Sequence record: DRR723986_4163
Strand: one strand, 5' to 3'
Length of the DNA: 33,976 nt
The translations under genes were made by a program, and so were the position numbers. The notes beneath the pieces were generated by a model that worked only from the letters and a program-made list of their open reading frames with translations, searched no databases and was not told the origin of the DNA. Positions 1 to 33,976 of the stretch are shown here, in pieces. Position 1 is the first letter of the stretch, and each line of letters opens with the position of its first letter.

Positions 1-396
1 GATAACCTTGATGCCGGTTTCCAGCAGGTCAGAAGACGCTGCAAGCTCTTCGTACTTCGGTGCAGCGCGGTGAATTTCCATGCGCTCTTTTTCACCGATG
101 GGACCACATTCGTCGATGGGGTTACCCAGTACGTCCATGATGCGACCGAGTGTTTCGGTGCCCACGGGTACTTTGATTTTTTCTTTGGTGTTGTCGACAT
201 CCAGTCCGCGACGCAGGCCTTCAGAAGAACCCAACGCGATCGCGCGAACCACGCCATCACCCAATTGCTGTTGTACTTCCAGCGTCAGGCCGCTGTCAGT
301 CACTTTCAGTGCATCATAAACCTGTGGCACAGAATCGCGCGGAAACTCCACGTCGATAACGGCGCCGATGACTTGTACGATACGTCCGCTACTCAT
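1..396 (-). CDS. atpD: F1 ATP synthase beta subunit, 5' part (runs off the window edge)
   Basis: Not in the ORF track. Manual translation from ATG at 396 gives [30 protein letters not shown]..., with an AGAGGA RBS upstream; follows atpG. Confidence 0.97.
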
Positions 397-450
397 GTTA
401 GGTTCCTCTTAAAAACCTTAAAAATTTCAAAATCCGTTGCCGGTATCGTG

Positions 451-1317
451 TTATGACGATACCGCTGCAGCACCGCCAACAATCTCTGACAGCTCTTGCG
501 TAATGGCTGCCTGACGGGCTTTGTTGTATACCAGTTGCAGACCGTCGATGATTTCGCCAGCGTTGTCGGTAGCGCTCTTCATCGCGATCATCCGGGCAGC
601 TTGTTCACATGCTCCGTTTTCAACCACTGTTTGGTATACCTGTGACTCAACGTAGCGAGTCAGCAGACCTTCCAGCAGTTCTTCTGGAGTGGGCTCGTAA
701 ATGTAGTCCCAGTGATGTTTCAAGCTGTCGTCTTGTTCTGCTTCCAGTGGCAGCAGTTGGCGAACAAACGGCGTTTGAGTCATGGTGTTGATAAACTCAT
801 TGCCCACCAGGTAAAGACGATCAATCCGGCCTTCGCTATAGGCGTCCAGCATGGTTTTAACAGAGCCGATCAGGTCGCTAACGCTGGGCGCTTCGCCCAT
901 GTCGCGCACTGATGCAACAATGTTGCCGCCAAAGCTGTTGAAGAAGCCCGCTGCTTTGCCACCAATCAGGCAAAGATCAACGTCGACGTTTTTGTTTGAC
1001 CAGCTTTGCATTTCTTTAATAGCTTGCTTGAACAGGTTGGTGTTCAGGCCGCCACACAGACCGCGGTCTGTAGAAACGATAACAAAGCCAACGCGCTTAA
1101 CGTCGCGCTCTTCCATATATTGATGACGGTATTCCGGATTTGCATTGGCGATATGCCCAACCACTGCGCGCATACGCTGCGCGTAGGGCTTACCCACTTC
1201 CATGCGATCTTGAGCTTTACGCATTTTACTCGCCGCAACCATTTCCATGGCGCTAGTGATTTTTTGCGTGCTCTTGATGCTGGAGATCTGGGTGCGTATT
1301 TCTTTTGCACCTGCCAT
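451..1317 (-). CDS. atpG: F1 ATP synthase gamma subunit
   Basis: [32 protein letters not shown]-terminus, DRGLCGGLN motif, [17 protein letters not shown]-terminus. Confidence 0.98.
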
Positions 1318-1337
1318 GATTAAAAATCCTCAAGCAG

Positions 1338-1363
1338 TAAAGCGCTCCCGGGAGAGCGCTTTA
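1338..1363. other. Intergenic stem-loop between atpA and atpG
   Basis: TAAAGCGCTC-ccggga-GAGCGCTTTA, a perfect 10-bp inverted repeat. Confidence 0.7.
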
Positions 1364-1369
1364 TCCGTC

Positions 1370-2914
1370 TTACCAAGTCTGTGTTGACTTGAACTTTTCG
1401 ACCAGTTCTTTGAACTTGCCTTCCAGCTCGTCATTCCAGCTGCCGGTGTCGTTGATCTGCTTCATCACGTCGCCGTATTCAGCGTGTGCGTAAGCCAGGA
1501 TCGCCGCTTCGAAGTCCAGTACCTTGCTAACATCAACGTCTTTCAGGTGACCTTCGTTCGCGCAGTACAGTGACAGAGCCATGTCGGCAATGCTCATTGG
1601 GCTGTATTGCTTCTGCTTCATCAGCTCGGTTACGCGCTCACCTTGCTCAAGCTGAGCTTTGGTTGCGTCGTCGAGGTCAGAAGCAAACTGGGAGAAGGCC
1701 GCCAGTTCGCGGTACTGAGCCAGTGCGGTACGAATACCACCGGACAGTTTCTTGATTACTTTTGTCTGCGCTGCACCACCAACACGCGATACCGAGATAC
1801 CGGCGTTCATTGACGGACGAATACCGGCGTTGAACATGTCGGTTTCGAGGAAGATCTGACCGTCGGTGATCGAGATTACGTTGGTCGGTACGAAGGCAGA
1901 AACGTCACCAGCCTGGGTTTCGATAACAGGCAGTGCGGTCAATGAACCGGTTTTGCCTTTTACTTCACCGTTGGTGAATTTTTCTACGTACTCTTCAGAA
2001 ACTCGTGCAGCACGCTCCAACAGACGCGAGTGGAGGTAGAATACGTCACCGGGGTAGGCTTCACGGCCTGGCGGACGACGCAGCAGCAGCGAGATTTGGC
2101 GGTAAGCCCAAGCTTGCTTGGTCAGGTCATCGTAGATGATCAGCGCGTCTTCACCGCGGTCGCGGTAGTATTCGCCGATAGTACAGCCGGTGAACGGTGC
2201 GATGAACTGCATAGAAGCAGGATCAGACGCGGTCGCGGCTACGACAACGGTGTGGTCCATTGCGCCGTGTTCTTCCAGTTTGCGCACAACGGCGGCAATA
2301 GAAGAGGCCTTCTGGCCAACAGCGACGTAGACACACTTAATGCCTGAGTCTTTCTGGTTGATGATGGCGTCAACAGCGATGGCTGTTTTACCGATCTGGC
2401 GGTCACCGATGATCAGCTCACGCTGGCCACGGCCGATGGGTACCATGGAGTCAACGGCTTTCAGACCGATTTGCACGGGCTGGTCAACCGACTTACGCCA
2501 GATTACACCGGGAGCAACTTTTTCAACTGCGTCGGTGAGTTTGGCGTCGATGGGACCTTTACCGTCGATGGGGTTACCCAGTGCGTCGATAACGCGACCC
2601 TGAAGTTCGGGGCCTACGGGTACTTCCAGGATACGGCCGGTACATTTACAAGTTTGGCCTTCGGCGATGTCAAAGTAGTCACCCAGGACTACCGCGCCGA
2701 CTGAATCGCGCTCGAGGTTAAGTGCCATACCGAAATGGCCACCTTCGAATTCGATCATTTCACCGTACATCACATCGGTCAGGCCGTGGATACGTACGAT
2801 ACCGTCTGATACCGAGACGATAGTGCCCTCGTTTTGGGCTTCAGCGGTCACATCTAATTTTTCGATGCGCTGCTTGATAATATCGCTAATCTCGGAGGGG
2901 TTCAGTTGCTGCAT
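1370..2914 (-). CDS. atpA: F1 ATP synthase alpha subunit
   Basis: GDRQIGKT Walker [38 protein letters not shown]; 514 aa. Confidence 0.99.
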
Positions 2915-2946
2915 GCTCTGTTCCTCAATCCTATTCTCTTAAACGC

Positions 2947-3483
2947 TCAGGAATTTACTGCTTCAGCGAGTTTCGCTAAGCGACCGCGCACCGAGCCATC
3001 TATAACCAGGTCGCCGGTGCGAACCACAACGCCGCCCAACAGGCTGCGATCTTCGTGGCTGCTTACCTTCACCTGGCGTTGCAGTTTTTTGCTCAAAACG
3101 TCGGCAAGACGTTGCTCGGATTCTGAGTCCAGCGCGAAGGCTGTCGTCAGCTCGACGTCCACGGATTTCTCCTGGACGGCTTTGTGCGCGTCAAACAATT
3201 CGCTGATTAACGGCAGTAATGCCAAGCGCTTGTTTTCTGCGAGAATCCTGATGAAATTTTCACCGCCGGCATTGAGTGCATCGCCGCAGACGTCGATAAA
3301 TTTCTGCGCTTGCTGCTCGCTGGTGATGGCCGGAGAAGACAGCAGCTTGGCTACCGCTTCCTGGCTGGCGACAGCGGCTGCCGTTGCCAGCATTTGTGAC
3401 CACTCACCTAATGCCGAAGAAGCCAGGGCGTGCTCGAAAGCCGCCTTGGCGTAGGGTCTAGCCATTGTGCTCAATTCAGCCAT
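2947..3483 (-). CDS. atpH: F1 ATP synthase delta subunit
   Basis: [17 protein letters not shown]-terminus, [23 protein letters not shown]-terminus; operon position. Confidence 0.97.
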
Positions 3484-3494
3484 GTCAACCTCGC

Positions 3495-3965
3495 TTACAG
3501 GCCTGCGGCCAGCTTGTCGACCATGTCTTTATGAACAGACTCATCGATAGACGCTTCCAGTACTTTTTCAGCACCTGCCAATGCCAGTTTAGCCACCTGT
3601 GAACGCAGTGCTTCTTTCGCACGGTTCATTTCCTGCTCTACTTCGGCTTGGGCTGCTGCTTTCAGGCGATCGCCTTCAGTACGTGCAGACTCTTTCGCTT
3701 CATCAATAATTTGATTGGCGCGCTTGTTGGCAGCATCAATGATGGAAGCCGCTTCCGCTTTGGCTTCGCGAAGCTGCTTGGCAGCTTTTTCCTGAGCAAG
3801 CTCAAGATCGCGACCCGCGCGGTCTGCGGCATCAAGACCGTCAGCAATCTGCTTTTCACGCTCTTCCATTGCCTTGCGGATAGCGCCCCACACAAATGCG
3901 TGGCAGAACCATACGAAGAACAGGAAGGTGATCGATTGTCCAATCAGTGTGAGATTAATATTCAC
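3495..3965 (-). CDS. atpF: Fo ATP synthase subunit b
   Basis: GTG start; [14 protein letters not shown] single TM helix followed by a charged coiled coil; 156 aa. Confidence 0.97.
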
Positions 3966-4021
3966 GCCGATACCTCTGCTATATCAAGTTGCTGAACGTG
4001 TCGTATTCCGAATGCGTGCAA

Positions 4022-4294
<273 letters not shown>

Positions 4295-4316
4295 TTAGTT
4301 AGTTAAAGCAAATACC

Positions 4317-5258
<942 letters not shown>

Positions 5259-5290
5259 TCACTCTCATTGCAAAACTTAGAAACTGTTTT

Positions 5291-5701
5291 TTACCTTGCG
5301 CCGGGGTTTCTCAACACGGCCACCAGCAAGGTGTTTAAAAGCATACCCACCAGGTATGCCGAAAATACGGCGACGGCAGAGAGGGGTCTGACCATTGCGA
5401 ACGTGGCGGCAAACAGCCCAACCGTCGCAATAAATTTGCCCGCTTCTGCCCGGTAGAATGATTGATTTACCTCGCGCGCGTATGCCGCGCCGGCGTACTT
5501 AAAAACCTGGCGCGCAAAATAGGCATTGGGTAAAACGGAAATCAGCCCACCGATTAACAAGGATTTTGCTACCACCCCGTTAATTGAATATGTAAACCCG
5601 CTTGCGACAAGCAGCACGATGCATTGCAGGCCATAAATTTTTAGCAGTGGGGGTTTGACGGTGGCTAGCGCAGTTTTCTGCTGCCGCTGTGTTGCTGTCA
5701 T
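5291..5701 (-). CDS. atpI: ATP synthase protein I; start uncertain (ATG 5701 or 5725)
   Basis: Four hydrophobic segments, GGLISVLPNAYFA and FYRAEAGKF motifs; first gene of the atp operon. Confidence 0.88.
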   Translation of the reverse strand: MTATQRQQKTALATVKPPLLKIYGLQCIVLLVASGFTYSINGVVAKSLLIGGLISVLPNAYFARQVFKYAGAAYAREVNQSFYRAEAGKFIATVGLFAATFAMVRPLSAVAVFSAYLVGMLLNTLLVAVLRNPGAR

Positions 5702-5757
5702 TGCCCTGTTTACCTGCCGCTGCAACGCATTTTTCGCTTGTCCAAAAAGCGGGGCGA

Positions 5758-5786
5758 ATTATAGGTGGTCATTGGCTAAGGATCAA
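5758..5786 (-). promoter_or_regulatory. Sigma70 promoter of the atp operon
   Basis: Minus strand TTGATC (5786-5781), 17 bp spacer, TATAAT (5763-5758), then GC-rich TCGCCCCGC. Confidence 0.8.
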
Positions 5787-5821
5787 CCGATTTACCATTT
5801 ATGCGACCAAAGTCTGCAATA

Positions 5822-5873
5822 AGCACAATTCGCAATTCGTTAACAATATCAGGAATTTAGCAGCACAATTCGC
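5822..5873. repeat. 12-bp direct repeat AGCACAATTCGC x2 upstream of the atp promoter
   Basis: Copies at 5822-5833 and 5862-5873 (40 bp period), plus a partial CAATTCG at 5833-5839. Confidence 0.65.
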
Positions 5874-5934
5874 GGGGTTATTTTACCTGGCTACCAGATG
5901 GGGTAGCACCGCTACATTGTTGCCACCAAATAAG

Positions 5935-6855
5935 CTATTTCATATGGCTGAGAATTCCGTCCAATTCGTCCAGGCTGCTGTATTTTATGGTGAGTTTTCC
6001 GCGGCCTTTGGCGCCGTGCTGAATTTGCACAGGGGAGCCGAGTTTTTCGGACAGACTGTCTTGTAATTGTTTGATGTCGGGGTCGATGCGCGGGCTGGAT
6101 TTGGCGGGGCTTTTGGCCTCGTCAACCAAGCGTCGCACCAGGGCTTCGGTCTGGCGCACCGATAAACCGCGGCTGACGACGGTAGCGGCGGCGCTGCTCT
6201 GCTGCTCGGCGGGCAGGCCCAGCAGGGCGCGACCGTGGCCCATTTCAATATCGCCATTTTCCAGCAGGGTTTGCACGTCGTCGCGCAGCCCGGTAAGGCG
6301 CAGCAGGTTGGTGATGGTGGTGCGCGATTTGCCCACAAGGCCGGCAATTTCGGCGTGGGTGAGTTCAAATTCTTGTTGCAGGCGAACCAGTGCCAAGGCC
6401 TCTTCCATGGGGTTGAGGTCTTCACGCTGCAGGTTTTCGATGAGTGCCATCGCCGCCGCGGCTTCGTCGGGCACTTCGCGAATCAGCGCGGGTACGGACT
6501 CTAAACCGGCCAACTGGCTGGCGCGCCACCGGCGCTCACCGGCGATAATTTCATAGCGGTTGTCGGCGATGGGGCGCACAACAATCGGCTGCATAATGCC
6601 CTGGGAGCGGATGGACTCGGCTAGTTCTTCCAGGCCTTCGGCAGGCATTTCCCGGCGCGGTTGGTATTTGCCGCGCTGCAGGTATTCGATGGGCAGGTTT
6701 TTCAATTCGCCATCCACGGCGGCGTCGCTCACTGCCGCTGAGGTTGTCGCGCTGGCTGGCTCCACACTTGTCGCGGTATCGGCGATCGCTACCGGTTCTG
6801 CGGAGGCGCCCAGCAGGGCGTCCAGGCCTCGTCCTAAACCTCGTTTCTTAGCCAT
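5935..6855 (-). CDS. parB: Chromosome partitioning protein ParB
   Basis: Likely start MAKKRGLGRGLDALL at ATG 6855, overlapping the parA stop; GERRWRA motif, ENLQREDLNPMEEA, HTH region. Confidence 0.96.
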   Translation of the reverse strand: MAKKRGLGRGLDALLGASAEPVAIADTATSVEPASATTSAAVSDAAVDGELKNLPIEYLQRGKYQPRREMPAEGLEELAESIRSQGIMQPIVVRPIADNRYEIIAGERRWRASQLAGLESVPALIREVPDEAAAAMALIENLQREDLNPMEEALALVRLQQEFELTHAEIAGLVGKSRTTITNLLRLTGLRDDVQTLLENGDIEMGHGRALLGLPAEQQSSAAATVVSRGLSVRQTEALVRRLVDEAKSPAKSSPRIDPDIKQLQDSLSEKLGSPVQIQHGAKGRGKLTIKYSSLDELDGILSHMK

Positions 6856-7672
6856 TGATGTGTTCAACCTGTTGTTCGTTCTGGCCGCCTTTGGCGGGCG
6901 CTTCAGTGGATGTTGCGCGACGCAAAATTTCCCCGGCCAAGGCCAGGTAGGCCAGAGCCCCTTTGGATTGTTTGTCGTAGTACAGCACCGGCAGGCCGTG
7001 GCTGGGCGCCTCGGCCAGGCGCACATTGCGCGGGATGACAGTGCTGTAGAGTTTATCGCCAAAGTGGTGGCGCAGTTCGTCGGTGACCTGATTGGTCAGG
7101 CTGTTACGGCCGTCGAACATGGTGCGAAGTATTCCCTCAATCCGCAGCTGCGGGTTTATCAGCTGAGTCACGCGGCTGATGGTATTGAGCAGCGCACTCA
7201 AGCCCTCCAGGGCATAGTATTCACACTGCATGGGAATGATCACGCCATCGGCAGCCGCCAGTGCGTTAACGGTAAGCATATTGAGCGACGGCGGGCAGTC
7301 GATCAGCACGTAGTCGTAGTCGTCGGCGATATCGCCAAGCGCTTCACGCAAGCGGAATTCGCGACCGATCTCATTGATCAGCTCGACCTCTGCCGCGGTG
7401 AGATCCTGGTTGGCAGGCAGTACATCAAAGCCACTTTCAGGCGCCACAGTGCGGGTATCTGCAATGGCGCGCTGGGCGACCAATACGTCGTACACCGTGT
7501 GCTCCGCCGCGTTTTTATCCACCCCGCAACCCATGGTGGCATTGCCTTGCGGGTCGAGGTCGATAAGCAGCACGCGGCGTTTTGTCGCCGCCAGAGACGC
7601 AGCCAGGTTAACACTGGTGGTGGTTTTCCCCACGCCGCCTTTCTGGTTGGTGATCGCGAATATGGTGGCCAC
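6848..7672 (-). CDS. parA: Chromosome partitioning ATPase ParA/Soj
   Basis: Deviant Walker A NQKGGVGKTT, DLDPQGNAT, IDCPPSL, IPRNVRLAEAPS; GTG start at 7672 preceded by AGGGA. Confidence 0.96.
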   Translation of the reverse strand: MATIFAITNQKGGVGKTTTSVNLAASLAATKRRVLLIDLDPQGNATMGCGVDKNAAEHTVYDVLVAQRAIADTRTVAPESGFDVLPANQDLTAAEVELINEIGREFRLREALGDIADDYDYVLIDCPPSLNMLTVNALAAADGVIIPMQCEYYALEGLSALLNTISRVTQLINPQLRIEGILRTMFDGRNSLTNQVTDELRHHFGDKLYSTVIPRNVRLAEAPSHGLPVLYYDKQSKGALAYLALAGEILRRATSTEAPAKGGQNEQQVEHING

Positions 7673-7682
7673 GGCCCGGTCC

Positions 7683-8339
7683 CTATTGATCGCTCGCAGA
7701 ATGTTCACCGCTGTGCTGGGAGGCGATCACCATCAAGTGGCGGGCCTCGTCGACACCGGGAACGAAAAGAGTATGACAGGCTTCGACGATAAAGTGTTTT
7801 GGCAACTGACTCAACTCTTGCTCGGGGTATTGCCCCTTCATGGCATAGAGTTTTCCCTGCGGGGCGAGTAAGTGCTCACAACCGCCAGCCATGTCGGCCA
7901 GCGAGGCAAATGCCCGCGAGGTAATGCCGTCAAATCCCTGTTCATCGCGCAGGGATTCTACGCGGCAACAGTGCACCTGCACATTGTCGAGGCCGAGTTG
8001 TAATTTGGCCTCGATCAAAAACCGCGTTTTCTTGCCGTTGCTGTCGAGCAGTTCAAACTGGCGCTCGGGGAACAGTATTGCCAGCGGAATGCCCGGCAGC
8101 CCGGGGCCGGTACCCACATCGAGAATGCGCTGGCCATCGACCAGATTGGCAACACTCAGGCTATCCAGCAAGTGGCGGCTGACCATTTGCATGGGGTCGC
8201 GCACCGCCGTGAGGTTGTAGGCGCGGTTCCACTTCACCAGCAAGGCGAGGTAGTTGAGCAGTGCGTCGATATTGGCGTCGGTAAGCGAGAGCCCGAGTTT
8301 TTGGACACCCCGCGTTAGAAATTGGCGTTCGTCATTCAC
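7683..8339 (-). CDS. rsmG: 16S rRNA m7G527 methyltransferase
   Basis: KWNRAYNLTA, HLLDSL, DVGTGPGLPG SAM-binding motif, SRAF; lies between mnmG and parA. Confidence 0.97.
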   Translation of the reverse strand: MNDERQFLTRGVQKLGLSLTDANIDALLNYLALLVKWNRAYNLTAVRDPMQMVSRHLLDSLSVANLVDGQRILDVGTGPGLPGIPLAILFPERQFELLDSNGKKTRFLIEAKLQLGLDNVQVHCCRVESLRDEQGFDGITSRAFASLADMAGGCEHLLAPQGKLYAMKGQYPEQELSQLPKHFIVEACHTLFVPGVDEARHLMVIASQHSGEHSASDQ

Positions 8340-8340
8340 C

Positions 8341-10230
8341 TCAGGCGGACTTCCTTTCCAGCAGACCGCGCTTTTTCAGCGTAATCAGTAACAGCGATAC
8401 CGCGGCCGGGGTCACGCCGGGAATCCGCGAGGCTTGGGCGAGGGTTTGCGGTCGCGCGTCACCCAGTTTTTGTTTGATCTCGTTGCTCAGGCCTTCGATC
8501 ACGCTGTAGTCAAAGTCCAGTGGCAACGGCGTTTCTTCATGGCGACGCAGGCGCTCGATTTCGTCTTTCTGGCGCTCGATGTAGCCCGCGTATTTCACGC
8601 CAATTTCAATCTGCTCGGCGACATCGTCCACCACTGCTTCGCCATCTTGCACCATATCCGCCAAGTCGGCATAGCCCAGCTCCGGGCGTTTTAGCAGGTC
8701 GAGCAGATTGTATTCGTGACTGATCGGTTTGCTGAACTTGGCCGCCAATTGCTCGGCTTGCGGGGTATTCGGTTGAATCCACGTGCTGGCCATACGCTGG
8801 CGCTGGCGCTCAATGGCTTCGCGCTTTTCGCAGAACGCGGCCCAGCGCGCATCGTCGACCAAGCCCAGTTCACGGCCCTTTTCGGTGAGCCGCTGGTCGG
8901 CATTGTCTTCGCGCAGCAGCAGGCGATATTCCGCACGCGAGGTAAACATGCGGTAAGGCTCTTTGGTGCCCATGGTAATCAGGTCGTCAACCAGCACACC
9001 GATGTAGGCTTCGTCGCGACGCGGACACCACGACTCTTTGCCCTGCGCCAGCAAGGCGGCGTTGGCACCGGCCAACAAGCCCTGGGCAGCGGCTTCTTCG
9101 TAACCGGTGGTGCCGTTGATCTGACCCGCAAAAAATAAACCGGCAATGAATTTGGTTTCCAGCGAGTTCTTCAGGTCACGCGGCTCGAAGAAGTCGTACT
9201 CAATGGCGTAGCCGGGGCGTGTCATATTGGCATTTTCAAAGCCCTTGATCGAGCGAACCAACGCCAACTGAATATCAAACGGTAGGCTGGTGGAAATGCC
9301 ATTGGGGTATAGCTCGTGTGTTTTCAGGCCCTCGGGCTCGATGAACACCTGGTGAGAGTTTTTATCGGCAAAGCGATGGACTTTGTCTTCGATCGACGGG
9401 CAGTAGCGGGGGCCGATTCCCTCGATTACGCCGGTGTACATGGGCGAGCGGTCTAAACCACTGCGAATAATCTCATGGCTGCGCTCGTTGGTGTGGGTAA
9501 TCCAGCAGCAGACTTGCTCGGGGTGCATGCTTCGGTCACCCAGATACGACATTACCGGGCGGGGTTCATCGCCCCACTGTTGCTCCAGGCCAGCAAAGTT
9601 GACGGTTTTTGCGTCAATGCGCGGCGGCGTGCCGGTTTTCAAGCGATCTACCCGGAAGGGCAGTTCGCGAAGGCGGTGCGCAAGTGCAATGGAGGGTTGG
9701 TCGCCGGCGCGACCACCGCTGTGATTATCCAGACCGATGTGGATTTTTCCGCCGAGGAAGGTGCCCGCCGTCAGGACAACGCTGCTGGCATAGAATTTCA
9801 GGCCGATATTTGTCACGACGCCGCGAACACAGTCGCCTTCGACGATCAGGTCGTCTACGGCCTGCTGAAAAATGGCGAGGTTTGCCTGGTTTTCCAGTAT
9901 TTCTCGCACCGCGGCTTTGTAGAGCACGCGGTCAGCTTGTGCGCGGGTTGCCCGCACCGCGGGCCCTTTGCGGGCGTTAAGCACGCGAAATTGAATACCA
10001 CCGCGATCTGTCGCCAGGCCCATGGCGCCGCCGAGTGCATCCACTTCTTTGACAAGGTGGCTCTTACCAATGCCACCAATGGCGGGATTGCAGGACATTT
10101 GCCCCAGCGTCTCGATGTTGTGGGTAAGCAAAAGGGTTTGGCTACCCATACGGGCAGCGGCCAAGGCGGCTTCCGTACCGGCATGGCCACCACCGATAAC
10201 AATGACATCGAATCGCTGCGGATAGTCCAC
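8341..10230 (-). CDS. mnmG: tRNA uridine 5-carboxymethylaminomethyl modification enzyme MnmG (GidA)
   Basis: [15 protein letters not shown] motif, [36 protein letters not shown]; 629 aa. Confidence 0.99.
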
Positions 10231-10265
10231 AAAACACCTGAATGAGTAATTTTACTGGGGGCGAA

Positions 10266-10293
10266 ATTATACGGGGTTCTGGATGCGCTGCAA
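10266..10293 (-). promoter_or_regulatory. Sigma70 promoter of mnmG-rsmG-parAB
   Basis: TTGCAG (10293-10288), 16 bp spacer, TATAAT (10271-10266), then TTCGCCCCC. Confidence 0.7.
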
Positions 10294-10299
10294 TGAATT

Positions 10300-10630
10300 G
10301 GTGAATTTTTAATCAATTCTTTTTTTGTGTTTAAAGAATAAGATTTTATGAATATATATGTTGATAGTTTTATGTTTTTTTATTCTTGATACTGATGTTA
10401 AGGAACCGCTTTTCTGTGAGTAAGGTATCTAAGCCATTGTATTTAAATATTTTTCTTGATGTATAACTACCGTTTTTATCCACAGATATCCTGTCATCTT
10501 GGTGTGAGCGGTTTGGGGATGAAATGTGGATAAATCGGCGCGTGTCGGGGGCTTGTGAGTAAGTGCCGCCTTATCGACGGGTTTTTCACAGGCTCAGACG
10601 TGTCTATCCCGATCTTATCCTTGGGATAAA
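10300..10630. other. oriC-like element 1 (mnmG-proximal): AT-rich tract plus DnaA boxes
   Basis: Very AT-rich ~10305-10400. TTATCCACA 10476-10484, TGTGGATAA 10525-10533, TTTTTCACA 10582-10590, one-mismatch TGTGAGTAA 10415-10423 and 10554-10562, and TTATCC-ttg-GGATAA 10615-10629. Confidence 0.8.
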
Positions 10631-10646
10631 TAGTAGAAAAATGGGC

Positions 10647-12509
10647 TTAGGGCAGCTGTTCAGCAATGCTATTGCGCAATTGCTCTAGCGATACCGGTTT
10701 GGAGAGGAAGGCGTTCATACCTGCATTTAAGCAGCGACGTTGGGTTTCTGGATCAGTGTTAGCCGTTAGGGCGATCACAGGGATGTGTTGGTGCAAGCGC
10801 CTGCGGAGCTGCAGAGTCGCTTCAAAACCGTCCATAATCGGCATTTGCAGATCCATTAAGATCACATCGGCGTGGTGTTGCTCCAATTGACTAATCGCTT
10901 CGGCGCCATTGTTAGCCGTAATGACGTCTGCCCCCCAACCTTCTAGGCTGCGAGCGACCAACAGCTGATTGACGGGGTTATCTTCAACCACCATTGCGGT
11001 TAGCCCAGAGAAACACTGCTCGTCATCCACTGTGTTTTCCTGCGCTTGTGCAGCCAGCTTGCGATAGCGCGTACGCCACACCACGGTGAAACTGGAGCCC
11101 TCACCGGGCTGGCTGCTCAGCTGGATGTCGGCCTTCATCAGCTCGCTCAGTCGCTTGACGATGGCCAGACCCAGCCCTGAGCCACCATAGCGGCGAACCG
11201 TGGAGTTATCGGCCTGGTGGAAGCTCTCAAATATATGGGCTTGTTGTTCTGGGGTAATGCCGATGCCGGTGTCGCTAACGCGCAGTGTTAATTGCAGGGT
11301 TTCTGCATCGACAGGCTGTTGCTCCAGACTGACATCGACCTTGCCCTGATGGGTGAATTTGACCGCATTGGCCGCGAGGTTGATAACGATCTGTCGCAGT
11401 CGGGTTTCATCGCCACGTATTTCGATACGGCGCAGAACGGGGTCGATATGGGTATTGAAAACGATGCCTTTACTTTGCGCATCCAGCTTCATGGGTTGAA
11501 GGATTTCACCCAGCAGAGACTGGGGTGGGAAGAAGCGCTCTTCGAGCTCCATATCGCCTTTTTCGATGCGCGAGTAGTCGAGGATATCGTTTACGATGTG
11601 GAGTAAATGCTCGCTGGAGCTTTTGGCAATATCCAGGTAGTGGCGTTGGGATTCATTCAGTTCGCTCTTGGCCAACAGCTGTAGCATGCCCAGTGCGCCA
11701 TTCATGGGCGTTCTGAGTTCGTGGGTCATGGTGGCCAGGAATAAGCTCTTGGCCATGCTGGCCTCTTCTGCCTTGCCTTTGGCGAGTTTTAGCTCTTCTA
11801 CATAGTCGCTGAGTTCGCGCTGCTGGGCTTCGATGGCGTCGGCCATGTCGTTGATGTGGCGCTGTAGTTCGCCGAGTTCACCACGCTCTAAGTGTTGGAT
11901 ACGGCTGCCGTGCTTGCCGCTGGCGATCTCTTGCGTGACGTGCTGGATTTCGCTGAGCGGTTGCGACAAACGGCGGCTGACGCGAAGGGCAAAGGCGGCG
12001 CCAAGAAGAATTGCCAGCAATGCAATACTGATGGATACGGCGATTATGCTGCGCTGCAATGCGTTGAGCCCGGCATTGGAGATATCCAGCTCCAGTCGCC
12101 CAAGAATATTGTTGATGGGCGGCAGCTGTTCACCGGTGATGGCGTCAGTTAGTGCGATGCTGCGCTGTTCCAGCAGGATACTGATGGTGTTGCCGGGCCC
12201 GTTAGCGGTGTTTCGGCTGACGCTAATGGGTTTGCTATCGCCAAAGCGATACACGCGTAAGGCGATGATATCGCCCTGCAGCGCCGACTTGAGAATGTCA
12301 TTGAGTTGTTGGTCGTTACCGCTAATCAGCGGCAGCTCGATCAGGGCCGCGACGTTTTCCGCAATGCGTTCACCCAGATCGATCTGATAGCGTTGAGCGT
12401 CGCTGAGTCGGGCGGCAAGTGAGTAGGAAAACAGGGCAATAAACAACACCAGCATCGGAGCCAGGCTGGCAATTAAAATCTGTTGAAAGAGGCTTCTTCG
12501 CGCGCGCAT
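10647..12509 (-). CDS. Membrane hybrid sensor histidine kinase (TM-periplasmic-TM-HAMP-HisKA-HATPase-REC)
   Basis: Two TM helices; [16 protein letters not shown]-box, [11 protein letters not shown]-box, DTGIGI G1, FESFHQAD F-box, GSGLGL G2; receiver motifs VVEDN / LMDLQMP / FLSKP. No HPt domain. Confidence 0.93.
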
Positions 12510-13394
12510 TTACCGCCCCCTCAAGGTGTTGAGTAGGCTTTGCTCATCGTCGATAACCAGGCCCAGAGAATCGGCGACGTTGCGGTTGATGGTGACACTG
12601 TAGCGCTGTGGATAGCGCGCCATGGGCAGACGGCCGTGATCGCGGTAATGGTTGATCATTGCCTTTGCTTCAGCGGCGTAGTCGCTGGGCTTTGATACGA
12701 CAGACGCCAGCGCCCCCGCACTGACGAAACCGGCGTTGGGGCCAATAAGAAAGTTCTGGTGGCGATAGGTTGCCAGCAGTACGCCGCGGATGGTGGCGGC
12801 GTTGTAGAGATTTTGCTCGGGTGTTGCCAGCAGCACATCGCTGCGCTGGATTAAGCGGTTTAGCTTGCGCTGCGAGGCGGATCCGTCGGCCGGTATTTGT
12901 TCGCTATTAAATTGGTATTGAGGATATTGGTCGGTGAGCTGGTGGAGTTGTTGATGGTAACTGGGGCTTTCCCAGGCCATGGCAATGCGCGCCGGTTTGC
13001 CCTTGAGTATTGCGTCAATCAACTTTATTTGTCGTGCGATAGGTTGGTCTGAGTAGACGGCGCTGGCATTCTCGGCGCGATAGGGGCTAAAGCGCACACT
13101 GTTTGCATACAGCGCCAGTTTGGCCGGGTAGTGAGCGCTGTTGATCATTGGCAGCAGGCCGTCGGAGACAAGTAACAGCACATCTCCGGCCTGTGCTGGG
13201 TCTGGGAGTTCGTTGATGTAGACCTGTAATTGGTAGTCGCTCGGGCTGGCAATTTCGCTGGCAAGTTGCCGCAGGGAAGCGTTATCCACAGGGAGCACTA
13301 GGTCGACCTTTAAAGAGGGTTTATCACTGCCATACGCCGCCACTGCCAGGAGCAGTAATAGCGCGTATTGAAGTCCTTTAAGCAGTGTTTTCAA
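12510..13394 (-). CDS. Periplasmic ABC-type substrate-binding-like protein, with no permease or ATPase nearby
   Basis: Signal peptide MKTLLKGLQYALLLLLAVAAYG; TTG start with GAGGAAGG RBS. C-terminal FVSAGALAS...YSVTINRNVADSLGL resembles the ABC_sub_bind (PF04392)-like family, by recognition only. Confidence 0.7.
   Translation of the reverse strand: MKTLLKGLQYALLLLLAVAAYGSDKPSLKVDLVLPVDNASLRQLASEIASPSDYQLQVYINELPDPAQAGDVLLLVSDGLLPMINSAHYPAKLALYANSVRFSPYRAENASAVYSDQPIARQIKLIDAILKGKPARIAMAWESPSYHQQLHQLTDQYPQYQFNSEQIPADGSASQRKLNRLIQRSDVLLATPEQNLYNAATIRGVLLATYRHQNFLIGPNAGFVSAGALASVVSKPSDYAAEAKAMINHYRDHGRLPMARYPQRYSVTINRNVADSLGLVIDDEQSLLNTLRGR
13282..13290 (+). promoter_or_regulatory. Isolated perfect DnaA box inside a CDS
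   Basis: TTATCCACA at 13282-13290; function unproven. Confidence 0.35.
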
Positions 13395-13427
13395 GGATTC
13401 CTTCCTCGAGGTTGATATGCATCACGG

Positions 13428-15395
13428 CTAATAGCGCAGGCTCAGAGTGAATAGCTGCCGCAGTTCTTCACGGTAAAAGTTATCCGATAACAGTTCGCTG
13501 TTATCGTCATGCTGATATCGTGCCACGTAGGCTAACTGCACTTCGGTGCTGCGCAGATTCAGGGTGTGAGCCAGCCGTAAATCTGACCGTGAAAAGGTAT
13601 TTTTCCCCCGGCGACGTGTGTTTTGACTGTAGTAGCGGCTGAGTGAAAGTTGAGTATTGCTTAAAAATTTATAACTGAGCAGCGCGCTGAAATTATTGCT
13701 GGGAGTGAAGCTCTCCTCATTTTGGGTTGTGGTGTCGGAATTAATATAGGCGTAGCTGGCGTGGAAAAGCCAGTTGGGCGATGGGCGATAATCCAGCTCG
13801 GTTTCTATGCCTTGTTGGCGCAGGCGGTTGCTGTTCTCTGGGGAGAATTTATCCAGTGCGGTTGAGTCTGATACAAGGTTGCTTAGGTGGTCGCGGAACA
13901 GCTTTATATCCCACTGTAAGCCGATGTGTTGAAAGTTGGCGTAGTAGCCAATTTCGCGAGAGGAAATTTTCTCCGCGCGTAAATCTGGGTTCCCCGTAGC
14001 TTTAACAACGTACTCGCCGGTGGTTTGGCCATTGTGCGTGGGGGTGATGTTTTTAGCGCGATAGGTCCAATCGGCCGTGGTTTCCAATAAGTCGGGGCTG
14101 CGCACCGCTTCGGAGTAGACGGCGCGAAAACTGTGGTGATTGTTCAGGTGGTAGTGCAGTGAAAGCCTGGGCGAGAAATGGTCTTTGTTGTCGTTGCTGT
14201 CCCGTTCCCACGAGGCACCAACATTGCCCGTAACACGGTCGCTGATTCGGTATTCGGCATTGGCAAAGAGCTGGGTGCTATCGCTACGGCGGTTTCCATT
14301 GTAGTAGGTCTCGGAGCTAACGCGGTTGTGCTTAATGTGAATGCCAGCCACTGTTTTTAAGTCTGCTGACCACACCATGGTGTCCTGAAACTCAATGTCC
14401 TGGCGAGTTTGTCGGCTGTTTTCGTTGGCATCAACGCGCACCAGTGGTGAGGGATGGGTGGGCTGACCGATAAACGCCGGCGGCAGTACCGCCTGCCATT
14501 CTTTTTGCTGCTTTTGACCGGAGTAGTCAATGCGCAAGTGTTGATGGTGGTCTTTGCTTAAGTCCCAACTCATTTTGGCGGAAACAAAATGGTTGCGGTG
14601 ACGAGTATCGGGAGCGGTGATATCGATATCGGCAAAGTCGTCGCTTATCCACCCCTGTTTGTAGCCCATCGCCAAGCTGATATTGGCCTGGTCGAGGGCC
14701 TTTTCATAGCGCAGGTTGAGTGTGTCGCTATTATCGCTGTCGCGGCGGTCTTCACCGTCGCGGTTGACTTCAAAACCATCATCGCGACGGCTTTGTAGGC
14801 TCAATCGGTACTTACCGCCCTCGAAGCTACCGGCGTGGCTGAGCAGGTAGTCCTCGACCTGATTATCACCTTTGCGGGCTTGTAGGTAGAGTTTGTCGGC
14901 ATCGTCGGGGTGACGGGTAATAATATTGATGACGCCCAAAAACGCATTGGCGCCGTAACTTGCCGTGGAGGGGCCCCGGACGACTTCGATACGTTCGATG
15001 TCTTCAATTGCCAGGGGAATATCGTTCCAGTTTACCGTTGCCAGGCCTGCTTGGTAGATGCTGCGTCCATCTACCAGCACCTGCATGCGCCGCGAGTCGC
15101 GATAATTTGTGCCGTGGTAGCTGACCACGTGGTTCCAGCCGTCGCGTGCGCCGACTGATGTGCCGGGTATCAGTCGGAATAATTCGGGGATACGGCGTAT
15201 TCCCGATGCGATGATCATTTGACGGTCGATCACACTGACACTGGCGGGAACCTCGCTGCGGCTTTGTTTCAGGCGGGCTGGTGTAAGCACAACGGGAAGT
15301 GCCTCGTTATCCCACAACTGGGCATGGCTGGGTAGGGTGGCGGCGCTGCTAGCGACCAGTAGTAATAATAGAGAGTGGCGGGTAGCGTCAGCCAT
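13428..15395 (-). CDS. TonB-dependent outer membrane receptor
   Basis: Signal peptide ending SHA; plug motifs ELFRLIPG, QVLVDGRSIY, IERIEVVRGPSTASYGANAFLGVINIITR; GNPDLRAEK; C-terminal beta strand FTLSLRY. Confidence 0.93.
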   Translation of the reverse strand: MADATRHSLLLLLVASSAATLPSHAQLWDNEALPVVLTPARLKQSRSEVPASVSVIDRQMIIASGIRRIPELFRLIPGTSVGARDGWNHVVSYHGTNYRDSRRMQVLVDGRSIYQAGLATVNWNDIPLAIEDIERIEVVRGPSTASYGANAFLGVINIITRHPDDADKLYLQARKGDNQVEDYLLSHAGSFEGGKYRLSLQSRRDDGFEVNRDGEDRRDSDNSDTLNLRYEKALDQANISLAMGYKQGWISDDFADIDITAPDTRHRNHFVSAKMSWDLSKDHHQHLRIDYSGQKQQKEWQAVLPPAFIGQPTHPSPLVRVDANENSRQTRQDIEFQDTMVWSADLKTVAGIHIKHNRVSSETYYNGNRRSDSTQLFANAEYRISDRVTGNVGASWERDSNDNKDHFSPRLSLHYHLNNHHSFRAVYSEAVRSPDLLETTADWTYRAKNITPTHNGQTTGEYVVKATGNPDLRAEKISSREIGYYANFQHIGLQWDIKLFRDHLSNLVSDSTALDKFSPENSNRLRQQGIETELDYRPSPNWLFHASYAYINSDTTTQNEESFTPSNNFSALLSYKFLSNTQLSLSRYYSQNTRRRGKNTFSRSDLRLAHTLNLRSTEVQLAYVARYQHDDNSELLSDNFYREELRQLFTLSLRY

Positions 15396-15507
15396 AGAGA
15401 CTTCCTTGTGGCGGAAAATTTTAACGGTAGTAACTTACGATAAGTGTAGCTGGGGTCTCACATCTATGTCGCAAATTGTACTGCGCATGAAGTGATAATA
15501 GGGATAG

Positions 15508-16863
15508 CTATTTTCCGATACAAAAACTGGAAAAGATGCGGCCTAACAGATCGTCGGATGTGAAGGCACCGGTGATTTCTGACAGGCTTTGCTGGGCGAG
15601 GCGGAGCTCTTCGGCGAGCAATTCGCCGGCATTGTAGTGGTGGAGCTGGTGTTCGCCTTGCAGGAGGTGCTCGCGGGCAGTATTCAGTGCTTCAATATGC
15701 CGCCGCCGGGCAATAAACGGGCTGTCGCCGTCTTCAAAGCCAACGCAGCGTTTGAGGTGGTTGCGCAGCAGGTCGATGCCCTGCTCTGCCTTGGCACTGA
15801 GGTAGAGCGTGGGCAGCTCGCCTTGCGTGTCCTCGCGCACCGTTTCGCCACTTAAATCACATTTATTGAATATCAGGCTGAGCTTGCCGGCATTGGCGTG
15901 CTCGGCGAAGGTATCGGGTATATCGGCGTGGCGCTGTTGGTGGCTATCGACGATTAGCAGTACGCGGTCCGCTTTGTCGATTTCCTGCCAGGCTCGGCGA
16001 ATGCCCTCCTGTTCCACCGGGTCATCGCTGTCGCGCAGACCGGCGGTATCAATAATGTGCAGCGGCATGCCGTCAATCAGAATGTTTTCGCGCAGTATGT
16101 CCCGCGTGGTGCCGGCAATGTCAGTAACGATGGCAGACTCTCGCCCGGCCAGGGCGTTCAGCAAGCTGGATTTACCTGCATTGGGTTTCCCGGCAATAAC
16201 AACGGTCATACCGTCGCGAAGCAAACTGCCTTGCTGGGCGGCGTTGCTGACGTGTTGAAGCTGTTGTTTGATGGCGCTCAAGTCGTCGGCGACGCGGCTG
16301 TCGCTGATGAAGTCGATTTCTTCTTCCGGAAAGTCTATCGCCGCTTCGACATAGATCCGCAATACGGTGACCGCTTCGACCAGCTGGTCTATCTCGCGAC
16401 TAAAGGCGCCGTCAAGTGAACGCATCGCCTGGCGAGCGGCCTGCTCTGAGGCGCTATCGATCAGGTCGGCGATGGCTTCAGCTTGGGCGAGATCGATTTT
16501 GTTGTTCAGAAATGCGCGCTCGGAGAACTCGCCAGGACGTGCCATGCGAGCACCGGCACGCAGGCAGGCCTTGAGAAGGCGGTCCATAATTACCGGGCCA
16601 CCGTGACCCTGCAGTTCCAGAACATCTTCGCCGGTAAAGGAGTTGGGGCCAGGGAAAAACAACGCCAGCCCCTGGTCGATAACATCCGTTTCGTTGTCGA
16701 TAATCTCGCGAAAATGGGCGAAGTGGGCACGCCGTGGTTGCGGGCTGCGATCCATCAGCGCAGCGGCAATGGCCAGGCTTTTACTGCCCGAAATGCGGAT
16801 GATACCAACGCCGCCTTTGCCGGGCGGCGTGGCAATGGCGGCGATGGTGTCTTGCTGGCTCAT
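15508..16863 (-). CDS. mnmE: tRNA modification GTPase MnmE (TrmE)
   Basis: [41 protein letters not shown], terminal FCIGK. Confidence 0.99.
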
Positions 16864-16866
16864 GGC

Positions 16867-18555
16867 TTAACGGGACGGCAAGCCAGCTTTTTCGATGCGC
16901 TTGGTAATAATGTACTGCTGAATAATCGACAGGGTGTTGTTGACCACCCAGTACAGTACCAAGCCCGCGGGGAAGAACAGGAAGAAGAAGGTGAAGACAA
17001 TGGGCATCCACTGCATGATTTTCGCCTGCATAGGATCTGCCGGTGGCGGGTTCAGCTTTTGCTGAATGAACATCGACGCACCCATAATCAGCGGCAAGAC
17101 AAAATAGGGGTCCATTGCTGACAGGTCATTAATCCACAGCATAAAGGGTGCGTGGCGCAGCTCAACACTTTCCATCAGCACCCAGTAGAGGGCGATAAAT
17201 ACCGGCATTTGCACCAGCATGGGCAGGCAGCCGCCGACGGGGTTAATTTTTTCTTTCTTGTACAGCTCCATCATCGCCTGGGACTGTTTTTGACGGTCGT
17301 CGGCGTAGCGCTCGCGCAGTTCCATCAGTTTAGGCTGCACCTTGCGCATATTCGCCATGGAGGTGAAGGCCTTGGCATTGAGCTGGAAGAAGGCGGCTTT
17401 TACCAACACGGTAACGCCGATAATCGCCCAACCCCAGTTGCCAAAGACACTGTAGAGTTTGGTCAGCAGCCAGAACAAGGGTTGCGCTATCCACCACAGC
17501 CAGCCGTAATCGACGGTGAGTTCCAGACCAGGAGAGATTTCCTCTAAACGGTACTGGTCTTTAGGGCCGATATAGATCGCCGCGCTCAAGGTGCCCTGTT
17601 CACCGGCAGCAACCGTTTGCGACGGCGAGGTGAAGCGAACAATATTTAAGCCCTGGCGCGTAACAACGGTTTTAAAACTGTTGTTGGCAGATTGGTCGGG
17701 CACCCAGGCGCTAAGGAAGTAGTGTTGGATTATGGCGACCCAGCCACCTTCCATTTGCTCGTTGAGTGGCTTTTCTTTCAGCTTGTGGAAGGCCAGTTTG
17801 TTGTAGGGGTCTTCGCTGCTGGAATAGGCGACACCCATAAAGGGTTTCATGGCGAACAGGCCGTCGTCGCTGACACCGGGGTCGACACTGTTGTCGCGCT
17901 TCAGCTGGCCAAACAGTGAGGCACTAAACGCTTCACTAGAGCGGTTTTCAACAAGGTAGTCGAGTTTTACCAGATAATCGCCACGCTGCAGGGTGTAGCG
18001 TTTGGTGATAAGAATGTCGTCGCTGTATTGATAGCGCAGATTCGCGGAAACACTGTCCTGACCTTCTTCCAAGGAGAAGCTCTCAAGGCTGGCCCTAAAC
18101 ATGGGTCGGCCCTGCGCCGTGTCGGTGGCGTTTTTACCGATTAAGCCACTCTGGGCCACATAGCTGCGACGCTGGTTGTTTTCCAGCAGTACGAAGGCTT
18201 CTTCTTCCTCGATGCTGTCGCGGTGCTCCAAGGTTGCGGCATAGACAATGTCGCCGCCCTGTAGATCGATTTTCAGGTCCAGAACATCGTTACGAATATG
18301 GATGTAGCGGCTGTCTACGCCCTTATCGGCGAAGTCTTCAACGCTGTTGTCGACATTGTCGGCGGTGGGTAAATCGTCACTGCCAGCGTCGTTGGTGGGT
18401 AGAGAAACGTCGGCGTTGGCCGGTTGCTCAGCCAGTGCAGCGGCCGCGGCCAGCGGAGCAGTGTTGCCGCCATCAAAGTTTTTCCATTCAACCAGCAGCA
18501 TAAATGAGAGCGCGGCGATGGCGGCGATAAGTAGGTAGCGCTGAATATCGATCAT
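16867..18555 (-). CDS. yidC: Membrane protein insertase YidC
   Basis: N-terminal TM plus large periplasmic domain; [45 protein letters not shown]. Confidence 0.98.
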
Positions 18556-18812
18556 TGCTTAATAGCCTTGATTGAGTTGTTTTCGTTTTGGCAGTGATGG
18601 CAGGGTGGAACGGGGTCGTAGCCGCCGGGATTTAACGGGTGGCAGCGACCGATGCGGCGCAGGGCAAGCCAGCTGCCACGCAGGGCACCGTGCTCGCGGA
18701 TCGCGTCGATAGCGTAATGGGAACAGCTGGGATAGAAACGGCAATGTGGTGCCATCAGCGGACTGATGCACAGGCGGTAAAACTTGATGCAGGCAATAAG
18801 TAGGCGCTGCAA
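18552..18812 (-). CDS. yidD: Membrane protein insertion efficiency factor YidD
   Basis: [31 protein letters not shown] overlap with yidC. Confidence 0.96.
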
Positions 18813-18815
18813 GGT

Positions 18816-19193
18816 TTAACCCTCTTGCTTGCGCAGTTGCTTCTCGGCGCGCTTTTCTAACTGTCGCCACAACTGTTTGCAGGTTCTATGCAAAGTGGGA
18901 TTGTCGAGCTTGTCGACGCCCTTTCGAGCCAGCACGATAACATCGATACCCGGCAATCGCGACTGCTGCATTCTGAAACTCTCTCGAACGATGCGTTTCA
19001 GGCGATTTCGCTGTGCGGCTAAGCGTACGTTCTTCTTGGCAACAACAAGGCCAAGCCGGGGATGGTCAAGGCCGTTGGCATTCGCTAGAAATAATAATTC
19101 GGCGGTAGAGACCTTCAGACGAGATTGGTCGAATACAGCCTGGTAGTCGCCGGCATTGAGTAGACGCAGTGATTTATCAAAGCCGAATTCCAC
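18816..19193 (-). CDS. rnpA: Ribonuclease P protein component
   Basis: RLGLVVAKKNVRLAAQRNRLKRIVRESFR (RNR motif). Confidence 0.97.
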   Translation of the reverse strand: MEFGFDKSLRLLNAGDYQAVFDQSRLKVSTAELLFLANANGLDHPRLGLVVAKKNVRLAAQRNRLKRIVRESFRMQQSRLPGIDVIVLARKGVDKLDNPTLHRTCKQLWRQLEKRAEKQLRKQEG

Positions 19194-19224
19194 TGCAATA
19201 CCGGTACCTTAATCTAGCGCTTAA

Positions 19225-19359
19225 TTATGCAGACAGAACAGCACGGCCTTTAGCGCGACGACGGTTCAATACTTTGCGGCCGTTCTTGGTTGCCATGCGA
19301 GCACGGAAACCGTGAGTGCGGGCGCGTTTCAGGTTGCTTGGTTGAAAAGTTCTTTTCAT
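19225..19359 (-). CDS. rpmH: 50S ribosomal protein L34
   Basis: Below the ORF-track cutoff. Manual translation: [44 protein letters not shown] (44 aa). Confidence 0.98.
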
Positions 19360-19447
19360 GATCTTGTCCGTTCACAGTGTCGTTATACGACGAGTTCTTT
19401 GTCTCCTGCCGGAATAAGTGGCTGGAGCACGAAAAATCGGATCGCGA

Positions 19448-19476
19448 ATTTTAGTGGACGGCACCGCTAATAGCAA
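19448..19476 (-). promoter_or_regulatory. Sigma70 promoter of the rpmH operon
   Basis: TTGCTA (19476-19471), 17 bp spacer, TAAAAT (19453-19448), then TCGCG. Confidence 0.7.
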
Positions 19477-19574
19477 TGCCTGTAAGGGGTTTATTTGCCA
19501 AGCCTCTCACCGGCTTCGTTATCGGAATTTCCGGCTGGTTGAGGGTCTTCGCTAGATGTTTTCGATGATAACAC

Positions 19575-19730
19575 CCTATTGACAAGTTATTCACATCTTG
19601 ATCCCGGGGTTATCCACATGTTGTTCTGTTTTATCCATAGAGTCTTATTGTTTATTGTTATATATCATTGAAATTTAGGTATTTTTTAACGGTTCGCGAT
19701 TGTTGATAAAGTCGCGTAGGTGTGGATAAG
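19575..19730. other. oriC-like element 2 (rpmH-dnaA intergenic): DnaA boxes flanking an AT-rich tract
   Basis: TTATTCACA 19587-19595, TTATCCACA 19610-19618, TTATCCATA 19631-19639; AT-rich 19645-19690; TGTTGATAA 19701-19709, TGTGGATAA 19721-19729. Confidence 0.85.
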
Positions 19731-19751
19731 TTTGGGTTGAAGGCGTAGAAT
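19721..19751 (+). promoter_or_regulatory. dnaA promoter whose -35 overlaps a DnaA box
   Basis: TGGATA (19723-19728, inside TGTGGATAA), 17 bp spacer, TAGAAT (19746-19751). Confidence 0.65.
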
Positions 19752-19864
19752 GTCCAGCCTGTTTATAGGTTTAGCTGGGTTTTACCTCGTTTACGCGGCG
19801 CCTTTGTTGTGGTTGTAAGGCTGGCGTTCGCTGGGCGGGTATTTTTGGTTTTGGGAGTGTTATT

Positions 19865-21343
19865 TTGTCTGACGCCATATGGCAGCGGTGCTTAGCGGTT
19901 CTTCAAGAGGAGTTGCCCGCGCAGCAGTTCAATACCTGGATTCGGCCGCTGCGTTTAGAGGCTGGAGAAGGTTGGTTGCGTCTGCTGGCGCCTAATCGCT
20001 TTGTTAAAGATTGGGTCAACGATCGATTTTTTACTCGGATTGAAGAGCTGGTTGCAGAGTTCTCTGGCGGCCAAGGCTTCAATGTTGAGCTGGCCATTGC
20101 CGATCGCCAGCAATCGGCAATGGCGCGCCAACGCCCTACCCCTCCCGCCAGTTATGGGGAGGATCTGAGTCAAAGCCCTGCTGCCACAGAAAGTACACTC
20201 GCGGGGAATGAGGGCGTCGCCCCGGTTCCTGCTCCGGCAATTATCCAGTCCTCCACTGCGGCGTCGGCAGCGCCCACTACCCCCCCCCAGCGGCAAGTGG
20301 AAGTTGAAGGCGGTATTCGCCATCAAAGCTCCTTGATGGAGGGCTATACCTTCGAAACGTTTGTAGAGGGTAAGTCCAACCAGCTAGCCCGCGCGGCAGC
20401 AAGCCAGGTCGCAGAGAATCCGGGGCGCGCGTATAACCCGCTATTTTTATATGGTGGGGTTGGCTTGGGTAAAACGCACCTTATGCACGCGGTGGGTAAC
20501 TCCCTGGTGCAACAAAACCCCAATGCTCGCGTGGTATATCTTCACTCTGAGCGCTTTGTTGCCGATATGGTTAAGGCCTTGCAGCTCAATGCGATCAATG
20601 AATTTAAGCGCTATTACCGCTCGGTGGATGCGCTGTTAATTGACGATATTCAGTTTTTCTCAGGAAAAGAGCGTTCCCAGGAGGAATTCTTCCATACCTT
20701 TAACGCCTTGCTGGAAGGCGGTCAGCAGATGATCCTTACCTGTGACCGCTACCCCAAAGAAATTAAGGGGCTGGAAGAGCGGTTGAAGTCGCGTTTCGGC
20801 TGGGGGCTTACCGTTGCGGTAGAGCCGCCAGAGTTGGAAACGCGGGTGGCTATTTTGCTGAAAAAGGCAGAGCAAGAGAATATCCCCCTGCCCTCTGACG
20901 CGGCGTTTTTTATTGCTCAGCGTGTTCGCTCGAATGTCCGCGAGCTTGAGGGTGTGTTGAAGCGGGTTATCGCGAGTTCACGGTTTATGGCCAAGCCCAT
21001 CGATATTCCGCTTATTAAAGAATCGCTAAAAGACTTGCTGGCGCTGCAGGATAAGCAAGTGAGTTTGGATAATATCCAGCGCACCGTTGCAGAGTATTAC
21101 AAGATTAAAATTGCCGATTTAATGTCCAAGCGTCGCAGTCGTTCGGTGGCGCGTCCAAGGCAGTTAGCGATGGCGCTTTCCAAAGAGTTAACCAACCACA
21201 GTTTGCCCGAAATCGGCGAGGGTTTTGGTGGTCGGGACCATACGACCGTGTTGCATGCCTGCCGTAAAATAAAAGAATTGCGCGACGCTGATGCCGATAT
21301 CAGGGAAGACTATAAGAATTTGATAAGACTTCTGACAACCTAA
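19865..21343 (+). CDS. dnaA: Chromosomal replication initiator DnaA
   Basis: [50 protein letters not shown] start after GGGAG. Confidence 0.99.
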
Positions 21344-21435
21344 TGTTTTTAGGTCAGTTTTTATAATAAAGTGTAGTTTCTTATGGCCTGGGAAAGCGGC
21401 CCTGCGACCAGCAAAAACCAACGGGAAGACAACGA

Positions 21436-22548
21436 ATGAAATTTTCTATTTCTAGGGACGCTTTGATCAAGCCCCTGAACCTTGTTGCCGGTGTTGTAGA
21501 ACGCCGCCAAACGCTGCCTATTTTGGCGAATGTTCAGTTAGTGCTGGATGGTCAGCAACTTTCGCTGACGGGTACGGATCTCGAGGTGGAGTTGATTGGT
21601 CGTGTGGATTTGGCGGAAGAGGGCCAGGCAAGCGAGCCGGGAGAAATCACGGTACCCGCCAAGAAGTTGGTGGATATTTGTAAGGCCCTGCCCGAGGGCT
21701 CGGTGATCGATGTTAGCCAGGACGAGCAGAAGCTCATTATTAAATCGGGACGCAGCCGCTTCCAGCTGTCCACCCTTCCCGCCAGTGATTTTCCCAGTGT
21801 TGAGCAGGGTCACGGCGGTCAGCGTTTCAGCCTGAAGCAAGGTGATTTAAAGCGCTTGATCGATCGCACCAGCTTTGCCATGGCGCAGCAGGATGTTCGC
21901 TACTATCTGAACGGGATGCTGTTTGAGGTGAACCCAGGTTTGTTGCGAGTGGTTGCGACAGATGGTCACCGGCTGGCGATGGCCAGCTTCAATGGCGACA
22001 TCAATGTGTCTAACAGCGCTCAGGTGATCCTGCCACGTAAAGGGGTTATCGAGCTGGGTCGTCTGCTTATTAATGAAAACGATGATGCGGAGCTTTTTGT
22101 GGGTAGCAACCACATCCGCGTGGTCACCCGTGATTTCACATTCACGTCTAAGTTGATAGACGGAAAATTCCCCGACTACGAGCGTGTACTGCCCCGTGGC
22201 AGCACCAAAACGGTATTAGGTAGCCGAGCAGAGCTTAAGCAAGCCTTTGCACGTACTGCAATTTTGTCTAACGAAAAATACCGCGGCATTCGCCTGTTAC
22301 TCAGCAGTGGCAACTTGCAGATAGTGGCTAACAACCCCGAGCAAGAAGAAGCGGAAGAAATCGTAGCGGTGGATTACGAGGGCGATAGCCTGGAGATAGG
22401 TTTCAACGTGAGCTATCTGTTGGACGTGATGTCGGCAATCAATGGCGAAACCGTGAAGTTCTCGCTGTCGGACGCCAACAGCTCAGCCTTGGTTGAAGAG
22501 TCTGAGAGCAGCGATAGCCAATACGTTGTTATGCCAATGCGCTTGTAA
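21436..22548 (+). CDS. dnaN: DNA polymerase III beta sliding clamp
   Basis: VERRQTLPILAN, QDVRYYLNG, VATDGHRLA, terminal YVVMPMRL. Confidence 0.99.
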   Translation: MKFSISRDALIKPLNLVAGVVERRQTLPILANVQLVLDGQQLSLTGTDLEVELIGRVDLAEEGQASEPGEITVPAKKLVDICKALPEGSVIDVSQDEQKLIIKSGRSRFQLSTLPASDFPSVEQGHGGQRFSLKQGDLKRLIDRTSFAMAQQDVRYYLNGMLFEVNPGLLRVVATDGHRLAMASFNGDINVSNSAQVILPRKGVIELGRLLINENDDAELFVGSNHIRVVTRDFTFTSKLIDGKFPDYERVLPRGSTKTVLGSRAELKQAFARTAILSNEKYRGIRLLLSSGNLQIVANNPEQEEAEEIVAVDYEGDSLEIGFNVSYLLDVMSAINGETVKFSLSDANSSALVEESESSDSQYVVMPMRL

Positions 22549-22582
22549 GCTGTCGGCAATTACGGATGTTTGCGATTTTGAT

Positions 22583-22611
22583 AGCGGCCGCCAGCGATGG
22601 TGGCCGTTTTT
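22583..22611 (+). terminator. Putative intrinsic terminator between dnaN and recF
   Basis: CGGCCGCCA-gcga-TGGTGGCCG stem (one G-U pair, GNRA loop) followed by TTTTT. Confidence 0.7.
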
Positions 22612-22655
22612 GTATTCTTCCCCTTCCCTCCTGTTTGCGGAGTTTGTGACGCCCG

Positions 22656-23795
22656 ATGCGGTTAAGTGAATTACATATCTCCAATTTTCGTAATTTGCGG
22701 CGCTGTGTGTTGAGTGATCTCTCTACCTTTAATTTCATCCATGGTGTGAATGGTAGTGGTAAGACCTCGGTGCTTGAGGCGATACATATGCTTTCCCTCA
22801 CGCGGTCATTTCGTTCACGAAAAATTAATAGTGTGGTGAATTTTGACTCCCCTTCTCTATTGGTAAGGGGAGAGTTGGTTGACGGTGCCTTTGACGATAA
22901 TCGGATGCTTGGCATCCAGCGCGGGCGCGATAAGTCGCTGCTGGTTAAGTATGCGGGCGAACGACTCAGGTCCTTTTCGGATTTAGCGGGCTTGCTTCCC
23001 GTGCAGTTGATCAACCCCGATAGCTTTCAATTGTTTGAAGGTTCACCAACTGTGCGCCGGCAGTTTCTCGATTGGTCAGTGTTCCACGTGAAACATCTTG
23101 GTTTTTACGAGGAGTGGTCAAGGTATAGAAAAGCGGTAAAGCAGCGAAATACACTGCTCAGACGTGGTAAACTATCGGATGCAATGCTCTCCCCTTGGGA
23201 GGAGGAAATTGCGCTGACAGGGGCGAAAATCACGGCTATGCGCCGCGCTCAGTTTGCGGAGCTAGAGGAAGCGTTTGTAAGTCTGCTTAGCGAGCTTCAG
23301 GGTGGGGCTGGGCAGGATGCAAGCCACCTTCTGGATGCCTCGCGTTTTACTATGCGCTTTATCAGTGGCTGGGATGACGACGAGGGTCGTTTAGGCGCAG
23401 AGGATTTGCGTAGGCTCTTAAATGAATCCAGAGAGCAAGATCTGCGGCAAGGGTTTACGCGAGTAGGTCCGCACCGCGCCGATATTCGCTTTAGTTACGG
23501 TGGTACTAATGCGGCCGAGGTATTGTCGCGCGGGCAGATTAAAACGCTGGTATGTGCTCTGAAATTAGCGCAATGCAGGTTGATGCGACGACAAAACCTG
23601 GATGTGCTGTTGTTAGTCGATGACTTGCCTGCAGAGTTGGATAGAGAGCGCCGCGCTGCCCTGTTTGGTGTGATCGCGAGCATGGATATGCAGGTTTTCG
23701 CGACATCCATAGAAGCATCAGATCTTGATGACGCTTGGCTGGGTGACGCAAAAGAGATAAGAAGGTTTCACGTGGAACATTTTACCAACGCCTGA
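22656..23795 (+). CDS. recF: DNA replication/repair protein RecF
   Basis: GVNGSGKTSVLEAI Walker A, RRQFLDW, GPHRAD, LSRGQ signature, LLVDDLPAELD Walker B. Confidence 0.97.
   Translation: MRLSELHISNFRNLRRCVLSDLSTFNFIHGVNGSGKTSVLEAIHMLSLTRSFRSRKINSVVNFDSPSLLVRGELVDGAFDDNRMLGIQRGRDKSLLVKYAGERLRSFSDLAGLLPVQLINPDSFQLFEGSPTVRRQFLDWSVFHVKHLGFYEEWSRYRKAVKQRNTLLRRGKLSDAMLSPWEEEIALTGAKITAMRRAQFAELEEAFVSLLSELQGGAGQDASHLLDASRFTMRFISGWDDDEGRLGAEDLRRLLNESREQDLRQGFTRVGPHRADIRFSYGGTNAAEVLSRGQIKTLVCALKLAQCRLMRRQNLDVLLLVDDLPAELDRERRAALFGVIASMDMQVFATSIEASDLDDAWLGDAKEIRRFHVEHFTNA
23080..23095. promoter_or_regulatory. parS centromere site inside recF
   Basis: TGTTCCACGTGAAACA matches the parS consensus TGTTNCACGTGAAACA. 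Confidence 0.9.
23764..23779. promoter_or_regulatory. parS centromere site at the recF 3' end
   Basis: GGTTTCACGTGGAACA; its reverse complement TGTTCCACGTGAAACC has one mismatch to the consensus. Confidence 0.88.
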
Positions 23796-23828
23796 TTCCA
23801 GCCAATGTGGCGTGTGGGCGACAGGTAA

Positions 23829-26300
<2,472 letters not shown>

Positions 26301-26311
26301 TCCCAGGCACT

Positions 26312-26352
26312 AAAAAAGCCCGCGAGTCGCATCGATTCGCGGGCTTTTTTTT
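26312..26352. terminator. Bidirectional intrinsic terminator between gyrB and plsC
   Basis: AAAAAAGCCCGCGAGTCG-cat-CGATTCGCGGGCTTTTTTTT between convergent genes. Confidence 0.92.
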
Positions 26353-26365
26353 GTGCTGATTCCGA

Positions 26366-27091
26366 CTAAGGCATTTTATCGCAGTGTTGCTCGATCCATT
26401 CTGCGGCCTGTTCGGCCAGGGCCTTTGGGTCACCGTCGCGAGTGTCAATCAGCTCCCCTATCCACAGCGTGACGGTGCCTGGCCGAATAAGCAGGCTCTT
26501 GGGTGGCCACAGCCTTCCGGCGTTGTGAGCGATGGGTAAAATGGGTACGCCGGCTTTGACGGCAATGCCTGCCCCTCCCCTGGCGTATTTACCGCGCACG
26601 CCATGGGGCACACGGGTTCCCTCTGGGAAGATAAGCAGGTTGCAGTTATTCGCCAGGTGCTGAGTGCCCTGCTCCATGGTTTGGCGCATGGCCGCCCGGG
26701 GGTTGCTGCGATCGATGCCGATCGCATTCATCATGCGCAGCGCCCAACCGAAGAACGGCACGGACAGCAGCTCCTTTTTAACCACGGTGGTAACGGGAAA
26801 AAGAAACCACTGCAAATAAAAGGTTTCCCACTGGCTTTGGTGTTTTGCCAGGGCGACATAGGGCTGTTGCGCAGGCAATTCGCCGACGACGCGCGTGCGT
26901 ACGCCACAAAATAGTCGCAGACAGAAAATGATCAGCGCATTGCCGATGACAAAGTAGCGGCCGCGAACATGGAAGGGTAGGAACCACGTGAACACGATAC
27001 CTGTAACGCTAAAAAACAGCGTAATCAGCGCATAGCTTACAAAAAACAGCCCCGAGCGCAGCCCGAGCCACACTTTGTACGGTAACGTCAT
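26366..27091 (-). CDS. plsC: 1-acyl-sn-glycerol-3-phosphate (lysophospholipid) acyltransferase
   Basis: KHQSQWET motif I, VKKELLSVPFFGW, IDR, IFPEGTR, VPILPIA. Confidence 0.88.
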   Translation of the reverse strand: MTLPYKVWLGLRSGLFFVSYALITLFFSVTGIVFTWFLPFHVRGRYFVIGNALIIFCLRLFCGVRTRVVGELPAQQPYVALAKHQSQWETFYLQWFLFPVTTVVKKELLSVPFFGWALRMMNAIGIDRSNPRAAMRQTMEQGTQHLANNCNLLIFPEGTRVPHGVRGKYARGGAGIAVKAGVPILPIAHNAGRLWPPKSLLIRPGTVTLWIGELIDTRDGDPKALAEQAAEWIEQHCDKMP

Positions 27092-27118
27092 CCCTGCTCC
27101 CTTCGCATCGCTTGCCGG

Positions 27119-29203
27119 CTATTTTTTAGCAGGCACCAGCAGTGATATATCGGCCACTTCTAAGAACAAGGCTTGTAGCTGTTTGAGTAAGCTGAGGCGG
27201 TTATTCTTGAGAGCCGGGTCGTCGGCGTTCACCATGACATCGTCAAAGAAGCGATCAACGGGGCCCTGCAAGACCGCCAGTGACTTCAAGCCTGCGGTAT
27301 AGTCGCCGGATTCAAATAGCGCCAGGGCTTCTGACGAGCACGCCCCCAAGGCTGAGTGCAGCGCTTGCTCAGCGTCTTCTTGCAATAAGCTCGCATCGAC
27401 TGTCGGCGCTACATCCCCTTCCGCTTTGGCGAGAATATTCGATACGCGCTTGTTGGCGGCGGCCAATGCACTGGCTTCCTTCAACTGGGTAAAGGCTTGA
27501 ACAGCGTTAACGCGGCGATCAAAGTCGAGGGCATGAGTGATGCCTTTGGCATTGACGGCGAGGAAGATTTCGCTGGCCACGCCTTTGTCGTCATACCAGG
27601 CGCGCAGTCGCTCGAACATGTAGCCGAGGATGCTCTCTACCAGCTCGTCGCTGCCCTTCACCGCGCTGTGTTGAGCAATGGCCTTAACGACCAGCGGGCG
27701 CAGATCCAGGTCCAACGCTTTTTCGATCAGAATGCGCATGACCGCCAGTGACGCGCGGCGCAGGGCAAAGGGGTCTTTCGACCCGGTGGGCAGTTGGCCG
27801 ATGCCGAAAATACCGCTAATGGTGTCCAGGCGGTCTGCCAGGGCGACGACCGTGCCGACATCACCAGCCGGTAATTCATCGCCGGCAAAGCGAGGCAGAT
27901 ACTGCTCCTGCATGGCCTGGGCAACCGCGGCGGGCTCGCCGTCATTCTTGGCGTAGTAGGTACCGGCAATGCCCTGCATATCGTCGAATTCCAGCACCAT
28001 CTCTGACACCAGATCGCTTTTGCTAAGCTCGGCGGCACGGCGCGCCTGCGCGGCGTCGACATTCAATTGCGAGGCAATAAGCGCCGAGAGTTCGGCAACG
28101 CGTTCGGTTTTATCGAAAATGCTGCCAAGCTTTTCCTGGAAAACGACTTTCTTCAGCCGCTCGCGGCGCTCTGCCAATGATGTTTTACAGTCGGTTTCGA
28201 AAAAGAAAGCGGCGTCGCTCAGGCGCGGGCGAATAACCCGCTCATTGCCATCGATGACTTTTTCCGGCTCGCGGCTTTCGATGTTGGACACCGTGATAAA
28301 GTGAGGGAGCAACTCCCCCTTGGCATCTACCACGTGAAAATACTTCTGGTGTTCCTTCATCGAGGACACCAAGGCCTCGGCGGGAACCTGCAAGAAACGC
28401 TGCTCAAAATTACCCGCTAAGGCCACGGGCCATTCAACCAGTGCGGTGACTTCGTCCAGCAGTGCCGGGTCGATCACCGCTTCACCGCCGAGGTCCTGCC
28501 CCTGTGCGGTGACTTGTTGGCGAATTAACTCACGACGACGACTAAAGTCGGCGATAACACGGCCTTCTTCTTCCAGCTGGCGCGCGTAATCTGCGGGCTT
28601 GCCCAGTTGCAGCTCGCCTTCGCTGTGAAAGCGGTGGCCGCGACTGCTGCGGCCGATGCGATGACCCATCACCTCACCACTAACAACCTCGTCGCCAAAA
28701 ATAACGCTCACCCAGTGTACTGGGCGTACAAACTGCTCACGTTTTGCACCCCAACGCATACGCTTGGGGATGGGCAGAGACGCCAGGGCCTGGTCGATAA
28801 AGCCTGGCAGTTTTTCGCTGGCTTGGCTGCCTTCGGCGGTAGAGCGGAAGCACAGCTTGTCTTGCTTGCCGTCATTGGCAATGTAATTACTCAGCTCATC
28901 CAGTGCCAAACCATTGCTCTTTGCAAAGGCCTCGGCGGCTTTGGTGGCCTGGCCGTCCTTAAAGGCGACTTTGACAGGTGGCCCCCACTTTTCTATGTCT
29001 TTGCTGGGCGCCTGTTCGTCGAGTTGACTAACGACCACAGCAAGGCGACGTGGCGAGGCGAAGCCTTCTACGCCATCGAAGCTCAGTTCCTCAGCGGCCA
29101 ATTGCTGGGTAATGCTGTTGGTGAAGGCCTCGGACAGGCTGCTGAGTGCCTTCGGGGGGAGTTCTTCTGTGCCGATCTCTATCAGCAGATCACGCTTGCT
29201 CAT
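27119..29203 (-). CDS. glyS: Glycyl-tRNA synthetase beta subunit
   Basis: Likely start [17 protein letters not shown] at ATG 29203 (TGATG overlap with glyQ); PKRMRWG, GNERVIRPRLSDA, TGSKDPFALRR. Confidence 0.98.
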   Translation of the reverse strand: MSKRDLLIEIGTEELPPKALSSLSEAFTNSITQQLAAEELSFDGVEGFASPRRLAVVVSQLDEQAPSKDIEKWGPPVKVAFKDGQATKAAEAFAKSNGLALDELSNYIANDGKQDKLCFRSTAEGSQASEKLPGFIDQALASLPIPKRMRWGAKREQFVRPVHWVSVIFGDEVVSGEVMGHRIGRSSRGHRFHSEGELQLGKPADYARQLEEEGRVIADFSRRRELIRQQVTAQGQDLGGEAVIDPALLDEVTALVEWPVALAGNFEQRFLQVPAEALVSSMKEHQKYFHVVDAKGELLPHFITVSNIESREPEKVIDGNERVIRPRLSDAAFFFETDCKTSLAERRERLKKVVFQEKLGSIFDKTERVAELSALIASQLNVDAAQARRAAELSKSDLVSEMVLEFDDMQGIAGTYYAKNDGEPAAVAQAMQEQYLPRFAGDELPAGDVGTVVALADRLDTISGIFGIGQLPTGSKDPFALRRASLAVMRILIEKALDLDLRPLVVKAIAQHSAVKGSDELVESILGYMFERLRAWYDDKGVASEIFLAVNAKGITHALDFDRRVNAVQAFTQLKEASALAAANKRVSNILAKAEGDVAPTVDASLLQEDAEQALHSALGACSSEALALFESGDYTAGLKSLAVLQGPVDRFFDDVMVNADDPALKNNRLSLLKQLQALFLEVADISLLVPAKK

Positions 29204-30153
29204 CAGGCTGTTCCTTTGTCTGCGCGAAATTGTTCGCGCCATACGGCTTTTCGCTCGTCGCTGGCTAGCGGGTAGTCAAGTTGGTTTCGCGCTTCGTCGT
29301 AGGCATGGGCCACTGCGCGGGCCAGGCCACGAACACGCAAGATAAAGCGTTGGCGCTCGGTGACCGAAATGGCGTGGCGAGCGTCAAGTAAGTTAAAGGC
29401 GTGTGAGGCCTTCATAACCATCTCATAGGCGGGAAGAGGCAGGCCTTTCTCTACCAGGCGCTGGCTTTCTGCCTCGTAGTGGTCGAAGTTGCTGAACAGT
29501 TGTTCAACGTCGGCCTCTTCAAAGTTAAAGGTCGACATCTCCACCTCGTTTTGGTGGAACACATCGCCGTAGGTCACTTTGCCTTCGGGCCCGTCGGTCC
29601 ACACCAGGTCGTAGATGCTGTCCACGCCCTGCAGGTACATGGCGATACGTTCCAGGCCATAGGTGATTTCGCCAGTAACCGGGAAACACTCAATACCGCC
29701 CACTTGCTGGAAGTAGGTAAACTGGGTGACTTCCATGCCATTCAGCCACACTTCCCAGCCGAGTCCCCAGGCGCCCAGTGTCGGCGACTCCCAGTTGTCC
29801 TCAACAAAGCGTATGTCGTGAACCGTTGGATCGATACCCAGCATGCGCAGGGAGTCGAGATAGAGCTCTTGAATATTATCGGGCGAAGGCTTCATGACTA
29901 CCTGAAACTGGTAGTAGTGCTGAAGGCGGTTAGGGTTCTCGCCATAGCGGCCGTCGGTGGGGCGTCGGCATGGCTGCACATAGGCGGCATTCCAGCTCTC
30001 GGGGCCGATAGCCCGCAAGAATGTGGCTGGGTGAAAGGTGCCTGCGCCGACTTCCATATCGAGGGGCTGCAAAACAACGCAGCCCTGCTTGGCCCAAAAC
30101 TGTTGCAGGCTCAGGATGAGTCCCTGGAAGCTGCTTACATCTGCCTGGTTCAC
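29203..30153 (-). CDS. glyQ: Glycyl-tRNA synthetase alpha subunit
   Basis: [42 protein letters not shown]. Confidence 0.99.
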
Positions 30154-30197
30154 TGTGATCCCCGTCTACCGCTGTGCGTGGAATAAAAGAAGCGAGG

Positions 30198-30258
30198 ATT
30201 ATACAGCGTTGCGTGGCTCGCGGCGACGCGTGTGGCCGAGGAATAGACTTGTTATGAT
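30198..30258. promoter_or_regulatory. Divergent -10 elements for glyQ (minus) and djlA (plus)
   Basis: Minus strand TATAAT at 30203-30198 with a weak -35; plus strand extended -10 TG-t-TATGAT at 30250-30258. Confidence 0.5.
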
Positions 30259-30294
30259 CTAGGACCTGTTCACAGTGGTGTGGAGCAACACAGC

Positions 30295-31095
30295 ATGGGA
30301 AAACTCATCGGCGCAGTACTCGGCTATTTTACCGGCGGAGTGCTATTGGCAGTGGTCGGATTGGCCATTGGGCATTTTTTCGACCGAGGCCTGAAGCAGG
30401 CGATGGGCTTCAACTACGCCGCGCGCCGGGAGCAGCTTCAGCAGGCGTTTTTTGACAGCACCTTTCGCATTATGGGGCATCTCGCTAAAGCCGATGGCCG
30501 CGTGTGCGAGCGAGAAATTCATCAGGCAGAAGCCATTTTTACTCAGCTGGGCTTGAGCAGCGAGCGGCGGCGCAGCGCTATTGAGCGGTTTAAGGAAGGT
30601 AGCGGCGACGCCTTTGTGCTCGAGGAAGAGGTGTCCCGCTTTTTGGAACACTGCGCGGCTCAGCCGCTGTTAAAGCAAATGCTGATAGAGGCCTTGCTGG
30701 CAATGGCGATCGCCGACGGCGAAATAGATGCCGCCGAAGAGGCTGTTTTATCCCGCGTGGCGCAGTTCCTCGGTTTTGCCACGCGAGACTTTGAGCAACT
30801 GCTAAAAATGAGCCGCGCTCAGCAGCACTTTAATTACCATCAACATTCATCCCGAGAACAGGCCCACCGCCAGCAACACAGTGACCTAGAGGATGCCTAC
30901 ACCGCCCTTGGGGTTAGCGCTGATGTCAGCAATGCTGAATTGAAGAAGGCCTATCGCCGGCTGATGAGTGAGCACCACCCAGACAAGCTCATTGCGCGCG
31001 GTGTACCTGAGGATATGCTGAAGATAGCGACCGAAAAGTCTCAGGAAATCAGGGCGGCTTACGATCTGATTCGCCGCCATCGAGGCGTGAAGTAA
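30295..31095 (+). CDS. djlA: Membrane co-chaperone DjlA; start ATG 30295 or GTG 30280
   Basis: N-terminal TM GKLIGAVLG...GHFFD, TerB-like MGHLAKADGRV, C-terminal J domain KKAYRRLMSEHHPDKL. Confidence 0.93.
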   Translation: MGKLIGAVLGYFTGGVLLAVVGLAIGHFFDRGLKQAMGFNYAARREQLQQAFFDSTFRIMGHLAKADGRVCEREIHQAEAIFTQLGLSSERRRSAIERFKEGSGDAFVLEEEVSRFLEHCAAQPLLKQMLIEALLAMAIADGEIDAAEEAVLSRVAQFLGFATRDFEQLLKMSRAQQHFNYHQHSSREQAHRQQHSDLEDAYTALGVSADVSNAELKKAYRRLMSEHHPDKLIARGVPEDMLKIATEKSQEIRAAYDLIRRHRGVK

Positions 31096-31141
31096 CCCTC
31101 CTGTCACATTTAACGTCGATGTCACATAGCGGCGCTACACT
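31090..31141 (+). promoter_or_regulatory. Tandem Pho-box-like (OmpR/PhoB-type) repeats plus a -10 element
   Basis: AAGTAAC-cctc-CTGTCAC (31090-31107) and ATTTAAC-gtcg-ATGTCAC (31108-31125); TACACT at 31136-31141, exactly 10 nt after the last half-site. Confidence 0.5.
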
Positions 31142-31170
31142 CCCCGTTTTCACTGATTGGTCTTGTCGAC

Positions 31171-33942
31171 GTGTTTGCCATTCGAAGCGGTTTTATCGCC
31201 TGTTGTATCATTCTCAGCGCCTGTGGTGGCGGGAGTTCATCGGGCAGTGACAACAGTAGTGCGCCCGCTGATAACAGCGAGCTGACGATTATTGGCGAAA
31301 CGGAAGTCGCCGCGCAAAGTACGCAAATTCTATTAGCACAGGATAACAGCGATAGCGCCATGACTGCGCCGTGGCAGTGGACGGTCGTCTCCGGCCAGTC
31401 CCTGCTGGAAACCACCGAGGTTGATGAAGAGCGTTTTCAATATCGCAGCGTGGCGCTGAACGGCCCTGCCAGTATTCGTGTGCGTGTGCAGCGTCAGGCT
31501 GCCGACGGGGAGCCCCGATCTGCCGAAACCTCGATTCAGTTAAGGCCGGCTAACGATACAGCAATGGCGCCGCGGGTGGATGCTGGTTCAGATAAAGTGG
31601 CTGATGAAGGGGAAGAAATTACGCTCTATTCCTCGGTAACGGCGCGCAACGGCCGCAGTATCAGGGCCCTTTCCTGGCAGCAAACGGCGGGGCCGAGTGC
31701 CACGATTATTGGCGCCAGTGACCAAGACAGCTTGCACCTCCGCCTGCCCCAGGTTGAGCAAGATGACACCCTGCGCTTTCGTCTGAGTGCCCGGGACAGC
31801 GGCGGCTTTATCGGTAGTGACAACACCTCGGTGCAGTTGCGCAATGTGTTTCAAAACCGTCTACCCATTGTCGATGTGGGCGATAGTTTCGACGCGCGTG
31901 GCCGTGAGCGGGTGAGCCTTAGTGCATCGGCGATTGATCCCGATGGCGACATTGTCAGTGTGCGTTGGCAGGGTTTGGGTGAAGATAACGACCTTGTGAT
32001 AGATGGGGCCGACACCCTGCAGGCAAGTTTTGTTGCACCCAATCCCAGTGAGGCACGAGACCTGGTACTGAGGTTGACGGCAACCGACAACAGCGGCGGT
32101 AGTGCCAGCGCCGACCTGCGTATCCATCTGTTGCCGGTCGCAAATCGGGCGCCACAAATCGAGCGTGTTGAGGTCGACCCCGGGGTTGCCTACAGCGGCG
32201 AAACCGTTTTCTTGCGCGGCATCGCCAGCGACGCTGACGCCGATGCCCTGCAAACAATTTGGCAGCAGGGCGAAACGAGCGGCGATGTGCGTTTGGGCCT
32301 GCGCGATGCCGACAAGCCCAATGCCAGCTTTATTGTTCCAGCGCTCAGTGAGCCCGTGCTTGTTGAAATAGCGTGGCAGGTGAGCGATGGTCGCGCGCAG
32401 ACCGAGGAGCGTCGCAGCTTGCAGTTGGTGCCGCGGGAAGCGCAAAGCCCGGATCCTTTGTCGTGCTTAATGGACCCACTGCAACCCGGTTGCCCCCTCT
32501 ACCCGCTGTCTTCGATACTTGATCCGCAAGCCTTTCTGGCCTGCTCAGACCCGTTAAGCAGCGACTGCATACTCGGCGACCTCATCGGCCCGTCGCTGCG
32601 CCAATGCTTGCGCCAACCTTCTGCCGAGGGCTGCGCGGAGGCTTTGCTGGATGTTACCGAGCCAAGCTATGTGCTTGAGCAAATTGGCCCGGAGGCACCC
32701 GCCGATGCCTGCACCCCCGCGTATGATCCCGATAGCTTCGAGGATTACATCGGTGCGATGCACGAGCACACCGCCTACTCTGACGGCACGCCGCTAACCA
32801 AGCCTGCGGATGTGTATCGTCGGGTGAAGGAACTTGGCTACGACTTCGTCGCCTCCTCTGACCATTCCGATAACCTGGGCATCCCCCTCTCCACGGGCAT
32901 AGGCCGGGCAGAATGCCCACCTGAAAACTTTCTTTACTGCCTGTTTTTGGTTGACGAGCAACGCCCGCAGGATGCACTGGCCAAGTGGGCAGCGACGCTT
33001 AGTCAAAGCAATGCCGCCACTACCGATAATTTCACGGCTATACGCGGCTTTGAATGGACCTCGGACCGATTCGGCCATGCGAATGTCTACTTCTCGCGCA
33101 ATATCATCAATGCCAAAACCGGCCCCGGATACGCGGTGAGTATGGCCTTGTTTTGGCAGTGGTTTACCTATCCTGCGCAGTTTGGCGGCGGCAGTGATGG
33201 ACTGCTTAGCTTTAATCACCCCGGCCGTGAAGATGCCTTGGAATCCGCCTTTGAGTTTGCCGGCGGTGACCCGGCTTTTACATTCAATGATTTTCGCTAT
33301 GTCGATACCGCTGACTACCGCGTTGTCGGTATTGAGGTCTTTGGCAAGGGCAGTGAATACGATAGCGATGGGCCGGGCGGGAGCTGGTTGAGTTATGCCC
33401 TGGATAAGGGCTGGCACCTCGCGCCGATCAGCTCAGAAGACCATCACGGCATTCACTGGGGTGACCCCGACTTACCAAAAACCGTGATCCGGGCGCGCTC
33501 TCGCAGCCTTGATGATTTGCGAGAGGCGCTGTTGGCAAGGCGGATATATGCCGTGGCGCAACACTACAGTGACTTGCGTTTGGACTACCGCGTGGCTGAT
33601 GCCACCCTGGGAGCGAGAATTCGTCAACCGGCGGGCAGCGTGTTGCCTTATCGAGTATCGGTGAGCCTGCATGGCCAAGTTATGTCGAGCGCTGTGGTGC
33701 AGTTGGTTGGGCCGGGGAACACCGTGTTAGCACAGGCGACAGGCGGCGAGCTACAGGGTGAGCTTTCCGTAGGCAGCAACAAAAAATACGCCTTTGTTAG
33801 GGTGTTAGATTCGGCGAATAATAACCGTCCGGTGGCGTTTTCAGCGCCGATTTGGCTGCTGCCAGGCGACGCGCCGCTGCCATTGTGCCGCCCGCCTTCG
33901 GTCTGGGAAGGGGATAGTTTGCTCTATCCCGCGCTGCCTTAG
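31171..33942 (+). CDS. Predicted lipoprotein with PKD/Ig-like repeats and a C-terminal PHP-type (CehA/McbA-like) metallohydrolase domain
   Basis: Lipobox ILSA-C18 plus GGGSSSG linker; repeats such as VDAGSD...LSWQQTAGP and AIDPDGDIVSVRWQ; metal-ligand motifs HEHTAYSDG, SSDH, GFEWT, GHAN, FNHPG, SEDHH. Confidence 0.8.
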   Translation: MFAIRSGFIACCIILSACGGGSSSGSDNSSAPADNSELTIIGETEVAAQSTQILLAQDNSDSAMTAPWQWTVVSGQSLLETTEVDEERFQYRSVALNGPASIRVRVQRQAADGEPRSAETSIQLRPANDTAMAPRVDAGSDKVADEGEEITLYSSVTARNGRSIRALSWQQTAGPSATIIGASDQDSLHLRLPQVEQDDTLRFRLSARDSGGFIGSDNTSVQLRNVFQNRLPIVDVGDSFDARGRERVSLSASAIDPDGDIVSVRWQGLGEDNDLVIDGADTLQASFVAPNPSEARDLVLRLTATDNSGGSASADLRIHLLPVANRAPQIERVEVDPGVAYSGETVFLRGIASDADADALQTIWQQGETSGDVRLGLRDADKPNASFIVPALSEPVLVEIAWQVSDGRAQTEERRSLQLVPREAQSPDPLSCLMDPLQPGCPLYPLSSILDPQAFLACSDPLSSDCILGDLIGPSLRQCLRQPSAEGCAEALLDVTEPSYVLEQIGPEAPADACTPAYDPDSFEDYIGAMHEHTAYSDGTPLTKPADVYRRVKELGYDFVASSDHSDNLGIPLSTGIGRAECPPENFLYCLFLVDEQRPQDALAKWAATLSQSNAATTDNFTAIRGFEWTSDRFGHANVYFSRNIINAKTGPGYAVSMALFWQWFTYPAQFGGGSDGLLSFNHPGREDALESAFEFAGGDPAFTFNDFRYVDTADYRVVGIEVFGKGSEYDSDGPGGSWLSYALDKGWHLAPISSEDHHGIHWGDPDLPKTVIRARSRSLDDLREALLARRIYAVAQHYSDLRLDYRVADATLGARIRQPAGSVLPYRVSVSLHGQVMSSAVVQLVGPGNTVLAQATGGELQGELSVGSNKKYAFVRVLDSANNNRPVAFSAPIWLLPGDAPLPLCRPPSVWEGDSLLYPALP

Positions 33943-33976
33943 CCTAGCCAGTGCACGCGAGAGGCTCCGCTGAGCC

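Follow-up and report, generated by a model that had tools for sequence, protein, structure and literature searches.

A putative envelope-spanning sensory module of marine Spongiibacter combining a TonB-dependent receptor, a binding protein and a histidine kinase with a GacS-type detector domain

In the LuxP-LuxQ, TorT-TorS and ChvE-VirA systems, a periplasmic binding protein that takes no part in transport serves as the ligand-binding subunit of a membrane kinase encoded next to it. In the FecA/FecR/FecI system, a TonB-dependent transducer with an N-terminal signalling extension acts together with an anti-sigma and ECF sigma pair. Phosphate can also enter a signalling pathway sideways, as when LadS feeds it into the Hpt domain of GacS. 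The three-gene locus described here, from marine Spongiibacter, has points in common with the first two types: a binding-protein gene lies beside a membrane-kinase gene as in LuxP-LuxQ, TorT-TorS and ChvE-VirA, and a TonB-dependent receptor heads the proposed signalling path as in the FecA type. Unlike this trio, LuxP-LuxQ, TorT-TorS and ChvE-VirA are not known to have a dedicated outer-membrane receptor; moreover, their binding proteins come from different families, and the sensor domains of their kinases are not of the GacS type.

The same gene layout is found in PahS/PahP/PahK/PahR, a cell-surface sensing system of Cycloclasticus sp. P1 that has been characterised biochemically (Wang et al., iScience 2023, PMC10570129). 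PahS is a TonB-dependent receptor of 687 aa, PahP a binding protein of 318 aa and PahK a histidine kinase of 771 aa; PahS binds PahP with a KD of 9.2e-8 M and releases it in a ligand-dependent manner, and PahP in turn binds PahK (PMC10570129). Pah, by its published description, and the present trio share the order receptor, binding protein, kinase, with a response regulator encoded elsewhere and no ABC transporter or ECF sigma factor involved, and the binding protein was proposed there, as it is here, to be the periplasmic sensor of the kinase. Thus the suggestion made in the sequence-only reading of this DNA, that the system is undescribed, does not stand, since its layout was published in 2023 (PMC10570129). 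The two differ in the kinase: PahK is stated to have no periplasmic sensor domain (PMC10570129), whereas the Spongiibacter kinase has a GacS-type one. Pah orthologues were defined by identities above 45% across at least 80% of each Pah protein (strictly more than 80%), and Spongiibacter is absent from the genera listed for them (PMC10570129). The six pocket residues of PahP given there were matched in none of 63 related loci from other families (see below).

The window, that is, the whole stretch of 33,976 nt that was analysed, carries the trio with the following features.

15396..15507, minus strand: gap of 112 nt between mnmE and the receptor gene, likely place of a promoter (sequence reading)
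13428..15395, minus strand: TonB-dependent outer-membrane receptor, 655 aa (ORF with ATG start; Pfam)
12510..13394, minus strand: soluble periplasmic binding protein, 294 aa (ORF with TTG start; homologues, profile and fold)
10647..12509, minus strand: hybrid histidine kinase, 620 aa (ORF with ATG start; Pfam)
12051..12413, minus strand: periplasmic detector domain of the kinase, residues 33-153 (profile comparisons)
11829..11981, minus strand: HAMP domain of the kinase, residues 177-227 (Pfam, 3e-10)
11076..11753, minus strand: kinase core, HisKA (residues 253-318) and HATPase_c (residues 366-478) (Pfam, 1e-21 and 2e-30)
10665..10994, minus strand: C-terminal receiver domain of the kinase, residues 506-615 (Pfam, 2e-28)

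ORFs and junction letters agree with the initial description of three co-oriented genes separated by 33 and 0 nt. The TAG of the receptor gene (13430-13428) is followed after 33 nt, including a ribosome-binding-like stretch, GAGGAAGG, by the TTG of the binding-protein gene at 13394, and the TAA of the latter (12512-12510) directly abuts the ATG of the kinase gene (12509-12507). An AAGGAAG stretch precedes the receptor ATG within the 112-nt gap after mnmE. This gap is the likely site of the module promoter; a consensus scan found no sigma-70-like site in it, and no promoter or terminator signals exceeding shuffled expectation. Neither an ABC permease or ATPase nor an ECF sigma or anti-sigma factor nor a separate response regulator is encoded within the 34-kb window, just as had been claimed, and the receiver domain is carried by the kinase itself.

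The receptor has a signal peptide and matches Plug (4e-21) and TonB_dep_Rec_b-barrel (2e-31) in Pfam. A Plug, a match to a 22-strand barrel family and the presence of TonB in the genome (five TonB_C matches in the nearest genome) together mark it as a TonB-dependent receptor. Since the Plug begins at residue 47, the protein lacks an N-terminal signalling extension; with no Pfam match to STN in the receptor and no sigma or anti-sigma gene in the window, a FecA-type transducer was rejected. A profile of 25 module receptors taken from other families (A6) had the receptor orthologue as its top match in three of three genus genomes, at 501 versus 245, 509 versus 96 and 487 versus 286 bits, which indicates that the receptor belongs to a module-specific subfamily travelling with the module across families. 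In one genus genome (L020) the receptor gene is broken into two pieces.

The binding protein has a signal peptide without a lipobox cysteine. The PF04392 (ABC_sub_bind) family, to which it had been provisionally referred, was not recovered directly, as the protein has no match among Pfam or NCBIfam models even at E 10 or 1, and PF04392 has no match in the nearest genome at E 0.01; the assignment holds transitively. PF04392 is present in 41 of 53 homologues of the binding protein and in 25 of the 40 rows of their alignment A1, whose profile matches 3lkv (E 5e-17) and also 3lft and 6hni. An AF2 model (pLDDT 95.8) has a type-I binding-protein fold, with 3lkv, 3lft and 6hnj as the best Foldseek matches and LuxP among the weaker ones. 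Homologues, profile and predicted fold thus place the protein as a divergent member of the PF04392 lineage, and it shares fold and lineage with VC_1101 (3lkv), SP1069 (3lft), CD0873 (6hni) and TrpX. PF04392 proteins of known structure bind amino acids for ABC importers (PMC6816091, PMC9382623). In contrast to these importer proteins, the window protein falls below the Pfam threshold, has no permease or ATPase partner, carries the subfamily motif DQPxxRQ and has its gene ahead of one for a sensor instead of a permease. The permease class expected for such a protein, PF02653, is absent from the window and has no match in the nearest genome, which is 99% complete, so the binding protein is without a transporter of the expected class.

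The kinase consists of a first transmembrane segment, a periplasmic domain, a second transmembrane segment, HAMP, HisKA, HATPase_c and a receiver; no Hpt domain was matched, and the translation stops five residues past the receiver. The genus orthologues are all of similar size (620-659 aa, 17/17). Although sCache_4 has no Pfam match in the window kinase itself, comparison of the genus detector domains with sCache_4-bearing ones by hhalign gave Prob 98.6 and E 8e-16, and the detector-domain profile A5 matches PDB 5o7j (E 3.8e-15), the GacS detector domain (PMC5595915). These profile comparisons identify the periplasmic domain as a divergent sCache_4/PDC domain and a homologue of the GacS detector domain. 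Its AF2 model (pLDDT 87) gave only weak Cache/PDC matches with Foldseek (E >= 7e-3).

The window kinase shares with GacS/BarA this homologous detector domain and the HAMP-HisKA-HATPase-receiver core, but unlike the tripartite H1-D1-H2 enzymes it has no C-terminal Hpt. Among NCBIfam models it scores best with BarA, but reaches only 403 bits where the cut-off is 890 and matches residues 130-490 only, while another gene of the nearest genome reaches 683 bits with this model at full length; the window kinase was therefore rejected as the GacS/BarA orthologue of its genome. The nearest genome has a separate full-length GacS-like kinase of 895 aa, encoded beside a cysK/M-like gene with neither a receptor nor a binding protein next to it. 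In the kinase tree this full-length protein joins the module kinases from other families (UFBoot 96), and the window kinase lies in a clade apart from it. In eight of nine other genomes tested, the best full-length BarA/GacS-like protein is the module kinase itself; Spongiibacter has that kinase at a different place. The Spongiibacter module represents a lineage with a short, paralogous kinase within a wider family, in which the same receptor/binding-protein pair stands ahead of the GacS/BarA-like kinase of the genome or of a GGDEF-EAL protein.

The arrangement is conserved far beyond chance. The closest group of binding-protein matches (38% identity and above) was taken to be the genus, and matches outside it have at most about 36% identity. 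The binding protein occurs in 23 of 25 genus genomes, the two without it being 78% and 76% complete, and at all 17 genus loci fetched the trio lies between mnmE and mnmG. At E <= 1e-10, profile A1 has matches in 84 of 400 genomes of the class. A survey covered 63 loci from other gammaproteobacterial families, with 61 downstream neighbour genes. The gene after the binding-protein gene encodes a membrane sensor in 53 of these 61 cases, and sCache_4 is present in 39 of the 53 sensors. The outputs were as the sequence-only reading had anticipated: the genes co-occur in other genomes as a conserved unit, and the receptor/binding-protein pair is retained through changes of output, which is a hybrid kinase in 49 cases and a GGDEF-EAL protein in 4. 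In 50 of the 63 loci, an adjacent gene on the same strand encodes a receptor of the subfamily (42 of 61 by Pfam); in the other 13, the fetched stretch contains binding protein and sensor but no receptor. By ORF calls, 36 of 61 loci have an overlap of exactly 4 nt between the binding-protein gene and the gene that follows it, and a NarL-type response regulator heads the cluster in some loci. The trees of binding protein and kinase share a split of the genus plus one locus (L086) from the rest, with UFBoot 100 each; these agreeing trees and the module subfamily of the receptor indicate inheritance of the parts as a unit. Within the genus, divergence is fastest, and similar, in the two periplasmic partners: median identity is 42.8% in the binding protein and 41.1% in the detector domain, whereas the cytoplasmic part of the kinase has 54.0% and MnmE 72.6%. 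Contigs of RNA libraries from three marine metatranscriptome studies cover the module genes and span the receptor/binding-protein junction in four of four runs and the binding-protein/kinase junction in three of four; such contigs may contain DNA and are no proof of a single transcript. Pah, the one published example, is probably not peculiar to hydrocarbon degraders and seems instead to represent a module present in many gammaproteobacterial families.

We take the trio to be an envelope-spanning sensory module with the path receptor, binding protein, kinase, at a probability of roughly 55%; its role is probably the sensing of an outside molecule. The TonB-dependent receptor would carry a small molecule over the outer membrane, and the transporter-less PF04392-type protein would capture it in the periplasm. 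The loaded binding protein would then dock on the GacS-type detector domain, its proposed docking site, and switch the kinase, which would phosphorylate its own receiver. As the kinase has no Hpt, phosphate would have to go to an Hpt encoded elsewhere and from there to a response regulator. This Hpt could be one of the stand-alone candidate ORFs of the nearest genome (131 and 140 aa) or that of the full-length GacS-like kinase. This mechanism has a precedent because PahS, PahP and PahK of Cycloclasticus bind one another and relay PAHs (PMC10570129).

The Pah model also allows a relay without import, in which the receptor is itself the sensor and holds the binding protein on the periplasmic side until an outside ligand causes its handover, or mere release, and thereby activation of the kinase. 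The tight PahS-PahP binding, its ligand-dependent release and the PahP-PahK binding (PMC10570129) fit such a relay, as does the gene order, which is the same in the window; however, the window receptor has the usual Plug and barrel and nothing in the way of an additional domain, and 13 of the 63 related loci have no adjacent receptor, so that this form of relay seems unlikely here. Those 13 loci imply that the binding-protein/sensor pair can do without the receptor, which may be under regulation as a target instead of providing the input. Binding protein and kinase would in that case sense a periplasmic compound and the receptor would be a co-regulated importer of the same nutrient, coupling sensing with nutritional uptake. 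The constancy of the binding-protein/sensor core (53 of 61 neighbours) and the NarL-type regulators at the head of some clusters agree with this; yet one receptor subfamily accompanies the module across families, and neither the window nor the nearest genome has anything to move the compound across the inner membrane with the binding protein, which leaves the receptor as output a distinctly doubtful reading. That the binding protein simply serves nutrient uptake through a distant ABC importer, beside an unrelated kinase, is very improbable. Solved PF04392 proteins do serve ABC importers (PMC6816091, PMC9382623), and in the control locus L112 PF04392, PF02653 and ABC_tran stand together in the canonical way, but an ABC permease and ATPase adjoin the binding protein in only one of 71 loci examined, and no PF02653 permease was found in the nearly complete nearest genome. 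The 0-nt junction with the kinase gene here, the 4-nt overlaps in relatives and the congruent trees of binding protein and kinase also speak against it.

Only a minority of sensor kinases have a known signal, and that of GacS/BarA has been sought for decades. A term search of a review on the GacS signal gave no mention of TonB or of neighbouring binding proteins (PMC7695008). E. coli BarA has been reported to bind acetate directly via its own detector domain (PMC8639471), and therefore a GacS-type domain need not require a binding protein. More speculatively, and with little confidence on our part, a receptor and a PF04392-type binding protein could be the ancestral input of the GacS/BarA family, lost in model organisms, and Spongiibacter would keep this device on a dedicated short, Hpt-less paralogue feeding the Hpt of the full-length GacS. 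If so, the long-sought GacS signal would be an actively imported molecule, and the module would offer the Gac/Rsm global switch a second gate.

For the sensory module proposed here, the use of a TonB-dependent receptor points to a signal that is scarce or exceeds the size limit of porins. A soluble, purifiable binding protein genetically tied to a GacS-type detector domain gives an easy handle toward the ligand, and the Spongiibacter version, with its compact kinase in a culturable, harmless marine genus, is a practical model for a module that the survey finds in many gammaproteobacterial families, where kinase and c-di-GMP outputs are interchangeable.

The three co-oriented genes proposed in the sequence-only reading are all present in the ORF list, all on the minus strand:

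13428-15395, minus strand, TonB-dependent receptor gene (655 aa)
12510-13394, minus strand, periplasmic binding protein gene (294 aa)
10647-12509, minus strand, hybrid histidine kinase gene (620 aa)

The stop codon of the receptor gene is separated from the TTG start of the binding-protein gene by 33 nt including a GAGGAAGG stretch, and the kinase ATG abuts the binding-protein TAA in the junction sequence with no nucleotide between them. Pfam assigns a Plug domain and a TonB-dependent barrel to the receptor, and HAMP, HisKA, HATPase_c and receiver domains to the kinase, which lacks a phosphotransfer (Hpt) domain because the protein ends right after the receiver domain. The rest of the window is an origin-proximal housekeeping block around the trio (atp operon, parB, parA, rsmG, mnmG, trio, mnmE, yidC, rnpA, dnaA, dnaN, recF, gyrB, glyQS). 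Neither an ABC transporter, nor an ECF sigma factor, nor a separate response regulator was found within the window, as that reading had claimed. A promoter and terminator scan of the window gave no excess over shuffled sequences (2 versus 4.3 and 11 versus 7.1).

The 416-nt gap between the kinase gene and mnmG (10231-10646) contains two perfect DnaA boxes, at 10476-10484 (plus strand) and 10525-10533 (minus strand), adjoined by a stretch of very high AT content. Five more boxes, including two perfect ones, form a second cluster upstream of dnaA (19587-19729), and the window contains 20 DnaA boxes with at most one mismatch versus 4.2 expected. Either cluster could be oriC, so the replication origin may be the immediate neighbour of the module. 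A 923-aa ORF at 31171-33942, with PKD-like and bacterial Ig domains, probably encodes a surface protein.

The trio is conserved in the genus Spongiibacter. Two close relatives were found by a single-protein scan, Spongiibacter marinus DSM 17750 (98%) and Neomelitea salexigens DSM 19753 (94%), both belonging to Cellvibrionales, family Spongiibacteraceae. The binding protein is present in 23 of the 25 genus genomes, the two without it being 78% and 76% complete, and all 17 fetched genus loci have the trio, in unchanged order, flanked by mnmE and mnmG. In one genus genome about 2.4 kb of extra DNA separates mnmE from the receptor (L017:3570-6051, G009). In another the receptor is split over two pieces that overlap (residues 22-306 and 293-655; L020:8892-10872, G021), which reflects a frameshift or else a sequencing error. 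All genus kinases have lengths of 620-659 aa, and thus none has Hpt. With the two near-identical loci omitted, the binding protein of the genus loci has a median identity to the window of 42.8%, and the detector domain (the kinase periplasmic domain, residues 33-153) one of 41.1%. The corresponding medians are 72.6% for MnmE, 55.0% for the receptor and 54.0% for the kinase's cytoplasmic part. The binding protein and the detector domain are the fastest-evolving of the parts compared.

The binding protein had been assigned to PF04392. This is not directly confirmed, since the protein has no Pfam or NCBIfam match even at permissive thresholds, although homologues, profile and fold all support it. 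An exhaustive search gives 2215 relatives at E <= 0.001, and PF04392 is present in 41 of 53 homologues from a word index and in 25 of the 40 rows of the binding-protein alignment A1. The A1 profile matches the solved PF04392 proteins 3lkv (5e-17), 3lft and 6hni, and the AlphaFold model (pLDDT 95.8) has the two-lobed fold of type-I binding proteins, with 3lkv, 3lft and 6hnj as its top Foldseek matches. These solved proteins are reported to bind aromatic amino acids on behalf of ABC importers (PMC6816091, PMC10443332). The canonical order of PF04392 protein, PF02653 permease and ABC ATPase is seen in a control locus (L112). In G001, the genome nearest to the window (99% complete, with a binding protein 98% identical to that of the window), no PF02653 permease is found, while control genomes in the same search do have it. 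The same genome has five TonB_C matches and 14 Hpt matches, some of the latter on short stand-alone ORFs (131 and 140 aa).

Two membrane helices of the kinase flank about 120 periplasmic residues, which have no sCache_4 match of their own in the window kinase. The profile of this detector domain in the genus nevertheless aligns with the sCache_4-bearing domains of relatives (hhalign probability 98.6, E 8e-16), and profile A5 matches PDB 5o7j (E 3.8e-15), described as the GacS periplasmic detector domain from Pseudomonas aeruginosa (PMC5595915). A fold model of the domain (pLDDT 87) gives weak Cache/PDC matches in Foldseek, none at E <= 0.001; the sequence profile, not Foldseek, is the informative test for this domain. 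The top NCBIfam model of the whole kinase is BarA, with a score far under the cut-off and over part of the length only. Of nine other genomes tested, eight have the module kinase as their best BarA match, with the model covered over its full length. The ninth has a GGDEF-EAL form and no full-length BarA match; none of the matches in the nine genomes passes the curated cut-off.

In 16 of the 24 genes tested, at loci from L035 to L090 in many families, the receptor, with the binding protein and GacS-like kinase behind it, is preceded by a divergent cysK/M-like PALP gene. In four more loci such a gene immediately precedes the binding protein. The location of cysM beside gacS is a classical synteny of Pseudomonas. 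In G001, a full-length GacS-like kinase of 895 aa directly adjoins a PALP gene of this kind (L113:6949-10679, G001:C3), and neither the receptor nor the binding protein is found at this locus. In kinase trees (36 rows, four GGDEF-EAL rows dropped, no outgroup), this 895-aa kinase groups with the module kinases of other families (SH-like support 0.98, UFBoot 96), whereas the kinases of the genus fall into a distinct clade together with L086, an Hpt-less module kinase of 633 aa that comes from a different family of the order (UFBoot 100 for the split). The clade of the genus and L086 appears again in the tree of binding proteins, for which canonical PF04392 proteins served as the root (UFBoot 100), and a receptor profile made without genus sequences singles out the module receptor in 3 of 3 genus genomes. 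Judging from these trees and this profile, the window trio is an old paralogous short-kinase lineage of a module inherited as a unit.

Beyond the genus, a class-wide sample of 400 genomes yields 84 that match the A1 profile at E <= 1e-10, with one more genome unscored. The survey set of 63 loci comprises the best 60 places and three from the first search; two of them stop at a contig end, leaving 61 downstream neighbours of the binding protein: 49 histidine kinases (34 with Hpt), four HAMP-PAS-GGDEF-EAL proteins, one receptor with a kinase behind it, and seven other or uncallable neighbours. The domain sCache_4 is found in 39 of 53 downstream sensors, and in 36 of the 61 loci the binding-protein gene and the downstream gene share exactly 4 nt. 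A TonB-dependent receptor is the upstream neighbour in 42 of 61 loci by Pfam and in 50 of 63 by a local profile correcting ORF calls, and is absent from the fetched stretch in 13 of 63. Some receptor-less loci are headed by a NarL-type response regulator; these are not UvrY/GacA orthologues, as four of the eight regulators scanned score 79-88 bits against a cut-off of 280. Of eight weaker matches, five are receptor-less pairs of binding protein and GGDEF-EAL protein; the others are a complete triad, a canonical ABC locus and an unclear case. The neighbour counts in the 63 loci bear out the prediction that a constant pair of receptor and binding protein is coupled to a swapping output. In the pairs at L105, L106, L108, L109 and L111, the gene of a weaker PF04392-like protein immediately precedes that of a membrane (HAMP)-GGDEF-EAL protein, and a receptor is absent. 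These receptor-less pairs are a second signalling use of the family.

The suggestion that no characterised system has such a layout does not hold, since the layout has been in print since 2023: in Cycloclasticus sp. P1 the TonB-dependent receptor PahS, the binding protein PahP and the kinase PahK are reported to be encoded adjacently, with PahR elsewhere (Wang et al., 2023, PMC10570129). According to its authors, the Pah proteins co-purify and show binding both to one another and to PAHs (PMC10570129). The window trio shares this gene layout and would not count as an orthologue under the 45% identity rule given by the authors. Cycloclasticus PahP was not recognized among the surveyed loci, which match at most four of its six published pocket residues, the lone match of four lying at an implausible offset. 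Beyond Wang et al., no literature was found tying PF04392 or binding proteins to GacS-type kinases or TonB-dependent receptors, and a term search of a review on GacS signals gave no mention of TonB or neighbouring binding proteins (PMC7695008).

In four marine metatranscriptome runs from three studies, RNA-library contigs cover the module genes at 95-99% identity. They bridge the junction of receptor and binding protein in all four runs and that of binding protein and kinase in three of four, which is not proof of a single transcript, and their depths over the receptor and over the kinase differ, although they cannot be ranked. These contigs are consistent with expression of the module in the sea. 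Collectively, the module is real and conserved, and is a variant of a kind of system described once before. It most likely senses a ligand by way of the receptor, then the binding protein, then the kinase, presumably through contact between the parts and a phosphorelay.
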